A stretch of 63,392 nt of DNA, the filler included, from Basidiobolus ranarum (taxonomy: Eukaryota): the NCBI GenBank assembly GCA_040143965.1. It is 28 parts of 28 records of this genome, joined end to end, with 100 filler letters (N's around TTAATTAATTAA, not from the genome) between each part and the next. Parts side by side here need not be neighbours in the genome. Positions count along the whole stretch, not along the records: positions 27,288 to 29,457 come from JASJQH010003684.1; 27 more parts are not named here. One strand, 5' to 3'. The position numbers were made by a program, and so were the translations under genes. The notes under the pieces are model-generated. The model was given only the letters and a program-made list of their open reading frames with translations. It made no database searches and had not been told where the DNA came from. Shown here piece after piece: positions 1-63,392 of the stretch; within the stretch, counting starts at the first letter, position 1; each line of letters opens with the position of its first letter.

Positions 1-990
1 ATTGATATCAGTGATCATGTTGAAATCTGACTGGGCTCTTGATGGTAAAATCATGAAGTTTAGTGTTGTATTTGGATAGTAGTAATGCGTATGCCTGTTA
101 GAGTAAACTCCATTGATTTGACAAAATCTACAGCAAGATAGTGCATTGTGCCCACAAAAACCTCCAAGTTTACTGATGGCAGGAGTGTCACCAATACATA
201 CAATGATATTAGCTTTTATAAAATATTCACCTATCTGAACCATATTAGATAACAATTCAAATTCCACCATCAAAGACTCCAAGAAGCTATCTATAAGCAC
301 TGCTGATTTAGGTCCAGTTGTGATGGATAGTATCAATATATTTTGACTCATATACCATTCAGAAGGAGGAAGATTTAAGTTGATTAAAGTTATTGGCCAG
401 CAAGCCTTTCCAAAGGTATATTTTTTTAGTGAGACACCATCCAGAGCCAATGCAAATACATGATTATACATGTTCTCAAAGAAACCTTGACTTTTCAAAT
501 TGTGGTAATGATATTCATCAAGTATGTCAGTAATACCATCTGCTTTATGATGAATACTTTGGTATTGAACCAATGATCTATATTTTGGTGATTGCATCAA
601 TACTTTAAGAAGGGGAATTAATTGTATGTCAGCCAATTATGAACAATATTTACCTGATTCAGTGATTGCCAATTGTGTGCAAACAGTACATGACTACAGG
701 TTTTTCAGATCACCAGTGAAAGCCAAGTAACCATTTGGACATGAAGGTAGCTTATTTGTTGAAGGATTATATGTCCTACAATTGCCAAGTGTTTCCACTT
801 GTACTAGGTCTATGGCTAGTAACAGTTGCCAATTAACTGTGGTAAAAGTGTAGGAAAGCCAAAAAACACCTGGTTGCTAAGATTGGATTGAACTCTCCAT
901 TCCTCAATAATCAAAGCTGCTTCCTTTACAGTAAGTGTTATGAGTGGACTAATGATAGCCATTAACAAAGAGTCCATAACAAAACCATTG
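1..990 (-). mobile_element. Degenerate CACTA/EnSpm (Tnp2-like) transposase, N-terminal part
   Basis: The minus strand gives WPITLINLNLPPSE and GGFCGHNALSCCRFC, matching the Tnp2 motifs WP..IN.NLPP and GHN..CR.C. Many stops; homologous to 23040-24917 and 52225-54169. Confidence 0.85.
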
Positions 991-1372
991 TCTTCTTCTT
1001 AAGTGCACCTATTACTGATGTTACCCACCAGGATTTGTGTGGCTGGTGGCTTTGTACAGTGACTATGCTTGTGATTGTTTTTGCTATGAAGCCTCTGCTT
1101 TCATAGTACAAGAATTTGTGACAATAATAGCAGGGCTTCTTCAAATATTTTTGTTGCAGCAAGAGAAAGATATTGTAGAAAAAAGAACACCTTCCATGTA
1201 AGGGTGGTATTTTAGGTATAGCCCACAATATCATCAGCTGATTCTAAGACAGTGTCACAGATGAGTCATCCGGGGATTTACAAGATATTTCTGGTAATGA
1301 AAGGCAATTTAGATTATTATAAGCTGTTACTAAACAATTTGATTACACCAAGTTTGCCTTCTGAAAATTTCA

Positions 1373-2179
1373 ATGCCATTCAAAAAGTGTTCAAAATCCA
1401 AATCAAAATTGGCTTCCAAGCCAAAGCCTGCTGTCACAAAAGGAAAAAAAAAAGCAAGAACAGATGACTTGATTGATGAGCAGTCTAGCAATCCACTATC
1501 CCATTTGGAAGGCATTAACATGCTGGAAACTAACTCAAGTAATGATAAAGCATAAATTAATTTATCAGATATGTTCCTTTCCAGCAATATTGCAAGCAAA
1601 GAGTTTGTGATCCCCCAATTACATAGTAAATCAACAGTTGAGCAAAGTTCAACCAAAACACCATCAACTTCCAAAACGGCTACTTTGCTCACTATTGAAC
1701 AACCCTCCGTAGAGAATTTTGAGAGAATTATCATGAGGGAATTGCAGGCAGAACACTGTAATGATTTGTTTGCAAACGTAAGTAAAAACTACAATGTTGC
1801 TATACAGGCCATGACAAGTAATAATGTCACAATATTGCAATTAATGCAGTGTTTGGAAGCAATTACCCAACAGTTAGAGAGTCACTCAACAGTAATAAAA
1901 GACCTTCAGAATATTGTATTTGAGCTACAGCAACATGCTGCTCCCTCTGTCCAATCTCATATGGGATTTCAATCAATCCCACACCATATATATGAATGTC
2001 ACCATCACAATCTAGCAGAGCAGAATATTTGTTAGACCATTAAGCCTACCAAACAACCCAAAATTGCTTGTGCACATGAAAGTAGATACCTCATAGGAAA
2101 ACCGGCAAACTTAAAGACTCTGAATGTCAGAGCTGCCATCACTTGCTCTGATGATGAGTGGTTTAAAATTTTGGAAACT
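1373..2179 (+). mobile_element. CACTA family second ORF (unknown protein), degenerate, divergent from the transposase
   Basis: MPFKK...SKPKP...IPQLHSKSTVEQSSTKTPS; similar copies at 33200-33753(-), 51300-51890(-) and 61236-61494(+). Here it lies head-to-head with the transposase. Confidence 0.75.
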
Positions 2180-2279
2180 NNNNNNNNNNNNNNNNNNNNN
2201 NNNNNNNNNNNNNNNNNNNNNNNTTAATTAATTAANNNNNNNNNNNNNNNNNNNNNNNNNNNNNNNNNNNNNNNNNNNN

Positions 2280-2723
2280 AGCCAAACTTTGAGGTATTAA
2301 GATTTAGGTTAGGATTAAGTATATGAATATTTAGTTGAGTGTGAGTGTTGAAGCTTATTGGCTTTATCATATTTGTTATCTCTATCTTTATACATCTAAT
2401 TATCTCATATATCACATATAGATTAGTTATCATTACTTAGTCAAATATTACTTCACTGAAAATTGGAGCATATATAATATATATATGTGAATCATGTGAG
2501 AATTAGCAATTTCAAATTGGAAATTTCAAACTTGTCCAAATTGCCCCAAAAATAGCTCATTTTACTCCCACAGATGTTCTGAACACAACCCCAGTGCTGG
2601 TTTTTTGTATTTGCACCAAAATGTATAAACGCTTTATTTCTGGACAATAAATAATTATCTCAAAATGCTATTGGCTACTCCACTTTTCTAAAGTTCCTCC
2701 AAACAGCCTATATTTTCCGAATA
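2280..2723 (+). mobile_element. Copia 3' end: end of RNase H, polypurine tract and LTR family B (2346-2723)
   Basis: The LTR begins TGTTGAAG after the PPT-like TTGAGTGTGAG; same arrangement as 46845-47575(-). Confidence 0.85.
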
Positions 2724-2729
2724 GGTTTG

Positions 2730-4226
2730 CTCATCCAATTGAAAGTCAATCTCCACTTCTTTCAAACCTCCTCACAATTCTTGCTGAACTGGAAGCCACA
2801 TTTGGAAATACAGAGAAGGATAGAACTTCTGCCACCAAGCTCATGGTACTTAAACATGGGTCAAAGCCTGCATGAACTTATGCTGCAGAATTCCGCCTTC
2901 TTGCTTGTGATCTCAATTGGGGAGAATCTGCCCTGATCAACCAATTCCTATCCCTAACAAAAAAAATTTAAATTTGCATTTCATACTATTATCTGATGGT
3001 TTTTTAATTGTATTTTACTGATATTGCAACAATTTTCTTATGATTTCTCTACCAGTTTTTTTTTCTCCGGTTTTCTCAAGGTATTGCTAACCCCATATTT
3101 GTGTTTTCTCTGCTTTTCCTCTGGTATTTATTCCCATATTTTTCATAGTGAATATGGACTCTGCAAAACTATTAAGGATCTTTTGCTCACTATGGCTGAC
3201 CCAGTGCCCTTGACTGATGCTATCCATCAGGCAGTCAAATGTGACAACCAGTTGTTTGAAAGACAACAAAAAAGAAATATGGCTCCTTTCTTCTCTCCTT
3301 GCTCATCTACTTTCAGACCAACCTTCAATTAAACCCAAAATAGAGCTCAAGCAGATGACCCAATGCAAATTGATGGAACTTGATTCAGAAAGCTTGGCCC
3401 TGAGGAGAAATATTGATGGCAACAAAAGAATCTATGCTTCTATTATGGAGCTCCTGGACATGTAGCAAGAACCTGTCAAAAAAAATCCTAGATTTAAGAT
3501 TAACAATATAGAAGTAGAAGAGAACTCATCCCAACCATCAGAAAACCTCAACCCCCAGCTGCAATAATGGACATGCTGTTGGGTTAACCATCTTCAAAAA
3601 TGTTTCTTCACAATACATTGCAATCTCTGCAATCATACCAATTATTAAAGCTGCCCATTACACTCCTGCTACCAAATTCAAAGTCAATAAAAACAACTGC
3701 ACTTCTTAATTCAGGTACTTCCTACTGTTTTATTGACTCTGCCTTTGTCAAATATTGCTCTATCCTAGCAATCTAGAAATCTAGTCCAGTTCTTGTAGAA
3801 GTAATCAATGGAGGGCTGCTATTATCAGGTGCTGTAACACATGAGACAACCTTTATGACACTTATGTTCACTGCTCGTCAAGAAGAAATAGCCTTTGATA
3901 TCTTTTCTTCACCTCACCACACAGTCATCCTTGGTATCTTATAGCTCATGCAGCACAACTCAGTAATCAACTGGAAGAAGAAGATTATCATGTTCAAGGA
4001 AACTCCACCTCCTAGTCCATATCTGCCAACCTGCAAAATATCCAACCCATCATCAGCCCAAATCCTAAAAACATCTTTGAAGCCAATATCCCTTGACAGT
4101 ATTGCTGAAGAGCTGAAATCAACAAGACCTGTGGTTCAAAAGTTCCCACCCAAATACTCAGCCTTTGTTGATGTCTTTGACAAGAAGAAATCTCATATAC
4201 TCCCAGCTGATCATGAGAATCTTTAG
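2730..4226 (+). mobile_element. Degenerate Ty3/Gypsy gag-protease
   Basis: Gag YAAEFRLLACDLNWGESALINQF and AVKCDNQLFER; PMQID; decayed zinc knuckle LCFYYGAPGHVARTC; protease ALLNSGTSYCFID (cf. ALLDSGA). Confidence 0.8.
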
Positions 4227-4249
4227 TATTTTAGTATAATCAAAGTTCT

Positions 4250-4457
4250 CAACCAGCAACTCATTATTTCGTAGTTAGTTTACTCATATTCTGATTATTT
4301 AGTACTCAATTGTGTTATTCAAAAACATGTGTTTATTGCTCTAATTGATAGAAATATTAATTAGATCACTTTTACCAATTTTCACTATTTTCTCAAAACT
4401 TCTTCAAATCACCTCAAATTTTCACCCATGCTTAACAGGCATATTTGTTATGATCTA
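4250..4457 (+). repeat. Copia LTR family C, partial
   Basis: Matches 48244-48594(-), 22020-22347 and 51896-52097. Confidence 0.8.
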
Positions 4458-5879
4458 NNNNNNNNNNNNNNNNNNNNNNNNNNNNNNNNNNNNNNNNNNN
4501 NTTAATTAATTAANNNNNNNNNNNNNNNNNNNNNNNNNNNNNNNNNNNNNNNNNNNNAATATATAATAGCTTAATTGAGCAATATGTGAAGCACTGTATA
4601 TACCTACGTTGATGAGATAAATACTGAAGCTTTTACCCTTTATCTGAATTCACATCTTTAATCTATATCTTATATATTAGCTTGGAGTGGTCTCTAGTAT
4701 TCCCAATATAATTCAATGGTTTGCTACTACACTGATAGGGTTACTAATAGGATTAGTCTTAGACCAAACCTTCTTTTCGTTTACTACAGTTTTATTGGGT
4801 GACAATCACTTCCTTGATCAAAACATCAATGATCGAACAGTTACTGAAGTGTTTGGGGTTAATATGAAACAAATGCTAACTATAAGTGTTCTTATGTCTT
4901 GAAAATCCACTAAACCATCACTAATTCCTACAGCTATCAACAACAATCACCACATGTAAAATATATTCAAGTGCTTCAGCTTAATCAGATCTAACTTCGG
5001 TTTTCGCCAAAATGTATACATACTCAATATCTTCCCTTATAAACTCAGTGGGGTAGAATTCCCTTTTAATAGGTATCCATCCAAATTATAAGCAAAGCCT
5101 AAGAGAAACATTTTGTAATCACTGTCATAGATATTTAGTCATCGTTACTGTACTATGATAGTAAACCATTCATATAATAAGTCATGCAGGTAATATCTTA
5201 GTTTATGAACAATTCATGTAAATAAAAGTCAGAATTGGCAATTGCAGAAAACATGGCTCATCTCCACCTCTACCTAAAATTGTGATGCTAGTAAATGAAA
5301 TAAAAGCAGGTCATGAATAATCATTTTTGGTAGGTAGAGCTAGTAATGGATATTGTGGAGTTTATGCAAAACTAGTAGCCTATTTAAAGTGCATAAGTAA
5401 GCACACAAAGACCGTCTTTTTAATAAATCACCGAAAAGCTCATGCTTCTAAGGAATATTGAGGCATGAAAGCCGATTCTAGTCAATACTGCCAAGTGTAT
5501 ATGTTCAAATGTTGTAAAAATGGTGCTAATATTAGCACATGATTCATATCTAGATTTGAGCACGATGGGTATCTAATGAGTAACCAGTTGATAATTCTTG
5601 GCGATGGCTGAGACTTGCTATGATTAAACGTTGCATGCATTGCCTGTATAACCTGCAAACAAATCACTCCAATTGGCCTGAAATGTAACAGGTTTTAGTA
5701 CGTCCTTTAGCAACAATGCTAATATTTTTATATGCTCAATATCGATTCTATTTGTGCCCAGTACAGCATTTCTGGGAACTGCTGGAGTACATGTGCGCGT
5801 GTAACCCATGGCTTCTAAGATTGCTCCATTTGATGTGAGATGTTGCTTATGTCTTGAGTTGTCCTGGATTCTCAGGATA

Positions 5880-6580
5880 CAGTGGGAAAAAACCAATGCG
5901 AGTTACTACGTACTTGCATTATCAAAATCCAGGCAGATTCTTCTCATGGTCCTAAATTCAAGTAACGACGGTAGCGCAGCATCCACCACCTTAATATCTA
6001 TTCTTTATCTCTGCATCTAGAATGATGGAATTCCCTGTCCTCTTAATCATTGACTTATCCAGAAACTGATATAAGATGTAGTGGGTAATCCTGGCACTGT
6101 AGTGTTTCAAATATGAGCAAAACTAGTATAAAACATAGCACTGTTGTCAATCGTACAATATAAATGTGTTAAAAATATGCCCTATTGGAGTAGTTCTTCG
6201 AAAGAAATAGCACTAAGTGCATTCTCGCAGTCGGAGGTTTGCCAATCTCAGTGAATAAAATCCTCAGCCTCAGTCTGCCTGCATAACCCACGCAGCACAA
6301 CATGGAGGACCTGATGAAAGTCCTCGCCAAGAACAACAACTTGGAATTAAAGTATTTTATCCATGCCTGGAGCAGGTTCATTTGCAGCAGCAAGAGCAGA
6401 ATTGTTGACAGGATTGGCATTAGGATTGATGTTCACGTTGGCTCGGTCATGGTTCGTGTGGACATACTTGTACAAATACTCCACCGTGGACATGGATGTG
6501 CAGCTTAGGTATAGTTCATGTGGGACTACTCAGCAGTTGTCGATATTCACATAATGATAGCCATGCACATCACAGTTTGG
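5880..6580 (-). pseudogene. Helitron Rep/PIF1-helicase relic, internally deleted
   Basis: The minus frame gives IDNC*VVPHELYL...STVEYLYKYVHTNHDRANVNI (cf. Helitron DNRWVVPYN...KYLYKYVYKGHDRA), then VVVLGEDFHQVLHVVLRG (cf. PIF1 VVLGGDFRQILPVV.RG); in-frame stops. Confidence 0.7.
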
Positions 6581-7016
6581 GTGTGGAAATTAATGATGCA
6601 TAATCTAATTTCCAATAGTTTCTTAACCTTGGCAATGTTGAGCCAACCATTGTAGTTTCCACTCTGGGCAACCGAATATTGTAAAAAATGTAACGTCATT
6701 TGATTATTTAGATTGATCACACGCTCTTAGATANNNNNNNNNNNNNNNNNNNNNNNNNNNNNNNNNNNNNNNNNNNNTTAATTAATTAANNNNNNNNNNN
6801 NNNNNNNNNNNNNNNNNNNNNNNNNNNNNNNNNTGTTGAATAAAGATTAATTATCCAACAAGGTTCCCTAAAGTTAGAGAGAGCTTCTTCTTTTGTTTCC
6901 ATAAACATAATCCTCATAAATTTCCATTTTGGTTTGGAGACTAATTTGAATTCCAGAAATTAGGAGTTTTTGACCATTTTGCTCAAATAATCAGATTCAA
7001 TATGATCACATCTCTT

Positions 7017-7363
7017 TGTTAAAGTATTTGCAAGCCTGTTGGAAGTGGTTTGGAGAATTAGAGGAATTTGTGGTTTTCACTTATTGATTTATTGAGTAGA
7101 AAGTTGACATTTATAGTTTTGTCAAGATGTAAACAAACTAATATGTAGAATATGTTAAGGAAGGTCCTGGCAACATGTGTGCAAAGTTTGGGGCTTCTAG
7201 CACAAGTTTGAAAAATCTATATATCTGAGAACTTCTAAGTTTGTAAAGTATTCTAAGTAAATTCCAATTGAGAATAATTGATAATATCTTAGTGAATTAT
7301 AAGATAACTAAGTATTAAGCTATATATGACTATATAGGTGTTTAGGCAATGCTAATTTCAGCA
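7017..7363 (-). repeat. Solo LTR, Copia family A (~347 bp)
   Basis: TG...CA ends; flanks CTCTT/CTTTT, a 5-bp TSD with one mismatch. Confidence 0.85.
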
Positions 7364-7504
7364 CTTTTATGCCTTAATTAATTAGTTTCTTTATTGCAAT
7401 AACTTATATTCACACATAAACCACTTGGATTATATGTAAGTTTATATAAGTTCTAATCCTTTCCCCCAAAGCTAAATAATTCCAATTTTGCTCTGTGATG
7501 GTAC

Positions 7505-7851
7505 TGTTAAACTATTTGGGAGCTTGTTTGAAGTGGTTTGGAGAATTAGAGAAAATGGTGGTTTTCACTTGTTGATTTATTGAGTAAAATGTTGACATTT
7601 ATAGTTTGGTCAAGTAGTAAGCAAACCTACATGTGATATATGTTAAGGAAGATCCCAGGAACATTTATGCAGAGTTTGGGGCTTCAAGAACAAGTTTGAA
7701 AAATCTACAAACCTGGTAACTGCCAAGTTGCTAAAAATATTTTCAGTAAATTCTGATCAAGAATACTGGATAATATCTTAGAGAAGTGTAGGATAACTGA
7801 ATACAAAGCTATATAGGGCTATATAGGCATTTAGGCAATGCTAATTCAACA
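7505..7851 (-). repeat. Solo LTR, Copia family A
   Basis: TGTT...AACA ends; flanks GGTAC/GATAC. Confidence 0.85.
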
Positions 7852-8518
7852 GATACATCCTGACTTACCAAAATTGAATTTTATCCCTTTTGAGGTCACC
7901 TTGCACACAGATATTAAATTCTTGGCAATATCTAGGACATGTAGTATATCTTGAAAGTATACACTTTCTCTTCAGTAGTAGCAGTAAAATTGAATTTAAT
8001 TGCTCCTATTCCAATGTCAACAAGTGTATGGTCATCTCCCAGGAAACTTTTGTAATTGGGATTTCTTTGTAATCCACAAACTAATGTTTTTCAAATGTGA
8101 TATGATTGGAGGCTCCAGAATCAATATGCCACATGAGAGAATCCTTGTTGGTAGTCATAGTTAGAGCAGATATGATCAAATGATCCTTTGTTGTGACTGT
8201 ATTTATAGGTTTAGTATGTTTTTCTTCTTTGGCAATTCTTTAATAGCACTCTTGGCTTAAATGGCCTGTTCTTTTGGAGTAATCACACAGTATGTTACTT
8301 TTCTTCATATAGTGTTTGTTCTGACCTTGTAAGGATGGTTTCCATAGCCTATTAAAACATTTTCTTCATTGCTTAGGTTAAATCCTCACTGGCATAAGTC
8401 TTCATCCAGGAGCCTGTCAAACTTTCAGTTCTTGATTATAGAGCCATTACTAAGCTGTAAAACTTGTGTGGCAGGCTATTTGATTTGTAACTACAATCTC
8501 CTGATCAATAGTGGGTAC

Positions 8519-8850
8519 TGTTAAAGTATTTGGGAGCCTGTTGGAGGTGGTTTGGAGAATTAGAGGAATTGGTGGTTTATGCTTATTGATTTATTGAGTA
8601 GAAAGTTGACATTTATAGTTTTGCCAAGATGTAAACAAACAAACATGTAGAATGTGCTAAAGAAGGTCCCAGAAACATTTGTGCAAGGTTTGGGGCTTCT
8701 AGCACAAGTTTGAAAAAAAATCTATATATCTGAGAACTTCTAAGTTGGTAAAAATATTTCAAGTAAATTTGATTTGAAAATAATGGATTATACCTCAATG
8801 AATTATAAGATAACTAAGTACCAAGCAATATATGACTACATAGGTGTTTG
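8519..8850 (-). repeat. LTR family A, truncated at one end
   Basis: Similar to 7017-7363. Confidence 0.8.
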
Positions 8851-11761
8851 ATCCTGGCAAAACTATCACAATTAACTCTCAAAGCTCTTTTTCTTGCAGC
8901 AACATTCTCATTTTCATTTTTATTTTCCTAACTTGATAATTGATTCCATCACATTTTTCAGAAGAGGGAAAAGTTCCAGAGATTTGAGAAGTAGACATTA
9001 CAGAGAGTGNNNNNNNNNNNNNNNNNNNNNNNNNNNNNNNNNNNNNNNNNNNNTTAATTAATTAANNNNNNNNNNNNNNNNNNNNNNNNNNNNNNNNNNN
9101 NNNNNNNNNTGACACTTCACATGATCTAGTCGATTTTCTCTCGTCTCCAAAGAAGGAACTCAAACCTCTGAAGGTCGTGACACTGAAGGTAACACTAGAG
9201 CCCAGCGCGAAACTCAAGCCCCCAGTGCCTTCCCTGAACCTGACCCATTGGATTGAAATGCATAGTATTTATTAATCTAATATTCAGTTCAATCACTTTC
9301 CAAGAATGTGGAGAACTGTGCTCACTCAATTCGTCTTTGTATTTAGGTTTATGGAATCCATACACTACCCTCAACAATTTGTTTTTCATACTTCTCTATG
9401 TACGTTCCATTCTATGGGTGAAGTGTATATGGAACCAGTAAAAATATTGTTTTCCCCCTCTTCCGGATCTTTTCAATTATAGTTGTGATTTCTTAATACA
9501 ATATCTCGATACCTTTCTTTTTCCCCTCTTCTGATATCAAGATGTTCTATTTTTTCCAGTATCCAAAAAGCTCTTAGTAATTTCTTTTATCAGGATATTT
9601 GAACAATGAACTATTTTCTTTGTCGAGAGGGGAAAGATTTCCATAATCCAATGGCCTATTTCAAAAGGTATATTCGAAGTGAACAGCCGTATTGGATATT
9701 GGCCTTTTGGAAAGAAACAAAAGTGCATAGAGTACTCGAGTTTCAAGGTTGCTTTTTTCTATACAATTTAATTCCCAACCGAATCCAATTGTTCCTTACG
9801 TCTTTTAGATTCTCCCTTTGTTTCCCAGTTATCCCAGTGTCCTCCCCACCGCTTCATACTATAATATATTGGTATTTACCAACCTCTCTAAAAGTATAAG
9901 AGAAGGTTCTGACTATGATTACACGGAACATTGATTGTTTCCAAAAGAATTGTGATTGATGCCAACATAAGAATAACCAATAGGAAGTTAGTAAAAGAAC
10001 TATCAGCATGAGATTGATATCGAGGGCGGTGCAAAGATCGGATAATCTGTTAGGATTAGGGTTTATTGAAAGCGGGGGCGAAGGCGAGAGCGATGGCTGG
10101 AATACATTTACATGAATCGCTTTTCTTTTCATGGAAGTACATCTTTTGAAGGCTGTGATTCTGTTGTACTGTAACACTATTTCAACCAACCTGCATTATC
10201 TCCGGAAGGCTAATTTAGGCTATTTTACAGGCAAGTAGCGGTGATGGAATAAACATCGATGTTTGATAACTTTATATGATCATAAATGTTGAATTGAATA
10301 CAAATTATTACCATCTATAGATGTTCCTAATGGCATGAATTACATCAACTCATTCATGAATATACGAAAACCCCGCATGATTGCTATCTTGTCAAACTAC
10401 AAATAAAATAAACTCTAATAAGGCATAAACTAAGAAACTTGAGAATTTCTCTAGACTGTAGTAAAACTTGCATTTGAACCCACCATACAATATGTTTGTA
10501 TGGTGTAGAGGAGGTGAATATTTGTACGTCAAGTATAAGAGCACTCAACTTTTTAAAAGCTAGTATAAAATACTATACCAACGTTTTACATTTCACTCAA
10601 GCTGTACATTAATACTCAGTAACTCGCCATCTATTTGAAGTCACATTGGTATGTTCCTAGGAAGAAAACATAATTATTTCTAGTTTTGGCTTAAATCTAT
10701 TTTCAAGGTTCCACTTCCCATTAACCTTGCTTTGTGGGCTTACTGCTGACATTAGCCGGAGACAGTAAGAACACGAAGAGGTCCAATTGTGTTCAAAGTC
10801 GTTGGAATGAATGGGAATATGTCCTTCAGATGGATCTAAAGGTGGTTTGATACCCACACGCTTCTTGGATTTCGCATTTTATTTGATAAAACAGGGATTA
10901 TGGATGAATTTATCAATAAGATGTATTACCTAAAACTGGAGAGAAACTACCTTCTCTGTCTGAGTTTAAATTAAATAACAATTAAGATGCAAGGACATGT
11001 TGAGAATTCTCATGATAGTCCGCAATTGAAATCATGAGTGTGACTCATTCATCCAGTGCTTGATCTGATGGAAAAAATAGAAGGTTCGTTGGTGAGAGGT
11101 GGAACCAATTGATCAAACATGACAAATGGAATAGAGGATGATTCTAATGTAGAAACTTCCAACAATCGGGAGAGTTTTATGCCGTTGTGTAAGCTAGAGT
11201 GACGAAATAAAAGGCGAGGTGAAGGTTGGTAACGAATAATCCATTTTTCTCAAACACCAATAATGGGTTTCTTTCAAGGAATCCNNNNNNNNNNNNNNNN
11301 NNNNNNNNNNNNNNNNNNNNNNNNNNNNTTAATTAATTAANNNNNNNNNNNNNNNNNNNNNNNNNNNNNNNNNNNNNNNNNNNNCTGTCACTTTAACTTG
11401 TGTTTATATTCGTTCAACTTGGCTTACTTACAGAATGGGAATGGAATGATCTAAAGAAATTAAATTGTTTGTTTCCATGAGATTCACACGAATATTGAGT
11501 AGATTGAGTTTATTTGGTTAAGGTTCTTTTTTCTAGTAAGATATATGCCCATTGGTGTTAGCATCAAGAAACAGAATTACAATTAGGAAGGGTGAGATGA
11601 GGTGAAGGCGGGATGTTGCTAAAAACAGTATACAATACAGCGAAGATGAGACAGAAGGAAGGAAAGGAAGGGAAAAGAAAGAGGATATTTTTATCTCTAC
11701 ATAGATGAATAATTGACCTATCTAAACTCTCAGATCAACTAAGAGCTGAGGGTAATTATGT

Positions 11762-13557
11762 TTAGGGATGGGAAGCAGAGGATAAACACGGGGTGTTCAC
11801 CAAAGATGACGATGCTGAAGACGCTCTACTTGAAATGGTTTTCAACAGTAGTGACATATCCGAGCGTGAGCTTTTCTGAGACTTTCTAGAGTCTGTAGTT
11901 TGCGAAGGTGATCGCTTAACTGATGAATCGCCCTCCTGTTCATTAGTAGAGTCCCACGAAAGTTTAAGAGCTTCTTTGAGCGTTTCAAATTTAACTGGTT
12001 TACGTATTCCATTGACTTTTTCTGATTTGTGTAATGTAGGAAAGGTAAATTTAGGAATTAAACCATGCATCACTCTAGAGGTAGAAGTAATTGTTCGGCT
12101 GATCAACTTCTTTGAATCCTCGGTGGTAAGTATAGAGTTATCGGTAGTCAGACGCTTCTCCAATTCTGTAAATCTTTTCTTCAATTCCACTCGGTGATTG
12201 AGAATGTGCAGTATTTTTTGGAAGGAGAGAGGGATCAGTTGGTAGTCGTTAGACTTGGCATCATCATCCTTGTAGATGTCGTTCATAGACATTCCATTCA
12301 AGCATGTAAAGTTCTTTTGTTCATCAATATCGAATAAAGGGGTCCACTGGTTTGCCAGTTGACGCTCCTCAATGACATGTTCAGCATGTTCGATGATTTC
12401 CGTAATATTCAGCTGGACTCCAAGACGAAGAATATAGAGACCCACTAGTTGATCGATGAATACTCGAGTAGCAAAGTCGGCGTTCTCATTAGTCTCGTTA
12501 TACTTCTGAAGCTTGAACATCACTGGAATTGTTAGAACCAACTCGTCAAGTACATATCGTTGTAACATCTGTTTGAAAATTGCTGAAACAATAGCAAAAT
12601 CAATCGGTAAAGCAGATTTCCCTGTCACACAATCAATCAGGACTTTGTGAACAGAACCTCGGAATTTCATATCTGGATTGGAGTTACGACGTACAAGACG
12701 ACTGTTGATGGTGAGTTTACGATTGGGAATATGACTAGTTCCAGTATTTTCGTTTTCAAAGCATGCCGACAAAAATTTCCCACAAGCCACTCTAATATCT
12801 AGAATTTGCAAGAGAATATTCGAATTTTAGTTGACTTATAACATGACGGAAGATCGACATAAATCCATGTATACCTAGAGATTCGCTTTTCAAAAAGGGG
12901 AGAACTAGGGATATCACTCGAAAAGTGATACGAGGGACGATCGAGTTGGTCGTAGAAGCCACTCGGTTATTATCGACAATGGCAGTTAAGCATTGTAGCA
13001 TCTTAACTCGAAATAAAGATGCAGGAACACCATCGATCTCCGATCGTCTGTCATTGATCTTCATCTTTCCGAGTATGTAAGACATAATATCGGTTACTTG
13101 ATCTGCGTAGTATATATTTTTGGCCAAGGCACCAATGGCATTTACCAAACTATCCTCGATATTTGTAAATTCAATTGTTAAGGTTGAATCCGTTGTGCTG
13201 GACCTCAAACACTCGCTGAAGTAATCTATCAAGGCACCAAGAAGCTCCAACACTGATATTCCGGGAATGAGTGTGTAGTTCAAGAGAAGAGATACAAGTA
13301 GTTTTGACAGAGTATGCTTCTTAGGAGTGTGACACTCCGCATCGATTCGTTTGATTATCTCATTAACTACCATGAACCGATATCTTTGCTAATATTTTCA
13401 GTGATCACAAGTTAATAACAAGTAAGTGAAAATTATATAGAATGTAATAATAACCTCCATATTGTTTAAGATGTAATGAACAATCTCTACTGCACACTCT
13501 TGACGATTCCAAAAATCATTCTCATCCAAGTATCTATTCAACTTCAGGTAAATATAG
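11762..13557 (-). CDS. EFR3: EFR3-like plasma-membrane PI4-kinase scaffold, C-terminal part, spliced
   Basis: ORFs 12792-13373 and 11762-12811 join in frame through a GT-AG intron at 12799-12874. IGALAKNIYYADQVTDIM and GISVLELL resemble fungal Efr3. CpG-rich, unlike the TEs. Confidence 0.75.
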
Positions 13558-13657
13558 NNNNNNNNNNNNNNNNNNNNNNNNNNNNNNNNNNNNNNNNNNN
13601 NTTAATTAATTAANNNNNNNNNNNNNNNNNNNNNNNNNNNNNNNNNNNNNNNNNNNN

Positions 13658-13771
13658 GCTTGTTCTCAGAATTTCATTGTTTTGGATAACTTCCAACCAA
13701 GCCTTCTGCAAGCGAGAGATATCAACGGTAGGAACCAATTCATAGATGATATGGTTGAAGTATGCTCCCTT
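13658..13771 (-). CDS. NRPS condensation-domain N-terminal fragment, abutting CACTA sequence
   Basis: GAYFNHIIYELVPTVDISRLQKAWLEVIQNNEILRTS fits the C-domain consensus D..RL..AW..V....ILRT; only ~38 aa are visible. Confidence 0.65.
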
Positions 13772-14906
13772 TTTGTGTTTAGTCTCAACATATGCATATA
13801 CTTGACTGTCAGACATAACTCAACAACATCAATATGCTTTACCTGCAAACTAATGGTGGAAATATTGCTCAACATCCAAGATTTTGAATAGCACAGACAG
13901 TTGGCAAATAGCTGACTCTTGTTACCATTCAAAATGAAATAAGCTCTTGGATTTTGGCAAATTTCCATAAGGAATTCAGCCAAAATATCACCAACTTGCG
14001 GCCAACAAATGTCCTGCTACCAGTAGATGCGTCATTGCTTGAATAGAATACTCCATGGCTGAAATAGTAATACTGAGAATCTTTATTGATTGCACCTGCA
14101 GGTCTATCTTGCTGCTTTTCTAGAAATACTATCTGATTATCACACAAATAAATTAGTCCAAATTATAGAGGTACTCACTCTGTTTCCATAGATTGGGTTT
14201 TGTTGCTGTTATTGTGCTCAATCAATGCAAAAACCCATGAGCAGATTGCAACAAGCCTTTTTTTGGAAGGTTAATATACCCTGGAGTCTCCTTAACCCAT
14301 TACATTACATCCATGACTGATTTTATGGATACATTGTTAATCAGATCAGCATATGATCATACTGACAATTTCACATGGAGCATCATTTCACCACAGGTGC
14401 ACTCCATTGGGAACACCCAGAATGTTTAGCAAGAGCCTATCATCTCTAAGCATTGTGGATGATGCAGCAGGCAATGTATTGAATACCAGCTTAGATTCAG
14501 TCTATCTTCTTTAAACCGGTAATAAAGTTTTTCATATCCAATTACAAAATCTTTGTACTGTTGATATATCTACCAGAGATCTGCTAGTGTGAGTTGATGC
14601 CATAAGAATATATTAACAATATCCACAAACAACTCCCTATGTTGCCAATACTTATCAGCAGATATTTTTTCAAGATCCCACTAGAACATGTACAAATCCA
14701 ATAATTCCAGTCTTTGGATTTGAATGAACAGCTGGATGAGTGGATATTGATAGGAGACCTAGTAAAATATGATGGTATCTAGACATTTTCAAGCATATTC
14801 CCAATCAATTCAAACTTTGATCCTGTCTTTAATGGCTCATGGATATTGAATTTTCCACTATATAGCTGAGCAAGCAGTCTTGGAATGTTGTTGAATAGTA
14901 AGTGCG
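13772..14906 (-). mobile_element. CACTA transposase, C-terminal part, degenerate
   Basis: KDWNYWICTCSSGILKKYL...YWQHRELFVD; matches 36359-37525. Confidence 0.85.
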
Positions 14907-15175
14907 CTCTAACTGAAATTTGAGGATTGTTATCATAGGAACAACATGACAATTTTAATCCATTTTGGTTTGACCATTTACTTCCCATCATAAAATTGTC
15001 AACTTAGATTAGATTTTCATGAATTTGTTTAGTTTCAGGAGTGAAACTTCCAGATCTCATACAATAGTTTCACATCATTGGCTACAATCTCAGAGAACTA
15101 TGGATCAATACATGTACAGAAAAGTAACTTAAATAATACCCATTTACTACTTAAATATTAATTTGTCACCTTTAC
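14907..15175 (-). mobile_element. CACTA terminus (ORF2 side) joined into a transposase of the same family
   Basis: CTCTAACTGAAATTTGAGGATTG is a variant of the reverse complement of the terminus ending at 46629. Confidence 0.7.
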
Positions 15176-15179
15176 AGTC

Positions 15180-15830
15180 AATACTTTGTTAATGGATCAA
15201 TGATCCATACTTGGGTGATTCCAATCATTGTATACATGAAACTACCAACTATGGACCAATAAGGGAACTCTTGGCATTGATTAGAGTAACTTTTGGCCAA
15301 TTAAGATGAAATTTTGATTAATTGTACAGTAGGATCAAGAGGTTTTGATACAGGCTTGCTATTCTCCATGTTGAAGCACTTTTGGATGTCTAGGATGTAT
15401 CTAGACTGATTCAGCATGATTTTCTGATTGGGTTTATCTTTTTTGATCTGGATTCCAAGAAAATAACTTATTTCACTCCTCTGTGACATCTGAAATTGGT
15501 CTGACAAGCTGCTTTTTGTCTGATTAAGTGCTTCTGGATCATTTGTGGCTATGTTCAAGTCATCCACATATAGTGCCAAGATAGCAATTCCTCATCCAGT
15601 TCCTTTGATATAAGTACAGTGATCTGCTGTACAATTTGGAATTCCAGTGACTCTAAATAGGTATCTATTGGGTTGTACCATACCCTGGGTGCTTGCTTGA
15701 GTCCATATAGCCATTTTTGCAGTTTATAGACCATTTCAGAGGGTTTTGGGTCAACAAACCATCCGGTTGCTCCATATATATCTCTTCATCTAGATTGACA
15801 ATCATAAAGGCTGTCTTTACATTGATTTTG
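15180..15830 (-). mobile_element. Copia reverse transcriptase, degenerate
   Basis: [27 protein letters not shown]. Confidence 0.92.
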
Positions 15831-15930
15831 NNNNNNNNNNNNNNNNNNNNNNNNNNNNNNNNNNNNNNNNNNNNTTAATTAATTAANNNNNNNNNNNNNN
15901 NNNNNNNNNNNNNNNNNNNNNNNNNNNNNN

Positions 15931-16332
15931 GTCTAGAGCTCTCAATGGATATCTTTGAGTATGGATGTATTGAGAATTAATCAAGATTTTGACTACTTTG
16001 CATAACTTTGATTGAGGCCCACAAAATGATTTTCCTCTATATTTTCCTTCTACAATGCTATATCTCTTTAGGAAACCAAAGCTATGTTCTACTCCTGCTC
16101 TAAAATGGGAAAAAATGTTATTATAAAGCTTTTGCCTCTGTGAGTATCCCTCCCCTGGGCCTCTTGTTAGAAGTGACACATCCTAGCCTTCTGCATTCTT
16201 CCACAACATAAGCCAAATCAGCCATAGTCTTCTCATATCTTACAAATGGTGCATGCCTCTCAACCCAAAGCCTTTTCTCATGGTGTCTCCCTGGATGTGG
16301 CCCACTAAACCAAATGATGTTTCCTTCCAAAT
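15931..16332 (-). mobile_element. PIF/Harbinger-type (DDE_Tnp_4-like) transposase, C-terminal part
   Basis: GNIIWFSGPHPGRHH..., MADLAY, NNIFSHFRAGVEHSFGFLK (R..VE..FG.LK motif); second copy at 27288-27770. Confidence 0.8.
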
Positions 16333-17340
16333 CTTGTTCAGTGCTTGAAAGTCAACACTGATTCTTAGAGTTCCATCCTTCTTCTTTAAAAACAAAATAA
16401 ATACTTCCCATGGTGACTTGTTTGGGCTTATATATCCTTGCTTCAAGAGTTGTTCAATCTGCTTCCTAACTTCTGGTATGTCCAAGGGATTCAAGCAATA
16501 GGGTGTCTTGCTGACAGGTTCACACTCTCCTGTCTTATTTGCATGGCCTACTTTACTGGTAGATAGAAGCTCAGTCGATTACTCTGGTAATACATTCCAA
16601 TAGTCTTTCAATACTTCTGTTATTGCAGTGGGGATATCCTTGGACTCCTTGTCTTGCAATACAGCAATTAGAAATGTCTCCTGATTCTTCTTGACAGCTT
16701 GGCTGAACCAACTTTTACTGCCAGATATATCACCCTTCTGGCTGGTCTGGCTAAGGTTATACTCCACTTTGGCAGGGGTAGGCTGATAAGCCTTGCTTTC
16801 TTTTGTCAAAGTAATCTCATGGATTCTCCAGTAAGTATTTGGATCATGCTGGAATTGCCAAGCCTTTCCAAATGCTAAGTCAAACTTACAGCTCTCATAC
16901 ATGTAGGCTTTTATGTCATCCTGGTAGTCTCATATAGTAATCTGAAAGGGACTTGCAATTTGACATATAGATTGTGCTGTTCCATCTTCAGTAGAGACAC
17001 TGATGATAGGAGTACATTCTGACTATAGTTCCCCACTATCAGCAGACTAGGAAGATATATACCCATTCAATGATCATGAGTCAATCAGGTTTCTGGTTGC
17101 AGTTAAATTGTAGCTCAATTCAGTGATGTTGGTCTTCTTGAGTTCTCATTACATTGCAAAGATATTCTGCAGTTTGTTGCAAGTAGGCCTTAGCTTCTCC
17201 TTCCCAACTGTTGGCTGACTCTTCCATAGTCTTCTCAATGTTCAAGCACTTCATACTTTCCTCTGGCTCTCTGTCTGTGCAATATCTAACATAATGTCTC
17301 TTTTTATGGCATATAAAGCTCAATCATCTTTGCTTACATT
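16333..17340 (-). mobile_element. Degenerate Ty3/Gypsy gag-protease-RT
   Basis: RT start QIEQLLKQGYISPNKSPW...KKKDGTLRISVDFQALNK; decayed knuckle SFICHKKRHYVRYC. Confidence 0.85.
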
Positions 17341-17364
17341 CTTCAGTAATGAACTCTTGGTTAA

Positions 17365-17937
17365 CTGTAACAGAAATTTGGGGACTGTTAATATAGGGAA
17401 ACTGTCAAAGTTTTGATCCATTTTGCACAGATTGTTTTAATCCATGGGAAATTTCAAGTTCTTGCAATATAGTTGCACCTGATTAACTACAATCTCAGAG
17501 AACTATGGATCAACAAATGTGCAAAAAATGTCAATTGAATTTCAGACATATACCACTTTAACACTGATTTGCCACCTTTGAAATCCCTTGATTCTTGGAT
17601 ATATTCTCCTGAATATTTATATAGGGTTCTTCATACCCAAGGCTTAGCTCATGTCCAATGTAAGTTTTAATCAATATTTCCATCAAAGCTCACCATTGTA
17701 TTAATATTGTTGAATCAACATTCTTCCAGCTATCTGGTGGATATCCTGCAATGTTATGCCACTCTGCACCAAGTTATTCCCAGATGTCTGCATGGTCAAT
17801 AGCCAACTGATTGTCAAGTTAAATGTTCTTGTGCAGAGGCCACTTTCTGCATACTTGCACTGCATTTTTCCCTTCATGCTTTTGAAAATACTCCTCATGT
17901 ACTTTTACTACTTTAATATGTCCTTGTAGTGTGATAC
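17365..17937 (-). mobile_element. CACTA ORF2 3' part and terminus
   Basis: Homologous to 46000-46629; the decayed terminus reads CTGTAACAGAAATTTG. Confidence 0.75.
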
Positions 17938-18103
17938 TGTCACAATAAGGAACTGGACAAGGACTGAGAACAATGACAAGAGGCTAGAAGGCAGGAGAGT
18001 ACTTGGGTGTAGACCACAAGACAAGACAAGACTGGACAAGGAAGATACTTTGGCAAGAATCTTTATTGATAACTGGTGTTGATCAGACTGAGGTCTGATC
18101 AAG
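17938..18103 (-). repeat. LTR family D, probably Gypsy, 3' end
   Basis: Ends ...GTGACA on the minus strand, with AATAAA and (CTTGT)n. The same boundary occurs at 40695 and a diverged one at 35780. Confidence 0.7.
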
Positions 18104-18203
18104 NNNNNNNNNNNNNNNNNNNNNNNNNNNNNNNNNNNNNNNNNNNNTTAATTAATTAANNNNNNNNNNNNNNNNNNNNNNNNNNNNNNNNNNNNNNNNN
18201 NNN

Positions 18204-18351
18204 TCACAGTCATACCTTTGTTAGAGTCAGCTCCTTCTTTGATCTTGACAATGTAACGGTTGGAAACATCAACGATTTGAGCTTCAGAGATTGGTATAGC
18301 TAAAAGCACAGCAACTAGTGAGCCGATTGTAAGGATGCGAATGTTGACCAT
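18204..18351 (-). CDS. Secreted protein N-terminus, probably a subtilisin-like (S8) protease with an I9 propeptide
   Basis: Signal peptide MVNIRILTIGSLVAVLLAIPISEA, then NRYIVKIK (I9-type YIV.K); truncated by the contig end. Confidence 0.5.
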
Positions 18352-19528
18352 TGTTTTTCAAAACCAAAGTAGTAGTATTGAAGTAGTTAATGAGATATTG
18401 TTAAACTTTCATCATATTTTATATGTTTTTGATACAACTGACTAACTTATTATCTATATATCGAAAATGGATTTTGATTAGTATTCAGGTCATTTGACTT
18501 GTTCCAAACTTCACTTCCCTGTTGGGATCTATTCACGAAGAGTAACTGGGTATTATTCTCAGGCAAAAGCCAGTCACTATAACAACACTTCACACGCAGC
18601 TTGCACCGTTGTTGCTACACAAAGTTCCGTTACCCATTGCAGCCTCTTCTCATCAACGAACTGGTTTCTCCTGATGAGAAGCACTCGGTTATTCCAAATG
18701 TGTTTATTGATGAAGTAATAACAAGGCTTAAAATAGCGTATACGAAAAATATTGTTAGTTCTACATTAATCCCATATATTTCCCCTAAATCTTGATGTTC
18801 GGGTTAATCATTTCTAAATTAGTCGTTTACGAAAAATGAGAATGAAACTATTCCCGGCATTTAATTGCCTTGGTATCTTCCCAGGTAAGTTATAAGTTGA
18901 TGTTTCGATGGGATATTGGTGTGATATATTTTTCTCATGATACATTTTAGCAATGCAGTCATGTCTGAAGATCAATTGCGTATTTTGGAAAATAATATTG
19001 AATTTTATCCACATGAGTATTATTACCGATACACTCACCCGGTACAGTTTGAATACTAATCTTACCTGTTTGGTGAGCATACTTTTCCCTTTGAGAGTTA
19101 AAAGTCCTATCTCGTATCAAACACGGAGGCAAAAATAACACGTACCTCAGTATTTGTCCCACGAGTGACTAATAGGACATGAGTAAAACCGTCGGAACAG
19201 AATGTGTTTGAATTTACCGAGTGACTTGTACTCGGAATTTCATGTGATGAAGTGTATGGTCATTTAGACTTCATCATGTTAGGATGCGTGAGGCACAACT
19301 ACAACCTGAACTGAGTGCTCAATATATTTTCTAAAATATATGATTGTTCGAACCCTACATACCTGGTGATAATGATCTAATTACGGGTAAATTCATATAC
19401 ATCATTAGAAAATGTTTGACCTCAAATTTGATATAGAATTTGTCTAGATATCTTCCACTTTAGTTCCGAACTATTTTTGAAAAACCTCCGCTGAATGTGT
19501 CCAAGACAACAAAAATATAAAAAATACT

Positions 19529-19600
19529 GGGCTCAACCGGGAATTGAACCCGGGACCTCCACGACCCGAACGAGGAATCATACGACTAGACCATCGAGCC
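19529..19600 (-). tRNA. trnP-CGG: tRNA-Pro(CGG)
   Basis: 72-nt cloverleaf GGCTCGA...TT-CGG-GT...GGTTCAATTCC...TTGAGCC-C followed by a poly-T terminator; one T:T mismatch in the anticodon stem. Confidence 0.9.
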
Positions 19601-20347
19601 CTAGTTGTTGAATTATGACCAGTCATAACTGTTACTATAATCAGTAATCAAACTAACTGCAAATGTTACCTCACCTTTTTTTAATCATGCTCTTTGTGTG
19701 AATATGTTTGTTTGTGAGTGTTCATGCGTTAACAATAAGAAACGTATTTAGTAATAAGCCTGTATTTATAAACTGTTATCTCTCATTAGCCACTACACAC
19801 AGAACCGTTTTAAGTCAACTATTATTTAGGCTTCATAGGGTGAGAATCCGTTAGATCTTCACAATCCAGAATGTATTTCGCAAAAGGATCACCAAAGCTG
19901 CTATCCGTGGATAACCGAGCTAGTTCTACAACATCAAGAAAGTAATATATTGACTGAACTTCAGGCTGAATCATTTGAGCCAAAGTGAAAATATGCAATG
20001 CTTAGTTGAATGTTCCTGAAGTATCAAATACAGCGGACACTTCGTAACCTGCCTAATAGCCGAAAGTGCGATAAATTCAACACAAACATTTATTATGGTG
20101 TCAATCACGAATACATAACCATTCCTTTGAGTTCAATGAAATATCAGACGCCAATTTTATGGGAGTAAAAAGTCAAGTATTTAAAACACAATATTATTAA
20201 CATTGGGACATAGAAACAATTTTCTGCTTGGTAAGCTGAAATATATAGTACTTTCATCACAAATTGTTGTTTTTGAAGCTCCAACAGATGACTACCTATT
20301 AAGTTCGTTTAACCGAACAAAATGCCCTAACTACTCATATAATAAGA

Positions 20348-20375
20348 TGATGAGAGTGGGGTTCGAACCCACGCC
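20348..20375 (-). tRNA. 3' end of a tRNA, probably Leu, cut by the contig end
   Basis: GGCGTGGGTTCGAACCCCACTCTCATCA is a T-arm plus 3' acceptor strand typical of tRNA-Leu; the anticodon is not in the window. Confidence 0.65.
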
Positions 20376-20475
20376 NNNNNNNNNNNNNNNNNNNNNNNNN
20401 NNNNNNNNNNNNNNNNNNNTTAATTAATTAANNNNNNNNNNNNNNNNNNNNNNNNNNNNNNNNNNNNNNNNNNNN

Positions 20476-22020
20476 TTTTCCCTGATTCATTCTGACCTAT
20501 GTGGGCCCATGAAAAATGTCTCACTGGGTGGGAAAAGGTACTTTATGACCTTTATTGATGACAAAACAAGATATACTTGGGTATTCATTTGAAAAACAAA
20601 ATCTGAAGCCTTAGCTGTGTTCAAGCACTACAAAGCAATGGTAGAGAAAGAATCAGCACACAAAATAAGGGTACTAAGGAGTGATAATGGTGGAGAAAAC
20701 TGCTCTAAAGTCTTTGCTAGTTTTTACTCTAAATATGGAGTTAAGCAACAAACTACTGTACCTTATACTCCACAGCAAAATGGAGTTATAGAATGAGCTA
20801 ATAGGACCATAGTAGAGATGTCAAGATGAATGTTACATGATCAAATGTTTGATTATCAATATTGGACTGAATGTGTCTCCATAGCAGACTATATCAGAAA
20901 TAGATACCAGACAAAAATGCTACAGAATTCAACTCCATTTGAAGCCCTATAAGAATCAAAAGCAAGTGTAAATCATCTGAGGATCTTTGGTTGCAAAGCA
21001 TATTGCCAAATTCCAGCTCAAAAATGCTCCAAATTGGAATCCAAAGCAGAATATGAATATATCTTGGTTACTTTGATAGCTCAAAGGCCTAGTGACTGTT
21101 TGATACTGAAAATCAAGAGTTACTCAAGTGCAGAGATGTGATTTTTGATGAATAGGCAAATTTTTCACATCAAGTCACAGTTCTTGATCCAGAGGACAGA
21201 CTCAGCAATGTTCAGGAAGTGCCTGACAGAATTCCAGCTGTAACTGAGCAATATTCAACCAATATTTCAGTCCCAATTACATCAAACAATGCTTTAGGAC
21301 CCTGAACATCATCAGGAAGGGGAAATAAGCCAGGAAACTGGTGGAAAACTTCCAATGATGATATATATGCTTATGCAGCCTCCTGTGACAAGCTGCAGAC
21401 TCTAGATCAAGCTCTGGAGTGTCCAGGATCAAAATATAAGAAAAAGCAATGTCAGATAAGTTTTCTTCACTTCAGGATAATAAAACATGGGATTTACAGC
21501 ATCTACCATCTGCAAGAAAGCCAATAGGTTGCAAATGGGTCTATAAAGTCAACAACCAAGCTCATGGAAAAATAGAAAGGTACAAAGCAAAATTAGTTCC
21601 AAAATACTACTCCCAGACTTCTGGAGTTGAATTTAATGAAACCTTTGCTCCAGTGGCTTGGCTTAGCTCCATTAGATCATCCTGGCACTCTCTGCCATCA
21701 ATAACCTTGATTTTCCTCAAATGTATGTAAAAACAGCCTTTCTGAATGGAAATCTTGAAGAAGAGATCTATATGGAGCAACCAGAAGGATTTGTCAACCC
21801 AAAACACCCTGAAATGGTGTGTAAACTGCACTAATAACTATATGGACTCAAGCAAGCACCCAGGGCATTGTTCCACAAGATGGATACCTATTTGGAATCA
21901 CTAGAATTCCAAAAATGCACAGCAGATCACAGTATTTACATCAACACAAATGAAACTGCATCCTTATCTTGGCACTATGTGTGGATGACTTGATGAAAGC
22001 TACAAATGGTCCAGAAGCAC
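20476..22020 (+). mobile_element. Copia integrase-RT, degenerate
   Basis: [59 protein letters not shown]; integrase precedes RT (Copia order). Confidence 0.95.
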
Positions 22021-22347
22021 TTAATCAGACAAAAGGCAGCTTATTCATATTCTGATTATTTAGCACTCAATTCAGCCATTCAAAAATGTGTGCTCATTGA
22101 TCTAATTGAAGGAAATATTAATTATATCACTTTTACCTATTTCAACTATTTTCTCAAAACTTCTCAAAATCACCTCAAATCTTCACCCATGCTTAACAGG
22201 CATGTTTGTTATGAGCTAGGCACATCTAGTAGTCCTATTTCTTATTTGATTACAAATGGGATATATTCAATTTAACAAACTTGAGTGTCTTATTCACAAA
22301 CTTAAATTTTGTCCACAACACTTCCAAATCCCCTAAACATTTTATCA
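22020..22347 (+). repeat. LTR family C, 5'-truncated
   Basis: Ends CCCTAAACATTTTATCA, as in the 48244 copy. Confidence 0.8.
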
Positions 22348-23039
22348 GAAGAGCCAAGAAATTGACTCATTACCCTCTGGTTGTTCCAGGGACTCATACA
22401 TTAGGGTACTCTTCTCACAGGCATGTTATCTAATGAATATTGTGATGCTCATCACTTAAAGATAGAAGCTCTCTCTTTTCCTATGCATTCTGATATCTCT
22501 TGAATGCTTTAAGTACTGCAGCAGAAATAAAGTTATGCTCCTTGTCTTTATCACAGCCATTCCAAGCCTCTGAAGCATATCAACTGCTTGGCTGAAACAG
22601 AGGGATATTATATAGATCAAAGCCAACCAGTTCCAAGTTCATGTCTNNNNNNNNNNNNNNNNNNNNNNNNNNNNNNNNNNNNNNNNNNNNTTAATTAATT
22701 AANNNNNNNNNNNNNNNNNNNNNNNNNNNNNNNNNNNNNNNNNNNNCTTTCCCCCTAGTGAAAAAGCTTTGAGCCTTAGCACCATCCAAATCTGCCTCAT
22801 ATTCTTCATCCTTTCTTTAACTAGATACTCCACCCTATGTCATAGTAGAATAATAAAGATTCCTATTGCAACTGAACTAGGTTGGACTATTCAAGATTGC
22901 AGTTCAGATTCAATCATGGTTATCTTCAATCTATCAGCCATAGAATATACTTCACTCTTAATCAAAGTCCTTGCCAATCTTAAAAGAACTATATCTTTTT
23001 CTTCAGACTTCAAGTGAGAGAAACCGCCAGAGTTTTATC

Positions 23040-24917
23040 TACTCTTGTAGTGTTGAAGATATGACCGGAAAGATGTAGATCAAAATGCAAACTTTGATCA
23101 AACAAGTAAGACCAGACAACTTTGAGGACATGCTGCTAGAAGTTCATCTTGGTTATTCCAGTACTGATGGTGGTATATCAGAGTATGAAGAAGAAGACAA
23201 TGTGTTTGGTTACTAACTCTTTGTTATTGGCAGTCATTAGTATACTCATACTACTTGCAGTAAAAGAAGCAGCTTTAATTACTGAGGAGTGGAGAGTTCA
23301 ATCCAATCTTAGCAACCAGGTGTTTATTGGTTTTCTTACACTTTTACCACAGTTGATTGGCTACTGTTGCTTGCCACAGGCCTGGTGCAAGTGGAAAACA
23401 CTTGTCAATTGGATGACTTATAATCCTTCAGTAATTAAACTACCTTCATGTCCAAATGGCAGTTTGGATATCGCCATGATCTGAAAAACCTGAAGTCATG
23501 CACTGTATTCTCATGATAGGCAATCACTGAATGAGGTAAAAGCCATTCATATTTGGCATATAAAATGTGGATTTCCCATCTCAACATTCCGATGGCATCA
23601 CCCAGATAAAGATCATTGATCCATTGCCAAAGTACTCACCATAAAGCTGATGGTATTACCAATATACTTAATGGGTATCACTACCACAATCTGAAAATTC
23701 AAGGCTTCTGTGAGAATACATATGATCATGCATTTGCATTGGCTCTGAATGGTTTCTTGCTAAACAAGTATGATGTTGGAATGGCGTGATGGCCAATAAC
23801 TTTAATTAACTTATATATTTGCCTCTCTGAGTGGTATAGGAGTCATAATATTTTGATACTATCCATCCTATCTGAGCTAAAATCACCAGTGCTTATAGAT
23901 AGCTTCTTGGAGCCTTAGACTGTGAAATTGGAATGGGTATCAAATGGGGTTCAGATGGGAGAGTATTTTTTAAAGCTATGTCATTATATGTGATTGCAAA
24001 ACTCCTGCCATCAGCAAATTTGGAGGTTTTTGTGGGCACAATGCACATTCTTACTGTAGATTTTGTCAAATCAATGGAATTTACTCCATCAGGCATATGC
24101 ATTACTAGTATCAAAATACATCACTAAACTCCATAATTTTAATGTCAAGAGCCTGGTCAGATTTCAACATGCCTGCTGATATCAATTTGCCAAGTTGTCA
24201 GTCTAATATCAAACTTGGGTTTAGTTGTAAGCCTATGTATATATAGTTTAAGGAGATCAGCTGGAGCCAGAGTTTCCCATTAGGAGCTATGCACTTACTG
24301 GTCAACAACATTCCAATGCTACTTACTCAGCTGTATGGTGGAAAATTTGTTCTGAATATACCATAAAAGACAGGATCAAAGTTTGAATCAATTGGGAAAA
24401 TGCTTGCAAGCATCAAGATTCCAACATATTTTACCTATACCTCCATCAATATCTACTTGTCTTGGTGTGGTTTTAAACTCAAAGACTGGAAGTATTGGTT
24501 TGTATAAATTCAAGTGGAATCTTGAAATGATTTCTGCCTGGTAAGTGCTGACAGCATTGAAAGTTATTTGTGTATTTCATTGATATTTTCTTATGGCATT
24601 AACTCACATTGGCAGATAGAGTTACAGTGTGAATATTTTGTAATTGGATATGAAAACTTCTTTACATGTTTGAAGAAGATAAATGGAACTTATGCTTGTT
24701 TCAATACATTCCCTGCTTCATTTTTCACAGTGCTTAGTGATTATAGATACTTGCTATACATTCTTGGAGTTCCCAATAAAACATTTGAGCCAAAGTCTAA
24801 GAGATTATTCTCATTATGAGTGGTAGCAAGAGTCAGCTATTTGCCAAGTATCAGTGCTATTCAAAATTTCAGATGTTTAGCAAATTTTCAACGATGAGTT
24901 TGCTGGTAGAGCATATT
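23040..24917 (+). mobile_element. CACTA Tnp2-like transposase, largest fragment, degenerate
   Basis: GGFCGHNAHSYCRFC, SFPLGAMHLL and KDWKYW, with many stops and frameshifts. Confidence 0.85.
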
Positions 24918-25017
24918 NNNNNNNNNNNNNNNNNNNNNNNNNNNNNNNNNNNNNNNNNNNNTTAATTAATTAANNNNNNNNNNNNNNNNNNNNNNNNNNN
25001 NNNNNNNNNNNNNNNNN

Positions 25018-25663
25018 CTGGCCCAAGACCTTCTCCTATCCCAGGACGCACAACGGTGTATTATGGCTTATTTCAGCAGTGTACTACAGGTGGACGCTGT
25101 GATTCATTCCCCAACAATAGTAATGGTGACTGTCAGGAGCCAGGCTTTTGCATTCTCTGGACTTTAGCCAGAATCGTAATGATTCTAGCTGCCGTTGTAG
25201 GTTCATACTTGATCATTCATCTTCTTGGTCTTGTTTTTGGTGGTGTAGAAAAGCGCCAAAGAGGATGGAAAGTGGTGGTTCTTGTGTTGAATATCATGAG
25301 TAAGTATATCATATATTCTCACATTAATTGTCTAAATAGATACTTATTTTCCCTTCAAAACTAGTTTTCCTTCAAATCACCGGTATGGCAGTCATAGCCC
25401 ACTTGTTCTCTACTTCAACCCTTTTTTATGTCGGCGCAAACTATGGTAGCTGCTTCATTTTTAACATCATTAGCTGGATCATCGAACTGTTTGCTGCTGG
25501 GTTCCTCTTTGTATATGCTTGGAGATACAGTGGTATTGTTGAGTACGAACCCATACCTGATGATACAGCACATGAACATACTTCCACAAACCCACCACCA
25601 GTAGTATTATCTGAAGAGCCAGAGGAAGTCCCAGAAGATCAACGTGTGCGCGTGCAGGAATGA
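25018..25663 (+). CDS. Claudin/PMP22/Sur7-like tetraspan membrane protein, 5'-truncated
   Basis: YGLFQQC...C motif and hydrophobic helices; intron 25300-25364 (GTAAGT...CTAG) joins the two ORFs in frame. Confidence 0.65.
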
Positions 25664-26324
25664 AGTTGATCGAGTTTTTATATGTCAATCCACACTCTAT
25701 TTTGAGGTCTCTGTCATGTGTGATGATCCGTAGCTAAAATTCCTACATATCAAAGAACCCTTTCATAACCCTAAGTTTTGGTTTGAACTCACACTCGATG
25801 CAATAACCGGATTATGTTGTGATTTCGACTCATTCGTAAAATCCTCCTTTGTCCGCTGTAGCTGCTACTAATGAAACTAAGTAATATAAATTTATCGGTC
25901 ACAGCGAATCATTGGCCAGATTAATCGTATCAGAATTAATAAAGTTGCGAGATCAAAGGATGAGTTGGTGGCTGACAACTGCTGAGCTTTTAGTTTATTA
26001 TGGACCAACCAGATATGTCAAGTGCTACTCCTAATTTAAGGCGCATTTAATGAACGATGAGTGTGATTTGGTGTGATATATAAGTTCCTTGTGCTTGAAT
26101 ATTAGTCAGATTCATTCTGGTGAAGAATTGTGCTACAAAACGTGACCGTTATCTTGGAATTTCTTGTCTCAGTTCCAAGCGAATTCTTCTTATTAACGCT
26201 AGAGTACCCTCAACATACTGCCAGACTCCAGCACTTCTTTGCAACTAGATATTGACTACTCTTCCTTCTTGAGAAAGTGGCCAGTCTCCAAATAACCAGC
26301 TATATTCTCTAGTTTGCTCTATCA

Positions 26325-27187
26325 ATGATCTTTCAATCGGATGCCAAGTTTTATTTCCCAAAAACGGTTCCTACTATTGAAGGAGATACACTAAACGTTG
26401 AAGAACTTGCTGCTAAGTATAACTTGATATTGTTGACACTAAAGGTCTTTACATCTTTCACAGGAACATGTTTCGTTACAAATCTATTCCTTAACAATAC
26501 CTCCACATACAATCACTTTTATCGTAGGCACCTGGCTGCCCTATATGCCCTCACTTATTAATCCTCTTAAACTTCCTCGGTTTGAATTCAGCAAGTACAG
26601 AAGGAACCTTAGAAGATCCTTTCGAACGCACAAGAATTTGTATATCGAAGGAGGATTTAAAGGTTTTATTCATTATTGATACTTCTATCATAGTTAACCT
26701 GCTCACTACCTATTACCATTTCACCTTAGTTCAATCGAACTCTGTTGCGCACCGACAGCTACTTTCTAGTATTATGTCCGGGGAGTGTGTCCCAACTTGT
26801 CGAACTACGAGAAAATACCAACTTTCGTGAGCACTCATTCATCTTGGATACTGAGCTTACCCTTTCACGTAGTATTGGTCTGTGTATGGCGACATCACAT
26901 ATTTGGCCAGCGATACTTCATATTCAGCCTTACACGCTAAAGATATCGCCAATCAAATTTGGTAGAGAAGCAGGCTTTTATGGACACCACTCACTGATCT
27001 CTTTCCTGAGCGCAACCCGATTTGAAGCGGAGGTACGCTCGCTACGTACCATTTATCACGCTGATAAAATGATGGATAACTTGGGAAAACTCGTGGAAAG
27101 AACACCAATATTTGTGACGAAATCATTTATTCTACCCATTGAAATATTGGATAGAATGTTCAAATACCTAGACTTTGCAACGTTACA
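26325..27187 (+). CDS. F-box protein, 5' part; exon structure uncertain
   Basis: Terminal LPIEILDRMFKYLDFATL is an F-box motif; normal CpG content. Confidence 0.5.
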
Positions 27188-27287
27188 NNNNNNNNNNNNN
27201 NNNNNNNNNNNNNNNNNNNNNNNNNNNNNNNTTAATTAATTAANNNNNNNNNNNNNNNNNNNNNNNNNNNNNNNNNNNNNNNNNNNN

Positions 27288-27958
27288 AGCAACTAAAAGC
27301 TATTCTATTCTGGCATGTACAGAGCCCATTATGTGAAGTTCAAGGCTTTGACAGATTTGGAAGGAAACATTGTTTGGTTTAGTGGGCCACATCCAGGGAG
27401 ACACCATGACAAAGGCTTTGGGTAGAGAGGCATGCACCATTTGTAATACATGAGAAGACTATGGCTGATTTGGCATATGTTGTGGAAGAATGCAGAAGGC
27501 TAGGATGTGTCACAGCTAACAAGATGCCCAGAGGAGGGATACTCACAGAGAGGCAAAAGCTTTAGTATGACATTTTTTCCCATTTTAGAGCAAAAGTAGA
27601 GCATAGCTTTGGTTTCTTAAAGAGATAAAACATTGTAGCAGGAAAGTAGAGAGGAAAATTATTTTGTAGGCCTCAATTGAGGTTAGGCAAAGTAGTCAAA
27701 ATCTTGATTAATTCTCAATACATTCATACTCAAAGATATCCATTGAGAGCTCTAGATTTAAGACACTATGAATAAAGCTTTCATCATCTTATGAATGTGC
27801 ATTAATGTATAAAAGTACCTTACAGAAATATACAACCAAAGTAAAATAAACTGTTTCCAAAATGGTAAATAACATTGTGCCAGATAGTGCCCAATCATGC
27901 CAATTTGTGCTGGCACACTTTTTAGCTGGCCTGATCTGGCTCAATAAAACAGAACAAG
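27288..27958 (+). mobile_element. Harbinger-type transposase C-terminus and probable element end
   Basis: YSGMYRAHYVKFKALTDLEGNIVWFSGPHPGRHHD...RAKVEHSFGFLK; TGTGCCA/TGGCACA subterminal motifs ending GAACAAG. Confidence 0.75.
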
Positions 27959-28268
27959 TCTATAGCTTAGTATTTAGCTTTCTTTTAATTTAATAAGATA
28001 TTATCTGTTATTCTCAATTGGATTTTACTTGGAATATTTTTACCAACTCAGAAGCTCTCAGATATATAGACTTTTTGCACTTGTGTTAGAAGCCCCAAGG
28101 TTTGGACACATTTCCCCAGGACCTTCTGCAATACATTTGACATGTAAGTTTGTTCACACCTTGAAAAAGCTACAAATGTCAACTTTCTACTCAATAAATC
28201 AATAAGTGAAATCACCAACTCAGTAATTTCCACAAACCACTTCCAGCAGGCTCCTAAATACTTGAACA
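27959..28268 (+). repeat. LTR family A, 5'-truncated
   Basis: Ends AAATACTTGAACA, like other family-A LTRs. Confidence 0.8.
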
Positions 28269-28269
28269 T

Positions 28270-29047
28270 TTATAGCATGGATCCATAGTAACTTGCAAGT
28301 ATCTAATATCCACCTAACTGCTATAATTTGATCAGATCCATGATTATGAAGATAATGACACATAACTCCCAAAGATTAAACAATATCTGGCTATGTCCCC
28401 ATCATGCTTTACATCAAGCTACCAACCATATATCAAAAAGAGAAATTTCTGGCTTTCATTTTAAATCACAAGCATCTGATCTAAGCCATTTTTGGTCCAG
28501 TTAAGATTTGTCTCTGTTGGGATAGATATGGGATTACATTTTTCACATTTCAAACTTCTCTAATATATCCATGGTATACAAAGATTGGTTAAAGTTATTG
28601 TTTTTGCAGTTATATATATTGTAAATTGGATTACATTATAGTGTATCAGTTCACCAAGATTAGTCATTTTCAATTTGGCAGATAAGCTGGATTTGGTTTA
28701 CTCCAAAGTCTTCAAGTCATTGGTTGGTATAATAAGGTCACCTACATATAAGGATAAAAATCCTAGGTCTATCTTATCTGGCCTGAAGTACATACTGAAG
28801 TCAGCTTGGCACTTTTGGAATTTGAGCGCATCCAAAAAAAACATCTTTCTTGCCATTCCAAGCTCTTGCAGATTGTTTTAAGCCATCAAGTGTTTTCCAT
28901 ATTCTGTGGAATACAACTTAGATTATCTTCAAATACAGTAAAAGCTAATATTTGCAAGTATCCCAAGTCTCTGAACAACTTCCTTGAGCACATAGCTTCT
29001 TATATAGTAGCAGTAGCAGCCATATACTCTGCTTCTGTTGTGGAAAG
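28270..29047 (-). mobile_element. Scrambled Copia RNase H and RT fragments
   Basis: LSTTEAEYMAA...FEDNLSCI lies upstream of LSLYVGDLII, so the normal RT-then-RNase H order is reversed. Confidence 0.8.
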
Positions 29048-29329
29048 TGTTGAAAGTCTGGTGACTTGTGGTACAAGCAGTAATTCCCAAAGAGGAAAAT
29101 ATGGAGTATGGTGACTGCATCTGGACACAAAGTCTAAGGCCAATCAGTTTCTTGTATAGCTGAAATGCCAAAGTACTGTACATTGACAGACTGGGTTAAG
29201 GTTCCCTGGCAATATAGGCATCACATACAAGGGCTGGTAGCTCAGTGGTTAGAGCACTTTGCTGGAGTGAAGGAGGCCCCAGGTTCAAATCCTGGCCAGA
29301 CCAATATTTCTCCCTAAATAATTTCAACA
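29048..29329 (-). repeat. ~282-bp LTR-like element (family E) containing a tRNA-like unit
   Basis: Inverted ends TGTTGAAA/TTTCAACA; a second copy at 34093-34342 shares one boundary in different flanking DNA. Orientation inferred from similarity of the ends to other LTRs here. Confidence 0.7.
29231..29303 (+). ncRNA. tRNA-derived Pol III unit (pseudo-tRNA) inside the LTR-like repeat
   Basis: 73-nt cloverleaf with A box TAGCTCAGTGG and B box GGTTCAAATCC; perfect D and T stems; imperfect acceptor and anticodon stems; loop CT-GGA-GT. Confidence 0.75.
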
Positions 29330-30316
29330 AAAAACGTGCTATATGTGCCTGGGATAGCAAAATATTTGTCATCAGTGAGTAAAGCAACATCTGAGGGATA
29401 TTGCTTTAATTTTGATCAAAATGGCTGTACAATCAGGGATCAAAAAGGGAATTACATNNNNNNNNNNNNNNNNNNNNNNNNNNNNNNNNNNNNNNNNNNN
29501 NTTAATTAATTAANNNNNNNNNNNNNNNNNNNNNNNNNNNNNNNNNNNNNNNNNNNNGAAGACTGAAACTAGGATTAAGGGAAGACGGAGTTGCCTATGG
29601 AAATGATGCGCTAATGAGGACAAAGTGGGACTAGTGTAAGCGATACTAGTCTATGGTGATGAGCCATACTTCGATGCATCAAGCATGCAGGCCTATTTGC
29701 GGTAAGACATATGCCGACTGAAGGAGGCTTGGCCTCCCCCTTTTGTCGAATATTTAAAACATTGATAAAGAGTTTGAATTGAAACAAAGCAGATAACAAT
29801 TCAGTGCTGAGATGTATTCTATGCTGTTGTGTGTAATCCCTGACTTCAATCTTCTAATGGGGTTTTGCATACTCATGGCTGTAACGAGACCATTAACTTA
29901 TCTCTGATCTTTGTAAATCATGAACATATCAACTGCTTATGTAATGCGAGTCAATTATTAGACTTGACATGGTGCAATTTTTTTGGACCGTTTTGAGCAC
30001 ATTTGATGTAAGGTTCGATAGACTCTGGCGTCAGAAGCCGTCACTTGATTTTCTACTGTCTGTTCCAGGAACCTCTTGCAAGAATTTTTATAGATTCCGC
30101 CTTCTTTTATGGAAAATGACTCCATAAGTTTGTCCAATAGTACACAGTTTATGATTTTTAAATCCAACGTATCCACATATTGGGTGTTTTTGGCGTATTG
30201 ATGAACTTCCGAAGAGAAATAAGGGCAAAAATGGAAGTATCACTTCAATCAAAGATTGCTATATAGGTAGTGTATTTCTAAAACAATCAACTCATCACAC
30301 AAACTAATTCACAGAT

Positions 30317-30936
30317 ATGCGCTGTCTCATTTACTTTTTCTTTCTATTCAGCTTCGTCAAGGTAACTATCGTACAACATAAATTTTTGAGTCTATCTAAT
30401 CCGAGTTACAGTCCTTTCTTTGCTTCCGTGTAGGGTATCTTGCCCCTAAGTCTTATACTAGTGACTGTATCTCAGTACTAGAGAACGCTGTGAGCATGTC
30501 TGTTAAGACAAATGGAACTCTAAGCTATGCCCGTCTTTTAACTAAAACAGAACATCAGCGTGTTATGAATGTGATCAATATGAACTCTACTGCCGATGTT
30601 GAATTTAAAGCCTTTTCTACATCCTGTGAAAAAGGGGCACAAGCTTTTACAAAATGCACGGTGGACCTAGTACTTTATGATACAACATTTCCAAACAACG
30701 AGATTTGTGTATTAATTCGTAATGACTCTAGTCAAGACACTTTACGATATGAATTGGATCTAAGACCTGAAAATAAAGCGGTTATTGAAACTATTACTCC
30801 CACCCCGGATGCTACCACTGGAACCTCAATTACCGTTGTCCCTACCCAGCCTTCATCTGCTAATTCACTTTTACCTGAATTTCAATCTATATTTACAGCA
30901 CTTGTAGTCACAAATATTTTATGTTTCATTATCTAA
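30317..30936 (+). CDS. Secreted, probably GPI-anchored protein of unknown family
   Basis: Signal peptide MRCLIYFFFLFSFVK; intron 30362-30411 (GTAACT...CTAAT...TACAG) joins in frame; T/P-rich stalk, SSA and a hydrophobic C-terminus. Confidence 0.65.
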
Positions 30937-31442
30937 TTATGCTATTAGTTATAAATATCAAAAGAGAATTTAACTCTATTAAATAAACTTGAATAACGGC
31001 AATAAATAGCAGTACCAAATATCCTTGCTTCAGAGTTTAATGTCTGCATGAGAAATAAAACACCATGATTAGAGGTAATTGGTGAAATCCCTTTTTGAGA
31101 GACATAGCGAGATAAATAAAGATGAGTTTAGTGGTATCAAAGCTCAAGGTTTATTTCTATCCATCGATGTGTCCACAGTATTCTTGCCATGGTTGTAAGT
31201 TCACAGTCAAGAAACCGACTACAATAGTGAACCTATTTTCTTTAATGTGCAAGTATAGTAACTACTTTTTACTTATCTTTACACCAGTGCTATTATATGC
31301 ATATACTGGTGGGCAACATAAACAACGAACCACCTTCAAAATTTCAATTATTTCAATGTGACCGGTGAAGTGGTTTTAGGTTCTGAGTAGTATAGTACGT
31401 ATATAAATATAGCATTCAGTTATAAGGCTATATTAATAATTC

Positions 31443-31725
31443 TATTGAAACTAGCATTGCCTAAACACCTATATAGTCATATATAGCTTAGTACTTAGTT
31501 ATCTTATAATTCACTAAGATATTATCCATTATTCTCATGAGGAATTTACTTAGAAGTTTGAAGATATATAGATCTTTGAAACTTGTGCTAGAAGCCCCAA
31601 ACTTTGTACACATGTTCCTGGGACCTTCCTTAACACATTCTACACGTTAGTTTGTGTACATCTTGACAAAACTATAAATGTCAACTGAATACTCAATAAA
31701 TCAATAAGTGAAAACCACCAATTCC
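31443..31725 (+). repeat. LTR family A, cut by the contig end
   Basis: Starts TATTGAAACTAGCATTGCCTAAACACC. Confidence 0.85.
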
Positions 31726-31825
31726 NNNNNNNNNNNNNNNNNNNNNNNNNNNNNNNNNNNNNNNNNNNNTTAATTAATTAANNNNNNNNNNNNNNNNNNN
31801 NNNNNNNNNNNNNNNNNNNNNNNNN

Positions 31826-33992
31826 ATTTACTTACCATCATAAAATTGACCAGTTAGAATTGATTTTAATAAATTTTTTCAGTTTCATGAGTGAAATTTC
31901 AAGATCTTGCAAAATAGTTGCACATAATTTGCTAGAATATTGGAGAACTATGGATAAACTCATGTGTGAAAAATGTAACTCAAATTAACACATTTACCAT
32001 TTGAACGCTAATATGTCACCTTCAGAATTCCTGGTATCTTTGATATATTCCCCTGAATATTTTTATAGTATTTTGCATACCCAAGGTTTAGCTCGTATCC
32101 AACATGAGTTTGTATCAATAACTCCATCAAAGCACACCATTGTATTAACATTGCTGAATCAACATTTTTCCAGCTATCCTGCAGATACCTTGCAATATTG
32201 TGCCACTCAGTATCAAGGTCTTCCCATATATCTGCATGGTCAATACCAGACTGAACATCAAGTTGAATGTTCTTCCTCTGAAGCCACTTTTAGCATACTT
32301 GCACTGCATTTTTCCCTTCATACTTTAAAAATACTCCTCAAGCACTTTGACTATGTTTATATATCCTTGTAGTGTGACACTACAGAGGGTGCTTTGTGGT
32401 GTTTGTGAAGCTTTTTGCTTGCCTTTAACTTTGGAGCTAATTTCAACACTTTGGAAAGTATCAGTTGAAGTTGGAGAGCCTTGAGTTTTATTTGCTGGTG
32501 TTTTGGCTTGTTGTGTGGTGCCAGGTGTTGGATAAACTTCCAAATTTGGCACTCTTCCAACTGGTGTAGCTTGTTCCATGTTGAAATCAAGCTTTTTTGC
32601 CAGTATATCTGACCCTGGAAATGCAGATCTTTGTAATGGTGTGAAGAATTTGGTAAGTGGGACAGAAGAGCTTAAACTCACTAGCTCCTTTACTTATCCT
32701 TGGGTTTACTAACTTTCTGCTCCTTTAGTACTTCTTTAGTTGCTTTGCTCTCTTTTCCAAGTTGATAATTGTGTACATTTTGGAGAAGTTTTAAGAATAG
32801 GCCTATACTAGCCCGATTGCCATTTGCTTGCAAAAGCCCAAGATAAGCAACATGAAATAAGTCAAGACCCTTCAGTGTAACACCTGGTTTTTGGTTTTCC
32901 ACAATTGGCTCAAATCAAGGTTATTCTGGGCAAAATTCCACACAGTTTCCAAATTGTTAAGACACTCATTAGAGCAAGTGATGGCAGCTCTAACATTGAG
33001 GGTCTTCTGATTTGCTGGTTTTCCTATGAGATTTCTACTTTCATGTGCCCAAGCAATTTCAAGTTGTTGTGTAGGCTAAACAGACCAACACGTATTCTGC
33101 TCTGCTAGATTGTCACAGTGATGTTCCTATGTATGGTGTGGGATTGTTTGAAATCCCATTTGAGAAAGGACAGAGGGAGCAGCATGTTGCTATAGCTCAA
33201 GTTCAGCATTTCAAAGGTCTGGTATCATTGTTGAGTGACTCTCTAACTGTTGACTAGTTGCTTCTGAATGCTGGATTAATTGCAATATTGCATCATTATT
33301 ATTTGTCATGGCCAGTATAGCAACTTTGTAGTTTTCACTTATGATCACATACAAATCATTATGGTGTTTGGCCTGCAATTCCCTTGTTATAATAATTATA
33401 TCAAAATTTTCTGTGCTGGGTTGTTCAATAGTGGGTAAAGTAGCCATTTTAGAAGTTGATGGTCTTGACAGAGTCTTGGTTGAGCTTTGCTCAACTATTG
33501 ACTTACTGCGTAATTGGGGGATTACAATCTCTTCACTTGTCCTATTGCTGAAAAAGAACACATCTAGTAAATTGAATAATGCATCATCATCTCTTGAGTT
33601 GGTTTCTGGTATGTTAACGCATTATAAAGTGGATAGTGGATTGCTGGACTGCTCATCAGTTAAGTCCTCTATTCTTGCTGGTTTTTTTCCTTTTGTGCCA
33701 GCAGGTTTTGGCTAGGAAGCCAATTTCAATTTAAATTTCAAATGCTTTTGAATGGCAGTGAAAGTTTCAGTTGGTAAACTTGGTGTAATCAAATAGCTTG
33801 GAAACAGCTTATAATAAACAAAAATTGCCATCCATTACTGGATATATCTTTGAAATCTCCTGATGACTGATCTGTGACACTGTCTCAGAATCAGCTGATG
33901 ATATTAATGGGCTATACCTAAAGTACCATCCTTACATAGGAGATGTTCTATTTCCACAATATCCTTCTCATGCTGCAACACAAACACTTAAA
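31826..33992 (-). mobile_element. CACTA ORF2, nearly complete degenerate copy
   Basis: Collinear with 1100-2179, 45717-46629 and 50790-51893. Confidence 0.8.
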
Positions 33993-34092
33993 NNNNNNNN
34001 NNNNNNNNNNNNNNNNNNNNNNNNNNNNNNNNNNNNTTAATTAATTAANNNNNNNNNNNNNNNNNNNNNNNNNNNNNNNNNNNNNNNNNNNN

Positions 34093-34342
34093 GGCCAGGA
34101 TTTGAACCTGGGACCTCCTTCACTCTAGCAAGGTGCTCTAACCACTGAGCTGCCAGTCCTTGTATGCTATGCCTATATTGCTAGGGAACCTTAACCTAGT
34201 CTGCCAATGTATGGTACTTTGGCATTTCAGCTATACAAGCAACTGATTGGCCTTAGACTCTGTGTTCAGATGCAGTCACCATACTCCACATTTTCCTCTT
34301 TGGGAATTACTGCTTGTACTACAAGTCACCAGACTTTCAACA
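34093..34342 (+). repeat. Second copy of the tRNA-containing LTR-like element (tRNA-like part 34093-34159, minus strand)
   Basis: Reverse complement of 29048-29297; ends ACTTTCAACA; loop reads CT-AGA-GT. Confidence 0.75.
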
Positions 34343-35209
34343 TATAATACACATGTTCTGGATCAAAATTTGATCTGATGTGATATTCAGATGCAAAATG
34401 GGGAAGAGATACTGAAGAGAGGAGATCTACAACAGGATACTTAATACTTTGCTGTAATGGAGCTATTTCTTGGAATTCAAAGAAACAACCTACCATAGCT
34501 CTTTCAACAACAGATGTTGAATATATGGCTGCCTGTGAAGCAACAAAAGAAGCAATATGGCTTAGAAAACTCTTAACAGATTTGGGTTATTCTCAAAATT
34601 GACCAACAACAATATTTTAAGATAATCAAAATGGTATCAAATTAGCTAAAAATCCCACATTTTATAATAGAAGCAAACACATAGATATTAAGCATTATTT
34701 CATCAGAGAGACTATAGAAAATAAGTTTATTGACTTAACTTATTGTTCTACATAAGATATGATTGCTGACATATTAACCAAACTATTTGCTGCATAGAAA
34801 TTTAAGAAATTTAGACATTTATTAGGATTAGTTGATCTGACTATTTAGTAGTGGGAGATCATTGATATTAGCATTGCCTAAACACCTATATAGTCATATA
34901 TAGATTAGTACTTAGTTCTCTTATAATTCACTAAGATATTTTTCATTATTCTCAACTGGAATTTACTTGGAATATTTTTTTTGCAACTTGAAGTTCACAG
35001 ATATAGAGATTTCTTCAAACCTGTGCAAGAAGCCCCAAACATTGCACACATGTTCCTGGGACCTTCCTTAACACATTGTATATGTTAGTTTGTTTACATC
35101 TTGACAAAACTATAAATGTCAACTTTCTACTCAATAAATCAATAAGTGAAAACCACCAATTCCTCTAATTCTCCAAACCACTTCCAACAGACTCCCAAAT
35201 ACTTTAGCA
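34343..35209 (+). mobile_element. Copia RNase H, PPT and 3' LTR of family A (34860-35209)
   Basis: YSDAKWG, RRSTTGY, ISWNSKKQPTIALSTT, SKHIDIKHYFIRE, MIADILTK; PPT AGTGGGAG. Confidence 0.92.
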
Positions 35210-35211
35210 AA

Positions 35212-35760
35212 TTTTAATTGAGAATAATGGATAATATCTTAGTGAATTATACAATAACTAGGTACTAAGCTATATATGACTGTATAGGTGTTTAGGTAAT
35301 GCTAATTTCAATAAGAATAACTTACATTCACACCAAAACCTTCGTAGATTGTGTGTAAGTTTGTATAAGTTCTGATCCTTTACTCCCAAAGCTAAATACT
35401 ACCCATTTTTATCAGTGATTGTGTATCCTGACTTATCAAAACTGAATATTAGCCCTTCTGAGATGGCCTGGCATACAGATATTAAGTTCTTGGCAATATA
35501 TGGAACAGGCCGTACATTCTTAAAAGTATACAATTTCTCTTCAGAAGCTCCAGTTAAATTGACTTGAATTGTTCCCATTCCAATGGCATTCAATTTGTTG
35601 TCATCTCCTACAAAAACCTTTCTAATTGGGATTTCTACATAATCCACAAATCAATGTTTTTCATTTGTGAGATGTTAGGAGGCTCCAGAATCAATACACC
35701 ACATCTAAGAATCCTTGTTGATAATCATAGATAGTGCAGATATGAACAAGTGATCTTCTG
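35212..35760 (-). mobile_element. Partial family-A LTR plus Copia protease region
   Basis: WCIDSGAS; KNVRPVPYIAKNLISV. Confidence 0.8.
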
Positions 35761-35779
35761 CTGTAACAACATTTCATAA

Positions 35780-36258
35780 TGTCTTAATAAGGAACTGGCA
35801 AGGACTGGAAACAGAGACAAGAGGCTGAAAAGCTGATGGGTACTTGAATATAGACTACAAGGCAAGACAAGACAAGACTGGACAGTGAAAATACTTTGGC
35901 AAGAATCCTTATTGTTTACTGGCATTGATCAGACTGAGGTCTGATCAAGGAAAATAGGGAGCTTGTATAGATGTTTCAGAGTGAAATGTAATGTACAGAA
36001 TAGGGAATATGCTGTGGCAAGTTCAAGTGTTGGGCTGTTGGGGACTGCAAAGACCATTACAAAAGGGGATGATATAAGGATGATCATGTGCCTTTCCATG
36101 CAATTCTTGCAGGAAATATACTGGATGAACTGGCACAAAGTTGCCAAGAAAGTGTTAAAGTATTTGGGAGCCTGTTGGAAGTGGTTTGGAGAATTAGAGG
36201 AATTGGTGGCTTTCACTTATTGATTTATTGAGTAAAAAGTTGACATTTATAGTTTTGT
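35780..36258 (-). repeat. LTR family D fragment with a family-A LTR (36153-36258) nested in it
   Basis: Matches 17938-18103 and the family-A end. Confidence 0.7.
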
Positions 36259-36358
36259 NNNNNNNNNNNNNNNNNNNNNNNNNNNNNNNNNNNNNNNNNN
36301 NNTTAATTAATTAANNNNNNNNNNNNNNNNNNNNNNNNNNNNNNNNNNNNNNNNNNNN

Positions 36359-37525
36359 TGGAAAAATTGCTAAACATCTGAAATTTTGAATAGCACTGAC
36401 ACTTGGCAAATAGCTGACTCTTGTTACCGTTCACAATGAGAATAAGCTCTTGGATTTTGGCAAATTTCCATAAAGAATTCAGCCAATATATCCCTAACTT
36501 GCAGTCAACAAATGTCCTGCCACAAGTAGATGTGTCATTGCTTGAATAGATTACCCAATGCCTAAAACAATAATACTCTATGTCTCAATCTATCTCACCA
36601 AGAAGTCTTTCTTTTAGCTTCTCTAGAAATATCATCAGATTATCACACAAACAAATTAGTACCAATTATAGAGGTACTTACTCTGAGTCCATGGATTGGG
36701 TTTTGTTGCTGTTATTATGCTCAAACAATGCAAAAGCCCATGAGCACATTGAAAGAGCCCTTGGTTGGAAGATTAATATACTCTGGAGTATCCTTAACCC
36801 ATTGCATTATTTCCATCCCTGATTTTGCTGATAAATTGTTAATCAGGTTATTATACAGAAATACTGACAACTTCACACCAAGCATCATTTCACTGCAGGT
36901 GCACTCCATTGGGAACTCCCAGAGTATATAGCAAAGGCTTATAATCTTTAAGCATTGTGAAAGATGTAGCAGGGAATGTATTATATACCAACATAGATTC
37001 AATCTATTTCTTTAAACCTGTAAAAAAGCTTTTCATATCCAATTACTAAATCTTTGTACAGTTGCTCTATCTACCTGAGATCTGCCAATGTGAGTTGATG
37101 CCATAACAATATATTAGCAATATCCACAAATAACTCCCAATGTTGCCAATACTTATCAGGCAGAAATCTTTTCAAGATTCCACTTGAATATATACAAATC
37201 CAATACTTCCAGTCTTTGCACTTGAATAAATGTCCAGATGAGTGGATATTGATAGGAGTCTTGGTAAAATATGATGGTATCTTGATGTTTTCAAGTATTT
37301 TCCCAATTGATTCAAACTTTGATCCTATCTTGAATGGCTCTTTCATATTGAATTTTCCACTTTCTAGCTGAGTAAGTAGTATTGTCATGTTGTTGAATAG
37401 TAAGTGGATAGTGCCTAATGGCAAGCTCTTGAGCCAGCTAATCACCTTTAGAAATAAAATCTTAGGCTAATGGCTAATCCCAAGTTTGCTATTACAATGA
37501 CTATTTGTTGATTTGATATCATTGA
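36359..37525 (-). mobile_element. CACTA transposase fragment
   Basis: ORF 37071-37445: LPLGTIHLLFNN...KDWKYWICIYSSGILKRFLPDKYWQHWELFVD. Confidence 0.88.
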
Positions 37526-37896
37526 TGTTGAAGTTTATTGTCTTTATCATATTGGTTATCTCTATCTTTATGCACCTAACTACTTCATATATCATGTATA
37601 AGTCAGTTAAGATTACTAAGTCAAATATCACTTAACTGCAAAGCTAAACATATACGCTATATATATATCAATATTGTGAGAATTAGCAATTCCCTATTGG
37701 AAAATTCAAACATGTCCAAATTTCCCCAAAGATAGCTCGTTTTACTCCCACAGATGTTCTGAACACAACCCCAGCATTAGTTTTCTGTACTTCCACCAAA
37801 ATAAATAAATGCTTCATTTCTGGACAATAAATAATTATATCACAAAGCTATTAACAACTCCAATGTTCTCAAGTACCTCCAAACAGCCCTTATTTT
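37526..37896 (+). repeat. LTR family B
   Basis: Starts TGTTGAAGTTTATTGTCTTT; interrupted near its end by a family-A LTR. Confidence 0.85.
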
Positions 37897-38339
37897 TGTT
37901 GAAGTTAGCATTACCTAAACAACTATATAGTCATATATAGCTTAGTACTTAGTTATCTTATAACTCACTAGGATATTATCAATTATTCTTGATTGGAATT
38001 TACTTGGAATATTTTTACCAACTAAGAAGCTCTCAGATATATATATTTTTCAAACTTGTGCTAGAAGCCCCAAACTTTGCACACATGTTCCTGGGACCTT
38101 CCTTAACACATTCTACACATTAGTTTGTTTACATCTTGACAAAACTATAAATATCAACTCTCTACTCAATATATCAATAAGTGAAAACCACCAATTCCTC
38201 TAATTCTCCAAACCACTTCCAACAGGCTCCCAAATACTTTAACTGGTTATGAGCCCTGAGCTTGCACTCTCTGTAATGTCTACTTCTCAAATTTATGGAG
38301 CTTTTCCCTCTTCTGAAAAATTGGATGGAACCAATTATC
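37897..38339 (+). mobile_element. Copia family A 5' end: LTR 37897-38244, PBS and gag start
   Basis: The LTR is followed directly by GGTTATGAGCCCTG, then MSTSQIYGAFPSSEKLDGTNY. Confidence 0.9.
38245..38258 (+). promoter_or_regulatory. Primer-binding site complementary to the anticodon arm of tRNAiMet (half-tRNA priming)
   Basis: GGTTATGAGCCCTG is the reverse complement of CAGGGCTCATAACC, as in yeast initiator tRNA; same type as Ty5 and Drosophila copia. Confidence 0.85.
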
Positions 38340-38523
38340 CCCTAACAAAACTAAAATCAATTTGATCCAGATTGGATCCACCCTCCAAAATAGCAAAACT
38401 CTCAGAGAACCATCACAATATTGTTGGCTTGCATTCTGTGGGGGATTTCGATGGTGTGATGGTGGTTTTTTGATGGTATCTTAACTGTATTCACACATGT
38501 TAAAGTATTGATCCTCAAATTTG
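38340..38523 (-). mobile_element. CACTA terminus on the transposase 3' side, inserted in Copia gag
   Basis: Begins CCCTAACA; 38468-38523 is the reverse complement of ~54114-54168, downstream of the transposase. Confidence 0.75.
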
Positions 38524-38623
38524 NNNNNNNNNNNNNNNNNNNNNNNNNNNNNNNNNNNNNNNNNNNNTTAATTAATTAANNNNNNNNNNNNNNNNNNNNN
38601 NNNNNNNNNNNNNNNNNNNNNNN

Positions 38624-38974
38624 CTCTAAATCTTTTGTCCCAGGCACCTTCAACATCATTCATCACAGAAGCTAGATAATTCTCACTTACTTGAAGCCTG
38701 GTATGGAAGCTTCTCCCACTTTTGCTACCATTAACAGTGCACTAAATCTGATTGGACAATAGGTTTTGTAATAACAAAACAAATTGACTAGCAGCTTCCT
38801 GGTAGGTATTGGAGAATAAGAGCGACAGTGTTTCTCAAATATAGCTTTTAGGGTGGTGATAGGAGAGCCAGTAGTTGCTTTTGGATTAAGGAGGACTGAC
38901 CATTTAGAGTAGATGGAAAGCATGATATTAATCTTGTATTGATCTGGCACCATACTGATTGATCTGGCATGCAC
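38624..38974 (-). mobile_element. Possible N-terminus of the Harbinger-type transposase
   Basis: CpG-depleted; TG...LLVNLFCYYKTY resembles the HTH region of IS5/Harbinger-like transposases; lies divergent from a Myb-like ORF. Confidence 0.35.
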
Positions 38975-39307
38975 AAGTTATTTATCTAAGAATTTGAATT
39001 ATAATGGTAAAATTCCCTGCATTCTGTATAATAAAATTTCAGTTTGTGTTTATTATTCTAATTATTTCAATTATGTGTAATTGCATCAAAATTATATAAT
39101 AAACTGCATCAGCAAAGTTAATCATAGTTTGATCTAAATCAACTTATCAAGTGCACATATTGAAACGGCTCAAAGCGGAATGCATTATGCTTGATCATAC
39201 TATAGGAAACTAACTTTGCCATTTTAACCAATAATTTAAAAAGATCCCTAATTCTGATTGAAGCCAATAAAGTCTAACATCATAGATATATATGGTAGTT
39301 ACATATC

Positions 39308-40377
39308 ATGTCAAAACAGATTCTTCCTGATTCACAACCAACTTTGGTACAGGAAACTACCACTTCCAAAATTTTGTATGCACAGTCAAATGAAGGTGTG
39401 GGTGCTGCAAAGCAGCATGCACCCAATGATTTTACAGATGCCCAGGTATCCACTATGAATTCTTGCTTGGATACATGGAAGTTGTTGATAAACTTGGCAG
39501 AAGCTGGGGAAGGGGGCATTAGACAAAAGTGGAAGCAACTTTCAACTCTGCTGTGGAGAGAATACTATATCTTCATGCCTTCAGGAGTCTGCAAGAAAAT
39601 ATACAATAAGACTCATGAGGATAGAAAGTGTGAATTGAGGAATAGGAATTCTGATTTTGAGTCCACAAAGACATGCTTCCAATTGCATTTTACTTGTATG
39701 GACCGGAAGTGATTGTTGCAGCCTCAACTTTAGAGACAAAAGATGTTCTAAATGGATATCTACCACTACTCAATGAGACTTTGCAGCCACTGTTGATGGA
39801 GGTTGCTGAGTTCAAAACAACATTTCAGGACACTATGGCAAGAGTAATCAACAGAGGTGTAAAGAGAAAAGCAAGATAATTTATTGAATCAGACAATATT
39901 CCAAAAGGCAAATTGGAGCAGTCTAGACCATTGCAGAGACATACTGGATTACTCCAAATCAAAGAGACTCCTGACAAGGTATCTATTTCACAAGAAGAAT
40001 CTACACAACGCACCACTAGAATTGAGGTAACATCTCCAACAAGGGCAAGATCCCAACAAGTGGGTTCATCAGCTAGTAGTACACATCAACAGCAATGCCA
40101 GCTTGGAAGAGTCCATGATGTTTCTCCCATTTTTGATGAAGAGCAAGCAGTCAATGAAGAACCAGAAAGAGAATGGCCAACATTCTCTAGCATCATAGTG
40201 CATGATTTACCTGATTCAACCAAACCAACCAGTGAACTTTTTACATCTGGAGAAGAGTCAGCTCCAAGGAGCATGCCACCAGACAGACATACTGGTTTAA
40301 TGTGTACTACCATGCAACAGCAACAAAGGCAAACTGCACATTTATTGAACCTTCCACTTTGTTGGATGAAGATTTAA
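39308..40377 (+). pseudogene. Myb/SANT-like (trihelix) DNA-binding protein, degenerate; probable Harbinger second gene
   Basis: FTDAQV...KWKQLSTLL...VCKKIYNK has trihelix-like spacing; broken into three ORFs; CpG-depleted like the TEs. Confidence 0.5.
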
Positions 40378-40694
40378 CAACTGAGAGCAATCTACTAAGA
40401 CAGCAATCTGTTACAATACATGTGCCTTGACAAAAGAATATGCTGGTATCAATGTCTTTTGATCTTGATCATTTACTAAAGCTTCTTTGATCAAAAACAA
40501 CTGTACACTCAACCAGTAGTGTCTTGACAAGGATGCATTCAGAGCAATTGTCCAAAGGTGGAAGGTACCTTTCCCTTAGCAGGAAAGCTTGGGAATGATG
40601 GGGAATAAGAGGGAAACCAACCTTGGGAGGTCTCAAGGTTGGACAATGGGGAGGGAGAGAAGTCTACAGGCAAGTGTAAGTAGTCTGATCAAAC

Positions 40695-40787
40695 TGTCAC
40701 AATAAGGAACTGGACAAGGACTGGAAACAATGACAAGAGGCTAGAAGGCAGGAGAGTACTTGGGTGTAGACCACAAGACAAGACAAG
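40695..40787 (-). repeat. LTR family D end
   Basis: TGTCACAATAAGGAACTGG, identical to the boundary at 17938. Confidence 0.75.
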
Positions 40788-40887
40788 NNNNNNNNNNNNN
40801 NNNNNNNNNNNNNNNNNNNNNNNNNNNNNNNTTAATTAATTAANNNNNNNNNNNNNNNNNNNNNNNNNNNNNNNNNNNNNNNNNNNN

Positions 40888-41695
40888 TCTTAGAAACACC
40901 TGTACATCTCCATATGACTTTATATGACAGCAGTTCAAAAATCTCAAGAACAAGCTCTACTGGAAGAATTTCAAGTGGATCCCAGCATTTTGCGGTGGGG
41001 ACACGCTTGTCGGTAGTGGAGTTGGGGGCAGCTCTGGAGACACTGTGAACCGAGGTGGGTCTATTTACTTGAGAATTTTTATACAGTGTGATGGCTTCCT
41101 GGCTGTATTTAGCTAACAACTGATATCGATGTGGGATAAGTCTCGATGCTCAATAAAGTTTATCAAACCAAATATTTACTTGAATTTCTGGATCTTCTGA
41201 CTTGAGCTTACGTCTGCCACTCTCATAGACATGATATGCAGCCTCATAACGACCACTTGACTTGAGAATCTTCCCAGCACGAATATAACCCTTGGAGTAA
41301 AAGAAATAAGTTACTGTTCTTTACAAGTTTTCGAGAGGAATTGGGTACCTTCGCATTCGAAGGAAACATAGTGATCATCTTTTTGGCATCCCGGTAGGCT
41401 GCTTGAATATTTCCACTTCTTTCGTAGACAGCAGCCCGACAATCGTACAATTCTAATCTGTTAGGTTTGAGCTCAATCGCCTTATAGAATAAACTTCGTT
41501 AAAGACAAACTTCTATGAAGAACAAACTCAAGAGACATCTTAAGATTAAGATTCACTCACTCTGTCGAAATCTTGCACTGCTACTTCATAGTTCTTTTCT
41601 TTGAAATTTTGAACTCCGCTATAATAGTGACTTGACCAGGTGAGTGTTTCGGACTTTTTCCGTTTGTTTGTTGTGGTGGGTTGTGGCTCACTCAT
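40888..41695 (-). CDS. TPR plus F-box protein (Pof3/Dia2-like), 5' part, four exons
   Basis: ATG at 41695; TPR helices (AIELKP..YDCRAAVYE..AYRDAKKMI..P.NAKGYIRAGKIL), then F-box DPLEILPVELVLEIFELL...CTGVSK; GT-AG introns. Confidence 0.85.
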
Positions 41696-42014
41696 ATTCT
41701 TGAATTATCTATAGTATGTGAAAAAGGGACAGAAAATAGGACATACAACTTCGAGATCCAATATTTGGTTTTTCTGATATTTTGTTGATTCAACAATGTT
41801 TTGATAGGATGGAAGGATTATCCCTGGTCATCACTTCGTACCCTAATTAAATGACACCAAATTCCTTCAGCTTACGCTAGTTGCTCGCGTTGTTAGAAAT
41901 GCCGCGTTTCTAAAATGAGCTAATATCATGCCTTGCTAGTATTAGCAATTTCAAAAATATTGTTTATTTCTACACTAAAATCAAGTGAAAACAAGGGCTG
42001 TTCAAAATCCAATA

Positions 42015-42913
42015 TCACCGGAATAATTTGGCAATTAAAATGACAATCAATAAAAGTAAAAGCAGGACCAAAATTAAGCAAATAGAACCTACAGAATTTA
42101 CAATAAACGAATAAACGTTAACATGCATATCATACTTGCTAGTAATGGTATCAAAATATCTTACTAGATTCCTTGGTTTTCTTTCTAACATAATCCAATC
42201 TTCTACGTGCACCGTTTAATTTTTGCTGACTTGAATCAATCGCTTCATCGGTCTCATCTAGTAATTCAATATGACGATCCAACTCATCTGTGATCAGTAG
42301 GCCTAATTCTCTCTGTCTACCAACAGCTTCACTTAGCTCATCCAAGTTGCGGTCTTGTTCTATTTAATCATGTAAAAAGTCCCGTTTGGAGATTATTAAT
42401 AAAAAATGAACTGGTCATAAAGAATAGACAAGAGTACTTTACCCTCCATTATTCTATCCTGAAGTTGTAACACTTGGCCATCGTCAAGTTCCTCAGGATC
42501 CTCAATTTGTACGCTAGTTTCCCATTTTCTACTTTTAGGTGGGCTATTTCCCAGAAGTAGATCTCTGAATGAAAATATTGAATAAACGGAGATATTCCTT
42601 CTAAAAAAATGAGTTAATAAAATACTTACCGTGCTTCTACACTCTGGTCTCCGCTCAATAGAGCCTCTAATTTCTCGTACTGTTGTGACAATTGTATGAC
42701 GTGGTCCTCTTTTTGCTTTAATAAAGGAGAACTGGAAATAATGTTATGTACTGAAAGGGAAAACGTGTTTATATAATAATAACTTATTTACCTAACCCCT
42801 GACTCTTCATCTTTAGATAAATCTTCTTCTAGTTGGTTTATTCCCTCTTTGATGCGCTCCAAATTTTTCTTAATGGTTTTTTCTTGTTGTGAATAATTTA
42901 AGCCTAAACTTTG
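42015..42913 (-). CDS. SYN8: Syntaxin-8-like Qc-SNARE; 5' end replaced by Copia sequence
   Basis: SNARE motif [36 protein letters not shown]-terminal TM helix, several introns. Confidence 0.8.
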
Positions 42914-43021
42914 ACCTAGTAGCCAAAGGCTATTCCCAAACACCAGGAATAGATTATACAGAAACTTTTGCTCCTGTAGCAAAGTTTAATTCAATTAGAT
43001 TGATTTTAGCAATTTCAGCTT
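42914..43021 (+). mobile_element. Copia RT fragment
   Basis: [32 protein letters not shown]. Confidence 0.9.
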
Positions 43022-44459
43022 GTTGTGTCCAAGAGAAAAGTGGATAAAAAGNNNNNNNNNNNNNNNNNNNNNNNNNNNNNNNNNNNNNNNNNNNNTTAAT
43101 TAATTAANNNNNNNNNNNNNNNNNNNNNNNNNNNNNNNNNNNNNNNNNNNNGTTGTTCCCTATCTGCGCAATTTGTAGCAAATGTAGTTGTTGATTAGTC
43201 TTTCTCATTTGTTGACTTTGCATTATGTATCACCCATATTGATTGCTCCTTGGTATTATACCCCTTATTTCTCAGCAGTGGTGCTTTTATTGCCACACTG
43301 GAGGCTTCTTAGCATCACCTACTTTGGCTTTGGCAGGTAGTTTTCAGGTCCTACTTAACCCTGTTCTTAGGTACTTCTGAAGTGCTTCTGCAATTATCTT
43401 CTATCTTATATTCTAACTTCAGGTCTATCATTTATCAAGAAGTTTGGCAATGTCACATATCAGCATGTAAATCTTCATTTCAGTATACATGTTTTCTCTG
43501 AAAGTATATTATTCTCAAGGTAAAGATAAAACTGTTTGGAGCTTGTGAGTTTTTGGGCATGAATTAGAATCTTGAATCACAGACTTTAAATTCATTCCAT
43601 TGAACATCACTAACCTATGGTTTAATAGGAAATAAGATTAATAGATGAATTTAGATAATAACAATGATGCCTTTAATATTGGCTAAGGGTGGATGAACAG
43701 TGGTAATGGAATGATGGTGTAGTAATGGAATTTTACTGTGGATAAAATATTGGCTTTAAAGGTGTGAGAAGCCCTGTATATACTAATATTCTTTCATCTA
43801 GTGAACAGATGGGCTGATGAGCAGATGACCCATCATCTGATCACCAGTTCATAAAGCACAAAACAACTGCGGCTGAGACTCAAAATAATGACACATCACT
43901 TCCTAAGACATATGTTGTAATCATACCTAAGTATAGCACCAGTTAAGATCTTGGTGATTGGTTGATCCTTTTAATAAGCTGTAACAAGCATTAATACTAA
44001 CAAAAATAGCAATCTCATGAACTACCTAAGTATATTCCAATATATAAACCATTTATGAACCTTCAAGATTTTTTCCGGAGGATGTATTCCTATGGTGAAA
44101 GTTAGTTGAGATAATCTCATTACCATATCTATTAATTAGCACAATGAACACTCATGCAGAGTGTAAAAACTCAGTACAATCTAAACAGTATAAGAATTCG
44201 CTAACTACTATGCCTAACAATTTTAAAATTTAATATTGCATTTCAAGCATCTTACATACTAATTGTTTCTTGTCCCATACCCTGAACAACTCTCAAGCAA
44301 CTCTCCTCCAAGTGTTACCAAAACATGACTAAAAATAGCATCTGAAGCTATGGTTTTAGATTAATCAGCCAAGTACATACTTGATAAAAAGTATGCATTT
44401 GAGAGAAGTAATACAATAACTAAACTTTACCACTGATTTGGTGAATCCATTGACAGGTT

Positions 44460-44640
44460 ACATATTAGTATTGTCAACAAAGCAAAATCCATCAGGTTCT
44501 GGTTTACCTCTACTAATTGGAGTTTCACCCCTTGCCCAAAATAATGTAAAAGCTTCACATAGAGGATCTACTAAGAACTAATGAACAACTCTGGACTAAT
44601 TAGCAACTGTTGCTTTCTTTATGTTGCTTACACAACTATT
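44460..44640 (-). pseudogene. Possible HAD-hydrolase relic
   Basis: IILGKGETPISRGKPEPDGF (GKP.PD motif); stops and frameshifts. Confidence 0.35.
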
Positions 44641-45413
44641 GAGAACATATCTGTATTGACTTCCCTAATGGTGAATGTACCAAATTTTATATTGAGATGA
44701 ATAACCATATTAGACTCACAAACTGCATATTGAAAGAATAGCCCTATCATTTTTTACCTTACTTCATGACTTTTGAGTCTCTGCTTTTAAAGTTTTCAAT
44801 AATCAATGTTTCTTGGCTGCATACCAATGGCTCATCCTGGGGGTATTTGGCACTGAATACAATCTATTTTTAGCTAGTCGCATACCTACAATTACTAAGC
44901 ATCATACCAAACTTGCTTCACAGTAGTACTTTTCCTATTGAAAAGATTCTCATGCAAATATTTCCCAAATCATTCTTTTTTATGATCATACCTTTCAACA
45001 CTTATCAGTGATCTTTAGGAAACATTAGGTGCTCCATTGGGTATCTCCTGCATACTTGTTCACCTAACACCATACCTTCTGTTATTTGGCAGCAGTCTTT
45101 TTGCTGCTTAAACTCTGTCTTTGGTGCATCCCATACCATCAGGTACCTAGTATCCTATCTTCTGTTCAATGCCAGCCAGTGTTATCACTGGATAGAGTAT
45201 ATTTTCAGTGGCTTCAAACCCATTAACTTTTTACATCATATATTTTATAGTTTGCAAGCAGTTCTTACCACTGCATTATCTCTGCCTTGAGTCCTTGCCA
45301 AACAGCTCCTTATNNNNNNNNNNNNNNNNNNNNNNNNNNNNNNNNNNNNNNNNNNNNTTAATTAATTAANNNNNNNNNNNNNNNNNNNNNNNNNNNNNNN
45401 NNNNNNNNNNNNN

Positions 45414-45716
45414 TAATTGTTTTGTATTTCTCTTAAACCTGGCTTATATCTTAATAAATCAAAATGTGCATTAGCTAAAGGTTTGGTTAAGATGTCAGCT
45501 ATCATTTCTTCAGTTGGGCAATAAAAAAGTTCAACTATTTCATTCTCTATTGCTACTTTAACAAAATCATGCCTAATATCTATATGTTTTGTTCTAGCAT
45601 GAAAAGTAGGGTTTTTAGCTAATCAAATATAACTTTGATTAGCTTCAAATACAGTATTAGTACATTTTTGCATGTATCCTAAATCTGTAATTAACTTCCT
45701 TAACCATGTAGCTTCT
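45414..45716 (-). mobile_element. Copia RNase H end
   Basis: NPTFHARTKHIDIRHDFV, EMIADILTKPL. Confidence 0.9.
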
Positions 45717-46629
45717 GGTTATTGACCAAATTTCAACAATACAAAGCTCTGTATTTCCGGAGTCAGATGTACCAGCAGATATACAGGCACAAAGGCTAAA
45801 TTTTACCATAGAACCCAGTACACCAGTTGGAAGAGTGCTGAATATAGAAGTTTATCCAACACCTGGCATATCTCAGCAAGCCCAAACATCTGCAAATAAA
45901 ACTTATAGCTCCCCAACCTGAACTGGTATGTTTCTAAGTGTCAAAAATAGCCCCAGGCTCAAAGGCAAGCAACAAGCTGCACAAACACCACAAAGCTTCC
46001 TCAGTATTGTCACACTACATGGGGGTACAAAAATAGCAAAAGTGCTTGAAGAGTATTTTCAAAAGTATGAAGGGAAAAACATAGTGGAAATATGCAGAAA
46101 GTGGCTGCAGAGGTTCACAATCAACTTGATACTCACCCAGGCATAGACCTTGCAGATATCTGTGAAAAACTTGATACAGAGTGGTATAATATTGCAGGGT
46201 ATCCACAAGATAGCTGGAAGATTGTTGATTCAGCAATGTTGATACAATGGTGGGCTTTGATGGAGATATCAAAACAAACTTATGTGGGACGTAACCCAAA
46301 CCTGGGTATGAAGAACTCTATAATAATATTCAGGATAGTATTTCAAAGAAACTAGGGAATTTGAAGGCAACTAATTAGTATTCAAGTGGTATATGTGTAA
46401 AATTTGAGTTACATTCTTTGCACATGTGTGGATCCATAGTCCTCTGAGATTGTAGACAATCATGTTCATCTATTTTGTGAGATCTTAAAACATCACTCAT
46501 GAAACTGTAAAATTGATCAAGATCAAATCAAACTTGACAGTTTTATGATGGTAAATAAGCAGTCATTCCAAAATGGATTAAAATAGTGGCAGTTTTCCTG
46601 CAATAACAATCCTCAAATTTCTGTTAGGG
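45717..46629 (+). mobile_element. CACTA ORF2 3' half and terminus ...TGTTAGGG
   Basis: Collinear with 31826-32650(-); ends TGTTAGGG at 46622-46629. Confidence 0.8.
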
Positions 46630-46844
46630 ATACTGATTGCTAACTACATAGCTAATAACTAATAAAATGGATAATGCTGATCTGTGGATAATAGTGATAC
46701 ACAGACAGTACTGATAAACTGACCATTCTGAATATTGCATAACCTAACTAATACTTGAGCTGCTATGGTTAGCAAATCATAACATTCTCCCTCTCTCAGA
46801 ATGAGAATGCCCTTCTGAGCCTTTATTCTTGTAACACCAATAAT

Positions 46845-47575
46845 TATTGGGAAAATATGGGCTGTTTGGAGGAACTTTAGAAAAGTGGAGTTGTGAATAT
46901 CTTTGTGAGACAACTATTTAGTGTCCGGAAATAAAGCATTGATACATTTTGGTGGAAATACAGAAAACTAACACTGGGGTTGTGTTCAGAACATCTGTGG
47001 GAGTAAAATGGGCTATCTTTGGGGCAATTTGGATGAGTTTGAAATTTCCAATATGGAATTGCTAATTCTCACATTATTCACATATATATATAAATATGTT
47101 CCAATTTTCAGCTAAGTGATATTTGACTAAGTAATATTAACTAACTTAAATGTGATATATGAAATAGTTAGGTGTATAAACATAGAGAAAACAAATATGA
47201 TAAAGACAATAAACTTCAGCACTCCCACTCAACTAAATACTCATATATCTTAATCCTAACTTAAATCTTAATTCTTCAAATTTTGGCTTGAGTAATGGTT
47301 TGGTAAGGATGTCAGCAATCATATCCTCAGTTGGACGGTACTCCTGTTGGACATGCTTATTCTCAATAGCTTCCCTAACAAAGTGATGTTGAATATTAAT
47401 ATGCTTACTTCTAGCCTGAAATTTGGGATTTTTTGCTAAAGAAATACAACTTTGATTATCCTTGAAAATTATGGTGGGTGAAATTTGAATAATGCCCAAG
47501 TCTTTGAGCAGCTTCCTTAACCACATAGCCTCCTTTGTTGTATGTGATGCTGCCATGTATTCTGCTTCAGTTGTT
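46845..47575 (-). mobile_element. Copia family B 3' end: RNase H (47233-47575), PPT and LTR (46845-47221)
   Basis: KEAMWLRKLL, SKHINIQHHFVRE, MIADILTKPL; PPT TTGAGTGGGAG. Confidence 0.93.
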
Positions 47576-47675
47576 NNNNNNNNNNNNNNNNNNNNNNNNN
47601 NNNNNNNNNNNNNNNNNNNTTAATTAATTAANNNNNNNNNNNNNNNNNNNNNNNNNNNNNNNNNNNNNNNNNNNN

Positions 47676-48594
47676 AATTACATAGTCACCACCTAAGTAG
47701 ACTTTCCTTGTTTCGATTAGTTTTGAGCTGGAAAACCAATCTTTCTTGTTTGACATATGCTGGGAAGCTCCTGTATCAATGTACCATGTGTCTGAGCCAT
47801 CTTTTGTGGTTACTGATAGGGTGGACACAAATAGAGAGTCCCTATCAGTGCTTACTTGACTTGTTTGTTCCAATTTTAGCTTGAGATTAACTTCACCCAA
47901 GATATAACCTTGTAGCTAGACTTTTAGTCTAATATAGTCCCTCAAGTGTTTCCCAAGCATTTTGGATGTTTTTGGCTCATTGTGTATGCCTCAATTGAGA
48001 GTCTCTGAGATGTAGATAAAGTGTAGAGTGCATTCCTTTGCTTCTTGTGAGAGCCAAGAATAGCTTCTGGTGGTCCCTTTGGCTCTATTTCTTCTCCTGT
48101 AACAAGGTCCTTGTCTTCTAGCACCATTTGCATCTTGAACTCCAAAGGTGAAGTCTTCACCATCAAAATTCTCTGTGGATGCAAAAATATTGGTAATAGT
48201 ACTTGGAGACAATCTGTTAACAACTAGCTTGGGGCTCATAACCTGATAAAAGTGTTTGGGGGATTTGGAAGTGTGTTGGATAAGATTTAGATTTCAGAAT
48301 TAGACACTTGAGTTTTATTAAATTGAATATGTCCTATTCATAGTCTACTATGAAGTAGGACTATTAGACATGCTCAGATCATACCAAACATGCCTGTTAA
48401 GCATGGGTGAATATTTGAGATGATTCGGAGAAGTTTTGAAAAAAAAATGTAAATTGGTCAAAGTCATCTAAGTGAGATTTATATCAATTTGAGCAATAAA
48501 CACATGCTTTTGAATGACAGAAATGAGTACTAAATAATTAGAATATGATGAAACTAGCTACTAAAAATGAGTTGCTATTAACCTAATTTCAACA
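47676..48594 (-). mobile_element. Copia family C 5' end: LTR 48244-48594, PBS 48232-48243, gag and protease
   Basis: LTR TGTTGAAATTAGG...TTTTATCA, then GGTTATGAGCCC; gag ENFDGEDF..FKMQMVLEDKDL; protease WYIDTGASQHM. Confidence 0.9.
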
Positions 48595-48614
48595 CACTAG
48601 ACCTCTTAATAAAC

Positions 48615-49836
48615 TTTTTAGATTCAGTCTATCTTCTGTAACCCTGTAACAAAGTTTTCAGCTCCAATTACAAAATCTTTGCAAAGTCACTGTATCTGCC
48701 TGAAATCTGCCAATGTGAATTGATGCCATAGGAATATATAAACAATATCCACAAAACAACTCCCAATGTTGCCACTACTTATCAGGCAGAAATCTTTTCA
48801 AGATTCCACTTGAATATATACAAATCCAATATTTCCAGTGTTTGCATCAGAATAAATGCCTAGATAAGTGGATATTGATGGGAGTCCTGGTAAATTATGA
48901 TGGTATCTTGATGTTTTCAAGCATTTTCCCAATTGATTCAAACTTTGATCCTATTTCAAATGGCTCATTCATATTGAATTTTCCACTTTATTACTGAGTA
49001 AGTAGTAGTAGAATGTTGTTGAATAGTAAGTGCATAGTGCCTAAAGGGAAGCTCTGGCTCCAGCTGATCCCCTTTAGCAATATAATCTCAGGCTTATGGC
49101 TAATACCAAGTTTGATGTAAGACTGACTATTTGGTGAGTTGATATCAGTGATCATGTTGAAATTTGACTGGGCTCTTGATGGTAAAATCATGGGGCTTAG
49201 TTTTGTATATGTATAGTAGTAATGAGCATGTTCTCAAAGAAACCTTGACTTTTCTGATTCTGGTAGTGATATTCATCAAGTATATTAGTAATACTATCAG
49301 CTTTATGGTGAGTACATTGGTATTGGATCAATGATCTATAGTTGCCAATCAGCTGTGGTAAAAGTGTAAGAAATCAATAAACACCTGATTGCTAAGATTA
49401 GATTGAACTCTGCACTCCTGAAAAATCAAAGCTGTTTCCTTTACTTTGAGTATTATGAGGGGACTAAAGCTTGCCAATAACCAAGGTCCCCTAACAAGTC
49501 TTCTTCTTTGACTTCTGATATACTATCATCAGTACCTGAATAACCAAGGTCAACATCTAGTATAATGTGCTCAAAGTTTTCTGAACTTACAGGTTTGACC
49601 AAATTTGCATTTCTATCTACATCATTCTGGTCATATAACTGTGGTTACTCCAAGATATCTTGACATTTGGCAATGTTACCAAAACTTTGATGCAAAGTAC
49701 AGTCAGTGGACTCAGTGGGCAAAATTAAAGTTGATTTTGCGTACCTATTACTGTTGATATTCACTAGGCTTGGTGCAGCTGGTGTCTTTGTACAGTCACC
49801 GTGCTTGTGAGTATTTTTTCTATGAAGCCTCTTGCT
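48615..49836 (-). mobile_element. CACTA transposase with internal deletions
   Basis: SWSQSFPLGTMHLLFNN; collinear with the other copies. Confidence 0.85.
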
Positions 49837-49936
49837 NNNNNNNNNNNNNNNNNNNNNNNNNNNNNNNNNNNNNNNNNNNNTTAATTAATTAANNNNNNNN
49901 NNNNNNNNNNNNNNNNNNNNNNNNNNNNNNNNNNNN

Positions 49937-51893
49937 CTTAATTGCCCCTTGCAAGCAAAAGCCCAGGATATGGAAAAACAAAAGCTACAATACTCTGAAG
50001 GTTGTTGACTTATTTCATGTGGCTTATCCTGTGTTTTTGCAAGCAAATAGCAATTGGGCAAGTACATGCATATTCATGGGATGTCTCCCATATATACACT
50101 ATTATCAACTTGGAAAAGAAAGAAAAGTAGCCAAAGATGCACTCAAGGTGCAGGAAGTTGGTAAACTAAAGAGACAAGCTATGGAGGTTTATTGTCTTTA
50201 TCATATTGGTTATCTCTTTCTTTGTACACTTAACTCTTTCCAATGTAACATATAATTTAGTTAAGATTACTTTGTCAAATATGACTTAACTGCAAGTTGG
50301 AACATATATTTTATACATATGTGAATAATATGAGAATTAGCAGTTCCATATTGGAAATTTCACACTCATCTAAATTGCCCCAAAGATAGCTCATTTTACT
50401 CCCACAGATGTTCTCAACAACCCCAGTGTTAGTTTTCTGCATTTCCACCAAAATGTACAAATGCTTCATTTTTGGACAATAAATAATTATCTCACAAAGC
50501 TATAGTCCACTCCACTTTTCTAAAGTTTCTCAAAGCAGCCCATATTTTCCTAATAAAAGCAAAGAAGCCAGTGAGTTTTGGCTCTACTGTTCCACTTACT
50601 AAATTATGAAATGCCATTGCAAAGATCTATACTTGCAAAATCAGATATACTGGCATAATGGCTTAATTTTACCATGCAACCAAGCACATCAGCTGGAAGA
50701 GTGCTAATTAGGCAACTTATCTAACACCTAGCACCTCTCAACAAACCAAAACAACAGCAAATAGGACTCATTGCACTCCAATTCCAACTGATACTTTGCA
50801 AAGTATAGGTTGAGCTAATTTCAACACTTTGAAATGTACCAATTGAGGCTGGAGAGCCATGAGTTTTATTTGATGGTGTTTGGGCTTGTTGAGAGGTGCC
50901 AGGCATTGGATAAACTTCCGAATTTAGCACTCTCTCAATTGGTGTACTGGTTCCACGATGAAATCAAGCGTGTTGACCAGTATATCTGACTTGTAAAATA
51001 CAGATCTTTGTAATGGTGCAAAGAATTTGATAAGTGGGATAGTCAAACCTAAACTCACTGTCTCCTTTGCTTTTCCCTTGGGTTTACTAACTTCCTGCTC
51101 GTTGAGTGCTTCTTTAGCTGGTTTTCTCTCTTTGTCAAGTCAATAGTTGCGTATATTCCTGAGATGTTTCATGAATAGGCCTATACTTGCCCAATTGCCA
51201 TTTGCTTACAAATACCCAGCATAAGTGACAGGAAATAAGTCAAGAACCTGCAGAGTAATACCTGGTTTTTGGTTTTTCCACAATTGGCTCAAATTAAGGC
51301 AATTTTGGGCAAGATTCAATATAGCTTCCAAACTGTTAAATCACTTATCAGCAGAGCAAATGATGGCAGCTCTGACAACCAGAGCCTTTTGGTTTGCTGG
51401 TTTTCCTACAAGATTCTGACTTACCTGTGCCCAAGCAACTTTGAGTTGTTGTGTAGGCTTAATGGTCCAACACAGACTCTGCTCTGCTAGATTGTCAGAG
51501 TGATGCTCATATATATGGTGTGGGATTGATTGAAATTCCATATGAGAATGGATGGAGGAAGCAGCATGCTGCTGTAGCTCATGTATACAAGTCATTATGG
51601 TGTTCTGCCTGCAACTCACTTGTTGTACTAATACTATTCAAGTTTTCCACAAAGGGTTGTTCAATATTGAGCAAAGTAGCCATATTAAAGCTCACTGGCT
51701 TGACAGTGTTTTGGTTGAACTTTGCTCAACTATTAACTTACTACATAAATGGGGGATTACAATCTCTTCACTTGCACTATTGCTGGAAAGGAACACATCT
51801 GGTAAATGATAAATGCTTTATCATTACTTGAGCTAGTTTCTGGCATGTTAATGCAATCCAAAGTGGATAGCGAATTGTAAGACTGCTCATCAA
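49937..51893. mobile_element. Two opposed CACTA ORF2 fragments (+ to ~50790, - thereafter), with a solo family-B LTR at 50180-50555
   Basis: Homologous to 32400-33650; LTR flanked by CAAGC/AAAGC. Confidence 0.75.
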
Positions 51894-51895
51894 AT

Positions 51896-52097
51896 TGTTG
51901 AAAATTAGGTAAATAGCAGCACATTATTTGGTAGTTAGTTTATTCATATTCTGATTACTTAGCACTCAATTCTGTCATTCAAAAATGTGTGTTTATTGCT
52001 CTAATTGATAGAAATATCAATTATATCACTTTTACCAATTTTCACTATTTTCTCAAAACTTCTCCAAATCACCTCAAATTTTCACCCATGCTTAACA
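51896..52097 (+). repeat. LTR family C, 5' part
   Basis: Starts TGTTGAAAATTAGG. Confidence 0.8.
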
Positions 52098-52224
52098 NNN
52101 NNNNNNNNNNNNNNNNNNNNNNNNNNNNNNNNNNNNNNNNNTTAATTAATTAANNNNNNNNNNNNNNNNNNNNNNNNNNNNNNNNNNNNNNNNNNNNAAG
52201 TTTTATTACTGAATATTTAAGTCA

Positions 52225-54169
52225 ACACCCCTATACTACACATATGATCATGCATTTGCATTAGCTCTAGATGGTCTCTTGCTAAATGAATATATTGTTG
52301 GAAAGGCTTGCTGACCAATAAATTTATGTAACTTAAATCTTTCTCCTTCAGAACAGTATAAGAGTCATAATTATTTGATACTATCCATCATATCTGGATC
52401 TAAATCACCAGTGCTTATTGATAGCTTTTTGGAGCCTTGGATTGTGAAATTTGAATGGTTGTCTAATGGGGTTTAGATGGGTGAATATCTAAATTAAAGC
52501 TAATATCACTGTGTTTATTGCTGAAACTCCTGCCATCAGTAAACTTGGAGGTTTTTGTTGGCACAATGCACTATCTTGCTGTAGATTTTGTCAAATCAAT
52601 GGAATTTACTCTATCAGGCATACACATTACTACTATCCAAGTACAACACTAAACTCCATGCTTTAACCATCATGAGCCCAGTCAGATTTCAACATGTTCA
52701 CTAATATCAATTCACCAAATAGTCAGTCTAACATCAACGTTGGTATTAGCTGTAGGCCTAAGATTACATTGCTAAAGGGGATTTGCTGGAGCCAGAGCTT
52801 CCCATTAGGCCCTGTGCACTTACTATTCAACAATAATCCAACAATACTTACTCAGCTATATAGTGGAAAATTCAATATGAATCAGCCATTCAAGTTAGGA
52901 TCAAAGTTTGAAACAATTGTGGAAATGCTTGAAAATGTCAAGATACTATCTTATTTTACCCGGACTCCCATCATTATCCACTCATCTAAGTGTTTATTTC
53001 AATGCAAAGATTGGAAGTATTGGATTTGTATATATTCAAGTGGAATTTTGAAAAGATATCTGCCTGATCAGTATTGGCAACATTTGGAGTTGTTTGTGGA
53101 TATTGTTAATATATTCTTACAGTATTAACTCACATTTGCAGATCTTGGGCAGATACAGCAACTATGCAAAGATTTGTAATTGGATATGAAAAACTTTATT
53201 ACAGGCTTAAAGAGGATAGACTGAATATATGCTAGTATTTAATATTCTCTGCTGCATCTTTCACAATGCTTAGAGATCAAAGGCCCTTACTATTCATTCT
53301 AGGAGTTCCCAATGGAGCACACCGGCAGTGAAATGATGCCCCAAGTAAAGTTGTCAGTTTTATCATATGGTAATCTGATTGACAATGTAATGGCAAAATC
53401 AGTTATGGATATAATGAAATGTGTTAAGGAGACTTCCGAGTATATTAACCTTCCAACCAAAGACTCTTTCCAATGAGCTCATGGGTTTTTGCATTGTTTG
53501 AGCACAACAATAGCAACAAAGCCCAATCCATGGACAAAGAGTAAGTACCCTATAATTTGGACTAATTTGTTTGTGTGACAATCTGGCAGTATTTTTAGGA
53601 AAGCTGCAAGACAGACTTCTTGGTAAGATAGATCAGGATATGGAGTATTATTTTATTAACCATGGGGTCATCTATACAAGCTATGACACATGTGCCTGCA
53701 ATAGGACATTTGTTGACTACAAGTTGGAGATATATTGGCTGAATTCTTTATGGAAATTTGCCAAAATCCAAGAGCTTATTCTCATTGTGAATGGTAACAT
53801 GAGTCAGCTATTTGCCAAGTATCAGTGCTATTCAAAATTTCAGATGTTTAGCAATTTTTCCACCATTAGTATGCTGGTAAAGCATATTGATGTTGTTGAG
53901 TTATGTCTAATCAGTCAAGTATATGCAGATGTAGAGACCAAACACAACAAGATTGTAGAAATTTTTGATTCTAATTATGGCTGGAATACAAAGCCTAAAA
54001 TATCTAAATAAAGGCATGCCCAGTAATTCAAATTCCTAGAGCAGTAAACCAAGTAATTTGCCATTCAAAAATTATTTTTTGCCAAAAATTGCTGGATATT
54101 GAATAACAAGTGCCAAATTTGAGGATCAATATTTTGACATGTATGAATACTGTTAAAATACCATCAACA
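52225..54169 (+). mobile_element. CACTA transposase core, C-terminus and subterminal region
   Basis: LALDGLLLNEY, LNLSPSEQYK, GGFCWHNALSCCRFC, ORF 52694-53128. Confidence 0.88.
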
Positions 54170-54358
54170 TACTGGGAAAATTTGGGCTGTTTTGAGGAAC
54201 TTGAGAAAAGTGGAGTTGTGAATAGCTTTGTGAGATTTGACTAAGTGATGTTAACTAACTTATATGTGATATATGAAATAGTTAGGTGTATAAAGATAGA
54301 GATAACAAATATGTTAAAGACAATAAACTTCAACACTCCCACTCAACTAAATATTCAT
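54170..54358 (-). repeat. Internally deleted family-B LTR with PPT
   Basis: Both LTR ends present; CTCCCACTCAA adjacent. Confidence 0.75.
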
Positions 54359-54458
54359 NNNNNNNNNNNNNNNNNNNNNNNNNNNNNNNNNNNNNNNNNN
54401 NNTTAATTAATTAANNNNNNNNNNNNNNNNNNNNNNNNNNNNNNNNNNNNNNNNNNNN

Positions 54459-56618
54459 CAACAATGATTATGAGATGTGGTATATTGATTTTGGAGCTTC
54501 CTCACATTTCAGAAATGAAAAACATTGGATTGTGAAATATGAACAAATCCCAATTAGAAATGTTTTCATAGGAAATGACCTCACATTGGATGCCATTGAA
54601 AAGGGAACTATTCAAGTTACTTTAACTGGAGCTTCTGAAGAGAGAGTGCATACTTTTAAGAATGTTCTACATGTCCCAGATACTGCCAAGAACTTAATAT
54701 CTGTATGGAAGGCCTCCTCAGAAGGGCTAAAATTCAATTTTGATAAGTCAGGATGCACCATCACTGATCAAAATGGGAATTATTTAGTTTCAGGAGAAAA
54801 GGATCAGAATTTATACAGACTTACATACAATCCAAGAGGTTTGTGTGTAAATATAAGTTTTTCCAATCAAGAAACTATTCTACCATGGCATAGGAGATTT
54901 AGCTATGTTGGACTTGATTATTTTTGGGAAAATTTGGGCTGTTTGGAGGAACTTAAGAAAAGTAAAGTTGTGAATAGCTATGTGAGATAACTATTTATTA
55001 ACCAGAAATTAAGCATTTATATGTTTTGGTGAAAATACAGAAAACTAACACTGGGATTGTGTTCAGAACATCTGTGGGAGTAAAATGAGCTATCTTTGGG
55101 GCAATTTGGATGTGTTTGAAATTTCCAATATGGAATTGCCAACTCTTGCATTATTCACATGTATATATGAAATATGTTCCAATTTTCAGTTAAGTGATAT
55201 TTGACAAGGTAATGTTAACTAACTAATAGGTGATACATGAAGTATTTGGTGAGTCAGTAGAGAGATAATAAACATGATAAAGAAAATAAACTTCAACAAT
55301 TATTTGCGCAAAATGATCGAAAATCACCTAATATCTGGAATTCAATTTAACCTCCCAACCAAAGTGGAAATTTGTGAGGGTTGTATATATGAGAAACCAG
55401 TTAGGTAATCATTGAAGAGCTGTTGTTTAATCAAATCTGTCAAAAAATTGGATCTAATACATTTAGATTTGAGTGGACCTATGCAAGATTTATCTTTAGG
55501 TGGAAAAAGATATTTAATCACATTTATTGATGACTAGACCTGATACACATGGGTCTACTTTATTGAAAGAAAAGAAGAAGCACTCTCTATCTTTAGAGAT
55601 CTTAAAACACTTGTGGAGACTCAAACTAGAACTAAAATCAAGAAAATATGTAGTGATGATGGTGGAGAATATACTTCAATATTATTTATGCACTTTTGCA
55701 AAGTTCATTGAATCAAGCAAGAAACTACTGCCCCCTATCCACCTCAGCAAAATGGAGTTGCTGAAAGGGCTAACAGGACTTTAATAGAAGTGGTAAGATC
55801 TATGATAAATGCACAAAATTTATCTCATAACTGTTGGGTGGAATCTGTTGCTACAGCTGTATATCTGAAGAATGAGAGTTTTACTAGGAGTCTGTCTAAC
55901 TCCACACCATATCAAGCTTGGTTTGGAGTTAAATCTGATGTAAAATATTTGAGGATCATTGGATGCATTCCTTATGTCAAATCTATGACCAAAAATTGGC
56001 CTAAATGTGCTCCAAAAAGTAAAAAATGCATATTTATGGGTGATTGTACTCAAACTAAAGCTTATAGACTGTATGATACCAAGATTTTTAAGTTTATCAT
56101 GTCCAGGGATATTTTGTTTGATGAAACTGAAAAACTTTGATCCAAAATGACATTAGATCATGACAAAAATGAATTTTCTTATGATCCAATCATTCAAATT
56201 TATTCAAACCAAAACAATGAAGAAAGTAGCATTCCTGTAGACCCTTCAACCAACATTTTTCATACTGCAGTGCCCAGTAAAATGCTAGATGTTGTAATAC
56301 CTGTATCACAAAACAAGATATCAAATTCATTCAGAAATAGCCCTGAGTATTATACCAGTGAGTCCCAAAGTTAAGTCTATGCATACATAGCTGAAATACA
56401 TGCACCCCAGACTGTAAAAGAGGCCCTGAATGGCCCTTGCAAAAATTTTGGAGATCTGCAATGGTTGATGAGGAACAGGCTTTGATTGATAGTAAAATTT
56501 GGATTACAACCAACTTACCTGATGGTAGAAAGCAATTGGCTGCTAATGGGTGTTTAAATTAAATTCAGCTCTGATCGCAACATAGAAAGGTACAAGGCTA
56601 CACTAGTAGCCAAAGTCT
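54459..56618 (+). mobile_element. Copia pol (protease, GAG-pre-integrase, integrase, RT start), degenerate
   Basis: WYIDFGASSH, WHRRF, CEGC, HLDLSGP, PQQNGVAERANRTL, KKCIFMG, SRDILFDE. Confidence 0.95.
54922..55298 (-). repeat. Solo family-B LTR with a perfect 5-bp TSD
   Basis: ATTAT at 54917-54921 and 55299-55303; removing the LTR and one TSD restores GLDYLRKMI. Confidence 0.9.
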
Positions 56619-57118
56619 NNNNNNNNNNNNNNNNNNNNNNNNNNNNNNNNNNNNNNNNNNNNTTAATTAATTAANNNNNNNNNNNNNNNNNNNNNNNNNN
56701 NNNNNNNNNNNNNNNNNNAACACCTATTCCAGATGAATTACGCTGTTGAATCGCAGAGGAAATATCCTGTTAATTATTTCGATTTATTAAATGTTCTTTG
56801 ATTGTTTCTTTGTTGGCGAGTGATTTTATATTTTCTTTAGTTATTTATTTCGCAAGAACAGTTGGCAGGCCTCAAGCTTGTTGGTATTTTTTGGTTTGAT
56901 GTATATATGAATTTACTTTCCTAATGCTGGTGTCATAATCTCTACCGATTGCATTTTCGAGGGCACGAAAAGAGTGACCAGCGGAGTAGATAACGGAAAT
57001 ACATTTGACGAAATCATCGTATTTATTAGAGCTTATTATACAACTCACTCTAATAAGAAGTGACATCAATTCAGTAAGAAAAATAGTTTCTCAACTTCTT
57101 TTTATCATCTGCTCAACT

Positions 57119-57250
57119 ATTCGCGCACCATTAATTCAAAAAGTGATAGAATATCTACAAAGTCGAAAATGGCGACTAGTCAATCTAGCAACATGTCTTG
57201 ATAGTAAAGCATTTTATCGAGATCCCACACCATCAGATAGAATTTGTGGA
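57119..57250 (+). pseudogene. Inverted relic of a chitin-deacetylase C-terminus
   Basis: PLIQKVIEYLQSRKWRLVNLATCLDSKAFYRDP versus the neighbour's PLAQRAIEYLQGRGWNLVNLPECLGSAPFYRDP. Confidence 0.75.
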
Positions 57251-57344
57251 ATTAATGAATTAGTGAATGTCCTTAATAGAAGAGAAATTTTCAAGAAATC
57301 TTTATAAATTATTATATTAAACAAGTAACATTGAATTGAATAAT

Positions 57345-58358
57345 CTAAATGCAATCTTCTTCACCGCCACTGTTATCATTAGGATTAGGGTCACGATAGA
57401 ATGGTGCGCTACCCAAACATTCTGGCAAGTTCACCAAATTCCAACCACGACCTTGAAGATATTCAATAGCGCGTTGAGCAAGAGGAATAGTTTTGGAGTA
57501 ACTTTCTGGTCTGAAATCGGTGGTGGTATTCCAAACGTCATGATTTAAGGAGATGAATTTACCTACTTCAAGATCAGTAGGTCCAGTTTGTTCCACGTAC
57601 TCTTCATACATCTCATCGATTGTATTGACTGGATCCCAATCCACAGGATCTACATTCCAAGTTACAACGGTATAACCCATACGTTTGAGAATCTTCAGAG
57701 CGGAAGCATCGGTGTCACCATAAGGCGGTCTCATACAAGTAGGTACCTTACCGAGGACTTTAGCGAGAGCATGATTTAATCTGGTCATTTCATGGACGAC
57801 TTCATCTTCATCAACCGTGATTAAATCCGTATGAGCCCAAGTATGCGAGCAAATTTGATGACCAGCATTATAAGCACCTTTCACCACATCTGAAAGTTGA
57901 TAAATACTTAAGGTTGGATTTAAAGTATCAGCATTCTTTTCATTCAATCCATTCACGAAAAGGGTGGATTTCACTTTTTTAGTTTCTAAATAATCCAATA
58001 ATCCCGGAGTAAGAACACTTGGTCCATCATCGAATGTTACCGCGAATGTTCCTGGTTTTGTGCATCTGGTGATGACTTGTGCTTTAGTTTTATCATCGCA
58101 TCCACCGTAATTTTTTTGACATTTAGTGCCACAATGATCCGAGGTATAACCACAGTATCCCCATTGACTGCAGCATAATTCTGCTGCACAAGAGCCATAT
58201 TTAGCACCACACTGTTCGTCTAAGTACTCGATAGGTGGAGTAGTGGTAGCTTTTGAAGTAGTGCTAGTGGTAGTTTTAGCAGAGGTAGAGCTAGTGAGCG
58301 CCCGTGCACTTGAAGAAGTGGTAGATTGTCCAGTGCATGTAGAACTGATACAAATGTA
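57345..58358 (-). CDS. Chitin deacetylase (CE4/NodB) with an N-terminal CBM18 and S/T-rich linker
   Basis: Open frame 58358-57345. CBM18 QCGAKYGSCAAELCCSQWGYCGYTSDHCGTKCQ; motifs TFDDGP, HTWAH, RPPYG, DPVDW, LNHD. The start codon is not resolved. Confidence 0.92.
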   Translation of the reverse strand, partial: YICISSTCTGQSTTSSSARALTSSTSAKTTTSTTSKATTTPPIEYLDEQCGAKYGSCAAELCCSQWGYCGYTSDHCGTKCQKNYGGCDDKTKAQVITRCTKPGTFAVTFDDGPSVLTPGLLDYLETKKVKSTLFVNGLNEKNADTLNPTLSIYQLSDVVKGAYNAGHQICSHTWAHTDLITVDEDEVVHEMTRLNHALAKVLGKVPTCMRPPYGDTDASALKILKRMGYTVVTWNVDPVDWDPVNTIDEMYEEYVEQTGPTDLEVGKFISLNHDVWNTTTDFRPESYSKTIPLAQRAIEYLQGRGWNLVNLPECLGSAPFYRDPNPNDNSGGEEDCI

Positions 58359-61024
58359 TCAAGTATGACAAATGACTACGTAGCAAAACAAGCTGCTGGA
58401 TATTGGACCAGAGCAAAGCTTTCGCCGCTCAAGGCTTTTACACCTAAAATGGCACCAAATATCAGATAAGCAGTGGTATATTCACTCGTGAGTGATCCAT
58501 AATCAGAGTATATAGCTAACTATACCTCTAGGTTTTGCAAAACCTATCATCTCCATGGAGACAAATGATTAGGAACCGAACTGCTTGACACATCAACCAG
58601 AGCAATGCTGTTGCCACTGAAATAGGTTTTTACATCTAATATTGCTAGAGATGTCTGTTTGCTCAAGTCTAGCATGCAATTTACACTAAGTTAGAAAAGT
58701 ACCATAATCAGAGCACACAATAATAGGTGGCTCCAAGTTATGTTATATAACATGTCATTATGCCCTAACAAATGACTCAGACTTTGAACACATATTGCAA
58801 AATACTTGCTGATATGAGCTATTGAACAGAGCAAGGCATTAGCCACTATAATCAGGTCTTGCATCTAATATGGTCACNNNNNNNNNNNNNNNNNNNNNNN
58901 NNNNNNNNNNNNNNNNNNNNNTTAATTAATTAANNNNNNNNNNNNNNNNNNNNNNNNNNNNNNNNNNNNNNNNNNNNAATGGCCGGTTGACCTATTAGGT
59001 GAAGGCTCCACATCTGAAGAAGACACTGTATATACAAACAAACTGCAAACTAGACCAGATGAGCCAATGCATACCACAGCGCATTGACCTCAAGCCACAA
59101 CTCATGCTGGCCAAGGTAGAGGAACTTCAGCAGGATCAAACTAACCAACTCAGTGCAGAGGTTCAAGCAAAGTTCCTTCTATGGAAATATCAAGGAGACA
59201 ACAAAAGTAACAGAAGCAAATTAGCATGAGCTGCTTTAAAAGTAGGCAACTGCTGAATACTCTTGTTAATACTTACATTATCCTATCTTTACTGTTTAGC
59301 ACATCATGCAAAGTCAATATGGATTGCAGTTAAATATAGCATAAATTGCTTTAGTTAGATCATGATTGCTGATGTGTTTATGAAACACCGATAGTGTGAA
59401 ATCTTCATATATCAAAAAAATAAATGATAGCCTATTAATACAAGCAATTTCACTACAATTAAATGAAAAATGTCTGTCAATAAAAAGCTTGTGCAGCTGT
59501 ATTGGCCCAACATGGCTCAATCTGTTCACATTTTCACTCAATTAGAAGCTTACATGATTGAATGAATAATTTTCTGATCTAAAAATGATGAATCCAGTGA
59601 TTCTGATCACTACTATCATATTGCAGATTGATCCATCATTGAGTGCTGTGATTTGTCACCGGTGTGCCAAAACTACTGGTGCTTTGTAATGCAGGAGCTG
59701 TTCTGCCCAATTGAAAATCAGGATACTGTGTTAGTGAGGGACAAATGACTGGCTTAAAAACATGTGAATGTCTTGGTTATACATTTGATTGGTTAAGTTA
59801 CAGTACAAATTGTTCATTGTTACTCATTTAGTAATTTGTAAGTTACAAACTAGGGGATGAACTTGCTTTATCAGTTACCCAAAATTGGAATTTGGCAATA
59901 CTAAATCAGGTAACTTGGTACAGGCTGGCACAATATCTCTAATAAAATCATTGTATCCAATTGTGGTGGGATAGTGCCATATTGTTCCTTATAGTGTCCA
60001 ATTGAGTGTTATAGGACCCAGCCATGATAATTGACAGATTGTGCCAGATGGTGTACTAGCAGGCTGGATTGAGTGGCACAATATGACCTGGTCTGATGGA
60101 ACAAGATTTTAACAATGTTCAGGATGTAGTAATTTAGTAGAAATTTCAAAGTTGTCTAAAGCCCCCAAGCTTTATACAGTATTTTGTCATTATTCCCAGC
60201 TTGACTCCAGTTTTAGCTTATAATATTTCTAACAAAATATCTTTACCAAAGTTCCTGATGATAAGCCAACAAGTGAAAACATACTTTCTTATCATAATGC
60301 ATTTCACTTCCATTCAACCTGAGAATTTCCAGCATGTTATGTGCCCCAGTTTTTAAACTTTGGAAGAAGCCTATTGTCTCTGCAAGTCATCTTTGCTCAG
60401 TAAAGAAACCTTGCTGTTCACAAACTCTTCAAAGCTTAGTCACTGCCATCATGAAGTTCCTAAAGAATGGGAGAGAATCAAGGAGCAGGGAAGTATTTCA
60501 TGTAGAAGAAAGTGATAGCTTGTAAGAGATAGATATTGCTTAAGGGAATACAGCTTTAATCTCAAGATATGTTTTTTATACAACAAAACTTTTTGTTAAA
60601 AGAACCTCTAAAGTCAAGCAAGTATTTTGATCAAATTTGAAAATTATCATGATCAGAAGAGAGCATCCAGAAGTTTTGTTATCATCTTGCATAGTCAATG
60701 GAAGAATTCTGCCTATTAGGAACATCAGATATATATTCTCAGCTGGTGAAAATACAAGAGCAGTAAACTACTGGTAAATCAGCTCAGTGGGAGAATTCAA
60801 GCTTAAGTTTGATCACAATTGCTTAGTTTTGGATCAGTTACTTTGAGTTTAGTGTCAAAATGATTCAGTACTATCAATAGTGCTATTGTTAGAGCCAGAC
60901 AACTAAGGTTAATCCCCAGAATGATGTAGTATCATTAGCAGTGGATCAAGACTGGTATAAGAGACAGTGCCAAATGGATCATATAAATTTAGATTATTCA
61001 ACTTCCATCATCTAACACAGAATA

Positions 61025-61135
61025 TGTTGAAATTAGCATTGCCTAAACACCTATATAGTCATATATAGCTTAGTACTTAGTTATCTTATAACTCACTAAG
61101 ATATTATCAATTATTCTCAATCGGAATTTACTTAG
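61025..61135 (+). repeat. LTR family A start
   Basis: TGTTGAAATTAGCATTGCCTAAACACC. Confidence 0.85.
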
Positions 61136-61235
61136 NNNNNNNNNNNNNNNNNNNNNNNNNNNNNNNNNNNNNNNNNNNNTTAATTAATTAANNNNNNNNN
61201 NNNNNNNNNNNNNNNNNNNNNNNNNNNNNNNNNNN

Positions 61236-61494
61236 TGTGTTCCTTTCCAGCAATAGTGCAAGTGAAGAGATTGTAATCCCCCAATTATGTAGTAAATCAA
61301 TAGTTGAGCAAAGTTCAACCAAAACACCATCAAGACCATCAACTTCTAAAATGGCTACTTTGCCCACTATTGAACAACCCTCCATAGAAAATTTGGATAG
61401 AATTATTACAATAAGGGAATTGCAGGCAGAACACCATAATGATTTGTATGCAATCATAAGTAAAAACTATGAAGTTGCTATATAGGCCATGACA
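61236..61494 (+). mobile_element. CACTA ORF2 fragment
   Basis: Matches 1571-1815. Confidence 0.8.
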
Positions 61495-62133
61495 GCATTA
61501 TTCGCCAGTGATGGTAATTACGTCCATCCGGAATTTGCACCTTCAGTCAAGGCATATCAACCAAATGCGCTAGAAACCGCCAAAACTGTACTAACTGAAT
61601 TAGGTGCACTGATATTGCCAGGCAATCGTGCAAACGCCACCAATTTCATACAAGGTCATCTCTCCTTCTTTGATCAGGTCCACACTTATTTTGATAAAAC
61701 TTTACATTCTCTACAGAAAGGAAAAATTCAATCTCTAGAGCAATTGGTGAATGCCTACAAAGCTATAAACGATCCTAAAATCCAGACCTTCTACCTTAAT
61801 GAAATTTTGAAGTCCAATGGTGCCAACTCTGAAGCTGCTCGTGAACGTTTAGAATTTGTAGATAAAAAAATTCGACAGTATCTTCTAAGTATTATGGATC
61901 AAGAGAAAATAACGGCTTTCGCATTTGTCACACCGTCCCTATCCACACAGGCCTTCAGTTTTGCCAAATTCCCTGTCATTACAGTTCCATTCGGTAACAC
62001 CTCAAAGGATAATGCGGCATTCGGTCTTGCTTTTGCTGGTGCTCCATGTACTGATGATCAACTATTGAGTTATGCTTATACGTTTGAACAAAACATGAAA
62101 GCCAGAAAAGTCCCAGAGCTAAAAGGATACTGA
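61495..62133 (+). CDS. Amidase-signature family enzyme, C-terminal half
   Basis: AKFPVITVPFG...FGLAFAG...DDQLLSYAYTFEQ...RKVP. The ATG in the ORF track (61489) is TE-derived. Confidence 0.8.
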   Translation, partial: ALFASDGNYVHPEFAPSVKAYQPNALETAKTVLTELGALILPGNRANATNFIQGHLSFFDQVHTYFDKTLHSLQKGKIQSLEQLVNAYKAINDPKIQTFYLNEILKSNGANSEAARERLEFVDKKIRQYLLSIMDQEKITAFAFVTPSLSTQAFSFAKFPVITVPFGNTSKDNAAFGLAFAGAPCTDDQLLSYAYTFEQNMKARKVPELKGY

Positions 62134-62529
62134 TTGTGTGACTTAATGCACTTCTCAACCAAATCTCATCTTACTGCCACTATAATAAATATAATTCTAG
62201 AAAGAATTCAATGCCTAGTGGTATATTGAATACGTTGTGTACATCAGAAGGACAGCTATCTAAGATGCGATTACAACCTGTACTGTAAGAAAAATGTGAG
62301 GTAGAGCTTGGTCTCATAGATTTGACTGAGAAGCTTAAGGATTTACACGCAGATACATAGTTTAGGGAAGATTCTTTAAATTCGAGGGCCACTCTCCAGA
62401 TGTCTTCGTTGAAAGGCCCATCGTAAGTAATTATCCAAGTTGGTTTGCCGGCAGTCAATTGCTACTATATGGCGCAGTAATTAACAGGGCTTATAGAACT
62501 ATTCTTTATTTTGTATGTACTATTTGAGG

Positions 62530-63392
62530 TCAGGTAGTCGCCAATCCTTCATGGATAAGATGGTTTTGAATTACTACTATTATTCTGTTGAATTTCTCAT
62601 GGTAGCTAGACATTAAAGCCCACTCAGATTGGGATATATTTTGTGAGAGTTCAATATTATCTCTTGCACTGAAACTAGCCCTACGGCGGATGCCGCCATT
62701 GTTCATTTGATTATTTCCACGTTTGAGGATTCTTTGCATATTTCTTTCCAATTTCTTCGCCATCTGGATCAGCTCTTTGACCTGATCCGGTGTGAATTGT
62801 TTTGGCTCTAGGTTTCTTAACAAAAAGGCATCATCAGTAGGCAAAGCACCCGCTTTACGACGATGTTCGACATTGATAACATGCTGTTTCAAACGTTTTG
62901 AACAATCCTCGGTGACCACAGAAACCAAATAAGTCACGGTGCCCACTCCGACAAATACGTAAAAGACGAAGATAGCTTGACCAAATGGAGAGGTAGGTAC
63001 AAAATCCCCGTACCCTAGACATGGAATATAAATATCGATTCTAGACTTGAATTCTTCAGTGCCAAGATTCCAAACTTACCGATGGTTCGGAATGCAATGA
63101 AGCAGAAATAAAGTGCCTCAAAGTAACTCCAATTTTTTTCAGTAAGAAAGAATAAGGTACTACCAAGTAACCTAAACATCGGTAGAGGATGAATATATCA
63201 TAGTACGACATGAATGAATCTCATCCAACTCACCAGAAAGTCAATGCATTAATTAGAGCGTATTTTCTTTGTCTACCAATTTCATCCTTTTCTTCGTCAA
63301 TTTGTTTCTTTCTAACCTCATCCCAGTTTTCGAACGGTTGCAAGGCCAAGGTTCTAGATAATTCGGAGATGGATAAAGACAAAGGACGAATC
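62530..63392 (-). CDS. TOK1: Two-pore-domain (TOK-type) potassium channel, C-terminal part
   Basis: EKNWSYFEALYFCFIAFRTI|GYGDFVPTSPFGQAIFVFYVFVG across intron 63015-63079. Confidence 0.8.

Follow-up and report, generated by a model that had tools for sequence, protein, structure and literature searches.

A putative Helenus-type long terminal repeat with a tRNA-derived module in the fungus Basidiobolus ranarum

Introduction

Cassandra, reportedly described by Kalendar et al. in 2008, is a TRIM of plants whose LTRs carry a Pol III promoter derived from 5S rRNA. LTR elements and tRNA sequences also meet in yeast, where Ty1 and Ty3 are LTR elements targeting tRNA genes, and Tj1 of S. japonicus is likewise reported to be an LTR element that targets tRNA genes.

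The closest described counterparts of the unit analyzed here are the Helenus elements, miniature LTR retrotransposons of 311-1263 bp with a tRNA-derived sequence carrying conserved A and B boxes in their LTRs, which together with Cassandra and Ajax make up the group TRIMp3 (Kojima 2024, Biology 13:119, PMC10886601). In fungi, 113 families were described from Pucciniales plus Agaricus, Coprinopsis and Amylostereum; the elements are mobilized by Copia, many families are known solely as solo LTRs, and the fungal TSD is 5 bp long (PMC10886601). The PBSs of fungal Helenus are of the Copia type, most often ggttatgagccc, and those common to Copia and fungal Helenus are mostly of the initiator-tRNA anticodon-loop type; GGTTATGAGCCC, a PBS type complementary to the anticodon region of the initiator tRNA, occurs in both Copia and Helenus of rusts (PMC10886601). 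There is no complementarity between the tRNA part of the Helenus LTR and the PBS (PMC10886601).

In the rows of Table S1 covering most Pucciniales families, fungal Helenus LTRs are 106-284 bp long (PMC10886601), and the lengths of 4 further printed fungal LTRs (3 complete and 1 possibly incomplete) lie in or near this range. The printed layout consists of tgttg.., a variable part, a tRNA-like part in sense orientation and a tail of approximately 25-45 nt ending in ..aaca, with a T4 run soon after the tRNA part in all 6 of the 6 printed LTRs from P. graminis (PMC10886601). The anticodon and the body of the fungal tRNA parts mostly disagree, and families called tRNA-Ser-AGA with a short variable arm exist (PMC10886601). 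According to the Discussion of the same paper, Pol III transcripts have been experimentally shown for Cassandra, but not for Helenus itself (PMC10886601). The fungal hosts in its Table 1 and Results all belong to Basidiomycota; as the survey screened only relatives of the seed genomes (Methods, PMC10886601), the absence of Basidiobolus from the hosts is not evidence of absence. Our literature search, which covered few subscription journals and no Repbase, returned no published description of Helenus-like elements in Basidiobolus or other early-diverging fungi.

Results and discussion

Composition of the window

We analyzed a stretch of 63,392 nucleotides, filler included, from the Basidiobolus ranarum assembly GCA_040143965.1 (hereafter, the window), which consists of 28 contigs of approximately 2.16-2.18 kb joined by N/TTAATTAATTAA spacers and is not a single locus. 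The genus is placed by NCBI in the phylum Basidiobolomycota. The observed/expected ratio of CpG is below 0.2 in 19 of the 28 contigs (pooled, 0.06), and these CpG-poor contigs display an excess of TpG and CpA (approximately 1.35), with TpA at 0.78. This base composition is the signature of methylated-CpG deamination, and the same values rule out RIP as the cause of the decay. The remaining 9 contigs, with CpG ratios of 0.47-0.88, are gene-bearing. One of the genic contigs contains a chitin deacetylase ORF (57345-58358, minus strand) with 64-90% identity to paralogues from B. ranarum and B. meristosporus, and its best 15 matches all come from the genus Basidiobolus. The transposon-bearing contigs are attributed to this host through their membership of the same assembly. 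A genuine tRNA-Pro(CGG) gene (19529-19600, minus strand; ARAGORN; Rfam tRNA, 46.8 bits), which keeps its CpGs and is followed by a T6 run 3 bases downstream, served as a control within the window. Beyond this gene and the copies of the unit described below, Rfam yielded no tRNA match in the window at E values up to 1.

Resident Copia LTRs

Two Copia LTR families in the window are joined to a PBS and coding sequence. The LTR of family A, TGTTGAAG...CTTTAAC, occupies positions 37897-38243 on the plus strand (37897-38256 including the PBS) and is followed by the PBS GGTTATGAGCCC at 38245-38256 and the start of gag. The LTR of family D, TGTTGAAATTAGG...TTTTATCA, lies on the minus strand at 48594-48244 (48232-48594 including the PBS), followed by GGTTATGAGCCC at 48243-48232 and by gag/protease. 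The 12-mer GGTTATGAGCCC has exactly 2 perfect matches in the window, each directly after an LTR end and preceding a gag frame. The LTRs of these resident autonomous elements measure approximately 345-350 bp, and the family A repeat (approximately 345 bp) occurs at least 9 times in the window. Family A is a candidate for the autonomous helper type discussed below. Read in sense, both families start with TGTTGAAATTAG, whereas the ends are ...CCCAAATACTTTAACA in family A (...TTTAACA) and ...CACTTTTATCA in family D.

A discrete 282-bp unit with Copia-like ends

The unit under study, TGTTGAAA...TTTCAACA, spans 282 bp at positions 29048-29329 of the plus strand (copy 1) within contig JASJQH010003684.1, with 44% GC and not a single CpG. 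It comprises a U3-like part of 183 nt (29048-29230), which has neither an Rfam match nor any other similarity in the window, the 73-nt tRNA-derived module (29231-29303) and a U5-like tail of 26 nt (29304-29329) ending in TAATTTCAACA, in which the only TTT run is at 29307-29309. Copy 2 (34093-34342, minus strand) corresponds to the first 250 nt of the unit, with 34342-34093 pairing with 29048-29297 of copy 1 at 93.2% identity over 250 bp; its tRNA part lies at 34095-34151, and the contig edge cuts the copy inside the T arm. Each copy is alone on its own 2.2-kb contig.

Both boundaries of the unit could be placed. On the left, the homology between the copies stops exactly at the 5′ terminal inverted repeat TGTTGAAA (29048-29055 in copy 1), a boundary common to both copies, and the flanks beyond it are unrelated. 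Since copy 2 is cut before its right end, the right boundary had to come from Copia homology: similarity to 3 other Copia gag/pre-integrase fragments in the window starts at 29330 at both the protein and the DNA level, and in the DNA alignment of these fragments it is lost just upstream of that position. Directly before this point, ending at 29329, stands TTTCAACA, an exact reverse complement of the left end; the inverted ends are perfect over 8 bp and do not extend past 8 nt. The unit is hence delimited on both sides, by two copies on the left and the onset of Copia homology on the right, and constitutes a discrete 282-bp element. The preliminary description had delimited the same unit and had recognized a second copy sharing one boundary in different flanking DNA, both of which are borne out by these comparisons.

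The likeness of the ends to those of the Copia LTRs in the window, also pointed out in the preliminary description, holds as well: the ends of the unit are TGTTGAAA and ...AAATAATTTCAACA, families A and D share its 5′ terminal motif, and family A has ...TTT(C)AACA at the 3′ end. The unit falls into a similar size class, but differs from both families in that it has no interior similarity to them in the window comparison, contains a tRNA-like part that they lack, and is not joined to a PBS and gag.

The copies differ at 17 positions (6.8%), and 15 of the 17 differences are transitions. Considering that the unit contains no CpG, both copies are old, methylated, CpG-decayed relics rather than active elements. 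A sensitive BLASTN search with the unit (word size 7) revealed neither a third copy nor an "empty" LTR without the tRNA part in the window. Two conserved 21-22-mers from the unit, used as exact patterns, gave no matches in public genome contigs, and the first gave none in public metagenome contigs. The sole metagenome match to the second was on an unrelated GC-rich, coding-like contig and was dismissed as a chance match.

Flanking DNA

Both copies are nested in Copia debris. Copy 1 is flanked on the left by a Copia RNase H fragment (LSTTEAEYMAA...; 28910-29047, minus strand), antisense to the unit, and on the right by a Copia gag/pre-integrase fragment (KNVLYVPGIAKYLSSVS..., including KNVLYVP; 29330-29457, plus strand), that is, by unrelated, non-contiguous Copia fragments in opposite orientation. 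Copy 2 adjoins a further Copia RNase H fragment (YSDAKW...LSTTDVEYMAA; 34343-34602, plus strand), again antisense to the unit, and relative to the Copia sequence its junction is 165 bp upstream of that of copy 1. The two copies are inserted in different Copia elements.

In agreement with the preliminary description, which had noted no TSD, PBS or internal domain, we found no paired LTR, PBS, PPT or internal region adjoining either copy, and no 5-bp TSD at copy 1 (GAAAG on the left vs AAAAA on the right), the one copy with both ends and one whose locus is rearranged or chimeric; coming from a single locus, the TSD result is weak. Neither GGTTATGAGCCC nor TGGTAGC adjoins the unit, and the sequence upstream of it, GTGGAAAG, is part of the RNase H codon run, with no clear PPT. 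The adjoining Copia pieces start mid-ORF, without a PBS/PPT join to the unit, the RNase H piece being antisense and the gag piece starting with KNVLYVP. The absence of a PBS and PPT is expected for a solo LTR and hence uninformative rather than contrary. Given the lack of a 5-bp TSD and the unrelated Copia flanks in opposite orientation, the copy 1 locus does not represent a simple insertion; either ectopic recombination or chimeric assembly of the approximately 2.2-kb contig could have produced it.

These boundaries and flanks bear on two readings in which the LTR-like appearance of the unit would be incidental. In the first, an unrelated repeat received a single insertion of a tRNA pseudogene or tRNA-derived SINE and then spread by segmental duplication or passive copying, so that the inverted ends are a coincidence. 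In its favor, the copies number just two, diverge by 6.8% and both reside among Copia remains, a TSD is missing, and the tRNA part shows no excess conservation (see below). However, such a history does not account for inter-copy homology that stops exactly at TGTTGAAA with unrelated flanks, nor for the other end stopping exactly at the inverted complement, where Copia homology starts; we estimate that chance would place an 8-mer match so close to a defined point, a few bases away at most, in approximately 1 of 10,000 cases. Moreover, the 73-nt module is bordered by neither a poly-A tract nor a SINE body nor internal direct repeats. We consider this history quite improbable.

The second reading, a MITE with 8-bp terminal inverted repeats and an incidental tRNA-like piece, draws on the perfect inverted ends, the small size of the unit and a PIF/Harbinger transposase fragment, read by eye, on the same contig as copy 1 (27288-27760). 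Yet the ends display the TGTTG...CAACA motif found in the resident Copia LTRs and do not correspond to a known MITE end, the inverted repeat is just 8 nt long, whereas those of MITEs usually have at least 10 nt, and no TA, TTA or 8-9-bp duplication flanks copy 1. A MITE is thus very unlikely.

The tRNA-derived module

The module (29231-29303, plus strand) is a class-I cloverleaf with the anticodon GGA, identified as tRNA-Ser(gga) by ARAGORN and matching Rfam RF00005 over model positions 1-71 of 71 with 56.8 bits (E 1.4e-10), a score exceeding that of the genuine tRNA-Pro gene (56.8 vs 46.8 bits). The A box TAGCTCAGTGG (29238-29248) and the B box GGTTCAAATCC (29282-29292) are both canonical in copy 1, and the minimum-energy fold of the module is the cloverleaf, with an energy no better than that of shuffled sequences (z 0.41). 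The module is located between both unit ends in copy 1 and within the shared homology in copy 2. An ATATAG motif is present approximately 20 nt upstream of the tRNA part in copy 1.

The preliminary description had reported this cloverleaf with its A and B boxes and had concluded that it is not a normal tRNA-Ser, citing a defect in the anticodon stem common to both copies, the GGA and AGA triplets and a short variable arm. All of these observations were reproduced. Copy 1 contains two non-pairs, G3:A70 and G31:G39, and the same non-pair occupies the innermost anticodon-stem position of copies 1 and 2; the anticodon is GGA in copy 1 vs AGA in copy 2, and the variable region is short. In addition, U8 is lost in copy 2, in which the A box lacks its initial base.

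Duplication within the genome of a functional tRNA gene and its conserved flanks would explain the high covariance-model score (56.8 bits) and the intact A and B boxes of copy 1. It is hard to reconcile with an anticodon that changes between the copies, with the two stem non-pairs and with the loss of U8 in copy 2. tRNA-Ser identity requires a long variable arm, which is missing from the class-I body that here bears a Ser anticodon. Furthermore, the module lacks both CpGs and a T4+ terminator, in contrast to the control tRNA-Pro gene with its retained CpGs and T6 run. We regard a functional gene as scarcely credible. Instead, by analogy with Helenus, the tRNA part is probably a promoter relic and not a working tRNA.

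One property attributed to the module earlier did not hold. It had been called a complete Pol III unit, but no run of four or more Ts, only TTT runs, occurs between the end of the module and position 29410, and the unit is therefore not complete in this sense. Such a weak T-run would be of advantage to an element that depends on transcription continuing beyond its 5′ LTR. The preliminary description had also proposed a test for preferential conservation of the A and B boxes; comparing the whole tRNA part with the remainder of the unit, we counted 5 differences in 67 nt vs 12 in 183 nt (Fisher p 0.78). The tRNA part is thus no better conserved than the rest of the unit and not visibly protected.

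Comparison with Helenus and other systems

The unit has the same anatomy as Helenus, a kind of element already described, including in fungi. Both have TGTTG...CAACA-type ends, and in both a sense tRNA module containing A and B boxes lies toward the 3′ end of the LTR, with a short tail after it; the 282 bp of the unit fall within the 106-284 bp of fungal Helenus LTRs in the Table S1 rows covering most Pucciniales families. In both, the tRNA part is non-functional, with a Ser-AGA-type mismatch between anticodon and body, so that the Ser triplet on a short-arm body is a known trait of the Helenus class; both are linked to Copia elements using the GGTTATGAGCCC primer site, and both occur as solo LTRs.

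The similarities reach the level of individual families when the unit is compared by eye with the printed Helenus consensus sequences. Helenus-1_AmAr has the ends tgttgaaa...tttcaaca, as does the unit, and its acceptor stem and D arm are nearly identical to those of the unit copies; Helenus-2_PTrit ends in ...aattcttttcacctgagtaatttcaaca (...taatttcaaca), compared with ...aatatttctccctaaataatttcaaca in the unit; and Helenus-9_PSt and Helenus-6_CroRib, which belong to the "tRNA-Ser-AGA" families of Table 2, share the anticodon loop ctagagt with copy 2.

There are also differences. The host of the unit belongs to Basidiobolomycota, whereas the listed fungal Helenus hosts are Basidiomycota. The tRNA part of the unit is followed by T3 and by no T4 run, as opposed to the T4 run in 6 of the 6 printed P. 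graminis Helenus LTRs, which counts against a Helenus assignment. So do the lack of paired LTRs, a PBS, a PPT and an internal region at either copy and of a 5-bp TSD at copy 1, the low number of copies (two, with no true match in the public contigs scanned) and the absence of preferential conservation of the tRNA part. Finally, both copies are fully CpG-decayed.

On balance, and by analogy with the published families, we consider the unit to be probably a solo or broken LTR of a Helenus-type ("TRIMp3"), Copia-dependent element, with a probability of roughly 0.6. Membership of Helenus is not proven, with no paired LTRs, PBS, PPT or TSD visible and two copies in the window.

The competing assignment within LTR retrotransposons is that of an LTR from an autonomous Copia or a large non-autonomous (LARD-type) lineage, transcribed by Pol II and carrying the tRNA or SINE piece as a passenger; the unit would in that case not belong to a miniature Helenus element. 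The ends and the 282-bp length are close to those of the resident Copia LTRs (approximately 345-350 bp), the ATATAG motif lies approximately 20 nt upstream of the tRNA part, and no internal region that would prove the shortness of the element is visible. In addition, LTRs with tRNA-like pieces are "not a few" in Repbase, and only some of them are TRIMs (PMC10886601). These points have to be set against the fact that neither a PBS nor a PPT links the unit to Copia coding sequence, the neighbors being in mid-ORF and one of them antisense, that the 183-nt U3-like part matches no other LTR in the window, and that a tRNA part near the 3′ end with a short tail is the Helenus anatomy. We therefore judge this assignment unlikely, if deserving of attention.

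The plus (sense) orientation of the tRNA module within the putative Helenus-type LTR rests on analogy with Helenus, having been chosen according to the anatomy of the printed consensus LTRs. Comparison of the 25 terminal bases with Copia LTRs did not discriminate between the strands, with scores of 6 vs 5 at the 3′ end and 0 vs 7 at the 5′ end and an equally high score in 40 of the 828 25-mers ending in AACA in the window. The opposite orientation, which would make the reverse complement of the tRNA a PBS of excessive length left by tRNA read-through during reverse transcription, was considered and dropped, because the Helenus anatomy explains the layout; there is neither a preceding LTR 3′ end nor a CCA.

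The unit embodies the same principle as Cassandra, namely an LTR that incorporates part of a small-RNA gene together with the internal Pol III promoter of that gene. Whereas Cassandra carries a 5S module, resides in plants and has experimentally shown Pol III transcripts, the unit has a tRNA module, comes from a fungus and is known from its sequence alone. The suggestion that it is a tRNA counterpart of Cassandra in a fungus, made in the preliminary description, is in line with the combination of Copia-type LTR ends and a sense tRNA module with A and B boxes, the orientation being that adopted from Helenus. No fungal description of such an element had been known to its author; Helenus has, however, been described in both Pucciniales and Agaricomycetes (Kojima 2024, PMC10886601).

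tRNA-derived SINEs (SINE2) resemble the unit in being non-autonomous and interspersed, with A and B boxes in a tRNA-derived part. In SINEs, the tRNA head comes first, the body follows, the tail is A-rich or LINE-like, TSDs vary in length, and copying relies on the LINE machinery. Unlike SINEs, the unit has 183 nt before the tRNA part, TG...CA inverted ends (TTTCAACA at the right) and no tail. Similarly, Ty1, Ty3 and Tj1 bring an LTR end and a tRNA sequence close together, but the tRNA gene involved is chromosomal and outside the LTR, whereas the tRNA part of the unit is found between its two ends, in both copies.

Proposed life cycle

By analogy with the elements above, the A and B boxes of an intact element would recruit TFIIIC and RNA polymerase III, and transcription would start at the tRNA module of the 5′ LTR, setting the start of R. 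The polymerase would then continue past the weak T-run, cross the 26-nt tail and enter a short internal region containing the PBS and PPT, and the transcript would end in the 3′ LTR. Copia reverse transcriptase and integrase, provided in trans, would copy and insert this RNA, with the TGTTG...CAACA ends being recognized by the Copia integrase, and later recombination between LTRs would leave solo LTRs. An insulator, small-RNA or primer role of the module is speculative.

Implications for Helenus distribution and tRNA annotation

What would be new here is the fungal phylum and not the principle itself. If the assignment were confirmed with intact copies, LTR retrotransposons with tRNA promoters would extend from Basidiomycota to an early-diverging phylum, which would bear on whether such elements originated repeatedly or are ancient. 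The stronger proposition, that the unit copies are the first Helenus-type relics outside Dikarya and that fungal Helenus would consequently be either far older than approximately 130 My or horizontally moved with a Copia helper, is distinctly doubtful. It draws on the Ser-AGA-type loop, the acceptor stem and D arm close to those of Helenus-1_AmAr and the end motifs shared with basidiomycete Helenus, all compared by eye with printed sequences. Under the older option, fungal Helenus would predate the split between Dikarya and Basidiobolus, the figure of approximately 130 My having been proposed for the rust lineage.

A more practical consequence concerns genome annotation. In rust genomes, Helenus copies constitute most of the predicted tRNA genes of certain types; for instance, 481 of the 492 tRNA-Thr-AGT calls in P. 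triticina are Helenus copies (Table 2, PMC10886601). Given that the decayed module in the window scores above a genuine tRNA gene (56.8 vs 46.8 bits), similar over-counting of tRNA genes is to be expected in Basidiobolus-like assemblies, and the module should be masked ahead of tRNA annotation.

Make-up of the window and decay of its repeats

The window (1–63392) consists of 28 short contigs of 2157–2179 bp each, ordered by size and joined by N/TTAATTAATTAA/N spacers, so that features cannot be linked across the spacers. Repeats of the size of the unit, the 282-bp LTR-like element carrying a tRNA-derived module, may have been a source of chimeric contigs. Extreme CpG loss is restricted to transposon contigs (19 of 28, e.g., 27288–29457 and 34093–36258). 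When pooled, these CpG-poor contigs have a CpG o/e of 0.06, with TpG and CpA at about 1.35 and TpA at 0.78; in the genic contigs, CpG o/e is 0.47–0.88. Judged from base composition, this dinucleotide pattern is the signature expected of heavy CpG methylation of repeats. RIP was rejected as the origin of the CpG loss, since the TpG/CpA and TpA values are not those of RIP. Between the 2 copies of the unit, 6 of the 15 transitions are TG/TA or CA/TA changes (29070, 29101, 29193, 29208, 29238, and 29264), 3 of them being CTGG versus CTAG; these represent a non-CpG component of the decay.

A genuine tRNA-Pro(CGG) gene, followed 3 bases downstream by T6, is located on a CpG-normal contig (19529–19600, −). 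It scores 46.8 bits with the Rfam tRNA model, less than the decayed tRNA-like part of copy 1 (29231–29303, 56.8 bits), indicating that annotation pipelines will call such LTR-borne modules tRNA genes.

Copia elements around the unit and their primer sites

The 5′ end of the unit adjoins an antisense Copia RNase H fragment in both copies (28910–29047, −, beside copy 1 and 34343–34602, +, beside copy 2). In Copia coordinates, 165 bp separate the 2 junctions, which involve different Copia families, and with n = 2 the association may reflect either chance or an insertion preference. The contig of copy 1 also carries a PIF/Harbinger-type DDE transposase-like fragment (…GNIVWFSGPHPGRHHDKGF…; 27288–27760, +), recognized by eye in six-frame translation.

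In 2 resident Copia families, an exact primer site, GGTTATGAGCCC, directly follows the LTR and precedes gag (38245–38256, +, after LTR 37897–38243; 48232–48243, −, after LTR 48594–48244). The same sequence begins most fungal internal regions of Helenus, miniature LTR retrotransposons with tRNA-derived sequence in their LTRs, as printed in part of the source (PMC10886601), Figure 3 of which assigns such sites to the anticodon-loop type common to rust Copia.

Two LTR copies of family A, a resident Copia family, occur within 7017–7853, 144 bp apart. Between them lies a piece of Copia gag and not an internal region bearing PBS and PPT, identifying the arrangement as nested debris and not as a miniature element.

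Other features of the window

Family B, a further repeat, is about 375 bp long; it begins with TGTTGAAG, preceded by a common purine-rich stretch, TTAGTTGAGTGNGAG, and lacks a CA end (…ATTTTCC…). It occurs at 2346–2723, 37526–37896, 50184–50556, 46845–47288 (−), and 54924–55298 (−). The ORF at 57345–58358 (−) encodes a chitin deacetylase that also carries a chitin-binding domain (Pfam PF01522 and PF00187); Basidiobolus has many paralogues of this family.
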